The notes: generated by a model from the letters alone, not told the origin. A stretch of DNA of 64,000 bases from Alphaproteobacteria bacterium (GCA_965228895.1 OZ245842.1:4992001-5056000), one strand, 5' to 3'. Numbered from the stretch's first letter, positions 1 to 64,000 are shown. Program-made: numbers and translations.

Positions 1-44
1 CACCCATGGCAGCATCCTCGGGGTGGCCGGGCGGGGGAGTGGGC
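1..44. repeat. Partial copy (cut by window edge) of the GC-rich palindromic intergenic element also at 4759-4827
   Basis: Bases 1-44 are identical to 4781-4824 (cacccatggcagcatcctcggggtggccgggcgggggagtgggc); lies downstream of the 72..527 gene. Confidence 0.85.
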
Positions 45-71
45 CGGAGCCGGGGAAAATGCGGTTGCACG

Positions 72-527
72 TCAGTGCTTCTGCTGCGAGACGGCTTCGC
101 GCAACTGCGCGGTCGTGCGTTCGACGCGGCGCGCCAGCTCACGCATGATCTCGATCGACATCGACGGGAACTGCGTGACCAGCTGGAAGAACAGATCCTT
201 CGAAATCATCAACGCTGTCAGATCCGATTTCGCCTTCACCGTCGCCGTTCGCGGCACGTCGCACAGGATCGCCGTTTCGCCGAGAAAATCGTTGGTCTTG
301 AGTGTCGCGACGGTCACCGGGCCTGTCTCGGTATCGACAATGACGTCGGCTTCACCGTCAATGATGATATAGGCGGAATCGCCCTGGTCACCCTGATGGC
401 ACAGTTCGTCGCCGGAGGCGAAACTCAGGCGTTCGGCGGTAAAAGCCAGGAGCTTGAGTTTGCTTGGCTCGATCTTGGCGAACAGCGGAATGTTGCGCAG
501 CAGATCGACATCTTGCTGAAGACTCAT
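72..527 (-). CDS. Stand-alone cyclic-nucleotide-binding domain protein
   Basis: cNMP beta-barrel motifs: LCHQGDQGDSAYIIIDGEADV, FLGETAIL..PRTATV; no HTH. Confidence 0.85.
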   Translation of the reverse strand: MSLQQDVDLLRNIPLFAKIEPSKLKLLAFTAERLSFASGDELCHQGDQGDSAYIIIDGEADVIVDTETGPVTVATLKTNDFLGETAILCDVPRTATVKAKSDLTALMISKDLFFQLVTQFPSMSIEIMRELARRVERTTAQLREAVSQQKH

Positions 528-552
528 GGTCGGGTGCTCCCTTTTTCCTTCT

Positions 553-3258
553 TCATTCTGCCGCCATCAGGTCGGCTAGAGTTGACTGACCCTCGGCCAG
601 ATCCTCAAAACGACCTCTCTCGACAATCTTGCCGCCCTTCATGACGACAACCTGGTCGAACCCGCGCGCCTGGCTTGGCCGGTGCAGGATCCAGATCAGC
701 GCCCGGCCCTCGCACTCCTTGCGAATGTTTCTCAATATGGTGCTTTGGGCGGCGCCATCCAATGCGGCGGTGGCTTCGGAGAGAATCATGATGTCCGGCC
801 GTTTCAGGATGGCGCGCGCGATGGCGACCTTCTGACGCTGGGCCGGGGACAGCCGCGAGCCGCCGACGCCGACCTCGAAATCAAGGCCGACCTCGATCAC
901 GGTCGGCCTCAGGTCGAGCTGAGCAATGACCTCGGAGATCAGCTCGCCGACCTTGGTCTGGGCCTGGGCGCGGCCATAGGCGAGCTTGCCGAACAGAATG
1001 TTGTCCTGAAGCGACGAGGCGGCGTTGTAGAGCGTGCGCTCGAAGAACTCGACCGAACCCTTGAGGTCGTCGGGCAGGTTTTCGGCGAAGAGCGCGCGCG
1101 CTTTCAGGATGCGCGACCGAATGTCCTCGTCGATCAGGCCCAGGCGATGGCGCGAGGGGATCAGCTTGAACGGCAGTGACAACAGCTTCAGCCGCTCGTC
1201 GCCTTCCAGCGCTTTGACACCATCGCGTTCGGCGCGACGAACAATCGCCTGATAGTCCGGCAGGTCGTCGAGCGAGATGAACGCGAACTGAGCGAAGAAC
1301 TCGTGCTCGGGCGGCAGGTCGGCGAACAGCTCGATCATGGTCTGGGCGACCTCGAAACCCATGTCGAGAAGCTCGTCCTCCAGACCTACCTTGCCCAGCG
1401 TCTCCATGACGTAAGCGTTTTCCGCCAGGCGCTCCAAATCAAAGGCATCGCCGACCGGCGTGCCGAACAGGAGGTTCTCGGCCAGCGTCGCATTGGTGTT
1501 GTAGGTGAGCGCATCGAACGGCTCGACCAGTCCGCGATAGGCCGGATCATCCAGGCGCTGCTGCAGCATGCGGCGCGCCTCCAACAACATCTCGGCCGCT
1601 TCCGGACGCTCTTCGGGGTCCAAGGTTCCGCGCAGTCCAAGGTTGTACGCATCCTCGGTCATGTCGGCGACTTCCAGCGCGCGCAAAACCGCCTGGTTCA
1701 AACCCTGCGCGTCGCTGACGCCGGCCGCGGCGTAGTCGATCCATTCGGCGTGTCGGTCTTCCGTCGTGTTGCCCGTGCGCTCCGCTTCCGATTTGGCACG
1801 GGCCATCGCACGTTTCTCATCGGGGTCGTCGGGTTCGCGCGCCTCGAGCTGGGCGTGTTTCAGGCCATAAAGCAGGTTGTCGGCCAGACTGGCGGAGATC
1901 AGGTGGGTCGACCCACCGACAAAACCGATGCGCTGGCCTGTCGACGCCTCGGGCAAACGCGAGGCGTCTTCGCCGCTCATGCGCAGGTTGCCGCCGGTGC
2001 CGTCGATCAGGTGGGCAAGCAGCAGAGCGACTTCGGTCTTGCCGCTTGACGCATCGCCGACAACCGCAATGTGACTGGTCGCGCCGACGTCCAGGGTCAG
2101 CCCGTCGATGATCGAATCACCGTCTTCGGCATATTGCAGATTGCTGGCGGACAGCCCCTGGGTGAACGGTTTGACCTGGTGGTCGTTGCCAAAAACGATG
2201 TCTTCATCGCGCATGCCCGGCGGCGCGAACTGGGTGACCACCTGGTCGTACTTGATCTTCGAATCTTCCCGGATCTGATAGAAGTTCAGCAATTCCTTCC
2301 AGGGCGGCTGCAGGTCCTTGTAGGCGGCCAGAACCGCGACCAGACCGCCGAGCGACAAATCGCCCTGAATGACCAGATAACCGCCGACCGCGTAGAAGAA
2401 GAACGGCGTCAGCTGGGCCAGGAAGTTGTTCAGGAATTTGATGAAGAACTTCTTCCTGAAGATGTCGTAGCGGATCTCGAAGATGCGCTGCATGCGCCAC
2501 GCAAAATCAGCGAGCTCGAAACGCATGGTGTCGTTGGCATGCATTTCCTGGCTCGACTGAACGGTCTCGGAGATGCGTTCGGAGAGCTTGCGCACCTCCT
2601 TGACCCGCGCCTTGCCGAGCAGGTTCACCTGGCGCTGCAGCTTGGGAATGATCCAGCCCTGGATCGGATAGAGCGAAACGGCCGCCGCGCCCATCCAGGG
2701 GTCCTGCATGAAGATGAACACCAGCGCGGTGATCAAAAGGCCGCCCTGATAGAGCGGCAGCGCGATCGAATCACCGATAAAGCCGCCCAATGGTTCGACT
2801 TCCTGGGTGATCATCGGAATGATCTCGCCCGAGCCGACCCGGCGGAAATGGGGCAGCGGAAATCTGAGCACACGGCTGAAAAGCTGATAGCGCAGGCGGC
2901 GCAGCATGCGCTCGCCCAACAGGCCCTTATAGACGTTGATGAACCACTTGAAGCCGCCGTTCATCAGGACCAGGAACAGGAACAGGCCGCAATAGATAGC
3001 CAACAGATGCAGCCGGTCGACGTCGCCAAGCTGGATGCCCATGACTTCCAGATAGCGCGGCACCGAATCCGCCGTTGCCGACTCCCGCATGCTCTCGGGC
3101 ACGTATTCGGGAATGTCGGTAAGAACGTTGTTGACGATCAGCTTGGGAATATCGAGCGAGGCATAATAAAACGGCAACGAAAGCAGCGTGAAACACAGAA
3201 TGAAAATCTGTTGCCGCTTCGAATAGCGAAAGATGAACTTGTAAATTGTACGTTCCAT
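553..3258 (-). CDS. ABC exporter-type protein (TMD + degenerate, interrupted NBD)
   Basis: N-terminal ABC_membrane hydrophobic helices; Walker A-like GDASSGKT; signature LSPAQRQKVAIARA; Walker B-like IMILSEATAALD; H-loop ILH. Confidence 0.85.
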   Translation of the reverse strand: MERTIYKFIFRYSKRQQIFILCFTLLSLPFYYASLDIPKLIVNNVLTDIPEYVPESMRESATADSVPRYLEVMGIQLGDVDRLHLLAIYCGLFLFLVLMNGGFKWFINVYKGLLGERMLRRLRYQLFSRVLRFPLPHFRRVGSGEIIPMITQEVEPLGGFIGDSIALPLYQGGLLITALVFIFMQDPWMGAAAVSLYPIQGWIIPKLQRQVNLLGKARVKEVRKLSERISETVQSSQEMHANDTMRFELADFAWRMQRIFEIRYDIFRKKFFIKFLNNFLAQLTPFFFYAVGGYLVIQGDLSLGGLVAVLAAYKDLQPPWKELLNFYQIREDSKIKYDQVVTQFAPPGMRDEDIVFGNDHQVKPFTQGLSASNLQYAEDGDSIIDGLTLDVGATSHIAVVGDASSGKTEVALLLAHLIDGTGGNLRMSGEDASRLPEASTGQRIGFVGGSTHLISASLADNLLYGLKHAQLEAREPDDPDEKRAMARAKSEAERTGNTTEDRHAEWIDYAAAGVSDAQGLNQAVLRALEVADMTEDAYNLGLRGTLDPEERPEAAEMLLEARRMLQQRLDDPAYRGLVEPFDALTYNTNATLAENLLFGTPVGDAFDLERLAENAYVMETLGKVGLEDELLDMGFEVAQTMIELFADLPPEHEFFAQFAFISLDDLPDYQAIVRRAERDGVKALEGDERLKLLSLPFKLIPSRHRLGLIDEDIRSRILKARALFAENLPDDLKGSVEFFERTLYNAASSLQDNILFGKLAYGRAQAQTKVGELISEVIAQLDLRPTVIEVGLDFEVGVGGSRLSPAQRQKVAIARAILKRPDIMILSEATAALDGAAQSTILRNIRKECEGRALIWILHRPSQARGFDQVVVMKGGKIVERGRFEDLAEGQSTLADLMAAE

Positions 3259-3460
3259 GAAACGGCACGAAGCGGCCTTGCCCCCCCAATTTGGCCTTAT
3301 TTGGCGGCCAGAAAGACTACAGAAGCGACGTGGACCGGTAAACGGGTTCCCAACACCACGTCCTTAGGGCCGCAAACCGGTCAAATGTAAGCCTTTTCGG
3401 CGCTTGCCGCCCTGTGCCATAGTTCGACGCAACTGGGGATGGGGTGATTCGGGAGGCGCC

Positions 3461-4720
3461 ATGATGACGGCAGCCAACAGGCCGCGTGTCCTGATTTACA
3501 GCCATGACAGCTTTGGCCTTGGCCACTTGCGGCGTTGCCGTGCGCTGGCCCACGCGATGGTCGGCGATATCGACAACCTGACCGTTCTGATCCTTTCCGG
3601 CTCGCCGATCATCGGCAGCTTCGACTTCCGCGCCCGTGTCGACTTCGTGCGCGTGCCCGGCGTCATTAAGCTTCGCAATGGCGAATACACCGCGCTCAAC
3701 CTGCTGCTCGATACCGAGCAGACGATGGCGATGCGCGCATCGATCATCAAACACACCGCCGACATCTTCGATCCCGACATCCTGCTGGTCGACAAGGAAC
3801 CGCTTGGCCTGCGCGGCGAGGTCAAGGAAACCATGGAGATGCTGAAGGCGCGCGGCACCAAGCTCATCCTGGGCCTGCGCGACGTCATGGACGATGCGGC
3901 GCTGCTGGCGCCGGAATGGGAACGCAAAGGCGCCATGCCGGCGCTGCGCGACATCTATGACGAGATCTGGGTCTACGGCCTGCCCCAGATCCACGATCCC
4001 CTGGAACACCTCAGCGTGCCGCAATCGGTGCGCCACAAGATGGTCTATACCGGCTATCTCGAACGCTCGGTGCCCCAGGCCCTGCCCGACCAGGGTCTGC
4101 CCGATGGCGTCGAAGAGCCGTTCATCCTAGTCACCACCGGCGGCGGTGGCGACGGCGACCAGTTGGTCGACTGGGTGTTGAAGGCCTATGAAAGCGATAT
4201 GGCGCCGCCGACCCATGCACTGATTGTCTTTGGCCCCTTCATGCAGCCGGAGCTGAAATCGGATTTCCAGGACCGTGTCGACAAGCTGGACAACGTCACC
4301 GCCATCACCTTCGACGCACACTTGGAAACACTGATGGCCCAGGCCGCCGGGGTTGTCGCGATGGGTGGCTACAACACGTTCTGCGAGATCCTGTCGTTCG
4401 ATAAACCGGCGCTCATCGTTCCCCGCCAGGTGCCGCGCCGCGAGCAGCTGATCCGCGCCTCGCGCGCCCAGGAGATGGGCCTGGTCTCCATGCTGACCGA
4501 AGACAGCGCCCAGAACCCCACGGTCATGGCAACCGCAATGCGCCAGCTGACGCAACAGCGCCGTCCCAGCAATGTCGTTGTGCCCGGGCTGCTTGACGGA
4601 CTGGAGAACGTCAACCGCCTGGTCAAGATGCACTTGGCCGAAGGCCGGCACGCGGCGCGCAAGACCAATGCCGCACGCCAGCGCAAACTGACGGTCGCGC
4701 AGGACAGCGCCGTTTCGTGA
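3461..4720 (+). CDS. GT-B glycosyltransferase (GT28/MurG-like C-terminal domain family)
   Basis: YSHDSFGLGHLRR N-motif, TTGGGGDG, AMGGYNTFCE, PR..REQ; RBS gggagg before ATG 3461. Confidence 0.8.
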   Translation: MMTAANRPRVLIYSHDSFGLGHLRRCRALAHAMVGDIDNLTVLILSGSPIIGSFDFRARVDFVRVPGVIKLRNGEYTALNLLLDTEQTMAMRASIIKHTADIFDPDILLVDKEPLGLRGEVKETMEMLKARGTKLILGLRDVMDDAALLAPEWERKGAMPALRDIYDEIWVYGLPQIHDPLEHLSVPQSVRHKMVYTGYLERSVPQALPDQGLPDGVEEPFILVTTGGGGDGDQLVDWVLKAYESDMAPPTHALIVFGPFMQPELKSDFQDRVDKLDNVTAITFDAHLETLMAQAAGVVAMGGYNTFCEILSFDKPALIVPRQVPRREQLIRASRAQEMGLVSMLTEDSAQNPTVMATAMRQLTQQRRPSNVVVPGLLDGLENVNRLVKMHLAEGRHAARKTNAARQRKLTVAQDSAVS

Positions 4721-4758
4721 CACGTGTTTTTATTTGGTCCGTTCACACGGGGCCGGGG

Positions 4759-4827
4759 CCAGCCCACTCCCCCGCCCGGCCACCCATGGCAGCATCCTCG
4801 GGGTGGCCGGGCGGGGGAGTGGGCTGG
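4759..4827. repeat. Perfect 27-bp inverted repeat with 15-nt loop (REP/MITE-like palindrome)
   Basis: 4759-4785 ccagcccactcccccgcccggccaccc is the exact reverse complement of 4801-4827; second copy at 1-44. Confidence 0.9.
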
Positions 4828-4836
4828 TGATGTCCC

Positions 4837-6084
4837 TTGGAGCGCGAGCCCTCTAAGACAGACCGGGTCGCCTTCCTTCTGAAAGGCTACCCCCGGCTCA
4901 GCGAGACGTTTATCGCCCAGGAGATCCTGGCGCTGGAGCAACGCGGTCTGGCAATCGAGATCGTCTCGCTGCGCCACCCGACCGACACCAGCACCCATCC
5001 GGTGCATGACGAGATCACCGCACCCGTTACCTATCTGCCCGAATATCTCTATCAGGAGCCGCGACGCGTCTTCGCGGCGTGGCTGAAGGCACGCCGCCTG
5101 CCCGGTTACGGCCAAGCGTTCCGAACCTGGGTCCGTGACCTCCGGCGCGACAGGACGCCGAACCGCATCCGGCGCTTCGGCCAGGCTTGTGTCGTCGCCG
5201 CCGAGGTCGCACCGCGGGTCAAACACCTGCACGCGCACTTTCTGCACACGCCCGCCTCGGTCGCCCGCTACGCCGCCATGATGACCGGGCTACCGTGGAC
5301 CTGCTCGGCCCATGCCAAGGATATCTACACGAGCCCGAACTGGGAGATCAGCGAGAAGCTCGGCGATTGCGGCTGGCTGGTCACCTGTACCGCCGCGAAC
5401 CGCGACCATCTGAGCGACCTGGCGCCCGATCCCGACAAGGTCGCGCTGGTCTATCACGGCCTTGATCTCGGCCGCTGGCCGGCGCCGGAACGCCGCGACG
5501 GCGTTCGCGATGGCAGCGATGCCGACAACCCCGTCCGCCTGGTTTCCGTCGGCCGCGCGGTCGAGAAAAAGGGCTATGACGACCTGCTGGCCGCGCTAGC
5601 CCTGTTGCCCAAGGATCTTGCCTGGCGCCTGGATCACATCGGCGGCGGGCCCCTGCGCGCGAAGCTGCAACAGCTTGCTGAGCAGATGGGGCTTCAGGAC
5701 CGCATCACCTGGCACGGCGCCCAGGCTCAGGACGCGGTCCGGCGCGCTTACCGGGACGCCGACCTTTTTGTGCTGGCGCCGCGCATTGCCGCCGATGGCG
5801 ACCGCGACGGCCTGCCCAATGTCATGATGGAGGCGCAAAGTCAGGGCCTGGCGGCGGTCACGACCGCTGTATCGGCTGTGCCCGAATTGATCAGCGACGG
5901 CGTTAATGGGCTGTTGAGCCCACCTGGTGACCCCACGGCTTTGGCAACATCGCTGGCGCGCCTGATCGGCGATCCCGCTCTGCGGCGACGCATGGGAGAC
6001 GCCGGCCGTCAGCGGGTCGTAGACGACTTCGCCATGGAACATGGGATCGATGATCTGGCTGCCCGTTTCGGTCTGGGCCAGTAG
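4837..6084 (+). CDS. Glycosyltransferase family 4 (WcaL-like)
   Basis: YPRLSETFI, HLHAHF, SVGRAVEKKG, DRDGLPNVMMEA motifs; TTG start. Confidence 0.85.
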   Translation: MEREPSKTDRVAFLLKGYPRLSETFIAQEILALEQRGLAIEIVSLRHPTDTSTHPVHDEITAPVTYLPEYLYQEPRRVFAAWLKARRLPGYGQAFRTWVRDLRRDRTPNRIRRFGQACVVAAEVAPRVKHLHAHFLHTPASVARYAAMMTGLPWTCSAHAKDIYTSPNWEISEKLGDCGWLVTCTAANRDHLSDLAPDPDKVALVYHGLDLGRWPAPERRDGVRDGSDADNPVRLVSVGRAVEKKGYDDLLAALALLPKDLAWRLDHIGGGPLRAKLQQLAEQMGLQDRITWHGAQAQDAVRRAYRDADLFVLAPRIAADGDRDGLPNVMMEAQSQGLAAVTTAVSAVPELISDGVNGLLSPPGDPTALATSLARLIGDPALRRRMGDAGRQRVVDDFAMEHGIDDLAARFGLGQ

Positions 6085-6093
6085 GATCGCACC

Positions 6094-7209
6094 ATGCGCA
6101 TCGCGTTCTACGCCCCCATGAAACCGCCGACCCATCGCGTGCCGTCAGGCGACCGGGCCGTGGCGCGCCTGCTGATCCGCGCGCTCAGACAACAGGGGCA
6201 CGATGTTTTTCTGGCCTCGACCCTGCGCGCCTATGACGGCACGGGCGATCATCGCCGCCAGTTGAAGCTCGCCAAGCGCGGCGCGGCCCATGCCAAACGC
6301 CTGATCGATGAATGGCGCGATGCGCCGCCGGACGCCTGGTTCACCTATCACCTCTATCACAAGGCGCCGGACTATCTGGGACCACGTATCGCCGATACCT
6401 TCGACGTGCCCTATCTGGTCGCCGAACCTTCGGTCGCCATGAAACAACAGGACGGGCCGTGGTCTCTGGGCTTCGCCGTTGCTGCTGCGGCCTTACGCCG
6501 TGCCGACGGTCTTTTCACCATGACGCCGGAGGACGAAGCCGGGCTTGCCGATATCCAGATCGATCCCGAACGCTGTCACCGCCTGCCGCCGTTCCTGGAC
6601 ACGCGGCCCTATGCGTTGCAGCGGCACAAGGCGGCGCGGCGCGAAGTGGCGCGGCGTTATGGCCTTGATCCGCGCAAGACCTGGTTGCTGACCGTCGCCA
6701 TGATGCGGCCGGGCGATAAGCTCGCCAGCTACAGACGGCTGGCGGCAGCGGTTGATCGGCTGGCCGGCGACGACTGGAGCCTGTTGATCGTCGGCGACGG
6801 GCCGTGCCGCGCCGAGGTCGAGACCCTGTTCGCCGGATGCGCGATCTTTGCCGGGGCGCTGCCGGAGCGTTCCCTACCGCTGCATTATGCGGCGGCCGAC
6901 CTGTTCGTCTGGCCCGCGGTCAACGAGGCCTATGGCATGGCGCTTTTGTCCGCCCAGGCCGCCGGCGTGCCGGTGATCGCCGGGCGCGAGCGCGGCGTGC
7001 CGGAGGTTGTCGCCGATGGCCAGACCGGCGTCTTGACCAGCCCTGGCGACGATCAGGCCTTTGCCAAAGCCGTAGACACCTTGCTGGCCGACCCTGATCG
7101 CAGAGCCGCGATGTCCGCGAAGGCCGCCGAGACGGTGCGCCGCGATCACAGCCTGGAGACGGCAGGCGCGATCCTGACGCGTGTGATCGATCGGGTCAGC
7201 CGATCATGA
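6094..7209 (+). CDS. Glycosyltransferase family 4
   Basis: MRIAFYAPMKPP..PSGD, ADLFVWPAVNEAYGMALL, GVPEVV..GQTG. Confidence 0.85.
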   Translation: MRIAFYAPMKPPTHRVPSGDRAVARLLIRALRQQGHDVFLASTLRAYDGTGDHRRQLKLAKRGAAHAKRLIDEWRDAPPDAWFTYHLYHKAPDYLGPRIADTFDVPYLVAEPSVAMKQQDGPWSLGFAVAAAALRRADGLFTMTPEDEAGLADIQIDPERCHRLPPFLDTRPYALQRHKAARREVARRYGLDPRKTWLLTVAMMRPGDKLASYRRLAAAVDRLAGDDWSLLIVGDGPCRAEVETLFAGCAIFAGALPERSLPLHYAAADLFVWPAVNEAYGMALLSAQAAGVPVIAGRERGVPEVVADGQTGVLTSPGDDQAFAKAVDTLLADPDRRAAMSAKAAETVRRDHSLETAGAILTRVIDRVSRS

Positions 7210-7796
7210 CCGTGGTCGCTTTGATCCGGCACGCGCCGACGACCTGGAACGACCAGCGCCTGATCCAGGGTCGAAGCGACACCGCGCTATCGGAAGCCGG
7301 CATCGCGATGGCGCGATCCTGGCGCGTGCCGGAAGCGCTGACCGGCATGCCCTGGGTCACCAGCACGCTTAGCCGCACCCGGGAGACCGCGCGCCACATG
7401 GGTATCGAACCGCTGGCCGCCGATTCACGCCTGGACGAGATGGATTGGGGCGAATGGGCCGGGCGCAGTCTGACTGACCTGCGCGCCGAGTTTGGATCCA
7501 CCATGGCCGAGAACGAAGCGCTGGGCCTCGACTTTCGCCCGACCGGCGGTGAAAGCCCACGCGAGGTGCAACGCAGGCTGAGCGCCTGGCTGAAGGATAT
7601 CGCCGAGGCAGGCGCCGACATTGGCGCCATCACCCATCGTGGCGTTCAACGCGCAGCGATAGGATTGGCAACAGGATGGGACTTCATGGACAAGCCGCCC
7701 CTGAAGCTCGCGCGTGGCGCCATTCTTCTGCTGGCGCTAGATGACGTCGGACGGCCTCGCCTTGGCCGGACGGATCTACGGCTGGACGCCCCTTGA
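7206..7796 (+). CDS. Histidine phosphatase (phosphoglycerate mutase-like) family protein
   Basis: LIRHAPT..N...QG..D..LS, RTRETA, LDEMDWGEW, GGES, ITHRG. Confidence 0.85.
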   Translation: MTVVALIRHAPTTWNDQRLIQGRSDTALSEAGIAMARSWRVPEALTGMPWVTSTLSRTRETARHMGIEPLAADSRLDEMDWGEWAGRSLTDLRAEFGSTMAENEALGLDFRPTGGESPREVQRRLSAWLKDIAEAGADIGAITHRGVQRAAIGLATGWDFMDKPPLKLARGAILLLALDDVGRPRLGRTDLRLDAP

Positions 7797-8938
7797 CCGG
7801 CCACGTCACTCTTTGGGTGCAGCATCTGCTCGGTACCGGTCACCTGCGCCGCTGCGCCGCCATTGCCAAGGCGACGGCGGACAAGGGACTGGAGGTGACC
7901 GTGCTCTCCGGCGGCATGCCGGTACCGCATCTGGATGTCGGCACTGCCCGGCTGGTGCAGCTGAGCCCGCTGCGCGCGGTCGACGAAACCTTCTCCGGTC
8001 TCGCTCTTGCTTCCGGCGATGCCGCGACCCCGGACGATCTGGACCGCCGCCGCACTGAAGCGCTGGCGGCCTTGGCGGCGGCCGGGCCCGATCTCCTGAT
8101 TACGGAAACCTTTCCGTTTGGTCGGCGCCAACTACGCGATGAAGCGCTGGCCCTCATCAAACATGCACGCGAAAACGGCGCCACAACGGCCGTGTCGGTG
8201 CGCGATATCCTGCAACGCCAGACCAAGGCCGGGCGCTATGAGGAGATGCTGGCGCTGGCGCTGGAACATGCCGACCACGTCATGGTGCACGGCGATCCAA
8301 GCCTGGTGCCCTTCGATTTGACGTTTCCCCTGGCCGCACAGCTCGGCGAACGCCTCGACTACACCGGTTACATCGCCGGTAAGGCCGCGCGGCGGCAGAC
8401 GGATGGGCCAGGCGACGGCGAGATCGTCGTCTCGGTCGGCGGCGGCGCGACCGGCGCTCCGCTGCTGGCCGCCGCGCTTGATGCCAGGGCCGCCGCCAAG
8501 GCGGCAGGCGATCGGGTGTGGCGGCTTCTGGTCGGCCACGATCTGGCCGCCGGTGCCTTGGCGCCCCGCCTTGCCGATCCACCGCCCGGCGTCATCGTTG
8601 AGGCAGCCCGGCCCGACTTCGCCGCGCTCTTGGCCAACTGCGCTGTCTCCGTCTCCCAGGCGGGCTATAATACGGTCGTCGACATCTTGGCCGCCGGAGC
8701 GCGCTCGGTCCTCGTACCCTTCGCGCGCGGCGGCGAAACCGAACAACGGGACCGGGCAGAACGGCTTGCCGATCTGGGAGTGGCCATCATGGTTGAAGAA
8801 ACGGCGCTGTCGCCGGAACGGTTGGCTGCGGCGGTTGATGCCGCGCTCGGCAACGCGCCACCCGACCCTGCCAAATTCGACCTGGATGGCGCTGCAAGAA
8901 GCGCTTCGCTGATAGACGCTTGGACCCGCCGTGGCTGA
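7793..8938 (+). CDS. GT-B glycosyltransferase (GT28 C-terminal family)
   Basis: QHLLGTGHLRR, ETFPFGRR, VSVGGG, SQAGYNT, ETEQ. Confidence 0.8.
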   Translation: MTGHVTLWVQHLLGTGHLRRCAAIAKATADKGLEVTVLSGGMPVPHLDVGTARLVQLSPLRAVDETFSGLALASGDAATPDDLDRRRTEALAALAAAGPDLLITETFPFGRRQLRDEALALIKHARENGATTAVSVRDILQRQTKAGRYEEMLALALEHADHVMVHGDPSLVPFDLTFPLAAQLGERLDYTGYIAGKAARRQTDGPGDGEIVVSVGGGATGAPLLAAALDARAAAKAAGDRVWRLLVGHDLAAGALAPRLADPPPGVIVEAARPDFAALLANCAVSVSQAGYNTVVDILAAGARSVLVPFARGGETEQRDRAERLADLGVAIMVEETALSPERLAAAVDAALGNAPPDPAKFDLDGAARSASLIDAWTRRG

Positions 8939-9695
8939 GTGGAACGACCTGACCGACGAGCTCGACCGATGGCGCCAGTCCGGACGCCGCGCGACGTTCT
9001 GGTGGCGCGACGACGATGCCGGTCCCGACGACGGCAAACTCCAGGCCTTTTTGGATCAGCGACGTCACCTCGATGCGCCCCTGGCGCTTGCCACCGTGCC
9101 GGCCTGGCTTACCGCACCGACAACCCGACAGATTCTGGCCGACCGGGGCACCAGCGTGCTGCAGCATGGCTGGGCACACCGCAATAACGCCGCGCCACCT
9201 GCCAAAAAGACCGAATTGGCCGACGGGGTCCAAAATCTAGAGGACGACCTTAGAAAGGGCCGGGAGACGCTTCAGGCGGCCTTTGACGCGCGGTTTCAGC
9301 CGGTCATGGTGCCACCGTGGAACCGAATCGGGCCGTCGATCAAAGCAAAACTCGCCGGATTAGGGTATAGAGGTCTAAGTACGCACGGTCCGCGTGCAGA
9401 AACGCCAGAATTTGGCGTCCATACGGTCAACGTTCACATCGATATCATCGATTGGCGAACCCGGTCTTTCTGCGGTGATGCCGTGGCGTTGGCGCAAGCC
9501 ATCAGCCATCTTGAGGCCCGCCGAACCGGTCACGCCGATGCCCAGGAGCCGACCGGGCTGATGACCCACCACCGCGACCACGACGCGGCCTGCGAGCGGT
9601 TTGTCGACCGGTTTGTCGCGGCTATCCGAGATCACGACGCCGGCCAGTGGCTCGACGCGCGGAGCCTTTTCGGTGCGCGCCAGGAGGCGGCATGA
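8931..9695 (+). CDS. Polysaccharide deacetylase-like (NodB/CE4-fold) protein
   Basis: WWRDDD, LQHGWAH, VPPWNRI, GLMTHH metal-binding motifs. Confidence 0.75.
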   Translation: MAEWNDLTDELDRWRQSGRRATFWWRDDDAGPDDGKLQAFLDQRRHLDAPLALATVPAWLTAPTTRQILADRGTSVLQHGWAHRNNAAPPAKKTELADGVQNLEDDLRKGRETLQAAFDARFQPVMVPPWNRIGPSIKAKLAGLGYRGLSTHGPRAETPEFGVHTVNVHIDIIDWRTRSFCGDAVALAQAISHLEARRTGHADAQEPTGLMTHHRDHDAACERFVDRFVAAIRDHDAGQWLDARSLFGARQEAA

Positions 9696-10198
9696 GCGAA
9701 CACCGCTATGAAACCCGCGTCCTGACAGGCGATTACATCCGCTCCAGCGCCGGTGTCCTCTTGACCTGGGGACCATTGTTGATCGTTGAGGCCGCGCCCA
9801 TCATGGTTTACATCCTTGGTGCGCTGGGGGGCGTTTTTGCGGTCTTCGGGATCAGAACCCTGATCCGTCAGATGACCACCATTGAGGTTTCCGAGGACGG
9901 GATCCATGCCAGAGGTCCCGCCGGGAAGGCTGTGTTGTGGGATGACTTGAACAGTATGAAGCTCGCTTACTATTCCACCCGGCGAGATCGGCAACGAGGC
10001 TGGATGCACCTGACCGTCAAGGACGGTGCGAAGAAACTGGGTGTCGATTCTTCGATCAGCGATTTCGACACGATCGCCAGCGCCGCGCTGCGGGCCGCCA
10101 CGGCGCGCCGACTGAGCTTGTCCGACGTCACCCGGTCCAACTTTGAAGCCCTGGGTCTAACGCCCGATCCCCATGGCCTGCCGGATGACCACCTGTGA
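9692..10198 (+). CDS. Hypothetical membrane protein (2 TM + small soluble domain)
   Basis: ATG overlapping the upstream stop (atga), RBS aggagg, two hydrophobic segments. Confidence 0.7.
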   Translation: MSEHRYETRVLTGDYIRSSAGVLLTWGPLLIVEAAPIMVYILGALGGVFAVFGIRTLIRQMTTIEVSEDGIHARGPAGKAVLWDDLNSMKLAYYSTRRDRQRGWMHLTVKDGAKKLGVDSSISDFDTIASAALRAATARRLSLSDVTRSNFEALGLTPDPHGLPDDHL

Positions 10199-12075
10199 GC
10201 AGCCTGGTCGATATCCGTAATCTGGGCGTCGAGTTCGAAGTCGGCGACGGCCGGGTCAAAGCGGTCCGCGGCGCCAGCTTCACCATCCGGCAGGGACGAA
10301 CCCTGGCGCTGGTCGGCGAGTCCGGATCGGGCAAGACCGTGATCTCCCAGGCGATCATGCGCATCCTGCCGCAGAACGCCCACATCACCCGCGGCCAGAT
10401 CCTGTTCAACGATCCCGACATGGACGGTCAGGTCACCGACATCGCCGCGTTGCCACCCGACGGCAAACGCATGCGCGGCATTCGCGGCGGACGTATCTCG
10501 ATCATTTTCCAGGAGCCGATGACCTCGCTCTCGCCGCTGCACACGGTCGGTGATCAGGTCTCCGAGGCGCTTCACCTTCATCGCAACTGCGATCGCCAGG
10601 AAGGCAAGGAGCTGACCATTTCGATGCTGCGTCTGGTCGGCTTTCCCGACGCCGAGAAAGCCTGGCGCAGCTATCCCTTCGAACTCTCCGGCGGTCTGCG
10701 GCAGCGCGCCATGATCGCCATGGCGCTGGTGTGCCGGCCCGCCCTTCTGGTCGCCGACGAGCCGACCACGGCCTTGGATGTCACCATTCAGGCGCAGATT
10801 CTGAAACTGCTGGACGATCTGCAGGACGAGCTCGGCATGGCGGTGCTGATGATCACCCACGATTTGGGCGTCGTCGCCAACGTCGCCGAAGAGGTGGTCG
10901 TCATGTACCACGGCGAGGTGATGGAGAAGGGCTCGCTGGACGACATCTTCCGCCACGCCGAACATCCCTACCTCAAAGCCCTGTTGCGCGCCGTTCCGCG
11001 TTTCGACATGAAACCGGGCGAGCGTCTGGTGCCGCTGCGCGAGGTCAAACATGCGCATGCCGAGCGCCACCAAAATCGCAGACCCTGGCCGGAGAATGAC
11101 GACCGGCCGCTGCTGAAAGTCAGTCATCTGACCAAGACGTTCAGCATTCGCAAATCGGAATGGCTGGGCGGCAAGAAGGTCGAGCATCTGGCGGTCGACG
11201 ACATCAGTTTCGATGTGCGGCGCGGCGAATGTCTGGGACTGGTCGGCGAGTCCGGTTGCGGCAAGACGACGACCAGCAAGATGATCATGAAGGCGCTGAC
11301 GCCCGACAGCGGTGAGTTGGTCTATAACGACCGGGGCACCGAGATCGACATCCGGACACTCTCCGGTCCCGCGCTGTTCGACTTCAGGCGCGATGTTCAG
11401 TTCATCTTTCAGGACCCCTTCGGATCGCTGAACCCGCGCATGACCGTCATGGACATCATTTCCGAACCGCTGATGATCCATAACGTTTGCAGCGGTCAGG
11501 AGCGCGCCGACCGGGTTATGGAGCTGATGCGGCTTGTCGGTCTGGACGTCCGCCACCTGCGTCGCTACCCACACAGTTTTTCCGGCGGTCAGCGGCAACG
11601 CATCGGCATCGCGCGCGCCCTGGCGCTGGAACCCGACCTCCTGATCTGCGACGAGCCGGTGTCGGCGCTCGACGTATCGATCCAGGCGCAGATCCTGAAT
11701 CTCTTGAAGGATCTGCAGGACGAACTGGGTCTGACCTATCTCTTCATCTCGCACAATCTGGCCGTGATCGATTACATGGCCGATCGCATCGCGGTGATGT
11801 GCGCCGGGCGTCTGGTCGAGCAGGCGGAACGGCGCGAGCTGTTCGAGAACCCCGTCCACCCCTACACCCGCGCGCTTCTGGCCGCCGTGCCGAAACCCGA
11901 CCCCAACCACAAGCTCGACCTGACCGCGCTGATGGCCGGGCGCGCCAGCAACCCGGACGCCTGGCCCGAGCCCTTCACCGTCTCCGCCAACGCCAAGCTC
12001 GACATGATCGATATCGGCAACGGTCACCTGGTGCGCGCCAGTCGCGCGCCGAGCCCCGAGGAGCTTGCCGCGTGA
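10195..12075 (+). CDS. Dual-NBD oligopeptide/dipeptide-type ABC ATP-binding protein (OppD-OppF fusion)
   Basis: Two Walker A ([16 protein letters not shown]), two signatures ([16 protein letters not shown]), [20 protein letters not shown]. Confidence 0.93.
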
Positions 12076-13979
12076 TCCGCTGCCTGACCGGCCTTGTGGT
12101 CCTTGCATGGCTCGCCGTATCGCCGGCCATGGCAGAAGACCTCATTGAACCGCCCTATTGGGCCGACGCGGTCGCGGCCGGCGAATTGCCGCCGGTCGCC
12201 GAACGGGTCACCGGGTCACCGCTGGTCGTCACCTTGGATGGCGAGCGCACCGTCGGCACCTATGGCAGCGAATGGCAGATGCTGGTCAACCGGGTCAAAG
12301 ACACCCGCCTTCTGGTCGTGTTCGGCTATGCACGCCTGATCGCCTACAACACCGACCTGGACCTGGTGCCCGACATCCTGGAGAGCTATGAGGTTGAGGA
12401 TGGGCGCATCTTTACGTTTCATCTGAGGCCCGACCACCACTGGTCAAACGGCGATCCGTTTACCGCCGAGGATTTTCGTTACTGGTGGGAAGACGTCGCG
12501 ACCCACCCCGATCTATCTCCCTCCGGCCCGCCCAAGCTGATGACCGTCGATGATGAGCTGCCGCGTTTCGAGGTGATCGACGAACTGACGGTCCGTTACA
12601 CGTGGTTGAAGCCCAACCCCGACTTCCTGCCGGCCCTGGCGAGCGCCGCGCCGCTCTTCATCTACCGGCCAGCCGAATACATGAAGCAGTATCACCCCGA
12701 CTACGGCGACATCGACTGGATCAACGCCCAGGTCGAGGAAGCCGGCAAGTCGAGCTGGGCGTCCCTGCATAACGGTGTCGACAATCTCTACAAGTTCGAC
12801 AACCCGGAACTGCCGACCCTGCAGCCGTGGATGATCACCAACGCGGCCCCGGCGCAGCGGTTTATCGGCGTGCGCAATCCGTATTTTCACAAGATCGATC
12901 AGGCCGGGCATCAGTTGCCCTACATCGACCGCATCATCATGAACGTGGTTGACAGCAAGCTGATCCCGCTGAAGACCTGGGCCGGCGAATCCGACCTCCA
13001 GGCGCGCGGCCTGTCGTTCAACGACTATACGTTCCTGAAGGAAGGCGAAGGCCACAACGACTACCAGGTGCGCCTGTGGCGCACGGTGCGCGGCTCACAG
13101 TTGGCGCTCTATCCCAACCTGAACGTCAACGACCCGGTGTGGCGCGACCTGTTGCGCGACGTCCGGTTCCGCCGCGCTTTGTCGCTCGCCATCAACCGCC
13201 ATGAGATCAACCAGGTCATCTATTATGGCCTGGGCATCGAGGGCAACAACACGGTCCTGCCGTTGAGCCCGCTCTATGACGAGAGCTATCGCAGCCAGTG
13301 GGCCCAGTTCGATCTGGACGAGGCGAACCGCCTGCTCGACGAGATCGGCCTGACCGAACGCGACAGCCAGGGATATCGTCTGATGCCGGACGGACGGCGG
13401 CTGCAGATCATTGTCGAGACCGCCGGCGAAGATCCGCAGGAGTCGGACATTCTCGAGCTGATCCACGACAGTTGGCGCGACGCCGGCATCAAGCTCTTCA
13501 CCAAGCCGATGCAGCGCGAAGTCTTGCGCAACCGCGTCTTCGCCGGCGAGACCGTGATGTCGATCTGGTTCGGCCTGGAGAACGGCGTGCCGACGCCGGA
13601 GATGACGCCAGCGGAATTCGCGCCGACCAGCCAACAACTCCTGCAGTGGCCAAAGTGGGGTCAGTTTTACGAGACGTCGGGCGCCAGCGGCGAGCCGATC
13701 GACATGGCCGATGCCGAGCGGCTGATGGAACTGGCGCACGATTGGCAAAGTGCCGGCAGCGAGGCCGAACAAGAGCAGATCTGGGAAGAGATCTTGCAGA
13801 CCTACGCCGACGGTGTTTACTCGATCGGTTTGATCGCCGGCATCTTTCAGCCAGTCGTCGTTTCCGATCGTCTGCACAATGTGCCCGAGGAAGCCATGTT
13901 CAATTGGGATCCGGGCAGTCAGTTCGGCATCTACGAACCCGAGACCTTCTGGTTCACCGACGGTAGCAACGGGCGGTAG
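12072..13979 (+). CDS. ABC substrate-binding protein, family 5
   Basis: GTG start overlapping upstream stop; signal peptide; GELPPVAER, PDILESYEV..DGRIFTFHLR..WSNGDPFTAED, RFRRALSLAINR. Confidence 0.88.
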   Translation: MIRCLTGLVVLAWLAVSPAMAEDLIEPPYWADAVAAGELPPVAERVTGSPLVVTLDGERTVGTYGSEWQMLVNRVKDTRLLVVFGYARLIAYNTDLDLVPDILESYEVEDGRIFTFHLRPDHHWSNGDPFTAEDFRYWWEDVATHPDLSPSGPPKLMTVDDELPRFEVIDELTVRYTWLKPNPDFLPALASAAPLFIYRPAEYMKQYHPDYGDIDWINAQVEEAGKSSWASLHNGVDNLYKFDNPELPTLQPWMITNAAPAQRFIGVRNPYFHKIDQAGHQLPYIDRIIMNVVDSKLIPLKTWAGESDLQARGLSFNDYTFLKEGEGHNDYQVRLWRTVRGSQLALYPNLNVNDPVWRDLLRDVRFRRALSLAINRHEINQVIYYGLGIEGNNTVLPLSPLYDESYRSQWAQFDLDEANRLLDEIGLTERDSQGYRLMPDGRRLQIIVETAGEDPQESDILELIHDSWRDAGIKLFTKPMQREVLRNRVFAGETVMSIWFGLENGVPTPEMTPAEFAPTSQQLLQWPKWGQFYETSGASGEPIDMADAERLMELAHDWQSAGSEAEQEQIWEEILQTYADGVYSIGLIAGIFQPVVVSDRLHNVPEEAMFNWDPGSQFGIYEPETFWFTDGSNGR

Positions 13980-13984
13980 CGGGC

Positions 13985-14983
13985 ATGATCAACTACATCG
14001 CCCAGCGCCTGTTGATCATGGTGCCGACCTTGATCGGCATCAGCCTGATCACCTTCATCATCATCCAGCTGCCGCCGGGCGACTTTCTGTCGACCATGAT
14101 CGCCGAGTGCGAGGCCCAGGGCGAAAGCTCGTGCGCCGATCAGATCGAGATCTATCGCCAGGAGTTCGGCCTCGATAAGCCGGTCTGGCAGCAATACCTG
14201 TTCTGGGTCGGCGGCTTGCTGCAGGGCGATCTTGGCCTGAGCTTCGAATACAACAAGCCGGTCAATCAGGTGATCGGTGAAAGCCTGCTACTCACGATCA
14301 TCGTGTCGGCGGCGACCATCGTCTTCACGTGGGTTGTCGCCTTTCCCATCGGCGTCTATTCGGCCACCCACCAGTACTCCTGGGGCGATCACGGCCTGAC
14401 CTTTATCGGTTTTCTGGGTCTGGCAACGCCGAACTTCCTGTTGGCGCTGGTCCTGCTGTTCCTGGCCAATGTCTGGTTCGGCACGTCGATCGGCGGCCTG
14501 ATGGATCCGGAATATCTCGACCAGCCGTGGAGCTGGGCCAAGTTCCTCTCTGTCCTCGAACACCTATGGATCCCGGTGGTCGTGATCGGCACGTCCGGCA
14601 CCGCCGGCCTGATCCGGCGCCTGCGCGCCAATCTGCTGGACGAGTTGCAGAAACAATATGTCGTCACCGCGCGCGCCAAGGGCCTGTCGCCGGGCAGGGC
14701 GCTCATGAAGTATCCGCTGCGCATGGCGCTCAACCCGTTCATCGCCGACATCGGCAACCTCTTGCCCCAGGTCATCTCCGGCGCCGTCATCGTCTCGGTC
14801 GTGTTGTCGCTGCCGACCACGGGCCCGATCCTGCTGCGCGCGCTGCAGACCCAGGACATGTACCTCGCCGGCTCGTTCCTGATGTGCCTGGCGCTGTTGA
14901 CCGTGATCGGCGTCTTGATTTCCGATCTTCTGCTCGCCGTGCTCGATCCACGCATTCGGCTGGCTTCGGGGGCCGGTCACTGA
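13985..14983 (+). CDS. ABC permease (OppB-like)
   Basis: LPPGD, FGLDKP, GDLGLS, YVVTARAKGL, DLLLAVLDPRIR. Confidence 0.92.
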   Translation: MINYIAQRLLIMVPTLIGISLITFIIIQLPPGDFLSTMIAECEAQGESSCADQIEIYRQEFGLDKPVWQQYLFWVGGLLQGDLGLSFEYNKPVNQVIGESLLLTIIVSAATIVFTWVVAFPIGVYSATHQYSWGDHGLTFIGFLGLATPNFLLALVLLFLANVWFGTSIGGLMDPEYLDQPWSWAKFLSVLEHLWIPVVVIGTSGTAGLIRRLRANLLDELQKQYVVTARAKGLSPGRALMKYPLRMALNPFIADIGNLLPQVISGAVIVSVVLSLPTTGPILLRALQTQDMYLAGSFLMCLALLTVIGVLISDLLLAVLDPRIRLASGAGH

Positions 14984-16158
14984 TGAGCGACACCACCCGC
15001 AAGGACGACGATACGATCGAACGTTTCGTCTCCGACAAACCCTTCGATCCCTATTCCGTCGAGCAGCTGACGCCCGAACAGGAACGCTTCTACATGGCGT
15101 CCCAGTGGAAGCTGATGTGGTGGAAGTTCCGGCGCCACCAGATCGCCGTGATTTCAGGCGTGCTGCTGCTGCTGACCTTCTTCTCGATCCTGATCTCGGA
15201 GATCCTGGCGCCCTACAATCTCGCCACCCGCCACACCGACTTCATCTACGCGCCGCCCCAGGCGGTCCACTTTTTCCATGACGGATCGTTCGTTGGCCCG
15301 TTTGTCTACGGCCTCAACTACGAACTCGACATGGACACCCTGCAGCGGGTCTATACGTCGAACACCCAGGACGTGCAGCCGATCCGCTTTTTCTGTCTGG
15401 GCGATGAGTATGAGTTCTGGGGCGCAGTTCCCATGCGCTTCCACATCGTATGCCCGGCCGAGGACGGCCAGATGTTCCTGTTGGGCACCGACCGGCTGGG
15501 CCGCGACATGCTGTCGCGCATCATCTATGGCGCGCGTATCTCGCTCACCGTCGGCCTGATCGGCATCACCATCAGCTTCGTGCTGGGCATCATCCTGGGC
15601 GGCCTGTCGGGTTACTACGGCGGCTGGATCGACACGCTGGTCCAGCGCCTGATCGAGATCATCCGCAGTTTCCCGGAACTGCCGCTATGGATGGCGCTGT
15701 CGGCGGCCTTGCCGGTGACCTGGAGTCCGCTGCTGATCTATTTCGGTATCACCATCATTCTGGGCCTGTTCGACTGGACCGGGTTGGCGCGCGCGGTGCG
15801 CTCAAAGCTCCTGTCGTTGCGCGAGGAGGATTTCGCGACCGCGGCCGTCTTGATGGGCGCGACGCCCAAGCGCGTCATCTTCCGCCACCTGTTGCCCAGC
15901 TTCACCAGTCATCTGATTGCCAGCGCCACCTTGTCGATCCCGGCCATGATCCTGGGCGAGACGGCGCTGTCGTTCCTGGGGCTCGGCCTGCGCCCGCCAA
16001 TCACCAGTTGGGGCGTGCTGCTGAACGAGGCGCAGAACATCAACGTCGTCGCGCTCTATCCCTGGCTGATGCTGCCCGTGGTGCCGGTCATCATCGTGGT
16101 GCTCGCCTTCAACTTTCTGGGCGACGGCCTGCGCGACGCCGCCGATCCCTACAAATAG
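14983..16158 (+). CDS. ABC permease (OppC-like)
   Basis: LLGTDRLGRDMLSRIIYGARISL, ETALSFLGLG, NFLGDGLRDAADP; ATG overlaps upstream TGA. Confidence 0.92.
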   Translation: MSDTTRKDDDTIERFVSDKPFDPYSVEQLTPEQERFYMASQWKLMWWKFRRHQIAVISGVLLLLTFFSILISEILAPYNLATRHTDFIYAPPQAVHFFHDGSFVGPFVYGLNYELDMDTLQRVYTSNTQDVQPIRFFCLGDEYEFWGAVPMRFHIVCPAEDGQMFLLGTDRLGRDMLSRIIYGARISLTVGLIGITISFVLGIILGGLSGYYGGWIDTLVQRLIEIIRSFPELPLWMALSAALPVTWSPLLIYFGITIILGLFDWTGLARAVRSKLLSLREEDFATAAVLMGATPKRVIFRHLLPSFTSHLIASATLSIPAMILGETALSFLGLGLRPPITSWGVLLNEAQNINVVALYPWLMLPVVPVIIVVLAFNFLGDGLRDAADPYK

Positions 16159-16233
16159 GGCCCGCCTCGCGTCCCGGCTCAAGGCCCGGGTGCAGCGGTG
16201 TGTCTGTTATGAAGCGCGCGCGATTGCCGCTGT

Positions 16234-16554
16234 CTAGCGCATCTTCCAGACGGCGAGGACGGCGAAGATCAAAAGCGCGATCGGCCAGTGGTAGAAGGCA
16301 AGGCCGCCCTCCATGACGCCGAGCGCCAGCATGGAACCGATCGGCAGGAAGAAACACCCGGCCCACCCGCCATAATCGGCCAGCCACTGGTTGAAGACTT
16401 CCAGGCTGGCGCGGGTAAAACCACGGGGCAAGCCGGCCGGTATCGGCAAACGTGCGCGGAAAAACAGCATCCAAACGCTGCCGGCGATCATGGCGACGGA
16501 CAACGCGAAGACGTGCCCCGCCCCGGTGGTGAAAAAGTCGATCATGGGGACCAT
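16234..16554 (-). CDS. Small hypothetical membrane protein (~3 TM)
   Basis: Hydrophobic helices from MVPMIDFF onwards; start uncertain (16554 or 16545). Confidence 0.5.
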   Translation of the reverse strand: MVPMIDFFTTGAGHVFALSVAMIAGSVWMLFFRARLPIPAGLPRGFTRASLEVFNQWLADYGGWAGCFFLPIGSMLALGVMEGGLAFYHWPIALLIFAVLAVWKMR

Positions 16555-16768
16555 TTTGGCCCAAAAAGCAGTCTTTTCAAGCCGGCGGCGGTGGCGCAGA
16601 CGCTTGGTAACGATCACATCTGTGTTGGCATCCTGGCCTTCCCCGGCCTGAATCGCTTCTCGACAACCCCGATTCCGGACCCGAACTTGTCCGCCGCCGC
16701 CACCGCCAACGGCACGCCCAACGTCCAACGTTGGCGCCTAAGAGGCCGATCAATGCAAAGGAGCACCC

Positions 16769-17329
16769 ATGTCGCTAACCAACCTCCTCGTGCCGACCTA
16801 TGGAAACATGCTGCAGGCGTTGTCGGGCTGGCTGGACAAGGCAGAGCAGCAGGCCGCCGAGCCGGAAGCGCTGCTCGCCGCGCGGCTTACGTCCGATATG
16901 TTCCCGCTGTCATCGCAGATTCGCTTCGTTTGCCTACAAGCCCAGGAAGCGACGTTTCGGCTTCAAGGTGAGCCACTACCAGACGGCTTGGAGCAGTTGG
17001 CGCGCGAGGGTCAGAAGGCCGGCGAGCATCCAGGCTCGATGGCGGACGCCCAGGGGCGGATCAGCGGCGCTCTCTCGTTTCTGGGCGGTCTTGGACCGGA
17101 CGCGCTCGATGCCGGCGCGCAACGTTCGATCACCCTTGACCTTCCGAACGGCATGACTTTTGACATGACGGGTGAGGAATATGCCCGGGACTGGGCGCTA
17201 CCCCAGTTCTACTTCCACCTGGTTACCGCCTACGCCATCCTTCGAAGCCATTCGATTGAGCTGGGGAAAGCGGATTACGTCCAGCACATGTTCGCCTATC
17301 TCAGGCCCGGATCGATGCCGGAAAGCTAA
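16769..17329 (+). CDS. DUF1993-family (DinB-like) protein
   Basis: LAARL..DMFPL..Q and ALPQFYFHLVTAYAILR...ELGK.DY motifs; RBS aaggag. Confidence 0.8.
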   Translation: MSLTNLLVPTYGNMLQALSGWLDKAEQQAAEPEALLAARLTSDMFPLSSQIRFVCLQAQEATFRLQGEPLPDGLEQLAREGQKAGEHPGSMADAQGRISGALSFLGGLGPDALDAGAQRSITLDLPNGMTFDMTGEEYARDWALPQFYFHLVTAYAILRSHSIELGKADYVQHMFAYLRPGSMPES

Positions 17330-17337
17330 GCGACACA

Positions 17338-17661
17338 TCAGCGTGTTCGCCACGCCACCACGACGGGAATCACAACGAAACCGGCAAAAAAAGCGGCCGC
17401 ACCCAGGCCGAGCTCCCAGTACGTCAGCACGTAGGACATGATGAGGTAGCCGAGAATCACCAGGCTGATACCCAGGACCGTCAGCCCATCGAGCTCATCG
17501 TTGCGTTGTCGAACCTTTTGCGCCCTGGCGGGCGGCATTCCCGGCCATGTCGGCTGGGGGCTTGGCTTGACGGCCAGTGTGCGGCGCAAACAGACCAAGA
17601 CACCGGCCCACAAGGCAAGCAAGCCGAGAAGGAATACCGAGGTGATGTCGCCGCCGGGCAT
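17338..17661 (-). CDS. Small hypothetical membrane protein
   Basis: Three hydrophobic segments; starts 9 nt after SDR stop. Confidence 0.55.
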   Translation of the reverse strand: MPGGDITSVFLLGLLALWAGVLVCLRRTLAVKPSPQPTWPGMPPARAQKVRQRNDELDGLTVLGISLVILGYLIMSYVLTYWELGLGAAAFFAGFVVIPVVVAWRTR

Positions 17662-17670
17662 GTCGTTACC

Positions 17671-18483
17671 CTAGACCGGCTGCGAATAGGCGTCGCGCGC
17701 GACATCCTCGAGCAGCGGCATCGAGGGGTAATCCAGGATCATCAGCCCGCCGTCGACGATCAGGGTCTGGCCGGTGATGAAGCTTGCCTCGTCGGATGCC
17801 AGGAACAGCACGGCGGCGGCGATCTCCTGGGGCGTACCCATGCGGTTCATCAGCGATGGCGGCATCGCCCAACTGCCGTCCGACGAGCCGGAGGGCGGGG
17901 CCGCCGCATCGTTCTCGGTGGCAATCCAGCCCGGGCTGACGCCGTTCACGCGCACGCCCATGGGCCCGCCCTCGGCGGCGAAGGAACGCGTCAGACCCTC
18001 CACCGCCGCCTTGGCGATGCCGTAGAGCCCCCAGTTGCCGTGCCAGGTCGCGGTCGAGGAAATGTTGACCATGGCGCCTTTGGTCTTGGCCAGATGCGGC
18101 AGCGCATAGGCCGAGACGAAATAAGGCGCATCGAGGTTCGGGCCACGCAGCTTGTCCCAACGCACACCCGGCCCGTCCGCATCCCGAACACCGGCACGCC
18201 GGCCACCGACACCCGCGTTGTTGATGACGACGTCGATCCGGCCGTAATCGGCGACAACCCGGTCGATCAGACCAGCGACGGCGTCCTCATCTGCCAGTTC
18301 GACGGGATAGAAGCCACCGTCGCCGCCGCGCTCTTTGATCTCGGCCTCGACATTGGCGCCCTTCGCCTTGTCACGGCCGACGAACGGCACCCGGGCGCGC
18401 TCTTCGATCAGCCGGTGCACCATGCCCCGGCCGATGCCGGAATTGCCGCCGGTGACCAACACCACCTTGTCCTTGAAACGCAT
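17671..18483 (-). CDS. Short-chain dehydrogenase/reductase
   Basis: TGGNSGIG, NNAG, NISS, YGIAK, VNGVSPG. Confidence 0.93.
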   Translation of the reverse strand: MRFKDKVVLVTGGNSGIGRGMVHRLIEERARVPFVGRDKAKGANVEAEIKERGGDGGFYPVELADEDAVAGLIDRVVADYGRIDVVINNAGVGGRRAGVRDADGPGVRWDKLRGPNLDAPYFVSAYALPHLAKTKGAMVNISSTATWHGNWGLYGIAKAAVEGLTRSFAAEGGPMGVRVNGVSPGWIATENDAAAPPSGSSDGSWAMPPSLMNRMGTPQEIAAAVLFLASDEASFITGQTLIVDGGLMILDYPSMPLLEDVARDAYSQPV

Positions 18484-18528
18484 AGCCCCTGCCCTCGTGC
18501 CGTAAGCGGTTGGGTACGAGGAACCAGC

Positions 18529-19902
18529 CTACGCCGGCGTCACCGCATCGCAAGGATTGTCCTTGAGTACGGCAATCGCCAGGGGCTCGGTGACACCGTC
18601 AATGGGGCGCGCGGTAAGCTGCGCAAACGTCGCTGGTGACGCGCCCTGCTCGGCCGCGAGCGCGAGGGCGGCGGTCGAGGCGGTGGCGCGAACGCCTTCG
18701 GCCTTGCAGTGTTTCTCGAGCTTGGCGGCCAGATTTACCGCGTCGCCGATGACCGTGTACTCCAGGCGGCTGTCATCACCGACTGCGCCGAACACCACCT
18801 GGCCGGTCGCAAGACCCATGCCGTAGCCCAACGGCGCCAGACCTTCAGCGCGGCGGCGTTCGTTCCATGCCGCCATGCCGGAATCGATGCGCACGACGGC
18901 GGCCATCGCGTCGCGCGCGTAGGTTTCGCTGGGCGCCGCCGCGCCGAACGTCGCCATGACGCCGTCACCCAAAAACTTGTCGATCGAGCCGCCGTTCTCC
19001 TGCACCGCCGGCACGACGATCGCCTGATACTGCGACAGCATCGCCACTGTTTCCGACGGCCCGACGTCGCGCGACATCGGTGTGAAACCGCGGATGTCGA
19101 CAAACAGAATCGCGGCGTCGCGGACCACGCCTTCGCCCGGGTTGACCATGTCATCGGCGCGTACGATCTGCTCGGCGATCTCCGGCGCGAAGAACCGTGA
19201 GAGATCGGCCGCCGCCTGGCTTTCGGCGACCGAGCGAATGAGCTGGCGGCGCGCGCGGGTCAGCGCAATGAAGAGCACGCCGGTCACCAGCACGATCGAC
19301 AGAATCTTGTCGATCTCGCCGCCGATCAGAATGTCGCTGGATTGCAGGTAGTGGATGTAGTCCTGCGTGATCGGGCTGGTCGCCGGCGCCAGCATCACCG
19401 CGTAAACCAAAAGGGCGGCCCACCCGACCACCGCGGCAATGCCCGCCATGGCGACATAGCGGGGATCAAAACGCAGCGTGCGCAGCGCGATCAAGCCGAA
19501 CAGGTAGAGCATGGTCGGGCCTTTGAGGGAAAAGCCCGGCGGCTGCATGTACTGGATATGGAAACTCCAGATCGTGACCAGCAGCACGCTCACGTCGACC
19601 ACGATCGACATGACGATCATCCAAGACGGCAGGCGCCGGAGATGGGCCAGGACGAGCCGGATGACCGTAAACACCGTGTAGGCGCCGAGCGCCCAGGGCA
19701 CCGGCTCCAGCATGGCGTCGGCGGGAAAGGTCTTGCGCGTCAGGCTGTAGAGCACGGCAAAGAAGGCGATGCCGCAGATCTGCACCCAGCCGATCAGGAT
19801 CTCGCTGTCGGCCTGGTCGCGCGCGATCTGCGCCTGCACACGTTCCGGCAGGCGGCCTTCGACAGGCGCGCCGAACAAGAGCCTTGCCACGCGTTTCAGC
19901 AC
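18529..19902 (-). CDS. Membrane-anchored class III adenylate/guanylate cyclase
   Basis: N-terminal TM helices; ILFVDIRGFT, DKFLGDG, YTVIGDAVNLAAKLE. Confidence 0.9.
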   Translation of the reverse strand: MLKRVARLLFGAPVEGRLPERVQAQIARDQADSEILIGWVQICGIAFFAVLYSLTRKTFPADAMLEPVPWALGAYTVFTVIRLVLAHLRRLPSWMIVMSIVVDVSVLLVTIWSFHIQYMQPPGFSLKGPTMLYLFGLIALRTLRFDPRYVAMAGIAAVVGWAALLVYAVMLAPATSPITQDYIHYLQSSDILIGGEIDKILSIVLVTGVLFIALTRARRQLIRSVAESQAAADLSRFFAPEIAEQIVRADDMVNPGEGVVRDAAILFVDIRGFTPMSRDVGPSETVAMLSQYQAIVVPAVQENGGSIDKFLGDGVMATFGAAAPSETYARDAMAAVVRIDSGMAAWNERRRAEGLAPLGYGMGLATGQVVFGAVGDDSRLEYTVIGDAVNLAAKLEKHCKAEGVRATASTAALALAAEQGASPATFAQLTARPIDGVTEPLAIAVLKDNPCDAVTPA

Positions 19903-20001
19903 CCGATCCTCCAGATCCCCGCCATGGCCATTATACGCAGGCCAAAGGCTGACGCGCCGTCAAAGGCCCGTGTCGGGCGTGTGAGGCCCCAGAGGAGCGG
20001 T

Positions 20002-20853
20002 TCAGCGGCGCCTGAGCCACAGGCTGGTCTCGAACGCACCGTCGGGCAGCGGAAGCCGTGACACCACCGAACGGCTCAGCAAATCGGCCCGGCGCGTCAC
20101 CATGTAGCGGCTGGCGAAGAGCGGCTGCCATGCGCCGCTGGTCATCGGCCCGACCAGCGCCAGCTGCTCGCCATAGCCGCGCCATGCCCAGGCCGTCGGA
20201 TAGTCGTCCGGCAGGAAGATATCGTGAATGTGGACCAGCACGCCCTGGGGCAGTTCGGGCAGGACATGGTTGAAAAGAAAATCCACGTCGCTGCCCGGCA
20301 TCAGGATGTGACTTGAATCGATAAACAGAATGTCGCCCTCGCCCAAGCGACGAAACAACGCCTGGTCGGCGCGATGCACGGGCTCGCTGATCCATTCGAC
20401 GTCGAGGTCGCGGATTGCTGCCCGCGGCGCCGGATCGATCGCTGCCAACCGTGTGCTGAGGCCGCCATCGGCAATGGCACGGGCCATGAACCGGGTCGAG
20501 TGGCCGGACCCGACCTCCAGGATACGCGACGGCTCGGCTGCGCGGACCATGGCATAGGCGACCGCCGCGTCGAGGCGCGGAAACCAGTCCTGATGCCAGC
20601 GTGGGCCGGGTGCGGGATCGTCAGCGGCGATCGCTTCCAGCGCTTCAGCTTGGTCGTCGACCCGGTCGAGCGTCGCCTGAAAGATCGCTTCATGGGCAGC
20701 GAACAAACGCTCGACCGAGTCATAAGCCGAACGGTGACCCGGACCCGGCAACTGGTCGGCGTAGCGGTAGGGCACGAAATAGCCGCGCGGCTTCAGCCCA
20801 AGAACCGTCGACAAGGCAAACCACAAACGCCGCCAGCGTGCCCGCAAGCTCAC
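20002..20853 (-). CDS. Class I SAM-dependent methyltransferase (Methyltransf_24-like)
   Basis: ILEVGSGHST, GDILFIDSSH, VHIHDIFLP. Confidence 0.85.
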   Translation of the reverse strand: MSLRARWRRLWFALSTVLGLKPRGYFVPYRYADQLPGPGHRSAYDSVERLFAAHEAIFQATLDRVDDQAEALEAIAADDPAPGPRWHQDWFPRLDAAVAYAMVRAAEPSRILEVGSGHSTRFMARAIADGGLSTRLAAIDPAPRAAIRDLDVEWISEPVHRADQALFRRLGEGDILFIDSSHILMPGSDVDFLFNHVLPELPQGVLVHIHDIFLPDDYPTAWAWRGYGEQLALVGPMTSGAWQPLFASRYMVTRRADLLSRSVVSRLPLPDGAFETSLWLRRR

Positions 20854-21683
20854 GGCCGCAGCACCAGACCTTCGCGCGCCACGATAGAGCCGGGCCGGGC
20901 GGCTTCGGCGTCGCCGGCTACAGCGTCCATGAAGTCATCGTCATGGCTGGGATCGTGATGAAAGATGACATAGGTCTTAACGCCTGCTTGTTCGCACAAC
21001 CGGACACCTTCCTGCCATGTCGAGTGGCCCCATGTGATGAAACGCGGAAACTCGTCGTCCGTGTAGGTCGCGTCATAGATGACAATATCCGCGCCGTCGA
21101 TCAGGCCGAGCACGTTGGCGTCGGGATGATCGGGCACATGCTCGGTATCGGTGACATAACAGATCGATCGTCCGTCATAGGTGACGCGATAGCCCGTGGC
21201 GCCGTTGGGATGATTGAGCGGCGCCGTTGCAACCGTGATGCCATCGCCCAGATCCAGCGCGTCACCCTGTGCGAAGGGGCGCCAGTCAATGGACGCAAGG
21301 ACGTTGCCCTGATGCACGGGCGTTGCCTTGTCTTCAAGGAAACGGCCCATGACCGATTCAAGCGTGTGGGGCGGCTTCAGGTGGCCGGACCAAGCCCTAA
21401 GCTGCGTGGTCGATTGCGCGAGGGCGCGAAAATAGGGCCAGCCGCAGACGTGATCGAGATGGGTGTGGGTCATCAACAGGTCGGCATGAAGCGGAACGCC
21501 GGCATCAAGCGATTCATCGAGCAGGCGAAGGCCGGTCCCGGCGTCCAAAATCAGCAACCGGTCGCCACAACGCACTTCCAGGCAGCTGGTGTTGCCGCCA
21601 TAACGCACCGTGGCCGGTCCCGGACTGGCTATGCTGCCCCTGACACCCCAGAAACGGACGTAAAACTCGCCGTAACCACTCAA
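20850..21683 (-). CDS. Metallo-beta-lactamase-fold hydrolase (possible phosphodiesterase)
   Basis: FWGVRGS, YGGNTSC, DAGTG, THTHLDH, TDTEH, GHSTW, FHHDP. Confidence 0.87.
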   Translation of the reverse strand: MSGYGEFYVRFWGVRGSIASPGPATVRYGGNTSCLEVRCGDRLLILDAGTGLRLLDESLDAGVPLHADLLMTHTHLDHVCGWPYFRALAQSTTQLRAWSGHLKPPHTLESVMGRFLEDKATPVHQGNVLASIDWRPFAQGDALDLGDGITVATAPLNHPNGATGYRVTYDGRSICYVTDTEHVPDHPDANVLGLIDGADIVIYDATYTDDEFPRFITWGHSTWQEGVRLCEQAGVKTYVIFHHDPSHDDDFMDAVAGDAEAARPGSIVAREGLVLRP

Positions 21684-21786
21684 AAGACGTTAGCCTCACA
21701 TTCTGCCGCCGGCGATACGCCCGGTCGGTCCAACGCTCATAGGCGAAACATCGCCATCTGTCGATTCACGTACGAGGAGTGCCGGT

Positions 21787-22353
21787 TTGAACGACTTGAA
21801 GACCCCGGACGCCGCCAAGGCGCGGCTTCTCGATCTGATCCGTGAGCACGCGCTGCTCAAAGACGGCGATTTTGTCCTGGCATCGGGCGCCCATGCGTCG
21901 ACCTATGTCGATCTGCGCCGGGTCACCATGCATCCCGACGGCGCCACGCTGATCGGTCACATGCTGGCGCCGCGCCTGGCCAAGGCCGGCATCACGGCGG
22001 TCGGCGGCATGGCGACGGCGGCGATCCCCGTGGTCAGCGCCGTCGTCATGGCAAGCGCCGGGACCGACCATCCGATCCGCGGTTTTTACGTCCGCGACAA
22101 GGCCAAGACCCGGGGCACCCAACGCCAGATTGAAGGTCAGCTTGAGGCCGGCGACACCGTGGCGCTGCTGGAAGACACCATGACCACCGGCGGCTCGACC
22201 ATGACGGCGGTCGAGGCGGTGCGCGAAGCCGGGTCGTCGGTCGCCCAGGTCATCACCGTGGTCGATCGTCAGCAAGGCGGTGCCAACCTCTACCGCGACG
22301 CCGGCATCCCGTTCGACGCCCTGGTCACCCTTGACGACATCAACAACGGCTGA
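21787..22353 (+). CDS. pyrE: Orotate phosphoribosyltransferase
   Basis: GDFVLASG..S..YVD, YVRDKAK.RG, PRPP loop LLEDTMTTGGS. Confidence 0.88.
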   Translation: MNDLKTPDAAKARLLDLIREHALLKDGDFVLASGAHASTYVDLRRVTMHPDGATLIGHMLAPRLAKAGITAVGGMATAAIPVVSAVVMASAGTDHPIRGFYVRDKAKTRGTQRQIEGQLEAGDTVALLEDTMTTGGSTMTAVEAVREAGSSVAQVITVVDRQQGGANLYRDAGIPFDALVTLDDINNG

Positions 22354-23551
22354 TCACGCAAAAACCGATTGGACCGGGGTCGCGTTGGGTCTGGCGCTGG
22401 CCGTCCTGGCGGCGTTCCAGATGCTGAAACTGGCGCCTGCCCTGCCGCTGATGATTACAGCCTACGACTATTCCTACATCTTGGCCGGCGCCATGGTGTC
22501 GATCTTTGCGGCGGTCGGCCTTGTTCTGACGCCGCCGCTCGGCGGGCTCATGGAACGCTGGCCGGGCCTTGTCCTGGGCAGCGGTTTCGCTGCGTTGGCG
22601 GTGGGCAACGTGGTGGTGCTCGCCTGGGCCGACCTGAACGGTGTTGCACTGGCCGGGCGTGGTCTTGAAGGCGTTGGCTACGCGATATTCGCGCTGGCCG
22701 GCACGGTGATCGTCAACCGCAGTGCCGGTCCGCAGCACTTGTCGATCGTCGCCGGCATGATCGGCTCCTGGGTGCCGATCGGCCAGATCGTGGCCCTGGC
22801 CATCGCCTGGCCGTTCCTTGATGCTGGCCTGTGGCGCCCTATCTGGTGGGCGTCCCTGGTTCTGACCGGTTTGGTTGCCCTGTGGCTCTGGGCCCGCCGG
22901 CGCGCCACCCTGCCCCTGATCGCCGTTGCGCGCAGCAGCCCAGCTCAGACGCGACCGAGCGGCCACGAATGGCGCATTCTGCTGCTGGCAGCCGGTGTCT
23001 TTGGTCTGTGGAGTGGCCAGTACCTCGCCTTTATGACCTGGTTGCCCAAGAACCTGGTCAGCGGGCACGGTCTGGGCGCCGACACTGCGGCCCTGATCAA
23101 TCTGGTGCCGGTCGTGGGCGTTCTGTTGATGTGCCTGGCCACCGGTTTCCTGCTGCGCGCCGGCCTTTCCTTCACTGGTCTGTTTTTCGGCGCGACGGCG
23201 ATCCAGGCGCCGATCTGGTTATTCGCCGACAGCCTGGGCCATGGCATTGGCCTGGCCGCGATCGCGGCTTATGGCTTGGCCTGCGGTGTCAGCCCGGTCT
23301 GCCTGTTTGCGGTGCCGGCACGACTTCTGGGCGGCGACAGGGTGAACCCAGGCGCTTTCGCGCCGATCATGTCGGGACGTAATCTGGGCATCCTGGCGGC
23401 GCCGGTGATGCTGGGCGCGCTGATTAGCGGCGACGACGATTGGACGATCGTCTGGCCCGTCTTCGCGGCCATTACCGCGGCGGCCGCGCTGGGCGCGCTG
23501 CTCATAGGCCTGACGCTCGCCAGGACTGCGACCGGAGGCCCCAAACACTAG
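22331..23551 (+). CDS. MFS transporter (CynX-like)
   Basis: About 12 hydrophobic helices, GRGLEGVG motif; start uncertain (TTG 22331 chosen over GTG 22280). Confidence 0.78.
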   Translation: MTTSTTADHAKTDWTGVALGLALAVLAAFQMLKLAPALPLMITAYDYSYILAGAMVSIFAAVGLVLTPPLGGLMERWPGLVLGSGFAALAVGNVVVLAWADLNGVALAGRGLEGVGYAIFALAGTVIVNRSAGPQHLSIVAGMIGSWVPIGQIVALAIAWPFLDAGLWRPIWWASLVLTGLVALWLWARRRATLPLIAVARSSPAQTRPSGHEWRILLLAAGVFGLWSGQYLAFMTWLPKNLVSGHGLGADTAALINLVPVVGVLLMCLATGFLLRAGLSFTGLFFGATAIQAPIWLFADSLGHGIGLAAIAAYGLACGVSPVCLFAVPARLLGGDRVNPGAFAPIMSGRNLGILAAPVMLGALISGDDDWTIVWPVFAAITAAAALGALLIGLTLARTATGGPKH

Positions 23552-23687
23552 AGCGGATCATGGTTAGATGGAACCGCTTGACGGTCCCAACTAACCATGT
23601 GAATCCGCTCTTTATCGATGAGTAGAGCAGATTCACCCGTCTTGATGTCATCGCGAAGCGATTCCATCAAAACAGGATCTGCTCTAG
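23548..23687. repeat. 140-bp CTAG-bounded double-hairpin element (RIME/BRU-RS-like MITE)
   Basis: Ends CTAGAGCGGATC ... GATCTGCTCTAG (1 mismatch in 12); two internal imperfect palindromes. Confidence 0.75.
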
Positions 23688-24373
23688 GGATTGAGTCGGT
23701 AACCGCCGGGTTCGGTGATCAAGAGACGAGCCTGGGAGGGATCCTCCTCGATCTTCTGGCGCAGGCGGTAGATATGTGTCTCCAGCGTATGGGTCGCGAC
23801 CCCGGCGTTATAGCCCCAGACCTTGTCGAGCAGCTCTTCGCGACCGACCGCCTTGGCACCGGAGCGGTAGAGGAACTTCAAAATCGCCGCTTCCTTTTCG
23901 GTCAGGCGGATCTTCTGGTTCTTCTCGTCATGAACCAGGAGCTTGGCCGCGGGCCGGAAGGTATAGGGGCCGATCGTGAAGACCGCGTCTTCGCTTTGTT
24001 CATGCTGCCTCAATTGGGCGCGCACCCGCGCCATCAAGACACCCAGCTTGAACGGCTTGGTGACATAGTCGTTGGCGCCGGATTCAAGGCCCAGAATGGT
24101 GTCGGCCTCGCCGTCGGCGGCGGTCAGCATGATGATCGGCATCTTGTGACCGGACCGGCGCATCAGGCGGCACAGCTCGCGGCCGTCCATGTCGGGCAGA
24201 CCGACATCCAACAGCAAAAGGTCGAAGCGATCGTCCTTAACGATATCCATCGCCTCTGAACCGCTGCCGACCTCCTCGACGTCGAATTCTTCGTGCAAAT
24301 GGAGCTGCTCGGCCAGCGAATGGCGCAGCGCCTCGTCGTCGTCGACGATCAGAATGGATCGGCCAGTGGACAT
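23684..24373 (-). CDS. cenR: OmpR-family response regulator, CenR/OtpR-like
   Basis: Receiver (VDDD, LDVGLPD, KPF) plus winged helix RLTEKE..VWGYNAGV.THTLETHIYRLRQKIE; position near L,D-transpeptidase/yggS/leuS fits the cenR context as I recall it. Confidence 0.72.
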   Translation of the reverse strand: MSTGRSILIVDDDEALRHSLAEQLHLHEEFDVEEVGSGSEAMDIVKDDRFDLLLLDVGLPDMDGRELCRLMRRSGHKMPIIMLTAADGEADTILGLESGANDYVTKPFKLGVLMARVRAQLRQHEQSEDAVFTIGPYTFRPAAKLLVHDEKNQKIRLTEKEAAILKFLYRSGAKAVGREELLDKVWGYNAGVATHTLETHIYRLRQKIEEDPSQARLLITEPGGYRLNP

Positions 24374-24439
24374 CGGCGAATTCCCCTTTGGGCATGAACA
24401 ACCAGCGATCGAAGCCTCAGGGCTCCGTCAGGTGCTGCT

Positions 24440-25345
24440 CTATATAGTGTCGTTTTCGCGCGGTGCATCAGCCTGGATCATTTGAACGAGATGGCGGGAA
24501 AGCGGGCTTTTAGGCTCCGCAAGCTCCTCGATAATAGAAAAGTGATGATGGCCGGGCATGGTTTGCGCCGTGACCGGTACGCCTGCGCTGTCAAGTGCGT
24601 CCGCATACCGCGCGAGATTGCGATGAAACTCGTCGGTTTCGTCCACACCGACCGCAAGGTGGACGGGAATATACGGTTTCGGGGTAAACGGCGCGAGCCG
24701 GACCGGGCTGTTTCGCGCTGCCGCTTGGGCATCCAGCTGCAAATCGACGTTCAAGAAGGTCGATCGCAGGACATCCAGATCAAACAGGCCGCTGATGGCC
24801 GTCATGCTGCGCACAAATCCCGAATGAACCCGGTTTTCCGTGAAACCCGACCAATCAGTCGCCAGGATCATCGCGGCCAAATGACCACCGGCGGAATGGC
24901 CGCTGATGTGCAACCGGTTGCCGTCACCGTTCCAGGTGGCCGCATGATCGTGCAGCCAAACGGCGGCATCGCGGCATTGGCGCACGATGACGTCCATCTC
25001 AACCGAAGGTGCCAGATCGTAGTTGATGACCGCCACGGTCGCGTCGGCCGGCGCCAGGCCCATGGCGACAAAGCTGAACTTGGCCTTGTCGAGCGAGCGC
25101 CAATAGCCGCCATGGATGAACATATGCACCGGCGCACCGGGTGCGGATGCCGGAAAGATATCGAGTTTCTGGCCGGGATCAGGGCCATAGGCGACGTCGT
25201 AGTTGCCGCGAAAACCGTTACGCGTCTGCTCGCTTAGCACGTCGTAACGGTCAAAATACGCCTGATGGTCGGAGACCCTGCCACGCAGATCGTATTGCAG
25301 ATTCAGTTCCTCGCGGCTGTAGCCGTGAAACGTGTCCGATGGCAT
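24440..25345 (-). CDS. Alpha/beta hydrolase (arylformamidase/kynurenine formamidase-like)
   Basis: FIHGGYW oxyanion motif, GHSAG nucleophile, HHHF. Confidence 0.85.
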   Translation of the reverse strand: MPSDTFHGYSREELNLQYDLRGRVSDHQAYFDRYDVLSEQTRNGFRGNYDVAYGPDPGQKLDIFPASAPGAPVHMFIHGGYWRSLDKAKFSFVAMGLAPADATVAVINYDLAPSVEMDVIVRQCRDAAVWLHDHAATWNGDGNRLHISGHSAGGHLAAMILATDWSGFTENRVHSGFVRSMTAISGLFDLDVLRSTFLNVDLQLDAQAAARNSPVRLAPFTPKPYIPVHLAVGVDETDEFHRNLARYADALDSAGVPVTAQTMPGHHHFSIIEELAEPKSPLSRHLVQMIQADAPRENDTI

Positions 25346-25587
25346 GGGCGCCTGCTGTTCCAGGTTTCGTAAGAGACGAGGTTAAGGTCGCCATACCCAG
25401 GGCTGCAAGGGGGCCCGTTGGAGCCGGTAACCAACGCGGGGGTCACAGTCGCCTCACGGATATGTGATGGCGTAGGCCGACTGGCGGTTCCGCCATCAAC
25501 GCCTTGGACGGCAACAGACCTAGCTTACATACTGTGGCGCCGCCGCGCCATTCTGCCGGCCCCTCGCCATGGAGTACCGCGCCCACC

Positions 25588-27975
25588 ATGACCGCAAAAT
25601 CCCTGCGCGCCGAACAGATCGGCAAACCATCGTTCGCCGGCCGTTTCGAGCTGCCCGACGCCAAAGACGACGACATCCGCCTGTTCGACCTGCCGAGCCA
25701 CAAGCGCGCCCGCGAGGCCTTGGACTTCGCGCTGCCGATCAGGGACATCGGCTACAACATCTTTGTGCTGGGCGAAGACCGCACCGGTCGCATGGACGCG
25801 ACCATGACCTATGTGAAGGACTTCATCGACGGTCAGAAACCGTCAGACGACTGGGTCTATCTCAACAACTTTCGGCGCCCCCACAAACCGCGTCCGATCC
25901 GCCTGCCCGCCGGCAAGGGACGCCGGTTCCGCGACGACATGAAGGAATTGGTGCCGGCCATCACGGAGGCGCTGCGCAAGGCCTTTACCGGCGACGCCTA
26001 CGCCGACGAGGTGCGCACCGAGCAGGAGCGTACCAAAAAACAGTTGGACGCGGCCTATAGCGGACTGCGCGAACAGGCGCGGGCCGAAGGACTGGACGTT
26101 TGGTCCAGCCAACAGGGATTGTCCCTTGTCGTCTTGGGCGACGACGGCAAACCGCGCAGCCAGGAAGAACTGATGGCGCTGCCCGACGATGAGCGCAAAC
26201 GTCTGGAGGAAGCCATCGACCGTTTGAATCCGGCGATGGTGGACATGCGCGCGACGGCGCGCCGCGCGGAGGTCGAGCTGGCCCGCAACATCCGCGACAT
26301 CAACCGCCGCATCGCCGATGAGACGACGGGCACGCTGCTGACGGATCTGGAGGAGGAGTATGCCGCCCACCCCGGTCTGCGACGCTGGCTCGTCGAGCTG
26401 AGGAACGACATTCTGGACAACCTGCACCTGTTTCAGGTGCAAGAGCCACCGGAAGGCCAGGCGCAACAGGATCCGATGACGCGCTATGCGGTCAACCTGC
26501 TGGTCGACAACGGCGACACCAAACACCCGAATGTCGTGCTGGAGGCGAACCCGACCTATCAGAACATCTTCGGCTCGATCGAGTACCGGCCGGTCAGCGG
26601 TACGCTTCAGACAGATTTCACAATGATCCGCGGCGGCGCCCTGCACCGGGCCAATGGCGGAATTCTTGTGCTGCGCGCCGAGGCGATCGCGGCCGAACCG
26701 GCGGCGTGGCATTTCTTGAAGGGCGCGCTGCGCGACAACGAGATCCGTATCGAGGAGCTCTATCGTTTCGGCGGTGTGCCCATGACCGGCACTCCCCAAC
26801 CCAAAGCAATTCCGTTGGACGTCAAGGTCGTGCTGATCGGCGCGCCAATCTGGTACCAGCGTTTTTTGAACCTTGATTCGGACTTCCGCACGTTTTTCAA
26901 GATCAAGGCCGAGATCGACGGCGAGGTCGAAGCCGAAGGCGACGACGCCAACATCCAGACCTTCGCGCGCCTGATTCAAAGAGCAGCCGGCAGAGCCGGG
27001 CGGGTTTGCGACGCCGGCGCGATCGACAACCTGATGGGTCACGCCGCGCGCTGGGCATCGGACCGCGACAAACTCTCCGCGCGTTTCGAGCTGGTCGAGG
27101 ACGTTCTGACCGAAGCCTGCCTGTTGTGCGGCAAAGATGAACCGCTGACGGCGGAGCAGGTCGAAAAGGCGCTGAACGACAGGCTCAGACGCAACAGCCG
27201 ACCGGAAGACCGCAGCCAGGAGCAGATCGAAAAAGGCACGGTCATGATCGATACCGACGGCGCGGCGCCGGGTCAGGTCAACGGCTTGGTCTATCTGAAC
27301 GTTGGCGATCATACCTTCGGTCTGCCGTCGCGCATTACCGCGCGTGCCTCGGTTGGCTCCTACGGCGTCGTCAACATCGAACGCATGGTCAACATGGGCG
27401 GGCCGATCCAGCAGAAAGGCGCGTTAATCGTCGAGGGTTTCTTGTCGGGTCTGTTCGCTCAGCGTTTCCCGCTCTCGTTCTCCTGCTCCATCACGTTCGA
27501 ACAATCCTATGGCGGCGTCGAGGGCGACAGCGCGTCGCTTGCCGAGGTCTGTGCGATTCTCTCGGCGCTGTCGGGACTGCCGCTACGCCAGGACATCGCC
27601 ATGACCGGGTCGGTCAACCAGGCCGGCGATGTCCAGGCAATCGGCGGCGCCATCGAAAAGATTGAGGGTTTCTACCGGGTCTGTTCAGAGCGCGGTTTGA
27701 CCGGCAACCAGGGCGCGCTGGTGCCTGCAGCCAACGAGCGCCACTTGATCTTGAAGCCGGAGATCGTCGAAGCGGTTTCCGATGGCCGGTTCCACGTCTG
27801 GAGCGCGACGCGGGTGAGCGACGCCATCGAACTGTTGACCGGCCGGCCGGCCGGCGAACCGGACGCCGACGGCAACTACCCGCCCGACAGCGTCTTCGGT
27901 CTTGCCATGGCGCAGCTGGAAGCGTTCGACCAGGCGCTGACCGAGCGCGGCGCCATTCGTCTGGGTGGTCTTTGA
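25588..27975 (+). CDS. LonC-like Lon-family protease (degenerate AAA + Ser-Lys protease domain)
   Basis: DWVYLNNF..P.KP, GALHRANGG, GQVNGL, FEQSYGGVEGDSAS, TGSVNQ.G..QAIGG..EKIEGF. Confidence 0.85.
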   Translation: MTAKSLRAEQIGKPSFAGRFELPDAKDDDIRLFDLPSHKRAREALDFALPIRDIGYNIFVLGEDRTGRMDATMTYVKDFIDGQKPSDDWVYLNNFRRPHKPRPIRLPAGKGRRFRDDMKELVPAITEALRKAFTGDAYADEVRTEQERTKKQLDAAYSGLREQARAEGLDVWSSQQGLSLVVLGDDGKPRSQEELMALPDDERKRLEEAIDRLNPAMVDMRATARRAEVELARNIRDINRRIADETTGTLLTDLEEEYAAHPGLRRWLVELRNDILDNLHLFQVQEPPEGQAQQDPMTRYAVNLLVDNGDTKHPNVVLEANPTYQNIFGSIEYRPVSGTLQTDFTMIRGGALHRANGGILVLRAEAIAAEPAAWHFLKGALRDNEIRIEELYRFGGVPMTGTPQPKAIPLDVKVVLIGAPIWYQRFLNLDSDFRTFFKIKAEIDGEVEAEGDDANIQTFARLIQRAAGRAGRVCDAGAIDNLMGHAARWASDRDKLSARFELVEDVLTEACLLCGKDEPLTAEQVEKALNDRLRRNSRPEDRSQEQIEKGTVMIDTDGAAPGQVNGLVYLNVGDHTFGLPSRITARASVGSYGVVNIERMVNMGGPIQQKGALIVEGFLSGLFAQRFPLSFSCSITFEQSYGGVEGDSASLAEVCAILSALSGLPLRQDIAMTGSVNQAGDVQAIGGAIEKIEGFYRVCSERGLTGNQGALVPAANERHLILKPEIVEAVSDGRFHVWSATRVSDAIELLTGRPAGEPDADGNYPPDSVFGLAMAQLEAFDQALTERGAIRLGGL

Positions 27976-28484
27976 TGGCAGGCGCCGACCTGGTCGTCTC
28001 GCCGGACGGCCACGCCAAGCTCGGTCGGCGCCGTTTTCGCTGCGCCGTGGGCCGCGGTGGCGTCAGGGGTTTCAAGCTGGAAGGTGACGGCGCGACGCCG
28101 GCGGGTGTCTTCCCGCTACGCCGCCTGTTCTACCGCCCCGACCGCATCCGCGATCCGGAAACCGGCCTGCCGTGCGTGACCCTGACGCCGGCCGACGGCT
28201 GGTGCGATGACCCCGCCGATCCCAACTACAACCGTCCGGTCAAGCGACCGTTCTGGAAAGGCCACGAGGTCATGTGGCGCGGCGACCACCTTTACGACCT
28301 CGTCGTCGACGTCGGCTACAACGACGACCCGCCGGTGCCCGGCCGCGGCAGCGCGATCTTTCTGCATCTCGCGCGTCCCGACTACAGCCCGACGGAGGGC
28401 TGCGTCGCCTTTTCGCGCGATGACTTTCTTTGGATTCTCTCACGGCTGACGCCGCAGTCACGCCTGGTTGTCGAACCCAAGTGA
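27975..28484 (+). CDS. L,D-transpeptidase (YkuD-like) family protein
   Basis: EGDGATP.G, GWCDDP..P.YN, GSAIFLH...PTEGCVA (His/Cys). Confidence 0.85.
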   Translation: MAGADLVVSPDGHAKLGRRRFRCAVGRGGVRGFKLEGDGATPAGVFPLRRLFYRPDRIRDPETGLPCVTLTPADGWCDDPADPNYNRPVKRPFWKGHEVMWRGDHLYDLVVDVGYNDDPPVPGRGSAIFLHLARPDYSPTEGCVAFSRDDFLWILSRLTPQSRLVVEPK

Positions 28485-28492
28485 GCTGACGG

Positions 28493-29182
28493 TCAGGCCG
28501 ATGGCAGCGGCGGTCTGTGCCCGAAGATGGCCGTGCCTACGCGGACATGGGTCGCGCCGAAGGTGACGGCGATTGGAAAATCGCCGCTCATACCCATGGA
28601 GAGCTGATCAAGGCCGTTGCGCCGCGCGATCTCGCGTAGCAACGCAAAGTGCATGGACGGTTCTTCGTCGAAGGGCGGGATACACATCAGCCCGACGACG
28701 TTCAGCCCGCTATCGCGCGCAATGGTAACCAGCCCGTCTGTGTCGTCAGGCAGCACGCCCGCTTTCTGCGGCTCTTCGCCCGTGTTGACCTGAACGAAGC
28801 AGGCGGGACGGCGATCCTGCTTGTCCATCTCTTTGGCCAGCGCGCGGACCAGCTTTTCGCGATCGATGGTTTGGATGACGTCAAACAGCGCGATGGCATT
28901 CTTTGCCTTGTTGGTCTGCAGAGGCCCGATCAGGTGCAGCTCGACATCGGGGAACTGTTCTATGAGTGCGGGCCACTTGGTCTCCGCCTCCTGCACCCGG
29001 TTCTCGCCGAAGACACGATGACCGGCATGGAGGACGGGCAGGATGTGCGCGGCATCATGGGTCTTGCTGACCGCAATCAAGGTGACGTCGTCGCGATTTC
29101 TGCCGGCGTCGCGCGCGGCCGCTGCGATTGCCGCGTGCACCTCCTTCAAGTTCGCCGCGACGTCTAGGTCATCACCCGTCAT
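28493..29182 (-). CDS. yggS: PLP homeostasis protein YggS
   Basis: LIAVSKTH, FGENRVQE, HLIGPLQTNK, GLMCIPP, LSMGMSGD, VRVGTAIFG. Confidence 0.95.
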   Translation of the reverse strand: MTGDDLDVAANLKEVHAAIAAAARDAGRNRDDVTLIAVSKTHDAAHILPVLHAGHRVFGENRVQEAETKWPALIEQFPDVELHLIGPLQTNKAKNAIALFDVIQTIDREKLVRALAKEMDKQDRRPACFVQVNTGEEPQKAGVLPDDTDGLVTIARDSGLNVVGLMCIPPFDEEPSMHFALLREIARRNGLDQLSMGMSGDFPIAVTFGATHVRVGTAIFGHRPPLPSA

Positions 29183-30014
29183 GTCCGTCACTTCCATAAC
29201 CGAACCGTGCCATCTGTGTGCCATGGTCCGCCACAATACGGGCAGACTGTTCGTCGGTCAGCACCTGTCGCCACGTGCCGGATTGTCCGACGCGAAAAAA
29301 CTGGTCCTGGCGGTGCGAGCGTTCGACAAAGCCGGAAGTTCTTTCCTGGCGACTCAACTGCCGGAACGACGTGTTGGCCAGCGCACGGCGAAACACCTGT
29401 TCGTCGCTCGTGAGACCTAGAAAACGCAGAACGCCCGCAAAGGAAGTCTCGGGATCGCACAGCAGATCCTCATAGCGAACGGTGTGTACACTGTCGTTGC
29501 CCGGCGCCGTCCACGTCGCGACGTTCTGCGACCAGCTGCCGGGAAACTCCGTGACATGGGTTTCGTCCAGTTGGGTATGGGCGTGCTCTGTCGCCATGAT
29601 CTCGATGACGCGATCGATGGTCACCGCCAAATGATCGGCATAGGACACGGCGACATCGCGTGGGTCGCGCACCAGATAGACGGCGCCCGCCGTGACGTCG
29701 ATGGCGTGGCTCGGCTTGCCGCCGATGCGGGTCAGCGCCGAGTGGGTCTTGATCAGCATGTTGGCCGAGCCGGACCGGGCGAGCGAGCGTTGTACGTCAG
29801 CTCTGAGGGCCGCGATTCCGGCATCGCCCAACGCGTCGAGCGGCTGGTCGGCAACATGTTCGAAGTCGGGACGCCAGGCATCGCTGCGCGATGACTTGGC
29901 GAGAGCATTGAGATCAAGCGGCCCGCCCTTGTCATGCAGAACATTGTGCAAGAAGGCGCGCAGCCAGGTGTTGCCGGATTTCGGGTAGCTGGCGAGCCAG
30001 ACGATCCTGCCCAT
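29172..30014 (-). CDS. PAPS-dependent sulfotransferase (array copy 8, last transcribed)
   Basis: 5'-PSB SYPKSGNTW, KTH, RDPRDVAVS, RYEDL, FFRVGQSGTW. Confidence 0.92.
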   Translation of the reverse strand: MGRIVWLASYPKSGNTWLRAFLHNVLHDKGGPLDLNALAKSSRSDAWRPDFEHVADQPLDALGDAGIAALRADVQRSLARSGSANMLIKTHSALTRIGGKPSHAIDVTAGAVYLVRDPRDVAVSYADHLAVTIDRVIEIMATEHAHTQLDETHVTEFPGSWSQNVATWTAPGNDSVHTVRYEDLLCDPETSFAGVLRFLGLTSDEQVFRRALANTSFRQLSRQERTSGFVERSHRQDQFFRVGQSGTWRQVLTDEQSARIVADHGTQMARFGYGSDGHDG

Positions 30015-30026
30015 GGCGGAGCCGGC

Positions 30027-30863
30027 CTAGAATCCGTCCGGCAGGTAACCGAAGCGCGCCATCTGCGGTCGGTGTGCCTCGACGATCCTGCGCACCTGGG
30101 CGTCGCTCAGAACTTCGCGCCATTCCTCGACACGGCCTGAGCGGAAGAAATGATCTTGCACCGGCGTACGTTCAACAAACCCGGTTTTGGCTTCCATCCT
30201 TCTGGCTGTGTCGAACGCGGCGTGCCTGACCGCGCGATCGATCTTTTCGGGCGTTGTCTCGATCCGCATGAAGCTGACGAGATCACCAAAGGCGGTTTTG
30301 GCATCGTCCACCATATCCTCGTAGCGCATGATGTGGATCATCGGGCTGTCGGTCGCCGTCCAACTTGTCACATGCTGCGACCAACTGCCCATGACCTCAT
30401 ACACATTGGTCGCGTTGGTCGGCGTGCGAAACATATCGGTCGCCATGATCTCGGTCATGGCGTCAATCGCGATGCCCTGGTGATGGGCATAGGAGATGAC
30501 GACGTCCAGCGGGTTTCTGACCACATAGACCGCGCCGTGGGTCACCGTCATGTTGATCGTCGGGACACCGCCGACCTTGACGAACGCGCTGTGGGTCTTG
30601 ACCGGAACAACACCCTCGCGTGTCTGGCTGATGCGCTCCTGAACCTGGGGCCTCAGACGCGCGATGTCGGCGTCGGACCAGTCCTGCCACGGCCGCTGAT
30701 CGAACAACGCAAAACCTGCGGTGCCCGGTTCGGCAAGCGTCACCTCGCCGATCCGGTTGATGTCGAAGGGTGTCGGGCTATCCGCCAAGAGGTTACTGAG
30801 GAAAAGACGCAGCCACGTGTTGCCGGATTTCGGATAGCTGGCGAGCCACAGAATCTTACCCAT
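30027..30863 (-). CDS. PAPS-dependent sulfotransferase (copy 7)
   Basis: SYPKSGNTW, KTH, RNPLDVVIS, RYEDM, FFRSGRVEEW. Confidence 0.92.
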   Translation of the reverse strand: MGKILWLASYPKSGNTWLRLFLSNLLADSPTPFDINRIGEVTLAEPGTAGFALFDQRPWQDWSDADIARLRPQVQERISQTREGVVPVKTHSAFVKVGGVPTINMTVTHGAVYVVRNPLDVVISYAHHQGIAIDAMTEIMATDMFRTPTNATNVYEVMGSWSQHVTSWTATDSPMIHIMRYEDMVDDAKTAFGDLVSFMRIETTPEKIDRAVRHAAFDTARRMEAKTGFVERTPVQDHFFRSGRVEEWREVLSDAQVRRIVEAHRPQMARFGYLPDGF

Positions 30864-30872
30864 GTGGCGACC

Positions 30873-31709
30873 TCACATGCCGTCCGGCACGTAGCCGAAG
30901 CGCGCCATCTGCACACGGTGCCGTTCGACAAGACGCGTCACCTGACGTTCGCTGAGGACCTTGCGCCATCCGCCGCTTTGGCCGTCGCCAAAGAAGCGCC
31001 CCTGGTTTTTCGTCCGTTCGTGAAAACCGCCCTCGTCTTCGAGACGGCGCAGTACATCGATCCGCGAATGAGAAACCGCGCGCGCCAAGTTCTCCGGCGT
31101 CACCTTCAAAGTCAGGAAACCGCAAATCTCGGCGAACGTGGCTTCGGTATCAGCGATCATGTCTTCGTAGCGCACGACGTGGATCGCAGGATTGGGTTGC
31201 ATGGTCCAGCTTGCCACGTTCTGCGACCAACCGCCCTGCACGAATTCCGTCAGAGCCTCGGTGCGCGGCAGCATATGGCCAGGCGTCGACATCAAGGTAA
31301 TCGTCTGGTCGTGATCAAGCCCGGCGTGACGCGCGTAGGAGATGACGATGTCGAGCGGGTTGCGGACGATGTAAATGGCGCCGGCGCTGACCGACATGTC
31401 GAATGCCGGTTGGCCGCACATCGGCATTAGCGCGGCGTGCGTCTTGATGAAGATGCTGTCGTCGCGCAGGCCCGCCAAGTAGCGCTGCACCTTAAGCCGC
31501 AACCGTGCGACATCATCGGTTGTCCAGGACTTGGGTGGACGATCATCGACCTCGCCGTACCAGCGCATCACCGTATCGCCGGTCGACATGCGGCTGACCT
31601 CGTCCAACTGCGCCGGTTGCTCCGAGCCCGAGAAGAGGTTCAACAGCAGCATCCTGAGCCAGGTGTTGCCGGATTTCGGATAGCTGGCGAGCCAGACGAT
31701 ATTGCCCAC
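30873..31709 (-). CDS. PAPS-dependent sulfotransferase (copy 6)
   Basis: SYPKSGNTW, KTH, RNPLDIVIS, RYEDM, FFGDGQSGGW; GTG start. Confidence 0.9.
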   Translation of the reverse strand: MGNIVWLASYPKSGNTWLRMLLLNLFSGSEQPAQLDEVSRMSTGDTVMRWYGEVDDRPPKSWTTDDVARLRLKVQRYLAGLRDDSIFIKTHAALMPMCGQPAFDMSVSAGAIYIVRNPLDIVISYARHAGLDHDQTITLMSTPGHMLPRTEALTEFVQGGWSQNVASWTMQPNPAIHVVRYEDMIADTEATFAEICGFLTLKVTPENLARAVSHSRIDVLRRLEDEGGFHERTKNQGRFFGDGQSGGWRKVLSERQVTRLVERHRVQMARFGYVPDGM

Positions 31710-31780
31710 GGGTAACCGGCCGCTCCTAGGACCTGGCTAAATCGACGGGCGCACCGGCCACGAATAGGGCGTCGGAAACG

Positions 31781-32617
31781 CTAGAGGCCGTCGGGCACAT
31801 AACTGAACCGCTCCATCTGTTTGCGGTGTGCGGCAACCACGGCGCGTGCCTCATCATCGGTCAGCTCGCCGCGCCACGACCCGGACTTCCCGGTTCGAAA
31901 GAAGCGACGCTGCGCCATCGTTCGTTCACGAAAGCCATCCCGTTCCTCAAGCGCGCGAAGAACACTGAAGGACGAGTTCTCGACGGCGCGTTCGATCCGT
32001 TTCGGCGTTGTATCCAAGCGAAGAAATTGGGCGAGGCCGGAGAACACCTTGAGCGGATCCGCCAGCATGGTTTCATAACCCATGACGTGCAGGGCCGGAT
32101 TGGCGCGACCGGTCCAGCTCTCAACGTTTTGCGACCAGCTGCCCCACGGCTCACCCGCCATAGTCTGCGTCGTTGGTGTCTCGTAGTTGTCGAGGTTCAT
32201 CATCTCGATCGTCTTGGGTATCGTCAGGCCCTGATGATCCGCCAGCGATGAGACGATATCCAGCGGGTTTCGCACGATGTAAACCGCGCCGGCTGTGACG
32301 GACATGTTGATCGTCGGGTGACCGCGTACCTGAAGAACCGACATGTGCGTCTTGCAGAACATCATGTGCTGCTGACGTTCACTCAGCTTTTTCTGAACAG
32401 CCGGCCGCATGGCCGCGACATCGTCCGGTGTCCATTCCTGCCATGGTCGTTTGTCGGATGCCGTGAAGTTCGGCAACGCCGCCTCGTTGGCGGTCAACGC
32501 GTCCATCTTATTGATATCAAAAGGCGATTCGGGATCACGAAACAGGTTGTGCAGAAAAGCCCGGACCCAGGTGTTGCCCGACTTTGGATAGCTCGCAATC
32601 CAAATGATGCCGCCCAT
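31781..32617 (-). CDS. PAPS-dependent sulfotransferase (copy 5)
   Basis: Start at MGGIIWIASYPKSGNTW (by alignment with paralogs), KTH, RNPLDIVSS, FFRTGKSGSW. Confidence 0.92.
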   Translation of the reverse strand: MGGIIWIASYPKSGNTWVRAFLHNLFRDPESPFDINKMDALTANEAALPNFTASDKRPWQEWTPDDVAAMRPAVQKKLSERQQHMMFCKTHMSVLQVRGHPTINMSVTAGAVYIVRNPLDIVSSLADHQGLTIPKTIEMMNLDNYETPTTQTMAGEPWGSWSQNVESWTGRANPALHVMGYETMLADPLKVFSGLAQFLRLDTTPKRIERAVENSSFSVLRALEERDGFRERTMAQRRFFRTGKSGSWRGELTDDEARAVVAAHRKQMERFSYVPDGL

Positions 32618-32625
32618 CGTCTGAT

Positions 32626-33465
32626 CTAGAAACCGTCGGGCACGTAACCGAAGCGTTCCATTTGCTCCCGGTGCGTATCGACAATTGCCGCGATCTGATC
32701 GTCGGTCAGCGTATCGCGCCAAGCGCCGGACTTGCCGCTACGGAAGAAACGTTCCTGGTTGGGCGAACGTTCGACAAAACCGAACTTGTCCTCTTGGGCC
32801 TTCAGCACCTTGAACGACGAATTCTTGATCGCGCGTTCAAGCCGCCCCCGCGGCACATCAAGTTGCAGAAATTTGGTGACCGCACCAAAGGTCTTCACCG
32901 GCGATGACTTGAGGTCCTCGTAGCGGACGGTTTTCAGCATTTGTCCTTCGCTCCCCGTCCAACTGGCCACGTGCTGGCTCCAACTGCCGAGTGCCTCCGT
33001 CACGTTCGAGCCGCCGACCGGCGTTTCGAAGTTTTCCGTTGCCATCATCTTGGTTGCCATATCGATGTCGACGCCCTGAAAATCGGCAAACGAAATCACG
33101 ACATCGAGCGGATTGCGGATGATGTAGATGGCGCCGGCCGACACCTGCATGTTGACCGTCGGAAATCCACGGACCGACAAAAGAGCGCAGTGCGTCTTGC
33201 AGAACACGGAACCGGTCTGCGACTGGGCAATCATCTCATGGGCGCGCGGGCGCATGCGCGCAATGTCATCGTGCGTCCACTCCTCCGGCGGCCGTGAATC
33301 GATAAGCCGGTACCAACCGCTCGAGGACTCGCCCTGGCTCAAGCTGCCGGTCATCTGGTTGATGTTCATCGCCTGTTTGGGGTCGCGGAACAGGTTATGC
33401 AGAAAGGCCCGCATCCAGGTATTGCCGGATTTCGGATAGCTGGCGAGCCAAACGATGTTTCCCAT
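32626..33465 (-). CDS. PAPS-dependent sulfotransferase (copy 4)
   Basis: SYPKSGNTW, KTH, RNPLDVVIS, RYEDL, FFRSGKSGAW. Confidence 0.92.
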   Translation of the reverse strand: MGNIVWLASYPKSGNTWMRAFLHNLFRDPKQAMNINQMTGSLSQGESSSGWYRLIDSRPPEEWTHDDIARMRPRAHEMIAQSQTGSVFCKTHCALLSVRGFPTVNMQVSAGAIYIIRNPLDVVISFADFQGVDIDMATKMMATENFETPVGGSNVTEALGSWSQHVASWTGSEGQMLKTVRYEDLKSSPVKTFGAVTKFLQLDVPRGRLERAIKNSSFKVLKAQEDKFGFVERSPNQERFFRSGKSGAWRDTLTDDQIAAIVDTHREQMERFGYVPDGF

Positions 33466-33482
33466 GGGTTTGTCTCCGCCGC

Positions 33483-34325
33483 CTAAAAGCCGGCCGGCAC
33501 GTAATCGAAACGCTGCATCTGTTCGCGATGGTCGGCAACCACCTTTGCAATCTGCTCGTCGTCGAGTTCATCCTTCCAATGCCCGGCCGTACCCTTGCGG
33601 AAGAAGCGATCCTGGGCCGGCGAGCGTTCGGCGAAACCGTGCTTGTCTTCTTGCGCGCGCAAGACCTTGAACGACGAGTTCTTCACGGCCCGTTCGATAC
33701 GCGCGCGTGGCGCGTCGACCTTGAGGAATCTGGCAATGTTGGAGAACATTTTTACCGGTGCTTTCAGCATGTCCTCATAGCGTACGACAAGCAGACCGGG
33801 ATTTGGCCTGCCCGTCCAGGACTCGACATTTTGTGTCCAAGAACCCAATGGTTCGGAAACGCTTTCGCGATCGTTCGGCAACTCGCAGTTGGTCGTGCCC
33901 AATATCGTTATCGCCTTGTCGACGTCGATGCCTTGAAAGTCAGCAAAGGAGAGCGCGACGTCCAGCGGGTTGCGCACGATGTAGATGGCGCCGGCCGTCA
34001 CGTCCAGGTTGACCGTGGTGTGGCCGCGCAGCTCAAGCAACGCGCAATGCGTCTTACAAAAAATGGTGCCCGGATGATTATCGGCGATCAGCTGATGGAC
34101 CTTGGGCCGCATGGCGTCTATGTCGGGGCGGGTCCATTCCTCCGGTGGACGTGAATCGAGCATCTTGTACCACTTCATGACGGCCTCGCCGGTCGAGATC
34201 AGCCCGCCACCAATCTCGTTTATGTCGAGCGCCTCGCCTGGATTGCGAAACAGGTTATGCAGGAAAGCGCGCAACCAGGTATTGCCGGATTTGGGATAGC
34301 TTGCCAGCCAGATGATGTTGCCCAC
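33483..34325 (-). CDS. PAPS-dependent sulfotransferase (copy 3)
   Basis: SYPKSGNTW, KTH, RNPLDVALS, RYEDM, FFRKGTAGHW. Confidence 0.92.
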   Translation of the reverse strand: MGNIIWLASYPKSGNTWLRAFLHNLFRNPGEALDINEIGGGLISTGEAVMKWYKMLDSRPPEEWTRPDIDAMRPKVHQLIADNHPGTIFCKTHCALLELRGHTTVNLDVTAGAIYIVRNPLDVALSFADFQGIDVDKAITILGTTNCELPNDRESVSEPLGSWTQNVESWTGRPNPGLLVVRYEDMLKAPVKMFSNIARFLKVDAPRARIERAVKNSSFKVLRAQEDKHGFAERSPAQDRFFRKGTAGHWKDELDDEQIAKVVADHREQMQRFDYVPAGF

Positions 34326-34342
34326 GTCTTACGCCTGTTCCG

Positions 34343-35185
34343 CTAGTAGCCATGAGGAATGTAATCAAACCGGGCCATCTGCTCACGATGAGCCTGGATG
34401 ATCGATTGAGCTTGATCGTCGTTCAATTCATCGCGCCATCCGCCGACCTTGCCGGCACGAAAGAAACGCTCCTGACGATCGGTCCGCTCCGAGAAACCGT
34501 CCTTTTCCTCCATCGTCTTCAACGTCTCGAACGACGAAAACGAAAGCGCGCGTTCTAACCTGTCAGGCGGTGGATTGAGACCCAGGAACCGGACCAGGCC
34601 ACCAAACGTCTCGTCGGGCCGTTCCACGAGATCCTCATACCGCATGATGTGCAAGGCCGGATTGGGGCGCGCGGTCCAGCTCTGAACATGCTCGCTCCAG
34701 CTTCCGATGAGGTGCGGGACCTGCTTGGTTCGCCCTGGCAGCACATGGCCCGTATCGTTCATGACCTTGATGATGTAATCCGGGCCTGAGCCGGAGTGGG
34801 CGGCATAGGACGCGACTATGTCGAGTGGATTGCGCAGGATATAGATGGCGCCTGCAGTAAGCCCAAAGTCAATCACCGGGTAGCCATGCCACTGCACAAG
34901 GGCGCAGTGCGTCTTGACAAAGATGTTGTCGGGCGCGTGTTTGGCGATTTCTTGTTGGGCGGCCGACCGCAGACTGGCCACCCTTTCTTCCTCCCATATC
35001 TCCGGCGTCTCGCCTGATGCCTCTTCGAACCAATGGCGCGTTGTGTCGAGCGGCGACATCGCGCTTACATCATCCGGCGAAAACGGTTGCTTCGGGTTCA
35101 TGAAGAGGTGCAGCAGAAACGCGCGCGTCCACGTGTTGCCGGACTTCGGATAGGACGCGAGCCAAATGATCTTGCCTTTCGTCAC
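34343..35185 (-). CDS. PAPS-dependent sulfotransferase (copy 2)
   Basis: SYPKSGNTW, KTH, RNPLDIVAS, RYEDL, FFRAGKVGGW. Confidence 0.92.
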   Translation of the reverse strand: MTKGKIIWLASYPKSGNTWTRAFLLHLFMNPKQPFSPDDVSAMSPLDTTRHWFEEASGETPEIWEEERVASLRSAAQQEIAKHAPDNIFVKTHCALVQWHGYPVIDFGLTAGAIYILRNPLDIVASYAAHSGSGPDYIIKVMNDTGHVLPGRTKQVPHLIGSWSEHVQSWTARPNPALHIMRYEDLVERPDETFGGLVRFLGLNPPPDRLERALSFSSFETLKTMEEKDGFSERTDRQERFFRAGKVGGWRDELNDDQAQSIIQAHREQMARFDYIPHGY

Positions 35186-35188
35186 GCG

Positions 35189-36040
35189 TCAGTGACCCTT
35201 CGGCACGTAGCCGAAGCGTTCCATGTCCGCGCGGTGGCTCTTGACCACGCGCGCCACCTGGTCGTCGGAGAGCACGTCGCACCATTGGCCTTTCTTTCCG
35301 ACACGGAAAAATCGGTCGGCATGCTCACTGCGCTCGACAAAGCCATCCCTTTCTTCCTGTTTCCGCAACACCTGGAACGAAGCGTGGCGGACGGCGCGTT
35401 CGATTTGCGGGCGCGGGACATCGAGACCGAGAAATTTCGCGACGCCGGCAAAGGTCCGATGGGTCTCATCGAGCATGTCTTCGTAGCGCACCACGTGAAG
35501 ACCCGGATTGGGCCTGCCCGTCCAACTTTCGACGTGCTGGGACCAACTGCCAATAAAATCGATCATCAAGGTGTCGGACATCGATGTATGGGAATTCTGG
35601 GTCGCCATGAGATCAATGATGTCGTCGACCGGTCGCCCGAGGTGATGGCTGAACGACACCACCACGTCAAGCGGATTGCGGATGATGTAGATGGCGCCGG
35701 CCGTCACCGCCAGATTGATCGTTGGGTGTCCAGCGAACTCAAGTACCGCGCTGTGTGTCTTGATGAATCGTGTCCCGGTGGCTTGACCGGCAAGCGCCTC
35801 CTGGACCGGCGCTCTGAGTGCGGCGATCTCGCTCGCCGTCATCCCGTCGAGAGACCGCCCCGCGACCGCCGCGTAGTGTTCCGGCGTCACGTCGCCGGTC
35901 GTTAGGTCGTCCAGACGGTTGATGGCATGAGGTCGCTGTCCTTTCAGCATCATGTTGTGCAGAAAAGCACGCATCCAGGTGTTGCCGGACTTCGGATAGC
36001 TGGCAAGCCAGATCAGATTTCCCATTTTTGCCGCCGACAT
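35189..36040 (-). CDS. PAPS-dependent sulfotransferase (copy 1, first transcribed)
   Basis: SYPKSGNTW, KTH, RNPLDVVVS, RYEDM, FFRVGKKGQW. Confidence 0.92.
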   Translation of the reverse strand: MSAAKMGNLIWLASYPKSGNTWMRAFLHNMMLKGQRPHAINRLDDLTTGDVTPEHYAAVAGRSLDGMTASEIAALRAPVQEALAGQATGTRFIKTHSAVLEFAGHPTINLAVTAGAIYIIRNPLDVVVSFSHHLGRPVDDIIDLMATQNSHTSMSDTLMIDFIGSWSQHVESWTGRPNPGLHVVRYEDMLDETHRTFAGVAKFLGLDVPRPQIERAVRHASFQVLRKQEERDGFVERSEHADRFFRVGKKGQWCDVLSDDQVARVVKSHRADMERFGYVPKGH

Positions 36041-36096
36041 GCTCGCTGCAGGAGCGATCTCTGTTGCTGGCCGGGTCTAGCATAAGAACAGCGGAC

Positions 36097-36125
36097 AAAA
36101 AAAGGGGCGGCCGAAGCCGCCCCTT
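36097..36125 (-). terminator. Rho-independent terminator of the porin gene
   Basis: Minus strand aaggggcggc-ttcg-gccgcccctt followed by a T-run, about 27 nt after the porin stop. Confidence 0.88.
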
Positions 36126-36152
36126 CTCGACATGTCCTCGGTAGAGGACAGA

Positions 36153-37361
36153 TCAGAAGCTGATCAACAGACCGGCACCACCGAAGTAGGTGTCGTAGTC
36201 GCGATTGACCACACCGTCATCAAACTGGTCGAAACCAACAGCACCAGTTACCGCGATACCCGGGCCCAGGTCGTACTGACCCATCAGGCGATAGGCATCA
36301 AACTCGTCGGTAACCGCAGCCGCGGCAAGTGTACCGGCAGAGTAGTCGGTCTCGGAATGCAGCCAGTAGATACCAGCACTCCAGGGACCGTCTGCGTAGT
36401 ACGACAGACCGACGTCAAAGGTTTCGATGTCCGTACCGGCGACGTTGGCGTTGTCCGATGTGTTCATGTACGAACCACCGAGACCCCAGTTGCCGTAGTA
36501 GAGGACAACACCGGCATTCCATGAGTTGGAATCCGTGGTGCCAATGTTGATAGGCGCGTTCTGGATGGCCTTCGACTGAACATCCAAATAGCCGCCAGCC
36601 ACGGTCAGACCGACATCGCCGATCTCACCGTCATAACGGGCGCCAACCGACCAGGTCTCACCATGCGTAAACGCTGGCGTCGTGGTCGTACCGCCGATCT
36701 GGACCGGCAGTGTGTACACACCGGCCGGACGGGCTTCCTTGTTGTCCGGCGCATAAGAAGCACCGAACTGGAAGCCGTTGAACACTGGCGAGAAGTACAT
36801 CACCCGCGCATCGTCGCCCGTCTGATTCGGGAACGTGGCGAACGTGACGCTAGCACCGGCCGCGAAACGCGAGCGGGCAAGACCGGTCGTCTGAGCAAAG
36901 AACTGGGACAGACCGTTAGCGAACACGGACGGCGTGTTGGCTGCGAACACGTAGTTAATGTAAGGCGCAGCCGTTGCCATGTTGTAGGACGCCGGATCAT
37001 CGTTACCAATCCGGAAGGTACCGAACGAGCCTTCGATGTAGGCGTAGTTCTCGTCCAGCTGATCGCCCTGGGTCTCGCCCTCGATCTCGATGCGAACACC
37101 GACTTCAAGGCCGTTATCCAGAACGGTCTTACCGCGAACCTGCAACTCGCCATCAAACTTGATGTCGTGGTCGCCTTTGTTAAAGCCGGGCTCGTTCGGA
37201 ATCGAAACACCGTTGCCCGCGCTGTCGTCATTGTCGGCGAGGAACACCGCCCAATTGTGGTAACCACCGAAGCTAAGCTCAATCGGCTCGGCAGCGGACG
37301 CCTGTCCGGCAACCAGGCCAACCGAAACCATCGCGGTGGTCCCAAGCAGCACTTTCTTCAT
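36153..37361 (-). CDS. Major outer-membrane porin (alphaproteobacterial type)
   Basis: Signal peptide MKKVLLGTTA..QASA, T.LDNGL.VG...E.EG, DENYAY.EGSFG, amphipathic beta strands, C-terminal Phe; RBS aggagg. Confidence 0.9.
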   Translation of the reverse strand: MKKVLLGTTAMVSVGLVAGQASAAEPIELSFGGYHNWAVFLADNDDSAGNGVSIPNEPGFNKGDHDIKFDGELQVRGKTVLDNGLEVGVRIEIEGETQGDQLDENYAYIEGSFGTFRIGNDDPASYNMATAAPYINYVFAANTPSVFANGLSQFFAQTTGLARSRFAAGASVTFATFPNQTGDDARVMYFSPVFNGFQFGASYAPDNKEARPAGVYTLPVQIGGTTTTPAFTHGETWSVGARYDGEIGDVGLTVAGGYLDVQSKAIQNAPINIGTTDSNSWNAGVVLYYGNWGLGGSYMNTSDNANVAGTDIETFDVGLSYYADGPWSAGIYWLHSETDYSAGTLAAAAVTDEFDAYRLMGQYDLGPGIAVTGAVGFDQFDDGVVNRDYDTYFGGAGLLISF

Positions 37362-37678
37362 TGCGCAAACCTCCTAAGGGACTAACTCTTAAACGCCTTT
37401 CCGGAACGGAAAGAAAAATCAGGTTCTGGTTTGACCGGCACCTGGCTTTCGCCAGGGCCTCAACGCCGGCCAAGGGACCGCGCCCGATTACGGCGTTGAA
37501 ACTACTGGAGCTAAAAAACAAACCCAAGACTTTTGGGGTACCGCTTGTGGCTTTTCCAACCCACTGTGGCAAGAATGCCGCAGTAGGTGTTGGAAACTAC
37601 AGGCATTCCCCGCTTGCCGAGGCCCGGTCAATAAGCCAATGTGCGCCATCTATAGAAAGGTCATAAACAGGTGTATTC

Positions 37679-38257
37679 TTGCTCACGACGACGAGGGAAA
37701 CGACCATCTTGTACCACTTTCGAGTAGTCGCGTTGGTGTTGACGGCAGCGGTGCTGGTGGCCTGCGGCCCCTCCGAGGGCTCCGGTGTGGCCGATACCGT
37801 GCAGACGCCCCAGGGCAGGTTCGAAAAAGACGTCGACGACCCCACCCGCGAGACCATCTTCGGTCCGGGCGGCTTGAGTGCGGCGCTGTTCGACGAACAG
37901 GGCGGCACGGGCGATGGCGGCGGCGGTGGCGGTATCGGCGTCAACGCATTCCTTTGGCGCGCTGCGCTCGATACATTCTCGTTTCTGCCGCCATTCTCTG
38001 CCGATCCGATCGGCGGCGTAATCATTTATGACTGGTATTCGCCGCCCGAGACCCCTGGCGAGCGGTTCAAGGTCACGGTCTATATCCTTGACACGCGGCT
38101 TCGCGCGGACGGCATAAAAGTCGCGGTTTTCCGCCAAGTTCGCGATGTCTATGGCGAATGGGTCGAGGCTCAGGTCGATGCTTCCATGGAAACGCAGCTT
38201 GAGAACGCGGTATTGACCCGCGCCCGCCAGATCAGGATCGCCCAGCTCGGGCAGTAA
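37679..38257 (+). CDS. DUF3576-family lipoprotein
   Basis: Lipobox LVAC; GVNAFLWRAALDT.SF.P..SADP.GGVII.DWYS; position upstream of leuS; start uncertain. Confidence 0.78.
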   Translation: MLTTTRETTILYHFRVVALVLTAAVLVACGPSEGSGVADTVQTPQGRFEKDVDDPTRETIFGPGGLSAALFDEQGGTGDGGGGGGIGVNAFLWRAALDTFSFLPPFSADPIGGVIIYDWYSPPETPGERFKVTVYILDTRLRADGIKVAVFRQVRDVYGEWVEAQVDASMETQLENAVLTRARQIRIAQLGQ

Positions 38258-38381
38258 CCGAAAGCGCCTACTGTTGAGGTTAACGGGCCGCTTTGAAACC
38301 CAGGCGGGCTGCGCTAGCTTGCGCCGACGGCCCCAAACTCGGAAAACCGGCCTGTTTTCGGCCCCATAGAAAACGGTACAT

Positions 38382-40955
38382 ATGGCCCAGCAACGGTACA
38401 ATTTTCGCGATGCCGAGCCGCGGTGGCAGCGCATTTGGGACGAACGCGGCACGTTTCGTCCCGACAATGACGACGATCGCCCCAAAGCCTATGTTCTGGA
38501 AATGTTTCCCTATCCGTCGGGCCGCATCCACATGGGGCACGTGCGCAACTACACGATGGGTGACCTGGTGGCGCGCTACCGCCGTGCCCAAGGCTTCAAC
38601 GTGCTGCACCCCATGGGCTGGGACGCCTTTGGCCTGCCGGCTGAAAACGCTGCCATGGCCAAAGGCGTGCATCCGCGCGAGTGGACCTATCAGAACATCG
38701 CGACGATGCGCGGTCAGTTGCAGAAGATGGGCCTTTCGATCGACTGGAGCCGGGAGATCGCGACCTGCCATCCCGAGTACTATCGCCACCAGCAGCACCT
38801 GTTCCTCGATTTGATGGCGGCCGGCCTGGTCGACCGCCGCGAGGCATGGGTTAACTGGGATCCGGTTGATCAGACCGTTCTGGCCAACGAGCAGGTGATC
38901 GAAGGCCGTGGCTGGCGGTCCGGTGCGCCGGTTGAAAAACGCCAGTTGAATCAATGGGTTTTCAAGATCACTGATTTTGCCGACGAGCTGGCAGACGCGC
39001 TCGATGGGCTCGATCGCTGGCCGGACAAGGTCCGTCTCATGCAACGCAACTGGATTGGCCGGTCGGAAGGCCTCAGGATGTCCTTCGAGCTGGTCGGTCG
39101 CGACGACCTGCTGGAGGTCTTCACCACCCGCCATGACACCATCTTCGGCGCCAGCTTCATGGCGATTTCGCCGGAACACCCGCTGGCCGGCACCTTGGCC
39201 AAGGACGATGAAGGACTAACCGACTTCATCGCCGAATGCGGCCGGCTTGGTACCAGCGAGGAGGCAATCGAACGGGCGGAGAAGAAAGGCTACGATACCG
39301 GCCTCAAGGCGCGCCATCCCTTCATCGAGGATGTCGAGCTGCCCGTCTATGTCGCCAACTTCGTGCTGATGGAGTACGGCACCGGTGCGATTTTCGGCTG
39401 CCCCGCCCATGACCAGCGCGACCTGGATTTTGCCCGTAAGTACGCCCTGACGGTGACGCCCGTGGTGGTCCCCGGCGACACCGACACCGCGACCTTCGAG
39501 ATCGGCGACGAGGCCTTTAAGGGTGACGGCCTGATCGCCAACTCTGATTTTCTGGACGGCATGAGCGTCGATGAGGCCAAGCAGGCGGTCGCCGAACGTA
39601 TGGAGCAGACCAATCGCGGCAAACGGGAGATCAACTACCGGTTGCGTGATTGGGGCGTGTCCCGGCAACGCTATTGGGGCTGCCCGATCCCCGTGGTTCA
39701 CTGTCCAGATTGCGGCATCGTGCCGGTGCCGAAGGCCGAGCTGCCGGTGCGCTTGCCCGACGACGTCGATCTCAGCAAACCAGGCAACCTGTTGGATCAT
39801 CATCCGAGCTGGAAACACACCACCTGTCCCGGCTGTGGTGCCGCGGCGGCCCGCGACACCGATACCCTCGACACGTTTGTCGACAGCTCCTGGTACTTCC
39901 TGCGTTTTTGTTCGCCACGAAGCGACGAACCGATGGACAAGGCGGCGGTCGGTTATTGGATGCCGATCGACCAGTACATCGGCGGCGTTGAGCACGCGGT
40001 GCTGCATCTCCTCTATTCGCGCTTCTTCGCCCGCGCGCTCAGGCGTTGCGGTTATGTCGACTTCGACGAACCGTTCGCCGGTCTCTTTACGCAGGGCATG
40101 GTCGGCCATGAAATCTATCAAGCCGCCGATGGCAGCTATCTCGAACCCGCCGACGTCGCGAAGGGCGCCGACGGGACGGTCACGGTCGCAGCCACCGGTG
40201 CGCCGGTTACCGTCGGGCGGTCGGAAAAGATGTCGAAGTCGAAGAAGAATGTCATCGACCCCGACGACATCATCGCCGAATACGGCGCCGACACAGCGCG
40301 GTGGTTCATGTTGTCTGACTCGCCGCCTGCCCGCGATCTCGAGTGGACGTCCGAAGGTGTCGCCGGCGCCTACCGGTTTGTGCAGCGCATCGCGCGCCTC
40401 GTCTCGGCAGCCGCGCCCGACCTGCCCGATCCGGGGGCGGCGCGTCCCGAGAGTTTGAGGGATGCGGCGATCAGCCTGCGTCAGGCGACGCACGGCGCGA
40501 TCGACGGGATCACCACGGACATCGAAGCGTTCCACTTTAACCGCGCGGTCGCGCGCATCCACGAGCTGACGAACGCGATCGCCGAATTCAATGCCGAAGA
40601 TGATGCCGATAGATGGGCATTGCGCGAAGCGTTGGACATCATGATTACGTTGGTCGGGCCGATGATGCCGCATCTGGGTGAAGAGATGTGGCACGCGTTG
40701 GGTCACGAGAACCTTCTGGCAGATACGCCGTGGCCCGTCGCCGACGCGACGCTCCTGGTCCGCGACAGCGTCACCATTCCGGTTCAGGTAAACGGTAAGC
40801 TGCGCGCCAAGGTCACCATGCCGCGCGGCGTCGCCAACGATGACATGGAAGCCGCCGCGCTGGCCGATGACAACGTTCAGCGCGCGATTGACGGCAAGGC
40901 CGTGCGCAAGGTGATTGTCGTGCCCGACAAAATCGTCAACATCGTCGTCGCATGA
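38382..40955 (+). CDS. leuS: Leucine--tRNA ligase
   Basis: MFPYPSG.IHMGH (HIGH), [13 protein letters not shown] editing domain. Confidence 0.98.
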
Positions 40956-41476
40956 AACGGACTCTTAACCGACGCGGATTCATGTTCCCTGCTTTGGGGG
41001 CGGTAGGTCTGATTGTTAGCGGCTGCGGCTTCAAACCGCTCTATGGCACGCCGGAGAGCGGCGAGGGCGCAACGCTGGAGATGGCTTCCGTGCGAGTCGA
41101 TCCGATCCCAGACCGGATCGGGCAGGTGTTGCGCAACGAATTGACCGACCGGCTTACCGCGGGCGTTGGTCCGCAGCCAACCCGCTACAGACTTTTGGTC
41201 AAGATTCGGGAGTCGACGGCGCCGCTTCAGATCCAAACGACCGACACGATCACCCGCTACAACTTCACCCTGTCGGCAAGGTTTCAGCTGATCGACAGTG
41301 CGACGGGCAATGTCGTCTATGACGACAACGCGCGTGCGGTCGGCAGCTATGACGTTGTCGAGTCAGAGTTCGCGACATTGGTCGCCGAACAGGAGACCGG
41401 CCGCGAAGCCGCGCGTGATCTCTCCTCGTCGATCTCCGCGCTGCTGGCGCTTTACTTCACACGCAGCGCAAGTTAG
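40952..41476 (+). CDS. lptE: LPS assembly lipoprotein LptE
   Basis: Lipobox VSGC followed by GFKPLY; lies between leuS and holA. Confidence 0.85.
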
Positions 41477-41491
41477 CGCGTTGGGCGAACC

Positions 41492-42532
41492 GTGAAGATC
41501 TCGGCGCGTCAGGCCGACGGCTTCGTCAAACAGCCCGATTCCAAGGTGCGCGCGGTTCTGATCTATGGGCCCGACGCCGGACTGGTGCGCGAGCGCGCAG
41601 AAACGCTGGCGCGCGGTGTGGTCGATGACCCGGCCGACCCGTTTCGGGTTGCCGAACTGGACCCGTCGGCCGTCGCCAAGGATGCCGCCTTACTGAACGA
41701 TGAAGCCGCCGCAATCGCGTTGACCGGAGGGCGGCGCGTTGTTCGGATCAAGGACGCCGGCGATCGCGTGGCCGAGGCGATGAAGGCCTTCCTGGCTGAT
41801 CCGCTCGGTGACGCTCTGGTCATCGTCGAGGGTGGCGAGTTGAGCGCGTCGTCCAAGCTACGCAAGGCATTCGAGGCGGCAGGTCTGGGTGCCGCCCTGC
41901 CCTGCTATCGTGACGAAGGCCGCGACTTGGAACGGGTCGTCGGTGACGCTCTGGCCGAGCAAGGCCTGCGGGCGCAGCCTGACGCGGTCGGCTTGCTGGC
42001 GGACCTTCTGGGCGGCGACCGTCTTTTGACCCGTTCGGAGATCGCCAAGCTAGCGGTCTACATGGGCGACACAAAAGACGTCGGAACCGGTGATATCGAA
42101 GCGATTGTGGCGGACAGCTCCTATCTGACTTTTGAAACCATAGCGCGTGCCGTGATGGCGGGCGATGCGGTGGTCTTGGGGCGCGGCTTGGACCGGGCGT
42201 TTGGTGAACGGGAAAGCCCGGTCGCTGTGCTCGGGGCGGTACGCCGTGACTTGCAGCGTCTCGCACTCTTCGTGGCGCTGTCGGGCGAAACCGGATCGGC
42301 CGACGCGGCGCTGAAGGCAATGCGGCTTGATCCCCGGCGTCACTTCAGAATTGTTGAGCCCTTGAGATCTGCCGCCAAGCGATGGCGCGCGGACGACGTG
42401 GCGATCGCACTGGCCTGGTTGGCCGAGGCCGATCTGCAGTGCAAGTCGACCGGTTTTCCCGACGTCACGATTTGCCGCGAGGTTCTGCTGCGCATCGTCA
42501 ACGGGTTGAAAGAGAAGCGCCTGGTCGCATGA
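41492..42532 (+). CDS. holA: DNA polymerase III delta subunit
   Basis: VLIYGPDAGLVRERA, SKLRK.FE, EIAKLAVY; leuS-lptE-holA synteny. Confidence 0.9.
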   Translation: MKISARQADGFVKQPDSKVRAVLIYGPDAGLVRERAETLARGVVDDPADPFRVAELDPSAVAKDAALLNDEAAAIALTGGRRVVRIKDAGDRVAEAMKAFLADPLGDALVIVEGGELSASSKLRKAFEAAGLGAALPCYRDEGRDLERVVGDALAEQGLRAQPDAVGLLADLLGGDRLLTRSEIAKLAVYMGDTKDVGTGDIEAIVADSSYLTFETIARAVMAGDAVVLGRGLDRAFGERESPVAVLGAVRRDLQRLALFVALSGETGSADAALKAMRLDPRRHFRIVEPLRSAAKRWRADDVAIALAWLAEADLQCKSTGFPDVTICREVLLRIVNGLKEKRLVA

Positions 42533-42897
42533 CGGTGCTGGGCATCGATCATGTTCAGGTCGCCATGCCGCCGGAGCGTGAGACCGAGGCTCGATCGTTC
42601 TATGGCGGTGTGCTGGGTTTCGAGGAGATGGTGAAGCCGCCTGAGCTCGCCGCGCGGGGCGGTGTTTGGTTCGTGAGCGGCGAGGTGCATGTCCATCTGG
42701 GCATCGATGAGGGGTTCGAAGCAAGCGCAAAAGCCCATACCGGCTTCCTGGTCGACGACCTCACTGAGATGATGGGCCGGTTCAAGGCGGCCGGTCTTGC
42801 CGTCGAGCGAGGTCTTGACCATCGAGGCAGGGCTCGGGTCTATGTTCGTGATCCCTTCGGCAACCGTCTGGAGTTTGTCGAAGCGGCAGGCGCTTAA
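42529..42897 (+). CDS. VOC/glyoxalase family protein
   Basis: IDHVQV, ARSFYGGVLG, HLG, RDPFGNRLE. Confidence 0.85.
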   Translation: MTVLGIDHVQVAMPPERETEARSFYGGVLGFEEMVKPPELAARGGVWFVSGEVHVHLGIDEGFEASAKAHTGFLVDDLTEMMGRFKAAGLAVERGLDHRGRARVYVRDPFGNRLEFVEAAGA

Positions 42898-42949
42898 GGA
42901 AACAACGCTGGTCGGCCAAGGCGGCGTCAGGACGCCGTCCCGCGCGGTG

Positions 42950-43855
42950 TTAGGATCCGACCAGCCTGGGGCGTGACGGGCTCTCAAGCTTGGCGATGAC
43001 GTCGTCAAGTTGTTCCACCGTTTTGTAGTGCACGACAAGTCGCCCCTTTTCGCCACTGCCACGCACGTCGACTTTGAGACCGAGGGTGTCGCTGAGTCGG
43101 CGCTCCAGATCCAGCGTGTTGGGATCGGGCGATCCTGTCGCGCGTGGCATTGCGGGCGTCTCCGCCGGCGGCGGTGTGTCGTCGACGTCCACGCCACCCG
43201 AACGAACCAGCGCCTCGGTTTGTCGAACGTTCAGGCCCTTGTCGATCACGACTTCGGCCAAGGGAACGGGGTCATCGGCGCCGAGCAGCGCGCGGGCATG
43301 ACCGGCGGTCAGCCGGCCTTCGTCAAGCATTGCCTGGACGGTGCCGGGCAGGTCCAGAAGCCGGATCATGTTCGCGACGTGGGGACGGCTGCGCCCGACT
43401 GCCTCGGCGATGTCGTTTTGGCTGAGGCCGAATTCATCGCCCAGCCGCTTGTACGCGGCAGCCTCTTCCAGGGGATCGAGGTCGGCGCGCTGGAGGTTCT
43501 CGATCAAGGCGATCTCGAGAACCTCGATATCGGAGAACTCCCGCACCATGACCGGGACGTCGTGCAGCATGGCGATTTGGGCAGCACGCCACCGCCGTTC
43601 ACCGGCGACGATTTCCAGATCCCCATCCGATCCGGCCAGCACGGGCCTGGCAAGGATCGGCTGCAGCATGCCCTGGTTGCGCAGGGAGTCCGCGAGCTGG
43701 GCGATCTCTTCATCGTCAAAGTTGGTGCGCGGCTGAAACCGCCCGGGCCGAAGGTCGCTGACGGGAACCTGTCGCAGGCCGTCTCGCGGGCGGCCCTGGT
43801 TGGGCTCGCTGATCAGGGACGAGAGGCCACGTCCAAGGCCGCGTGTTTCACTCAT
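42950..43855 (-). CDS. parB: Chromosome partitioning protein ParB
   Basis: GLGRGLSSLI, QPR, IVAGERRWRAA, ENLQRADL, HTH, GHARAL. Confidence 0.97.
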   Translation of the reverse strand: MSETRGLGRGLSSLISEPNQGRPRDGLRQVPVSDLRPGRFQPRTNFDDEEIAQLADSLRNQGMLQPILARPVLAGSDGDLEIVAGERRWRAAQIAMLHDVPVMVREFSDIEVLEIALIENLQRADLDPLEEAAAYKRLGDEFGLSQNDIAEAVGRSRPHVANMIRLLDLPGTVQAMLDEGRLTAGHARALLGADDPVPLAEVVIDKGLNVRQTEALVRSGGVDVDDTPPPAETPAMPRATGSPDPNTLDLERRLSDTLGLKVDVRGSGEKGRLVVHYKTVEQLDDVIAKLESPSRPRLVGS

Positions 43856-44751
43856 GATCCCATTCCTTCGACCGTGGTTGTCGATCCGTCGCCGGGCCGC
43901 TGGCGTTCGCGGCGCAGCATTTCGCCGGCCAGATGGACATAAGCTTGGGCGCCGGCGCTCTTGAAAGCATAGAACATAACGGGTTTACCATGCGAGGGCG
44001 CTTCGGAGACCCTCACGTTTCTAGGAATGATTGTATCATACACTTGTTCGGGCATCACCTTTCTGACGTCCGCGACGACTTCACGCGACAATCGGTTTCG
44101 CCGGTCGAACATGGTGAGCACGATTCCCGTCATTTCCAGTTTCTCATTATATGCATCATGCACACATTCAATGGTGTGGAGAAGCTGGGATAAACCCTCC
44201 AGGGCGAAGAATTCGCATTGCAGCGGCACCAGAACCTCGTCAGCCGCGACCAAGGCATTGATGGTCAGAAGACCAAGCGCAGGTGGACAGTCGACAAGGA
44301 CGAGGTCGTAGGCACGCTTGAACGTATTGATCACCCGTTTGAGGCGTGCCTCGCGCTGCTCCGCGTTAACCAGCTCCACCTCGGCGCCGCTCAGGTCCAT
44401 GGTCGCGGGCACGATATAGAGATGGGGTACATCGGTCGCGACGGCGGCCGCGCCACCCCAGTGACGGTCTGGCGCGATCAATAGGTCGTAGGTCGTGATG
44501 CGCCGTTCGTCGGGAGGGATTCCCAGGCCGGTACTGGCATTGCCCTGGGGATCGATGTCGACGACCAGGACCCGCTTGCCGATGGCGGCCAGGGCGGTTG
44601 CCAGATTGATGGTGGTGGTTGTCTTACCAACCCCGCCTTTCTGGTTGGCGACGGCGATGACCCGGCCAGGCCGGTCATACACGAAATCTAGGCCTTGTTT
44701 GCCTTGCCTCACGACCGTCCTACCCGACTTAGAGGCTGACATGGTGCTCAT
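43852..44751 (-). CDS. parA: Chromosome partitioning ATPase ParA
   Basis: NQKGGVGKTT, DPQGNAST, DCPP, QCEFFALEG, SEAPSHG; start may be slightly downstream. Confidence 0.97.
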   Translation of the reverse strand: MSTMSASKSGRTVVRQGKQGLDFVYDRPGRVIAVANQKGGVGKTTTTINLATALAAIGKRVLVVDIDPQGNASTGLGIPPDERRITTYDLLIAPDRHWGGAAAVATDVPHLYIVPATMDLSGAEVELVNAEQREARLKRVINTFKRAYDLVLVDCPPALGLLTINALVAADEVLVPLQCEFFALEGLSQLLHTIECVHDAYNEKLEMTGIVLTMFDRRNRLSREVVADVRKVMPEQVYDTIIPRNVRVSEAPSHGKPVMFYAFKSAGAQAYVHLAGEMLRRERQRPGDGSTTTVEGMGS

Positions 44752-44903
44752 TCCACAACCTGTTGATGAAGCCCTGAGGCCTATCCGGCGAGCCTGCGTC
44801 TGTCCTACAGCTGTCCGACAAAAACCGCTAAAATGGCCTCCTATGTAGTACCCATATCTTGTATCTCAAGCAACGTCAACACTCGGTAATACAGTATATT
44901 GCG

Positions 44904-45536
44904 TCACTTTTGGCCTCCGGACCACACGTTGTTGATCACTAGTATGGTACTACAGGGGTCTGTCATACTTGTATGACACGTGTAGGACAGGTGACATACC
45001 AAGCTGGCTCTAGCCAGTTCGGCCTCCACGTCCGCACCCTTTGGTACGAGACCTATACTGCCCTCTCCCATAAATCTGGACATCATCGGTACGAGCCGAT
45101 CAAGCGGCGCCAGGGCCCTTGCCGTCACGACATCGACCCGTTTTTCCTCCAGTTTCTCAATGCGGCAGGCGTGCACGACGACATCGGCTCCTGTTTCACG
45201 TGAAACCTCTCGCAGAAACACCGTCTTCTTCTGATCGCTCTCGACCAGTTCGACACCGTTGACGCCCATGATGGCCAAAACCAAGCCTGGAAACCCGGCT
45301 CCGCTGCCTAAATCAAGCAGGCTTCGCGTACCCGGTGGCATGAAGCGAAGAAGCTGCGCCGAATCCAACATATGGCGGCGCCAAAGGTCGCTGATCGTCG
45401 ACGGACCGACCAGATTCAGAGACTTCTGCCATTTGACGAGGAGGTCAGCATAGATTTGAAGACGCTCAAGCGTTTCACGTGAAACCGACGTTGCAGCCTG
45501 AAATCCCGCGGGATCCAACGGCACGCTGTCGGCCAT
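44904..45536 (-). CDS. rsmG: 16S rRNA m7G527 methyltransferase
   Basis: NLVG, RHMLDS, DLGSGAGFPG, TARA. Confidence 0.95.
   Translation of the reverse strand: MADSVPLDPAGFQAATSVSRETLERLQIYADLLVKWQKSLNLVGPSTISDLWRRHMLDSAQLLRFMPPGTRSLLDLGSGAGFPGLVLAIMGVNGVELVESDQKKTVFLREVSRETGADVVVHACRIEKLEEKRVDVVTARALAPLDRLVPMMSRFMGEGSIGLVPKGADVEAELARASLVCHLSYTCHTSMTDPCSTILVINNVWSGGQK
45192..45207. promoter_or_regulatory. parS site (inside rsmG)
   Basis: tgtttcacgtgaaacc, 15/16 match to TGTTTCACGTGAAACA. Confidence 0.88.
45471..45486. promoter_or_regulatory. parS site (inside rsmG)
   Basis: cgtttcacgtgaaacc, perfect 14-bp core. Confidence 0.85.
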
Positions 45537-45545
45537 GGCGCCGAC

Positions 45546-47408
45546 CTAAGCCGCGCGCCGGCGCACGTGACCCAAAAGCGCCGTCAGGGCCGCCGGCGTC
45601 ATCCCCGAAAGACGGGCGGCGTGACCGAGCGTCTGCGGTCTCGCTGACTCCAGTTTCTCAAGGAGCTCGGCCGAAAGTCCGCCAATCCGTCGATAGTCAA
45701 GATCAGCAGGAAGCAATAGCGCTTCATCGCGACGGAATGCTGCCACATCGGCCTCCATACGGCTGAGATAACCAGCATAGCGTCCCTCGATCTCGATCTG
45801 CTCGCGAACGTCGGGCGCCAGCGCGCCGAGTTTGGGCCAGATGGCTGTCAGACGCTCGTAGGTCACATCGACCAGTGTCAGCAAGTCGAGCACGTTTCGG
45901 CGGCGGCCATCACGGTTCACGTTGAGGCCGTTGCGGTGCGCTTCGTCGGGTGTCAGACAGGACTGACGGGCAAAATCGAGCCCGGCCTCAACACGTCTGC
46001 GGCGCGCGTCAAACTGTCCGACACGGGTCTTACCGACCAGGCCGGCGTCGATTCCCTTCGGGGTCAAGCGCAGATCGGCATTGTCGGCACGCAGGATGAG
46101 TCGGTACTCAGCGCGCGATGTAAACATCCTGTAGGGCTCGCTGGTGCCGCGGCCGATGAGGTCGTCGATCATGACTCCGATATAGGCTTCGGCGCGGTCC
46201 AGCGTGAACGCCCGGCCGCCTGACACCGACAACGCGGCGTTGGCGCCCGCCACGAGACCCTGGCCGGCGGCTTCCTCGTAACCGGTCGTCCCGTTAATCT
46301 GTCCAGCCAGGAAAAGTCCAGGAATCCTGCGGGTTTCCAAGGATGCGGTCAGTTCGCGCGGATCAATGAAGTCATATTCGATCGCATAGCCGTGTCGCTC
46401 GATCCGCGCATGCTCCAAGCCTGGAATGGAGGCGACGACAGCATCCTGGACGTCGCGGGGCAGGGAGGTCGAAATGCCGTTGGGATAGACGGTGTCGGTC
46501 TCAAGCCCTTCCGGCTCCAGGAAGATCTGGTGGCGGTTCTTGTCGGCGAACCGCACGACCTTGTCCTCGATCGACGGACAGTAACGCGGACCCGTGCCGT
46601 CAATCTGACCGGAGAACACCGGTGCCCGGTCGAGATTGTCGCGAATAATCTGATGGGCCAAAGCGCCCGTTTCTGTGATGTGACAGGGAACCTGCGGCAC
46701 GCGGATGGCATCGGTCAGCCGAGAGAACGGCACCGGCGGGTCATCGCCTGGCTGCACCTCGGTCGCCGACCAATCGATCGTGCGGCCATCCAAACGCGGT
46801 GGCGTCCCCGTTTTAAGCCGGCCCATCCGGAAACCGAGACGTTCCAGCGTCAGCGCCAGTCCGATTGCCGGCCCGTCGCCGATGCGGCCCGCCGGCCAGG
46901 TTTCTTCGCCCAGATGGATCTTGCCGCGCAAAAACGTGCCGCTGGTGATGACAACGGACCCGGCTCGCAGCTCAGTCCCGTTGTCCAGCACGACGCCCGC
47001 AATCCGATTGTCGTCATCCAGCACCACGTCATCGACACCGGCTTCACGAATGGTGAGATTGTCATACTCGGCCAGGATCGCCTGAATTGCCGCCGCGTAG
47101 AGTTTGCGATCGGCCTGGGCGCGCGGACCACGCACCGCCGGACCCTTGCTGCGGTTGAGAACACGGAACTGAATGCCGGACCGATCGATGGCGCGCGCCA
47201 TAATGCCATCGAGCGCATCGATCTCTCTGACGAGATGGCCTTTGCCCAGACCGCCGATCGCCGGGTTGCACGACATGGCGCCGACGGTCGCCAGCTTGTG
47301 GGTGACCAGCAGCGTCGACGCGCCGAGCCGCGCTGCAGCCGCCGCTGCCTCGCTTCCGGCGTGGCCACCACCGACCACGATCACGTCATATGCCGTATCC
47401 TCTGACAT
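45546..47408 (-). CDS. mnmG: tRNA U34 modification enzyme MnmG (GidA)
   Basis: [48 protein letters not shown]. Confidence 0.98.
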
Positions 47409-47458
47409 GGCGCGGAATGTAGGGATCGCGCCCGGCCAAGTCAAAGCACCAAGACGTC

Positions 47459-47474
47459 TGTTTCACGTGAAACA
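47459..47474. promoter_or_regulatory. parS site (mnmE-mnmG intergenic)
   Basis: Perfect TGTTTCACGTGAAACA. Confidence 0.93.
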
Positions 47475-47482
47475 CACCGGTC

Positions 47483-48808
47483 CTACTTGCCGATGCAGAA
47501 ATCCCGGAAGATGACGTCGAGTAGCGCCTCGACATCGGTGTGCCCGGTCAGCCGGTCGAGGGCCCGCAACGCCATCCGGAGGTCTTCGCCGCGCAGCTCC
47601 GCAAGTGCGGCCCCGCGCGCGCGTCGCATGGCCTCGATCGCGGCGGCAACACCGGCCCGATGGCGCTCCCGCGACGGACCGGGCCCATCACGATTGGGCC
47701 ATAGCGCCCAAAGTTTTGCCCTCAAACCGGCCATTAGGCCATCAAGGCCCTCACCTGTGGCACAGGAAATCGGCCAGACGATTTGGCCGTGCACCAGCTC
47801 GTCCGGGACAACCGGTGCCAGATCGCACTTGTTCGCGACCACCAGACTCCGCGCGTCGACCAAGGCTTCGATATCGCCAGAGGTTTCACTCAGCCGCGTC
47901 GCATCGACGACCACGAGCGTCAGGTCCGCCGAGGCCGCCCGGGCGCGCGCCCGGCGAATGCCTTCGGCCTCGATCGCCTGATCGCTATCCCTGAGCCCGG
48001 CGGTATCGGCCAACAAAACCTCAAAGCCGCCAATCTCCATGTCGACTTCGACGATATCGCGGGTCGTGCCAGCCTGTTCGGACACGATCACGGCGTCGCG
48101 CTGGGCCAGCCGGTTCATCAGACTGGATTTGCCGACATTCGGCGCCCCGACAATCGCCACGCTAATACCCTCGCGCAGGCGCTCGGCACGCCGGTGATCG
48201 TCCAGATGGTTCTCCATGGCGGCGATCAGATCGGCAATATCCCGGTCAATTCCGTCGATCACGTTGTCGGGGAGATCCTCATCGGGGAAGTCGATCGCTG
48301 CCTCAACATGGGCCAGGATCCGTCTCAGGCACTCGTTCCAGCCGCTGTAGAGTGTGTCCAGCGATCCCGCCAGCTGCGCAAGGGCCTGCCGACGCTGTTC
48401 CCCGGTCACCGCGTCCACCAGATCCGCAACAGCCTCGGCCCGGGTCAGGTCCAGGCGGCCGTTGGTCACGGCGCGCCGGGTGAACTCCCCGGGTTCGGCG
48501 GGCCTCAGACCGGGCAGGCGGGCCAGCGCCTCGATGATCCCGTCGAGGACGGCTCGGCCGCCATGGAGGTGAAGCTCCGCCGAATCCTCGCCTGTGTAAC
48601 TTGCCGGTGCCGGGAACCAAAGCGCCAGGCCGTCATCCAACACCTCACCGCTCGATGGGTCGATCAGCCGGCGCACGCTTGCCTGACGTGGCGCCGGCAG
48701 CGTACGACCCGTCAGGGCTTCAAGCGCCGAAGCGGTGGCCGGCCCGGACAACCGGATGACGGCGATCGCCGCACGTCCGGGTGCACTGGCTAGAGCGTAG
48801 ATGGTCAT
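47483..48808 (-). CDS. mnmE: tRNA modification GTPase MnmE (TrmE)
   Basis: SYTGED, GEFTRRA, GAPNVGKSS, GTTRD, DTAG, NKCD, FCIGK. Confidence 0.97.
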   Translation of the reverse strand: MTIYALASAPGRAAIAVIRLSGPATASALEALTGRTLPAPRQASVRRLIDPSSGEVLDDGLALWFPAPASYTGEDSAELHLHGGRAVLDGIIEALARLPGLRPAEPGEFTRRAVTNGRLDLTRAEAVADLVDAVTGEQRRQALAQLAGSLDTLYSGWNECLRRILAHVEAAIDFPDEDLPDNVIDGIDRDIADLIAAMENHLDDHRRAERLREGISVAIVGAPNVGKSSLMNRLAQRDAVIVSEQAGTTRDIVEVDMEIGGFEVLLADTAGLRDSDQAIEAEGIRRARARAASADLTLVVVDATRLSETSGDIEALVDARSLVVANKCDLAPVVPDELVHGQIVWPISCATGEGLDGLMAGLRAKLWALWPNRDGPGPSRERHRAGVAAAIEAMRRARGAALAELRGEDLRMALRALDRLTGHTDVEALLDVIFRDFCIGK

Positions 48809-48836
48809 GGCTGCCTGTTAGCCGGACGACGCGGCA

Positions 48837-48852
48837 TGTTTCACGTGAAACA
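48837..48852. promoter_or_regulatory. parS site (upstream of mnmE)
   Basis: Perfect TGTTTCACGTGAAACA within a 22-bp palindrome (48834-48855). Confidence 0.93.
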
Positions 48853-48868
48853 TGCGCGGCGGATCTTT

Positions 48869-49222
48869 TCAGGCCTTGTCCGGATCATCGCCCGGCTTCA
48901 GCATCAAGCGCTCGACCCGCCGGCCGCCGGCGATGTGGACACGCAGGATCTCCTCCAGATCGTCCTCGCCGTCATAGCGATACCAGACGCCCTCCGGGTA
49001 GATCACCATGGTGGGCCCGAGTTCACAGCGGTCAAGGCAGCCGGACGCGTTGATCCGTATGTCACTTAGACCGAGATCCTTGGCGCGGGTCTTCAGATAG
49101 TTGCGCAACGCCTCCGCGCCCTTCGCCTTGCAACAGCCGCGCGGATGGCCGTCGGCGCGCTCGTTGGTGCAGCAGAAGACATGGCGGCGGTAATAGAGTT
49201 CGGGATCGCCGGCCTCGCTCAT
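48869..49222 (-). CDS. Thioredoxin-like [2Fe-2S] ferredoxin
   Basis: HVFCCTN.R...PRGCC, GCLDRCELGP..VIYPEGVWY. Confidence 0.9.
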   Translation of the reverse strand: MSEAGDPELYYRRHVFCCTNERADGHPRGCCKAKGAEALRNYLKTRAKDLGLSDIRINASGCLDRCELGPTMVIYPEGVWYRYDGEDDLEEILRVHIAGGRRVERLMLKPGDDPDKA

Positions 49223-49455
49223 GGCTTGGCGCCTTTGGCCATGTCTGACCAGAAACGCATCATCTGCTCCATGCCTTCGGTGCCGGCTGCGGTCCAGCTC
49301 TTGAGCAGTTTTTCGGGATCCATGTCACCGACAGCGGCCATCATCCGGTCGCGCAGGACGGCCATCATTTCTTCCTGCAGCGGCTGGACATCCGGCAGCC
49401 CTAGAAACGTGCGCGCCTCCTCTGGCGTGCAGTCGACGTTGATCGTCACCTTCAT
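49219..49455 (-). CDS. Small conserved hypothetical protein (DUF6489-like)
   Basis: MKVTINVDCTPEEARTFLGLPDV.P.Q motif. Confidence 0.7.
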   Translation of the reverse strand: MKVTINVDCTPEEARTFLGLPDVQPLQEEMMAVLRDRMMAAVGDMDPEKLLKSWTAAGTEGMEQMMRFWSDMAKGAKP

Positions 49456-49556
49456 CAAAAAACCCCAGTCTGTCTATGGTTGCGCCGACCGGCAGCGTGC
49501 TCCACGTTAAGGCCCTGCACGCCTGAAATGCAATCTCTTCACCGGCAGGAGCCTTT

Positions 49557-51590
<2,034 letters not shown>

Positions 51591-51638
51591 TCAACCATTC
51601 GTGCACAGAACCGTCCGTCCCACGCGAGAAGGAAGAAC

Positions 51639-52613
51639 ATGATGGTACAGGTCGTCCGCATTCACGAGCCCGGTGGACCTGAGGTCCTCAGGCTCGACGA
51701 TATCGAACTCGGGCCGCCCGGACCCGGCGAAGTCCGGTTGGCGCAATCGGCGATCGGCCTGAACTTCATCGACACCTACCAGCGTTCCGGTCTTTACCCC
51801 GTCGAGCTGCCGGCCGTCCTGGGCATGGAGGCGGTCGGTGTCGTCGAAGCGCTCGGCGAAGGCGTCGAGAGTCTGAAGGACGGCGATCGGGTCGCCTACC
51901 CGATGCAGCCCGGCGCTTACGCGGTCGCGCGCAACGTGCCGGCCGACCGGGTCGTCGCCGTGCCCGCCACCGTCGACGATCAGACCGCCGCGGCCATGAT
52001 GCTGAAGGGGATGACCGTCGAATACCTGCTGGAACGTTGCTTCACCGTGCGCAAGGGTCAGACCATTCTGTTCCATGCCGCCGCCGGCGGTGTCGGCCTG
52101 ATCGCGTGTCAGTGGGCCAAGGCGCTTGGCGTCACGGTCATCGGCACGGTCAGCACGGACGCCAAGGCAGAGCTCGCCACCGCGCACGGGTGCGACCATG
52201 CCATCGTGACGTCGCGCGAAGATATCGCGGCGCGGGTCAAGGAAATCACCGGCGGCAAGGGCGTGCCCGTCGTCTATGACTCCATCGGCAAAGACACCTT
52301 CGACGCGTCCATGGCCTCGCTCGCGCCGCGCGGCATGTTCGTCAGCTTCGGCCAGTCGTCGGGACCGGTGACATCCTTCAACCCGGGCCTTTTGGCCCAG
52401 GGCGGCTCGCTCTATTACACGCGCCCCAGCCTTGCCAATTACATCGCCAGCCGTGGCGATCTCGAGATGTCGGGCCGGCGCCTGATGGAGATGGTCGGGT
52501 CGGGCAAGGTCAAGATCACGGTCAACCAGACCTATCCGCTCACCGAAATCGTCCAGGCGCACCGTGACCTCGAGGCGCGCAAGACGACAGGCTCGACCGT
52601 GCTGCTGCCCTGA
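51639..52613 (+). CDS. qor: NADPH:quinone oxidoreductase (zeta-crystallin MDR), copy 1
   Basis: GLNFID.Y.RSG.YP, HAAAGGVG, VVYDSIG, SFGQSSG, RKTTGSTVL. Confidence 0.9.
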   Translation: MMVQVVRIHEPGGPEVLRLDDIELGPPGPGEVRLAQSAIGLNFIDTYQRSGLYPVELPAVLGMEAVGVVEALGEGVESLKDGDRVAYPMQPGAYAVARNVPADRVVAVPATVDDQTAAAMMLKGMTVEYLLERCFTVRKGQTILFHAAAGGVGLIACQWAKALGVTVIGTVSTDAKAELATAHGCDHAIVTSREDIAARVKEITGGKGVPVVYDSIGKDTFDASMASLAPRGMFVSFGQSSGPVTSFNPGLLAQGGSLYYTRPSLANYIASRGDLEMSGRRLMEMVGSGKVKITVNQTYPLTEIVQAHRDLEARKTTGSTVLLP

Positions 52614-52638
52614 CACAGCACGTCTGGAGGAACCAACG

Positions 52639-53610
52639 ATGGTCAAGGTGGTGAAACTCTACGAGCTCGGCGGTCCCGAGAAGTTCGTCGTCGAAGATGT
52701 CGAGCTGCCCGCGCCGGGACCTGGCGAGGTCGTGCTGAAAAACCACGCCGTCGGCCTCAACTTCTATGACGTCTACGAACGCACCGGCGTCTACCCGGCC
52801 GATCTTCCGGCGGTGCTGGGTATGGAATCCGCCGGTGTCATCGAGGCGGTCGGACCGGATGTCGACCATCTGAACGTCGGCGACCGGGTCGCACACGGCA
52901 CCGTCGGCGGTTCCTATGCCGAAGCCATGATTGCACCGGCTGACCAGTTGCTGCGCCTGCCCGACGGCATCGCGTTCGATACCGCCGCGGCCATGATGGG
53001 CAAGGGCATGACGGTCGAGCCCCTGGTCACGCGCACCTACGCGGTGCAGCCCGGCGACATCGTGTTGTTTCACGCCGCCGCCGGTGGTGTCGGCCTGATC
53101 GCATGCCAATGGCTGAAGGCGATCGGCGCGACGGTGATCGGCACGGTCTCCAGCGATGAGAAGGCCGAACTCGCCCGCGCCCACGGCTGCGACCATCCGG
53201 TGGTCACACCGCGCGAGAGCTTCGTCGACAAGGTGATGGAGCTGACCGCAGGCGAGGGCTGCCCGGTGGTCTATGATTCGATCGGCCGCGACACCTATGA
53301 CGATTCCATGAAATGCGTGCGCCGGCGCGGGCTCCTGGTCAGCTTCGGTCAGTCGTCCGGCCTGGTCGAACCGCACCGGCCCAACGTCTTGACCGGCGCC
53401 GGATCGATCTATCTGACGCGCCCGACCATGGGCGACTATGTGGTCACCCGCGCCGAGCTTGAGCAGACCGCCCAGAACCTGTTCGACATGGTGCTCTCGG
53501 GCAAGGTCAGGATCGAGATCGGCCAGACCTATGCGCTCGCCGACGTCGCGCAAGCCCACCACGATCTGGAAGCGCGCAAGACCAAAGGCTCGACGGTGCT
53601 GCTGCCCTAG
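52639..53610 (+). CDS. qor: NADPH:quinone oxidoreductase, copy 2
   Basis: Same motifs as copy 1; ATG 52639 with RBS ggagg. Confidence 0.88.
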   Translation: MVKVVKLYELGGPEKFVVEDVELPAPGPGEVVLKNHAVGLNFYDVYERTGVYPADLPAVLGMESAGVIEAVGPDVDHLNVGDRVAHGTVGGSYAEAMIAPADQLLRLPDGIAFDTAAAMMGKGMTVEPLVTRTYAVQPGDIVLFHAAAGGVGLIACQWLKAIGATVIGTVSSDEKAELARAHGCDHPVVTPRESFVDKVMELTAGEGCPVVYDSIGRDTYDDSMKCVRRRGLLVSFGQSSGLVEPHRPNVLTGAGSIYLTRPTMGDYVVTRAELEQTAQNLFDMVLSGKVRIEIGQTYALADVAQAHHDLEARKTKGSTVLLP

Positions 53611-54619
53611 AGAGCGGCTCCCGGCAACGGCAGCCAGGGAAGCCCGACCAGCGGCGGGTTGAGCCAGCCGATCCACAGGTGGTTGACGAACTGGCCGACA
53701 AATAATTGGGCTATCAGGCCCAACCAGATTGACCAGATCAGTACCGTTCTGAGCACGGTGCCGAGGCCTGCCAACAAGGGCTTTGCAGATGGCGCGCGTT
53801 CGTCCGCCACCACCGCGCGTCCATAAAGGCGCGCGGTCAGGCGGCGCAAGAAGATCAGGGCCAAGACCACATAAACCGTTGCCCACAGCCGGTAGGTCGC
53901 GGCAAAGGCAGCGATCTCCTCGCTATTGCGGTCCAAAAAGCCGGGGCTCCAGCCCTCGACGAAAGTCGGCGCGGCCTTGACGACGAAGAGGGGCAGGGCG
54001 GCCAGCATGACGAGCAGACAAAGACCGACATATCGCCAGCCGGCACGGCGAATGAGACGCCTGACGCGCGCGACCTGGAAGAACGCGGCCATGCGCCCTT
54101 CCGCCGCCTGGTGCGCCAACGCCATCGGCAGGTAGGTCAGAAGCGGCAGCGCGATGACCACGCCTATGAGGCCGACCAACGGCCCGACCCAGGCCTGCTC
54201 GTAGCCTTTGTTGAACGAGTTTTCCCAGCCGCCCCACCAGGACAAGAGCCACAGCACCGTGAAGGGCAGCGTTGTGGCCGCGATGGTGAGAAGTGCGGCA
54301 AGACCCAACCGGGCATTCTCGATCAACGCGCCGAACCAACGGCGCAGCCGGCGTTCGGATCCGCCTTCATCTGCCACCACCCACGTCGGCAGTGAGGGTC
54401 GCGGCAAGGTCGATGCGGATTGCCCAAGCGGGACATGGTGACCTGGCTCTCGCGCGCCATCAGACGCATCAGCCAACCGAGGACCAACACCGCCGTGACC
54501 GGGGTCAGGCAGAAGAAGACCGCGACGATGAAACGCCATGCCGAGGCAGCCCAACGCAGCCAACCCCTGCGCTCCGCGCGCAGTTGACCGCTACCGGTCA
54601 ACGCCGCATCGCGCGTCAC
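53607..54619 (-). pseudogene. Multi-pass membrane protein apparently split by a 1-nt frameshift near 54424
   Basis: N-terminal TM part in the frame starting at 54619 (overlaps the upstream stop), C-terminal TM part in the frame ending at 53607; one extra base near ttgggc would join them. Confidence 0.65.
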
Positions 54620-55773
54620 AGCAGCACCTCGTCCAGCACCCGGCCCTCGGCCCGGTGGGCGGAAAAGCCCATCAGCGCGGCAACCGTCGCCGCGATCTCC
54701 GTCTGATCGGTCGCTTTGTCGAGAACCCGGTCGCGCACGATGCCCGGGCCGAACATCAAGGCCCAGATCTCATGCGCGGAGCGGGTGTTAAAGTGGTGCT
54801 GGAACGGCACGCTGAGCAGCGGGTTGGCGTCACGTCCACAGTCGGGCACGACGACAAACACCGTCCGGTCGCGATAGGCGGGGTCCGCGTCGACATGGGC
54901 GACCAGGCGTTCGAGGTCGCGATCGATCGCAGCAATGGCGCGCGTGTAGTGCGACGCGTTGCCCCAGTGCACGTAGTCGGGATCCTGATAGTTGATCATC
55001 ATCAGGCGCGGTTTGAGGTGGCGTAGCGCCCACATGGCAAGCTCGGTCAACGCGGCATCGCCCCGGGGGTTCTTCAAGCCGTCATCGCCATAGAAGGCGT
55101 GCCAGCGCCGCCACATGGTCTCGATCGCCGGCGACTGGGCGCCGGCGGAACCACGCGTATCCTTCGCCTTCAGATCTTGAAGCGCCGCTTCTAGATGCAC
55201 GCGCTCTTCATCGGATAGGTCAGGATCGGTCAGCTTGTTGCGCAGGCGCCACAACTTGAAACGGTAGAGACTCAGGACCTCGCTGCGGAAGGCGACACCG
55301 TGGCTTTCGTGCACGCCATAGGACAGAAACTCCTCCTGCAGCCGGTCTTCCCCGTTAATCAGGATCGATTGATGGGCCGGCACCGCGAAGGCGCGGCGAA
55401 AGTATTCGAACAGCGTCGGTTCGGTCGGCTCCAGATTGCCGCCAAGACCGGGGCCGGGTATCGCGCGATAGGCGCGGTAACGTCCGGTCAGGATGTTGAC
55501 CGTCCCTTCCGCGTGGCTGGTGTCGACCCCGTCCAGCTGAGCGATCGTCATCGACGGGATCAGGACGCCGCGACGGACCAGGACATTGGCCAGGACGGGC
55601 GCATAGGTGGTGACCGGCTCGATCGTCTCGCGCCGGCGCACACCGCCGCCAAACCGCACAACGATCAGATTGGGTCCGTCATAAAGGCCCTGCGCCAAGC
55701 TCGAGCCGGGCATCGCGGCAGTGGCCAATCCACCGCCCAGACCGGCCAGTATCTCTCGACGGTTCATGCGCAT
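54616..55773 (-). CDS. Tat-exported hypothetical protein, alkaline-phosphatase/sulfatase-superfamily-like
   Basis: MNRREIL twin-Arg signal; LIVVRFGGG, DPDYVH, AIDRDL, TVFVVVPDCGRD. Confidence 0.6.
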   Translation of the reverse strand: MRMNRREILAGLGGGLATAAMPGSSLAQGLYDGPNLIVVRFGGGVRRRETIEPVTTYAPVLANVLVRRGVLIPSMTIAQLDGVDTSHAEGTVNILTGRYRAYRAIPGPGLGGNLEPTEPTLFEYFRRAFAVPAHQSILINGEDRLQEEFLSYGVHESHGVAFRSEVLSLYRFKLWRLRNKLTDPDLSDEERVHLEAALQDLKAKDTRGSAGAQSPAIETMWRRWHAFYGDDGLKNPRGDAALTELAMWALRHLKPRLMMINYQDPDYVHWGNASHYTRAIAAIDRDLERLVAHVDADPAYRDRTVFVVVPDCGRDANPLLSVPFQHHFNTRSAHEIWALMFGPGIVRDRVLDKATDQTEIAATVAALMGFSAHRAEGRVLDEVLL

Positions 55774-55990
55774 CGAACAGCGTGCCCCGCTGGTTCGTCC
55801 AGCAAACCGCCCCTGCAGCAGAACCCGTTTTGGTGGAATCGCTTCGAGAAACCGTCAAGACGAATGAATCTGCTCTACCCATCGATAGAGAGCGGATCGT
55901 GGCATGATACGGGCAACATGGCGCCGGACCTACACACCGGCGTCACAGCTGTCACGATTTGGCGCCACGCCCGTAGCCGAGTGCTTTGAA

Positions 55991-56818
55991 TCAGCCGGCG
56001 ATCTTCAACAGTGGCTGCCGGTTGACGCGACCGAACAGGTGGCGCTGGGTTTCCTCGCTGCCGATGACCCCCGGTTTTTCGCAGTAGCTGAGCAGCGCGA
56101 TGCATCGCCACGTACCCGGCGCCGGCGCGGTGACCCGGTGCATGGAATGGCGGCCTTCGAAAAACTGCAGGTCGCCGGGCCGCATATCCAGGTCAACCAC
56201 CCTGTCCGATCTACCGTCGAGCACGGCGGTGACATCGTCGTAGTGCTCGTCCTCGTCACTGCGCAGATAGGGCGCATACTGAAAACGGCCGCCTTCCTGC
56301 GGTTCGTGAACCAGAACCGAGACGACAAAATGGGTGACGTCGAAATGCCAAGGCAACGCTTCGTCCGCTTCCTGAATCGACAGCGCGCAGGCGCCCAGGG
56401 GATCGGCATAGGGATAGAGCACGTCGACACCGGCGACCCGGCGCACGAACTCGGTCATGGCGGGCGTTTCGTAGAGCAGGCGCGTCGGCGACTGGTCGCC
56501 GAGCATGTCGTAGCCGACAAACCGGTTGCGGCGGGGTGCGTGTCTGGTGCGTGGATGACCGTCCGGCCAGTCGCCATCGGCATGCTGGTAGGGCGGATAG
56601 GGCCAAAAAGCCCGTTCGACGGGGATAGTCGTGTCGCGCAGGCGTTCGCCTTCGGCCGCCATGATGGCCGCGGCTTCGGGCAGCACGAAACCCTTTAGAA
56701 CCGCGCATCCGTCGTCGGCCAGACCGGCCCTCGCCTCGGCGACCGCGCGTTCGAACCCCGGACTGTCAAGGTCGTGGATGGGATACCGCGCTACATCAAC
56801 AATGCTGTCCAAAGCCAT
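55991..56818 (-). CDS. 2OG-Fe(II) oxygenase (BesD/HalD-like fold, HxD hydroxylase type)
   Basis: LPWHFD, GG.F.Y, PGDL..F.G..SMHRVT, distal R. Confidence 0.78.
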   Translation of the reverse strand: MALDSIVDVARYPIHDLDSPGFERAVAEARAGLADDGCAVLKGFVLPEAAAIMAAEGERLRDTTIPVERAFWPYPPYQHADGDWPDGHPRTRHAPRRNRFVGYDMLGDQSPTRLLYETPAMTEFVRRVAGVDVLYPYADPLGACALSIQEADEALPWHFDVTHFVVSVLVHEPQEGGRFQYAPYLRSDEDEHYDDVTAVLDGRSDRVVDLDMRPGDLQFFEGRHSMHRVTAPAPGTWRCIALLSYCEKPGVIGSEETQRHLFGRVNRQPLLKIAG

Positions 56819-56910
56819 CGCCCTGCCCCGCACAACGTTGTGTCCGGCACCACGCTACGGTCAGCCGGGATTGAATGGGAAGCACTTTTCGTAGGCGGTG
56901 TGACGCGTGA

Positions 56911-56937
56911 CGTCACAAACCAGGAATGCGGATCGTC
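56911..56937 (+). promoter_or_regulatory. ECF41-type promoter
   Basis: cGTCACA-N16-CGTC versus ECF41 consensus TGTCACA-N16-CGTC, directly upstream of the CMD-ECF41 operon. Confidence 0.8.
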
Positions 56938-56978
56938 ATAGAGGTATCAGCCCACTCACCACATAACGAGACAACACC

Positions 56979-57410
56979 ATGAGCGATACGACAGCGGTGC
57001 GTTACGATCAGGAGATACCCGACATCCTGACGGCCATGGCGGGCGTCCACGACGTCATGAAGGGCCATGGTCTTGAACCGACGCTTCACCACCTCGTGCA
57101 GCTTCGGGCATCGCAGATCAACCGTTGCGGTTTCTGCATCAAGATGCACCTCAAGGAGGCGCGCGATGACGGCGAAACCGACGCGCGGCTCGACCGTGTC
57201 ATCGTCTGGGATCAGGTGAACGATTTCACCGATCGCGAGAAAGCAGCGCTCGCCTGGACCGAAGCGCTCACCGACCTCGATCCCCATGCCGATCTCGCTT
57301 CCCTGCGCGCCCGGCTACGGCAACACTTTTCCGAGAACGAGATTGGTGTTCTGACCGCCGCCGTCGCCATGATCAACATGTGGAACCGCATCAATGGCTC
57401 AAGGCACTGA
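56979..57410 (+). CDS. Carboxymuconolactone decarboxylase/AhpD-like protein
   Basis: LRASQINRCGFCIKMH, FTDREKAALAWTE, IN.WNRI. Confidence 0.9.
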   Translation: MSDTTAVRYDQEIPDILTAMAGVHDVMKGHGLEPTLHHLVQLRASQINRCGFCIKMHLKEARDDGETDARLDRVIVWDQVNDFTDREKAALAWTEALTDLDPHADLASLRARLRQHFSENEIGVLTAAVAMINMWNRINGSRH

Positions 57411-58299
57411 CATGGTCGATCAAGACGACATCCAGGTGTTCGAGGATGCGCGGCCGAACCTGTTGGGTCTCGCCTATCGCATCCTCGGCACGATGACAGA
57501 GGCCGAGGACGCGGTTCAGGACACCTTCGTCAAATGGGCGAAGGCGAAGCGGTCGGCAATCGACAACAAGCCGGCGTGGCTGACCACGGTCTGCACGCGC
57601 CGTTGTCTCGACCTGCTACGGTCGGCCCACCGCGCGCGCGAACACTATGTCGGCGCGTGGCTGCCGGAACCCATCCACACATCGGTCGAGCATGAAGGCG
57701 ACCAAAAACTCGACATGGCGTCGTCACTGACGACCGCGTTTTTGTTGATGCTGGAACGTCTCACGCCGAAAGAGCGCGCGGCCTATCTGCTTCACGAAAT
57801 CTTCGATGTCGCCTATCCGGAAATCGCCGACACCTTGGCGATCAAGGAACCGACTTGCCGCAAGCTGGTGTCGCGCGCCAAGGCGCATATCGACCAGGCG
57901 GACATCCGCCATCAAACCCCCGTGGCGCAGCAGGAAGCCTTCCTGGAGGCCTTCCAGACGGCGGTGACCAGCGGCGCCACCGAGCCGCTGGCAGCGCTGC
58001 TATCGCGCGACGTCAGGCTCAGCACCGACGGCGGCGGCAAGGTACCGGCGATCCTCGAGATCCTGGAGGGCAGGGCCGATGTGATGGCTTTCATGGAAGA
58101 AGGCCTGCACACGTTCTGGGCCGGCTGCCAATGGCATGTCGTCGACATCAACGGCGCGCGCGGCGTCGTCATCAAACACGACGACACGACCCAGGCCGTC
58201 GCCTCTTTCGCTTATGACGCCAACGGCCAGGCGACCGACATCTTCATCATGCGCAATCCCGACAAACTCGCCCATCTCGGTGCGATTGCGATCCACTGA
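57394..58299 (+). CDS. sigJ: ECF41 (SigJ-like) sigma factor with SnoaL-like C-terminal extension
   Basis: AYRILG..EAEDAVQD, YVG.WLPEP, LERLTP.ERA, DGGGK, NPDKL; start may be 57412. Confidence 0.88.
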   Translation: MAQGTDMVDQDDIQVFEDARPNLLGLAYRILGTMTEAEDAVQDTFVKWAKAKRSAIDNKPAWLTTVCTRRCLDLLRSAHRAREHYVGAWLPEPIHTSVEHEGDQKLDMASSLTTAFLLMLERLTPKERAAYLLHEIFDVAYPEIADTLAIKEPTCRKLVSRAKAHIDQADIRHQTPVAQQEAFLEAFQTAVTSGATEPLAALLSRDVRLSTDGGGKVPAILEILEGRADVMAFMEEGLHTFWAGCQWHVVDINGARGVVIKHDDTTQAVASFAYDANGQATDIFIMRNPDKLAHLGAIAIH

Positions 58300-58328
58300 T
58301 GCCAAGACCGAAACGCGCACCAATAACC

Positions 58329-58808
58329 ATGCTTCTCAAAACATGTTTAGCCGGAGCCATCGCCATCATGAGTCTCTTTGTTCCGACCATCACCGACGCC
58401 GACGATGCCACCCTGTCGATTATCAACCCGCCGGGTTTGTTCGACCCCGCGCCCAACGGTTTCAGCCATGCGGTTGTCGCCAGCGATGTCAGCAAGCTTG
58501 TCTTCATTGCCGGACAGGGCGGTGAAGACGAGACCGGTTTGTTGTCGCCTGATTTCGCCAATCAGGTGAATCAGGCTTACAAGAACCTCGCCATCGCGTT
58601 GCATGCCGGCGGCGCGAAACCCCATGATGTCACCAAATTGACGACCTATGTGGTCGACTACGATCCCGCCAAGCTTGATCTGATGACGCGCCACATCAAG
58701 GCGATGTTCGGCGACAGGCTACCGGCCCAGACCCTGGTGCCGGTGCCGCGTCTGGCCCTCGACGGCATGCTGTTCGAGGTCGAGGCCTACGCCGTCATCG
58801 GCCGCTAA
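58329..58808 (+). CDS. Rid (YjgF/UK114) family protein with N-terminal signal-like segment
   Basis: FSH.V, FIAGQ, DV.KLT.Y, PAQTLV.V.RLA...LFEVEA. Confidence 0.82.
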   Translation: MLLKTCLAGAIAIMSLFVPTITDADDATLSIINPPGLFDPAPNGFSHAVVASDVSKLVFIAGQGGEDETGLLSPDFANQVNQAYKNLAIALHAGGAKPHDVTKLTTYVVDYDPAKLDLMTRHIKAMFGDRLPAQTLVPVPRLALDGMLFEVEAYAVIGR

Positions 58809-58904
58809 GGTCGGAGCATAAACGCCGGCCACGACCGGTGGATCGCGGAAGCTGACGACAGCTTCCGCGCACCTGTTCGGACGTCTTGGATGATGCTGTC
58901 GAAA

Positions 58905-58934
58905 CGGCGGCGTCCTCAAACAAGGACGCCGCCG
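58905..58934. terminator. 12-bp stem-loop between the convergent Rid gene and rho
   Basis: cggcggcgtcct-caaaca-aggacgccgccg, 7 nt after the rho stop; only a short T-run. Confidence 0.6.
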
Positions 58935-58941
58935 AATTCAA

Positions 58942-60246
58942 CTAGGTGTTCATGGAGTCGAAGAAGTCGTCGTTGTTTTTCGTGTGCTTGAGCTTGTCGA
59001 GCAGGAACTCGATGGCATCGACCGCACCCATGGGCATCAGGATCCGGCGCAGCACCCACATCTTGGCGAGCTGGCCCTTGCCGACCAGAAGCTCTTCCTT
59101 GCGGGTGCCGGACTTGCCGACATCGATGGCCGGGAAGATACGCTTGTCGGCGATCTTGCGGTCCATGACGATCTCGGAGTTACCCGTGCCCTTGAACTCT
59201 TCGAAGATGACCTCGTCCATGCGGCTGCCGGTATCGATCAGCGCAGTCGCGATGATGGTCATCGAGCCGCCGCCCTCGATGTTACGGGCGGCGCCGAAGA
59301 AACGTTTCGGGCGCTGCAGGGCGTTGGCGTCGACACCGCCGGTCAGAACCTTGCCGGACGACGGCACAACGGTGTTGTAGGCACGCGCCAGGCGCGTGAT
59401 CGAGTCGAGCAGGATGACGACATCGCGCTTCTGTTCGACCAGGCGCTTGGCCTTTTCGATCACCATCTCGGCAACCGCGACGTGGCGGCCGGCGGGTTCG
59501 TCAAAGGTCGAGCTGATGACCTCGCCCTTCACCGAACGCTGCATGTCCGTCACTTCTTCCGGACGTTCGTCGATCAAGAGCACCATCAAGAAGACTTCGG
59601 GATGGTTCGCCTCGATCGCGTGGGCGATGTTCTGCATCAAAACCGTCTTACCGGCGCGCGGCGGCGAGGTAAGCAACGCGCGCTGGCCTTTGCCGAGCGG
59701 CGAGACCAGTTCGATGATGCGGGTCGACAGATCCTTCTTGGTGGGATCGTCGAGTTCCAGGTTCAGTTTTTCTTCCGGATAGAGCGGCGTCAGGTTGTCG
59801 AAGGTGACGCGGTGGCGCGTGGTCTCCGGCTCCTCGAAGTTGATGTTCGAGACCTTCAAGAGCGCGAAGTAGCGTTCGTTGTCTTTCGGCGCCCGGATCT
59901 GGCCCTCGACGGTGTCGCCGGTCTTCAGCGCAAAGCGCCGGATCTGACTGGGGCTGACATAGATGTCGTCGGGACCGGGCAGGTAGTTGGCTTCCGGGCT
60001 TCTGAGGAAACCGAAGCCGTCCTGCAGCACCTCCAACACGCCTTCGCCGAAAATCGGCACATCCTGATCGGCGTATTCCTTCAGGATCGCGAACATCAGA
60101 TCCTGTTTTCGAAGGACACTGGCGTTCTCGACACCGAGTTGCTCGCCGTATTCCAGCAGCTCTTCGGGCTTCTTGTTCTTCAGTTCTTGTAGATTGAGCT
60201 GTTCAAGCTCCGGGGGGCTTTTTGCTTCTGCTTCGCTAGCGGCCAT
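58942..60246 (-). CDS. rho: Transcription termination factor Rho
   Basis: [47 protein letters not shown]. Confidence 0.99.
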
Positions 60247-60453
60247 TTGTTATGCCTGACGCGGCGGTCCTAACGGATCGCCTTCCATGGAGGGTTGGGA
60301 AATCTTGCTCAGCCACCGCCTGGTCGCGGCTTAATCGGACATCTTTCAGGCCAAGGACGGCCTATGTCGGGCTGGTTTAGATAAGATACCTAAGAAATAG
60401 GGGCGGCTGGGCGAAGAGTCAAACAACAATCGTGCAACAGTCTGCCGTTTCAA

Positions 60454-60900
60454 TCAGAACGGCTTGGCCACGGCAAGAAGCACAATTGCAATCATGACGA
60501 GTGTCGGCGCTTCGTTCATGAACTTGTAGAAACGCGGCGCCCGGGTGTTGCGGTCTTCGGCAAACGCCCGCCGCCAGCGGGCAAAGAACATGTGCAGCAC
60601 CGTCATGGCGACAATCAAGACGACTTTCACATGCCACCAGCCTTCCTGCCAGATGCCCGGCCAACGTGCGATGACAAGCGCAATGCCGAAGACATAGGCC
60701 GCAATCATGGCGGGATTCATGATTGCTCTAAGAAGGCGTCGCTCCATGGTCTTGAACGTTTCCGACATCGCCGAGCCGGGTTCAGCGGAAGCGTGGTAGA
60801 CGAAGAGGCGCGGCAGATAGAGCAGGCCTGCCATCCAGGCGATGACGGCGATGATGTGGAGCGCCTTGATCCACTGATAGTTGTCGATCAGGAAGTCCAT
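60454..60900 (-). CDS. hemJ: Protoporphyrinogen oxidase HemJ
   Basis: WIKALH....WMAGLLYLPRLFVYH, MERRL...IMNPAM, NEAPT, KPF. Confidence 0.93.
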   Translation of the reverse strand: MDFLIDNYQWIKALHIIAVIAWMAGLLYLPRLFVYHASAEPGSAMSETFKTMERRLLRAIMNPAMIAAYVFGIALVIARWPGIWQEGWWHVKVVLIVAMTVLHMFFARWRRAFAEDRNTRAPRFYKFMNEAPTLVMIAIVLLAVAKPF

Positions 60901-60901
60901 C

Positions 60902-61930
60902 TCAGGCCTGTCGGCAGGGACATTTCGCCCAATCCTGTGGGCACAAGCGTGCCCCGGTGTTACTCGCCGGATCGTTGTCGCGGGCAAAAGCTGCCCCGAC
61001 AAGCCCGGCCAAACCATTGATGAAGGCCGGTTGCGTCTTCAAGGCGGGCACCCGGATATAGGTCTTCACCCCCGCTTTCCTGGCCATGTCCGCGTATTCG
61101 ATGTCGAGTTCGACCAGGGTTTCAGAGTGTTCGGAGACAAACGCGATGGGAATCACGATGACTCCCAGGCTCTCCTTGCCGGCGCGTTTGATCTCGTCGT
61201 CGGTCGACGGCCCGATCCAGGTCAAAGGCCCGACGCGGCTTTGGTAACAGACCAGCCAATCAAGCTCCGGACGACCGACCGCGGTCATTACCGCGTTTGC
61301 CGTCTGCTCGACCTGCCACTGATAGGGATCGCCATCCTTGACGATCTTCTCCGGCAAGCCGTGTGCTGAAAACAGCAGGCGGACCGGGCGGTCTGCCGCT
61401 TCTTCCAGCGCCTCGTTCACCAGCTTGGCCTGTGCTGCGATCAGGCCGGCTTCGGTCGGATAACAACAGATCGTGTGAGTCGGCACGTCGAGCCCAGCCG
61501 CACGAGCCGCGCGCTTCCACTCACGCACGGACGAAGCCGTCGTCGTCGTTGAGTACTGCGGGTAGAGCGGCAACAAGACGACCCGATCGGGCGCGAACTC
61601 CTTGACCTGGCCAACGACTTCCTCAGCCATCGGATGCCAGTAGCGCATGGCGACAAAGACCCTGGCCTGATCATCGTTCAATACCTGCTGGAGCGCGCGC
61701 GCCTGATCCCAGGTCTGTTCCAGAAGCGGCGATTTGCCGCCGATATGGCCATAGATCTCGCGCGCCTGTTTTTGCCGGCGGTGGCTGATCAGATGCGCCA
61801 GAAACGGGCGCAACGGCCAGGGCAGACCGATGATCGCGGGATCGTTGAACAGGTTGGCCAGGAACGGCTGGATGGCATCGGGCCGGTCGGGACCACCCAG
61901 ATTGAACAGGATAACGGCCGTGCGGGTCAT
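60902..61930 (-). CDS. hemH: Ferrochelatase
   Basis: NLGGP, AMRYWHP, PLYPQYS, FSAHGLP, YQSRVGP, FVSEHSETL.ELD. Confidence 0.97.
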   Translation of the reverse strand: MTRTAVILFNLGGPDRPDAIQPFLANLFNDPAIIGLPWPLRPFLAHLISHRRQKQAREIYGHIGGKSPLLEQTWDQARALQQVLNDDQARVFVAMRYWHPMAEEVVGQVKEFAPDRVVLLPLYPQYSTTTTASSVREWKRAARAAGLDVPTHTICCYPTEAGLIAAQAKLVNEALEEAADRPVRLLFSAHGLPEKIVKDGDPYQWQVEQTANAVMTAVGRPELDWLVCYQSRVGPLTWIGPSTDDEIKRAGKESLGVIVIPIAFVSEHSETLVELDIEYADMARKAGVKTYIRVPALKTQPAFINGLAGLVGAAFARDNDPASNTGARLCPQDWAKCPCRQA

Positions 61931-63015
61931 TCCGCCGCCTCAAGATCTGCCTGGCGGACGATCTCGACCAGCTCGGCCACATGCTCCGGCGGCGTCGGCG
62001 GCATCACGCCGTGGCCGAGATTGAAGATGTGCGGCCCACCGGCAAGCGCCGCACGGATCGCGCGGATCTGCGCGGTCATGGCCGCACCGCCGGCAAGCAG
62101 CAGGACGGGATCGAGATTGCCCTGGATCGTGACATCGCGCTGCAGACGGGCGGCTTCATCAAGCGGGACCCCATGGTCCATCTGGAGGCCCGCACAACCG
62201 GTTTTCTCGACATACGTGCCGTACAGATAACCGGCGCCACGGGGGAAACCGATAACCGGAACGCCCGGGTGGCTTTGGGCCAAAGCGCCCACGATCGCCG
62301 CAGCCGGCCGGGTGCACCAGGTCTCGAACGCCGAGGCCGAGAGAATGCCGGCCCAGCTGTCGAACAGCTGGACACAATCGGCGCCGGCGTCGATCTGATG
62401 GCGCAAGAGGTCGATCACGGCATCGGTCAGGAGATCGATCAACCGATGAAAGCTCTCGGGATCGCCGGCCGCCCAGCATCGCGCCGCGGCGAAGTCTTTC
62501 GACCCGCCGCCCTCGGCCATGTAGGCCGCCAGGGTCCACGGCGCACCGGCGAAGCCGATCAAGGTCGTCATGGGATCAAGCTCAGCCTTGACCCGACCCA
62601 CCGTCTCGAAGACCGGCGCCAGATGGTCGGCCAGACGGTCCGGCTGCAGCGACGCGAGGTCACCCGGACCGATCGGCTCGAGAACCGGGCCTTCACCGGT
62701 CGCAAACCGCACCGGTTGGCCCAAAGCGTCCGGGATGACCAGAATGTCGGAGAACAGGATGGCAGCGTCCAAACCGAAGCGCCGGATTGGCTGCAAGGTT
62801 ATTTCTGTCGCTAAATCAGGCGTATAGCAGGTTGTCAGGAAGTCTGGCGCGCTCTGGCGCAAGGCCCTGTACTCCGGCAGATAACGCCCGGCCTGGCGCA
62901 TCAGCCAGATCGGCGCGGGCGAGACGGCTTCGCCGCCTAGCGCACGCAAGATGGGCTTGGCCGGTTGGGTCGATGGCGATGGATCTGACGTTGTCACGAG
63001 GCGGGGATACACCAT
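61927..63015 (-). CDS. hemE: Uroporphyrinogen decarboxylase
   Basis: PIWLMRQAGRYLPEY, FSDIL, IGFAGAPWTLA.Y, QGNLDP, FNLGHG. Confidence 0.97.
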   Translation of the reverse strand: MVYPRLVTTSDPSPSTQPAKPILRALGGEAVSPAPIWLMRQAGRYLPEYRALRQSAPDFLTTCYTPDLATEITLQPIRRFGLDAAILFSDILVIPDALGQPVRFATGEGPVLEPIGPGDLASLQPDRLADHLAPVFETVGRVKAELDPMTTLIGFAGAPWTLAAYMAEGGGSKDFAAARCWAAGDPESFHRLIDLLTDAVIDLLRHQIDAGADCVQLFDSWAGILSASAFETWCTRPAAAIVGALAQSHPGVPVIGFPRGAGYLYGTYVEKTGCAGLQMDHGVPLDEAARLQRDVTIQGNLDPVLLLAGGAAMTAQIRAIRAALAGGPHIFNLGHGVMPPTPPEHVAELVEIVRQADLEAAE

Positions 63016-63385
63016 CCCTCTTCAATATAGAATTTAAAGAAAAGGTGGTTGTTGTAGTGAATCCACCCGGATTTCGGGGATAGATCGAAAGGGTCGTTTT
63101 ATCCCGCGTGCTGTCCCCATACGTGAAATGTCATCGCGTGGATCTGGGAATTAGGTGAACGACAGGTATCGACTCGCCGGTCCACCTTGATCGGCTCCCG
63201 GGACAACTTTGTGGATGCGTGATCGACGGCAGCGCCGCGGGAAAGCTGTCCGGTTTAACGGATGATGTTCTCCCCAGGGGGACGAATGGCCGGAGCATTT
63301 CTGGTTCACGGGCAAGAAATTTGTTATGGCGTGCCCAAGCGGCCAGTTATCCCCACAGGCGCAGCAAACTTCCGGACGAATCGGC
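63016..63385. other. Putative chromosomal replication origin (oriC)
   Basis: hemE/DUF299 intergenic position typical of alphaproteobacterial origins; AT-rich tract 63021-63043; degenerate DnaA boxes (tgtggatgc 63210, ttatcccca 63347, cgtggatct 63137) and TCCCCA hexamers. Confidence 0.75.
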
Positions 63386-64000
63386 GTGACCAAAGACTTC
63401 CACTTTCACCTGGTGTCCGATGCGACCGGCGAGACGATCCTCTCGGTTGCCCGCGCCGCCGTCGCCCAGTTCGAGGCGGTCGAAGCGCACGAGCATGTGT
63501 GGTCGCTGGTGCGTTCCGAACGTCAGCTTCAGCGTGTCCTCTCCGGTATCGAAGCCAATCCGGGTGTCGTCATCTATACGATGGTCGACCAGGCCAGGCG
63601 CGATCAGCTCTCCATGGGCTGCCAGCAGATCGGCGTACCGTGCGTTCCCGTCCTCGACCCGGTGCTCGGCGTGCTGTCGAGTTTTCTCGGTAAGCCGGTC
63701 AAGGGCACGCCAGGCGGCCAGCACGCGTTGGATGCCGAGTACTTTGCCCGTGTCGATGCCATGCACTTTGTCTTGCAGCATGACGACGGCCAGTCGCCTC
63801 ACGATCTGAACGAGGCCGACATCGTCGTGATCGGCGTGTCGCGCACGTCGAAAACGCCGACCTGTTTCTATCTCGCCAACCGCGGTTTGAAGGCGGCTAA
63901 CGTGCCGGTGGTGCCGGGCGTTGCCTTGCCGCGCGAGCTTGAACACCTGAAGCGCCCGCTCGTCGTCGGGCTGACCCAAAGCCCCGACCGACTGGTCCAG
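63386..64000 (+). CDS. ppsR: PEP synthase/pyruvate,water dikinase regulatory kinase-phosphorylase (DUF299), 3'-truncated by window
   Basis: Own translation from GTG 63386: MTKDFHFHLVSDATGET...HDDG...ADIVVIGVSRTSKTPTCFYLANRG.KAANVP; absent from the ORF track because it has no stop in the window. Confidence 0.9.
   Translation, partial: MTKDFHFHLVSDATGETILSVARAAVAQFEAVEAHEHVWSLVRSERQLQRVLSGIEANPGVVIYTMVDQARRDQLSMGCQQIGVPCVPVLDPVLGVLSSFLGKPVKGTPGGQHALDAEYFARVDAMHFVLQHDDGQSPHDLNEADIVVIGVSRTSKTPTCFYLANRGLKAANVPVVPGVALPRELEHLKRPLVVGLTQSPDRLVQ

Follow-up and report, generated by a model that had tools for sequence, protein, structure and literature searches.

Between an outer-membrane porin gene and a yggS-type gene, the 64,000-nt stretch of alphaproteobacterial DNA analysed here (the window) carries eight sulfotransferase genes in tandem. 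The type of enzyme is known, and the genes belong to a widespread, porin-linked subfamily. The explanation favoured here, given a probability of roughly 0.55 as a whole, is that the genes encode PAPS-dependent O-sulfotransferases with divergent acceptors, and that these acceptors are small hydroxylated molecules crossing the linked channel. Searches of the literature library used returned no description of such a sulfotransferase array, in keeping with the initial annotation, which knew of no described bacterial system of this architecture.

Gene integrity, family and fold

The ORF listing placed eight consecutive intact sulfotransferase ORFs on the minus strand at 29172-36040 (Table 1), with no internal stops or frameshifts and with intergenic gaps, from ST8 to ST1, of 3, 17, 17, 8, 71, 9 and 12 nt, reproducing exactly the layout first reported for the array. 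The start of ST4 was set at the ATG matching the other starts in the alignment, as the mechanical ORF extends to a TTG at 32722. The 71-nt gap ahead of ST3 is the sole longer gap in the array, and its predicted fold equals that of shuffled sequences (z -0.32).

Table 1. Features of the sulfotransferase array and its immediate neighbours
Feature	Position	Strand	Description	Pfam score (bits)	dN/dS (two orthologue comparisons)
Outer-membrane porin	36153..37361	-	402 aa, signal peptide, C-terminal F	PF13609 Porin_4, 134.3	
Intrinsic terminator hairpin	36097..36128	-	13-bp G+C-rich stem, UUCG loop, U-tract		
ST8	35189..36040	-	283 aa, copy closest to porin	PF00685, 96.4	0.069, 0.095
ST7	34343..35185	-	280 aa, orthologous trio support 100	PF00685, 103.6	0.126, 0.047
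ST6	33483..34325	-	280 aa, modelled copy	PF00685, 103.2	0.074, 0.058
ST5	32626..33465	-	279 aa, 61% identity with ST6	PF00685, 101.7	0.045, 0.091
ST4	31781..32617	-	278 aa from ATG	PF00685, 102.8	0.126, 0.162
ST3	30873..31709	-	278 aa	PF00685, 88.0	0.089, 0.129
ST2	30027..30863	-	278 aa	PF00685, 102.2	0.066, 0.088
ST1	29172..30014	-	280 aa, copy closest to yggS	PF00685, 99.1	0.129, 0.132
yggS	28493..29197	-	yggS-type PLP-binding protein gene	PF01168, 78.6	

In a Pfam profile search all eight copies matched PF00685 (Sulfotransfer_1) at 88.0-103.6 bits (E 9e-25 to 1.6e-29; gathering score 22 bits) over profile positions 4-254/255. Chance is thus excluded, and the assignment to the SULT/Sulfotransfer_1 type holds. 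No further Pfam family was matched apart from the weaker PF13469, and an NCBIfam search of the copies gave no match. The PAPS-binding and catalytic motifs originally reported for each copy lie among the 53 invariant columns of the eight-copy alignment, which include the W.ASYPKSGNTW loop, K-T-H, R..P.D...S and FF..G....W; the invariant YPKSGNTW aligns onto the same loop of Teg12. These motifs are kept in an alignment of 127 subfamily members, where S-G-N-T-W is invariant, the loop K is at least 90% conserved, and the Lys, His, Arg and Ser of the cofactor and catalytic motifs either do not vary or reach at least 90% conservation (conserved positions K91, H93, R118, P120, D122, S126, F241, F242 and G245). 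The catalytic and cofactor roles of the K-T-H His and of the Arg and Ser are known from solved SULTs. PAPS would bind via the P-loop-like YPKSGNTW and the R..P.D...S / FF..G..W segments, and the K-T-H His would act as a base, deprotonating the acceptor hydroxyl.

An AlphaFold2 model of ST6 (pLDDT 96.5, pTM 0.93) gave Teg12, Teg14, SULT2A1 and StaL as its best Foldseek matches, with probability 1.00 and TM 0.6-0.7 for Teg12, Teg14, StaL and SULT1/2. The matches listed (ranks 1-50, leaving out similar extra chains of entries already listed) were Teg12, Teg14, StaL and cytosolic SULT-type enzymes, which act on small molecules or aglycones, with no carbohydrate sulfotransferase among them. Likewise, a PDB profile search recovered Teg12/Teg14 at E about 2e-26. 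Database names for the subfamily are generic, and no substrate is assigned to any member. The array enzymes are thus part of a mainly alphaproteobacterial, not yet characterised subfamily of the SULT/StaL/Teg fold, and from motifs and fold we infer that all eight are cytoplasmic PAPS-dependent O-sulfotransferases.

Age, selection and divergence of the copies

Two genomes of the same genus (G001 and G002) each hold eight copies, which are one-to-one orthologues of those in the array and lie in the same order. Copy number in relatives does not make the array unique, since at this locus the sister genus g2 has a tandem run of ten. Several orthogroups also extend beyond the genus: ST8 has orthologues in g2 besides G001/G002 (tree support 98), the ST2 orthogroup takes in copies from g2 and from a second sister genus, g4 (support 100), and ST1 is orthologous to the g2 copy closest to yggS (support 99). 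Altogether the ST1, ST2 and ST8 orthogroups and an ST3/ST7 clade reach g2 and/or g4 with support of 97-100, which bears out the earlier view of an old, retained expansion. Purifying selection was found on every copy, with dN/dS of 0.045-0.162 in 16 out of 16 orthologue comparisons (two per copy). The duplications that gave rise to the copies go back further than the divergence of three or more genera, and each copy has been retained since under purifying selection.

The opposite reading, of an artefact or of duplicates that are decaying or redundant, is refuted by the present data and has a negligible probability. Protein identity among the copies is 39-61% (39-46% relative to the first copy in the alignment), which makes assembly collapse or inflation implausible, and contigs from two DNA-like public runs, one of them from another strain (25 differences over 2447 nt), tile the full region including all eight copies. 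The uninterrupted reading frames, the eight ordered orthologues in two further genomes and the low dN/dS of each copy argue in the same direction.

Divergence between the copies is concentrated between the cofactor motifs, as the initial annotation had proposed. Positions conserved in at least 7 of 8 orthogroups and at most 25% identical between paralogues numbered 29, all within residues 27-160 (27-52, 86-105 and 125-160) and none after residue 160. The differences lie in variable segments of the N-terminal part and in the surroundings of the catalytic His, and in solved relatives such segments line the acceptor site. For this reason the copies most likely differ from one another in the acceptor or the position that they sulfate. 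The tandem members of eukaryotic SULT families also differ in acceptor-site segments, and the array resembles such clusters in that its copies differ between the cofactor motifs. It shares the fold, cofactor motifs and catalytic His of cytosolic SULT1/SULT2; in contrast to these it is bacterial and forms a distinct subfamily, whose residues about 28-85 have no alignment to solved structures.

The subfamily was present in 58 of 301 sampled genomes of the class. Within this sample more than two copies were confined to the array's own family, where copy number ranges from 2 to 10, and 47 of the 54 subfamily-positive genomes outside that family had one copy each.

Porin linkage and transcription

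Across Alphaproteobacteria no neighbour of the subfamily recurs as constantly as the upstream porin: of 81 testable sulfotransferase gene runs in diverse loci, 27 have a same-strand Porin_4 gene immediately upstream, as do 20 of 29 in loci of the family. A sole further copy of the array-linked porin, 86% identical, is found in the genome at 3213322-3214524. Other outer-membrane barrels occur in this role as well, a Legionella_OMP-type barrel adjoining the sulfotransferase gene in 3 loci and TonB-dependent receptors flanking it in a Shewanella isolate.

Just past the porin stop, about 55 nt ahead of the first sulfotransferase start, lies a terminator hairpin (Table 1). The 115-nt spacer between porin and array has an MFE of -51.4 kcal/mol (z -4.35), and none of 200 shuffles folded as well. 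This weakens any simple claim of co-expression; a strong terminator separates the array from the highly expressed porin gene upstream. At the other end, the candidate starts of yggS (29197, 29191 and 29182) overlap the ST1 stop (29172-29174), so that yggS probably closes the transcription unit, and it comes after the array in every family locus that extends that far. The eight sulfotransferase genes are probably transcribed together with yggS, a prediction supported by this overlap, by the gaps of 3-71 nt and by terminator-like sites that are not in excess (11 found, 9.8 expected).

The annotated flanks comprise the porin, DUF3576, LeuRS, YggS, YkuD, a Lon-like protease, a hydrolase, MFS, SDR, a cyclase and others, and no inner-membrane transporter, catabolic or scaffold-biosynthesis gene accompanies the array there. 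The initial annotation likewise noted no scaffold-biosynthesis genes, but its statement that no transport gene accompanies the array overlooked the Porin_4 gene upstream.

Candidate acceptors and alternative roles

In the favoured explanation the acceptors would be hydroxylated organic compounds of small size, whether phenolics, steroid-like compounds or other metabolites, which would pass the outer membrane via the linked channel. The preference for these over envelope components is held with low confidence, the acceptor class being the least certain point. The small-molecule and aglycone enzymes among the Foldseek neighbours and the linkage to an outer-membrane channel count for it. Against it count the absence of transporter, catabolic and scaffold genes from the annotated flanks and an identity to Teg12/StaL of only 20-24%; moreover, Teg12/StaL act on large aglycones, so the likeness in fold narrows the acceptor little. 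A further point against it is the duplication of porin-sulfotransferase pairs round recombinases in g4, which suits surface variation better than metabolism.

The four g4 genomes hold 15 such pairs, arranged in islands. A start and signal peptide are present in 4 of 17 g4 porins, exactly one per genome, and the other 13 are cut at a common junction, beside paired tyrosine recombinases and inverted repeats; the cassettes surround a segment that bears the two tyrosine recombinases and has the inverted repeats on its flanks. Purifying selection acts on the sulfotransferases of the cassettes (22 pairs, median dN/dS 0.14), which indicates that they are in use, and porin and sulfotransferase divergence gave a Spearman coefficient of 0.49 over all 105 pairs and 0.38 within genomes (n = 22). 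Mycoplasma vsa-type site-specific inversion switches genes for surface proteins by relocating a single segment with promoter and leader, and g4 resembles such systems in its single complete porin and several 5'-truncated porin-sulfotransferase cassettes round two recombinases and inverted repeats. The window differs: its porin is complete with a signal peptide, eight sulfotransferases follow this one porin, and no recombinase lies near the array, the four PF00589 matches of the genome being outside the window and the nearest about 200 kb off. An invertible cassette switch of the g4 type was therefore rejected for the window.

The g4 islands lend weight to an alternative in which an outer-membrane component (the LPS core or O-unit, a different glycolipid, or the precursor of the porin) is sulfated at the cytoplasmic face ahead of export. 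On this reading porin and sulfotransferase would act as a unit that remodels the surface, with the eight enzymes setting a pattern of sulfation at multiple sites of the cell surface. Loci that are switched or phase-variable mostly code for surface structures, so the islands, with one complete porin per genome, recombinases, inverted repeats and selected enzymes, count in favour of envelope decoration, as does a sulfotransferase neighbour that is repeatedly an outer-membrane barrel, from three different families. However, glycosyltransferase, LPS and capsule genes are absent among the recurrent neighbours and the annotated window flanks, the fold neighbours are small-molecule enzymes with no carbohydrate sulfotransferase among the matches listed, and the window has neither a recombinase near the array nor more than one porin for its eight enzymes. 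Joint duplication of the pairs is explicable by prior adjacency, and the correlation of their divergence is only moderate. LpsS of Sinorhizobium meliloti, which sulfates an envelope component and is, like the array enzymes, alphaproteobacterial, stand-alone and cytoplasmic, offers a model for this role, but Table 1 of PMC12445080 annotates it as belonging to another family, Stf0. An Stf0/LpsS type was rejected for the array on the basis of its Pfam and NCBIfam results. Envelope decoration is on balance unlikely, though it deserves serious weight.

The closest known enzymes, Teg12/Teg13/Teg14/StaL (PDB 3mgb, 3nib, 2ov8, 4eec), are likewise bacterial, soluble Sulfotransfer_1 proteins of about 280 aa that have the W.ASYPK.GNTW loop in common with the array and are its best matches in sequence and fold. 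According to PMC11727664, the Teg enzymes are adjacent paralogues of different regiospecificity on one scaffold, the teicoplanin aglycone being sulfated at residue 3 by Teg12, at residue 4 by Teg14 and at residue 6 by Teg13; another glycopeptide cluster also has three adjacent Sulfotransfer_1 genes. Multi-site sulfation of one endogenous scaffold, natural product or lipid, in this style would agree with the retention of eight copies as a fixed ordered set across the genus. The best PDB match is strong in E-value yet low in identity. Teg/StaL genes occur in one to three copies in actinomycete glycopeptide clusters, whereas the eight array genes stand alone in a housekeeping neighbourhood between porin and yggS, with linkage to the porin. 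No NRPS was found either in the annotated flanks or among the neighbours that recur across 80 diverse loci (cluster representatives scanned), so a glycopeptide-cluster location was rejected; PKS and other scaffold genes were equally unseen there. Since a single fixed scaffold would not predict mostly one-copy genomes and 2-10 copies in the family, this role is improbable. Less probable still is that sulfation serves chemical activation, the sulfate being a leaving group for elimination or cyclisation and not a stable modification. The fold matches include retinol dehydratase and the strigolactone enzyme LGS1 (entry title: sulfation-assisted ring formation), and in sequence there is a weak match to the CurM sulfotransferase (E 1.3e-05); nevertheless, the former two rank under Teg12, StaL and SULTs, no partner enzymes for such chemistry adjoin the array, and nothing specific favours it.

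PAPS supply

The genes for PAPS synthesis, which the initial annotation had found missing beside the array, and for PAP removal are located elsewhere in the genome: cysD and cysNC, the latter a cysN/C fusion, at G000:C1:2307000-2309710, about 2.7 Mb from the array, a second APS kinase at 5184112, also outside the window, and cysQ. CysD/CysNC would supply PAPS and CysQ would clear PAP. In Sinorhizobium, NodH with NodP/NodQ represents a dedicated PAPS branch feeding a sulfotransferase. Like NodH, the array enzymes are alphaproteobacterial and would need CysD/CysNC-type PAPS, and cysNC is found beside the gene in some array relatives; in contrast, the array's own PAPS genes are distant, nod genes are absent and the constant neighbour is a porin, so a NodH/NodPQ-like dedicated module was rejected for this genome. 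Over the class sample an APS kinase was present in 56 of 58 subfamily-positive and 126 of 243 negative genomes (a hand tally over related, non-independent genomes). Furthermore, cysNC lies immediately downstream of the sulfotransferase gene in 4 of the 80 diverse loci, and within about 3 kb of it in at least 9 of the 58 subfamily-positive genomes.

Integrity and family membership of the array

The eight sulfotransferase genes form consecutive minus-strand ORFs of 278-283 aa, numbered here ST1 (nearest yggS) to ST8 (nearest the porin gene), with intergenic gaps of 3, 17, 17, 8, 71, 9 and 12 nt and without a single internal stop. ST4, the fourth from the yggS end, can be read as a 313-aa ORF from a TTG, and its ATG start gives the 278-aa protein that aligns with the other copies. 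All eight match PF00685 (Sulfotransfer_1) over the whole profile at 88.0-103.6 bits (Pfam, cut-off 22) and, weakly, PF13469; none of the eight matches any curated NCBIfam model. The proteins are 39-46% identical to the first copy, and ST6, the copy selected for modelling, is 42-61% identical to the others. In the eight-way alignment 53 columns are invariant, including W.ASYPKSGNTW, K-T-H, R..P.D...S and FF..G....W. The eight intact tandem sulfotransferases described in the initial annotation are thereby confirmed, with ORFs, gaps and motifs as it had given them. Every sequence and fold criterion tested places the proteins in PF00685; their context is not that of the glycopeptide-cluster group, and they fall outside the Stf0/LpsS family. 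LpsS was considered as a homologue and rejected, since it is assigned to the Stf0 family (PMC12445080).

An origin of the copy number in the assembly was ruled out, as the copies are too diverged to be collapsed or inflated. Contigs from two DNA-like public sequencing runs tile the entire array region, one of them representing a different strain (25 differences in 2447 nt), and two further genomes of the genus (G001 and G002) carry the same eight copies in the same order. In combination, these observations reveal that the copy number is real, and the reading of the array as an artefact or a product of decay is excluded.

Fold, conserved residues and PAPS supply

A PDB profile search with the eight copies returned Teg12 and Teg14 (E ~2e-26) and StaL, followed by animal and plant cytosolic SULTs. 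The AlphaFold2 model of ST6, built from a 127-sequence alignment, reached a pLDDT of 96.5 and a pTM of 0.93, and its listed Foldseek matches (ranks 1-50) comprised Teg12, Teg14, StaL, SULT1/2, retinol dehydratase and plant SOTs, at TM scores of 0.6-0.7 and 15-24% identity; carbohydrate sulfotransferases were absent from these 50. The S-G-N-T-W stretch, K91, H93, R118, P120, D122, S126, F241, F242 and G245 are invariant in 127 subfamily members, of which 90% or more also keep the loop Lys; all these residues are presumed to act here as in the solved SULTs.

The array proteins begin directly at the cofactor loop and have no signal peptide, and the enzymes are thus predicted to be cytoplasmic. 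PAPS is made in the cytoplasm. The genes whose presence elsewhere in the genome the initial annotation had proposed to check were all found outside the window: cysD (524.6 bits), an adjoining cysN/APS-kinase fusion, a second APS kinase and cysQ (276.9 bits, cut-off 228.8). In an evenly drawn class sample of 301 genomes at least 90% complete, one of them unpublished (G231), the subfamily (E <= 1e-55) occurs in 58 and APS kinase in 182. By hand tally, and with related genomes not being independent, APS kinase is present in 56 of the 58 subfamily-positive genomes (missing in G005 and G191) vs 126 of the 243 others. It lies within ~3 kb of the sulfotransferase gene in at least nine of the 58, and a cysN/C fusion directly follows the sulfotransferase gene in 4 of 80 diverse loci.

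Age and divergence of the copies

In a maximum-likelihood tree (IQ-TREE quick search, LG+G4) of 80 sequences, of which 70 belong to the family and 10 to other lineages, each window copy groups with one G001 and one G002 copy (support 98-100). Relatives were also recovered in g2 and g4, two other genera of the family: the yggS-proximal g2 copy for ST1 (support 99), g2 and g4 copies for ST2 (100), the porin-proximal g2 copy for ST8 (98), three g2 copies for the ST3/ST7 clade (99), and g2 and g4 copies for ST4, ST5 and ST6 (85-96). The order of the copies along the chromosome is likewise conserved, and the duplications consequently predate the split of these genera. All 16 comparisons of window copies with G001 and G002 gave dN/dS values (Nei-Gojobori) of 0.045-0.162, in agreement with the old, retained expansion originally proposed. 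G+C across the array and porin is 0.58-0.61 vs 0.61-0.66 in 2-kb bins just outside, with third-position values of 0.68-0.79 in the sulfotransferase and porin genes vs 0.76-0.82 in flanking genes; as orthology is conserved, this is no sign of recent transfer.

Divergent sites, defined as invariant within at least seven of the eight orthologous trios and at most 25% identical between paralogues, number 29. All fall within ST6 residues 27-160 (27-52, 86-105 and 125-160), with none after 160; residues ~44-85 do not align to Teg12. Selection on acceptor sites specific to each paralogue would produce such a pattern, which does not amount to proof of different substrates. The strong divergence between motifs noted in the initial annotation therefore stands, while its panel of acceptor specificities is what one may infer from the sequences.

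Distribution of the subfamily

At least 7440 protein clusters, all with generic names only, belong to the subfamily (E <= 1e-20), and scanning a single genome of each species for the motif located at least 582 loci, mostly in Alphaproteobacteria with some in Gammaproteobacteria and others. Outside the window's family, the positive genomes of the class sample carry one copy (47 genomes) or two (seven), and only that family exceeds two. The gene is present in all 24 other family genomes searched. Copy number at the porin-yggS locus, which had been singled out for comparison in relatives, is eight in the window's genus and ten in g2; g3, g4 and g5, further genera of the family, have one to six copies. 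The array of eight genes thus lies near the upper end of an expansion specific to the family and is not unique.

Linkage to outer-membrane channels and transcription

On the plus strand the window carries holA, an lptE-sized ORF, leuS and DUF3576, followed on the minus strand by the porin gene, the eight sulfotransferases and yggS, and then by genes for YkuD and a Lon-like protease. The same gene order is found in every family locus that extends far enough, and in many from other alphaproteobacterial families. A homologue of the window's porin (PF13609) is the next gene upstream, co-oriented and no more than 500 nt away, in 20 of 29 sulfotransferase gene runs in family loci and in 27 of the 81 testable runs in the 80 diverse loci; the porin is divergent in three further loci. 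A Legionella_OMP-type barrel adjoins the sulfotransferase gene in three loci, and on a Shewanella marinintestina contig TonB-dependent receptor genes stand on both sides of it, one of them immediately upstream in the same orientation. Such receptors import specific solutes and add a third type of outer-membrane barrel to the neighbours of this enzyme. TPR-Sulfotransfer_3 fusions (15 of 80 diverse loci) and cysN/C (four loci) are further recurrent neighbours, the remaining ones being housekeeping genes. The TPR fusions, ~620-730 aa long and represented by 21 ORFs including that in L068, constitute a second type of sulfotransferase that looks unrelated.

The genome has just one further copy of the window's porin, which is 86% identical and has no family sulfotransferase nearby. 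At the opposite end, the Lon-like protein is a LonB/LonC-like AAA protease of 823 aa, accompanied by a small YkuD-type L,D-transpeptidase; Lon-like matches beside yggS occur in five family loci (L100, L101, L103, L104, L105) and YkuD only in the same-genus L100 and L101.

Coordinates of the features discussed (window positions unless a genome or locus is named)
Feature	Position	Strand
Eight-gene array	29172-36040	-
ST4, TTG start	32722	-
ST4, ATG start	32617	-
Porin (Porin_4)	36153-37361	-
Lon-like protease and YkuD-type gene, after yggS	25504-28484	+
Region of lower G+C	30000-38000	
Matching X1/X2 contigs	36215-37444	
Second porin copy	G000:C1:3213322-3214524	
Other-subfamily sulfotransferase, ~40 kb beyond window end	G000:C1:5096199-5096933	
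Other-subfamily sulfotransferase	G000:C1:3069281-3069850	
Other-subfamily sulfotransferase	G000:C1:1260306-1260953	
Other-subfamily sulfotransferase	G000:C1:5491810-5492310	
Other-subfamily sulfotransferase	G000:C1:3342982-3343617	
Shewanella marinintestina receptor locus	L056:5994-11907	
TPR-Sulfotransfer_3 fusion	L068:1090-2958	
g4 cassette island	L097:5485-15904	

Behind the porin stop codon lies a G+C-rich hairpin of 13 bp with a U-tract, ending ~55 nt short of the start of ST8, so that transcription would be at least attenuated between porin and array, adjacent as they are. This terminator was found by reading and folding the sequence and was overlooked by the consensus scan, which gave no excess of promoters (3 vs 2.9 expected) or terminators (11 vs 9.8 expected). 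Similar hairpins lie between porin and sulfotransferase in g4. The array and yggS are probably one transcription unit. Contigs from the public runs X1 (a marine metatranscriptome) and X2 (presumed to be RNA) match only the porin gene and not the array, and are uninformative on sulfotransferase expression, as contigs cannot show absence. The pieces match the porin with 0-6 differences each, so that an environmental RNA library contains the porin transcript of this organism or of one very close to it.

Porin-sulfotransferase cassettes in g4

Four g4 genomes (G016, G017, G022, G024) contain a second region with three to five porin-sulfotransferase pairs each, 15 in total, with spacers of 71-130 nt; besides L097, the islands are found in L091, L092, L093, L094 and L102. 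Beside the pairs lie paired tandem genes of ~375 aa, one pair of which encodes tyrosine recombinases (PF00589), the others being recognised by size and position only. Only 4 of the 17 g4 porins are complete, with start codon and signal peptide, exactly one per genome, whereas the remaining 13 all start from a common junction immediately behind the signal peptide. At this junction, L097 has a 93-nt inverted repeat (84% complementary) that encloses a 2.76-kb segment with both recombinase genes and the only promoter-proximal leader. This layout would fit an inversion switch choosing the expressed porin and probably also the downstream sulfotransferase.

The sulfotransferases of the cassettes group in a single recent clade restricted to g4 (support 100) and are under purifying selection (median dN/dS 0.14, 22 pairs); the median for the porins is 0.22 (27 pairs). 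Co-divergence of porin and sulfotransferase is only moderate, with a Spearman coefficient of 0.49 over all 105 pairs and 0.38 (p 0.085) over the 22 within-genome pairs, pairs being non-independent in both cases. Six g4 loci contain no tRNA genes that would indicate island mobility. A near-identical cassette in G024 and G022 was considered as a transfer and rejected; it lies in a 4.85-kb collinear stretch of 95.8% identity and reflects ordinary orthology of close species. The cassette system is absent from the window, where the porin is complete and the nearest tyrosine recombinase ~200 kb away.

Candidate acceptors and relation to known systems

It is well supported that the array encodes eight PAPS-dependent sulfotransferases that look active, stem from ancient duplications and are each conserved, and that the copies differ where acceptors would bind. 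The tentatively favoured acceptors are small hydroxylated molecules passing the linked outer-membrane channel, on account of the listed fold neighbours, all small-molecule enzymes, of the neighbouring outer-membrane channels, which are of three kinds, and of the absence of glycan genes from the vicinity. Scaffold-biosynthesis or polysaccharide genes are not recurrent in the 80 diverse loci and do not occur in the annotated flanks of the window. The initial annotation had reported neither scaffold, transport nor PAPS-synthesis genes nearby; this holds for scaffold genes and for PAPS synthesis, encoded outside the window, but not for transport, as the upstream porin had been overlooked.

In the main rival to small-molecule acceptors, the enzymes would sulfate either a component of the envelope or the porin, a reading favoured by the g4 cassette system. 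A bolder form of it, to which we give little credence, would make porin and sulfotransferase one surface-design unit, with an envelope molecule or the porin sulfated and each porin having its own sulfation chemistry; the g4 recombinase would switch whole pairs, and the window's genus would be frozen as one porin plus eight enzymes writing a combinatorial surface sulfate pattern. Were this so, the pattern might act, e.g., against phages or grazers, or provide a phosphorus-free surface charge. Multi-site sulfation of one scaffold, on the model of Teg12, Teg13 and Teg14, is less likely. The three Teg enzymes are the nearest precedent for adjacent paralogues differing in specificity (PMC11727664). 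Use of sulfate as a leaving group by the array enzymes is also considered less likely.

Few cases of PAPS-dependent sulfation are known in bacteria, such as Nod factors, mycobacterial sulfolipids, glycopeptide antibiotics and steroid sulfation by gut Bacteroides. The literature searched contained no description of such an array or of a porin-linked sulfotransferase, in line with the original statement that no bacterial system of this architecture was known. For a relative of Parvibaculum, two sulfotransferases are mentioned that belong to glycosyltransferase clusters, a setting unlike that of the array (PMC4110880). New are an array of eight to ten conserved paralogues that stands alone and a conserved outer-membrane porin link, in a subfamily without a characterised member. 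The subfamily is large and linked to outer-membrane channels, and in one family it has grown to 8-10 conserved paralogues. Its acceptors, once found, would open new bacterial, apparently largely marine, organosulfur or envelope biochemistry, and the array may offer a ready panel of soluble bacterial sulfotransferases of different specificities for biocatalysis. The g4 cassettes are a natural experiment on why porin and sulfotransferase belong together.

Further sulfotransferase genes of the genome

The window's own genome also encodes sulfotransferases of other subfamilies, five of which are located in the table. They include one PF00685 match at 139.9 bits and several PF13469 matches, and bring the PAPS-type sulfotransferase genes of the genome to ~13-15 in all.
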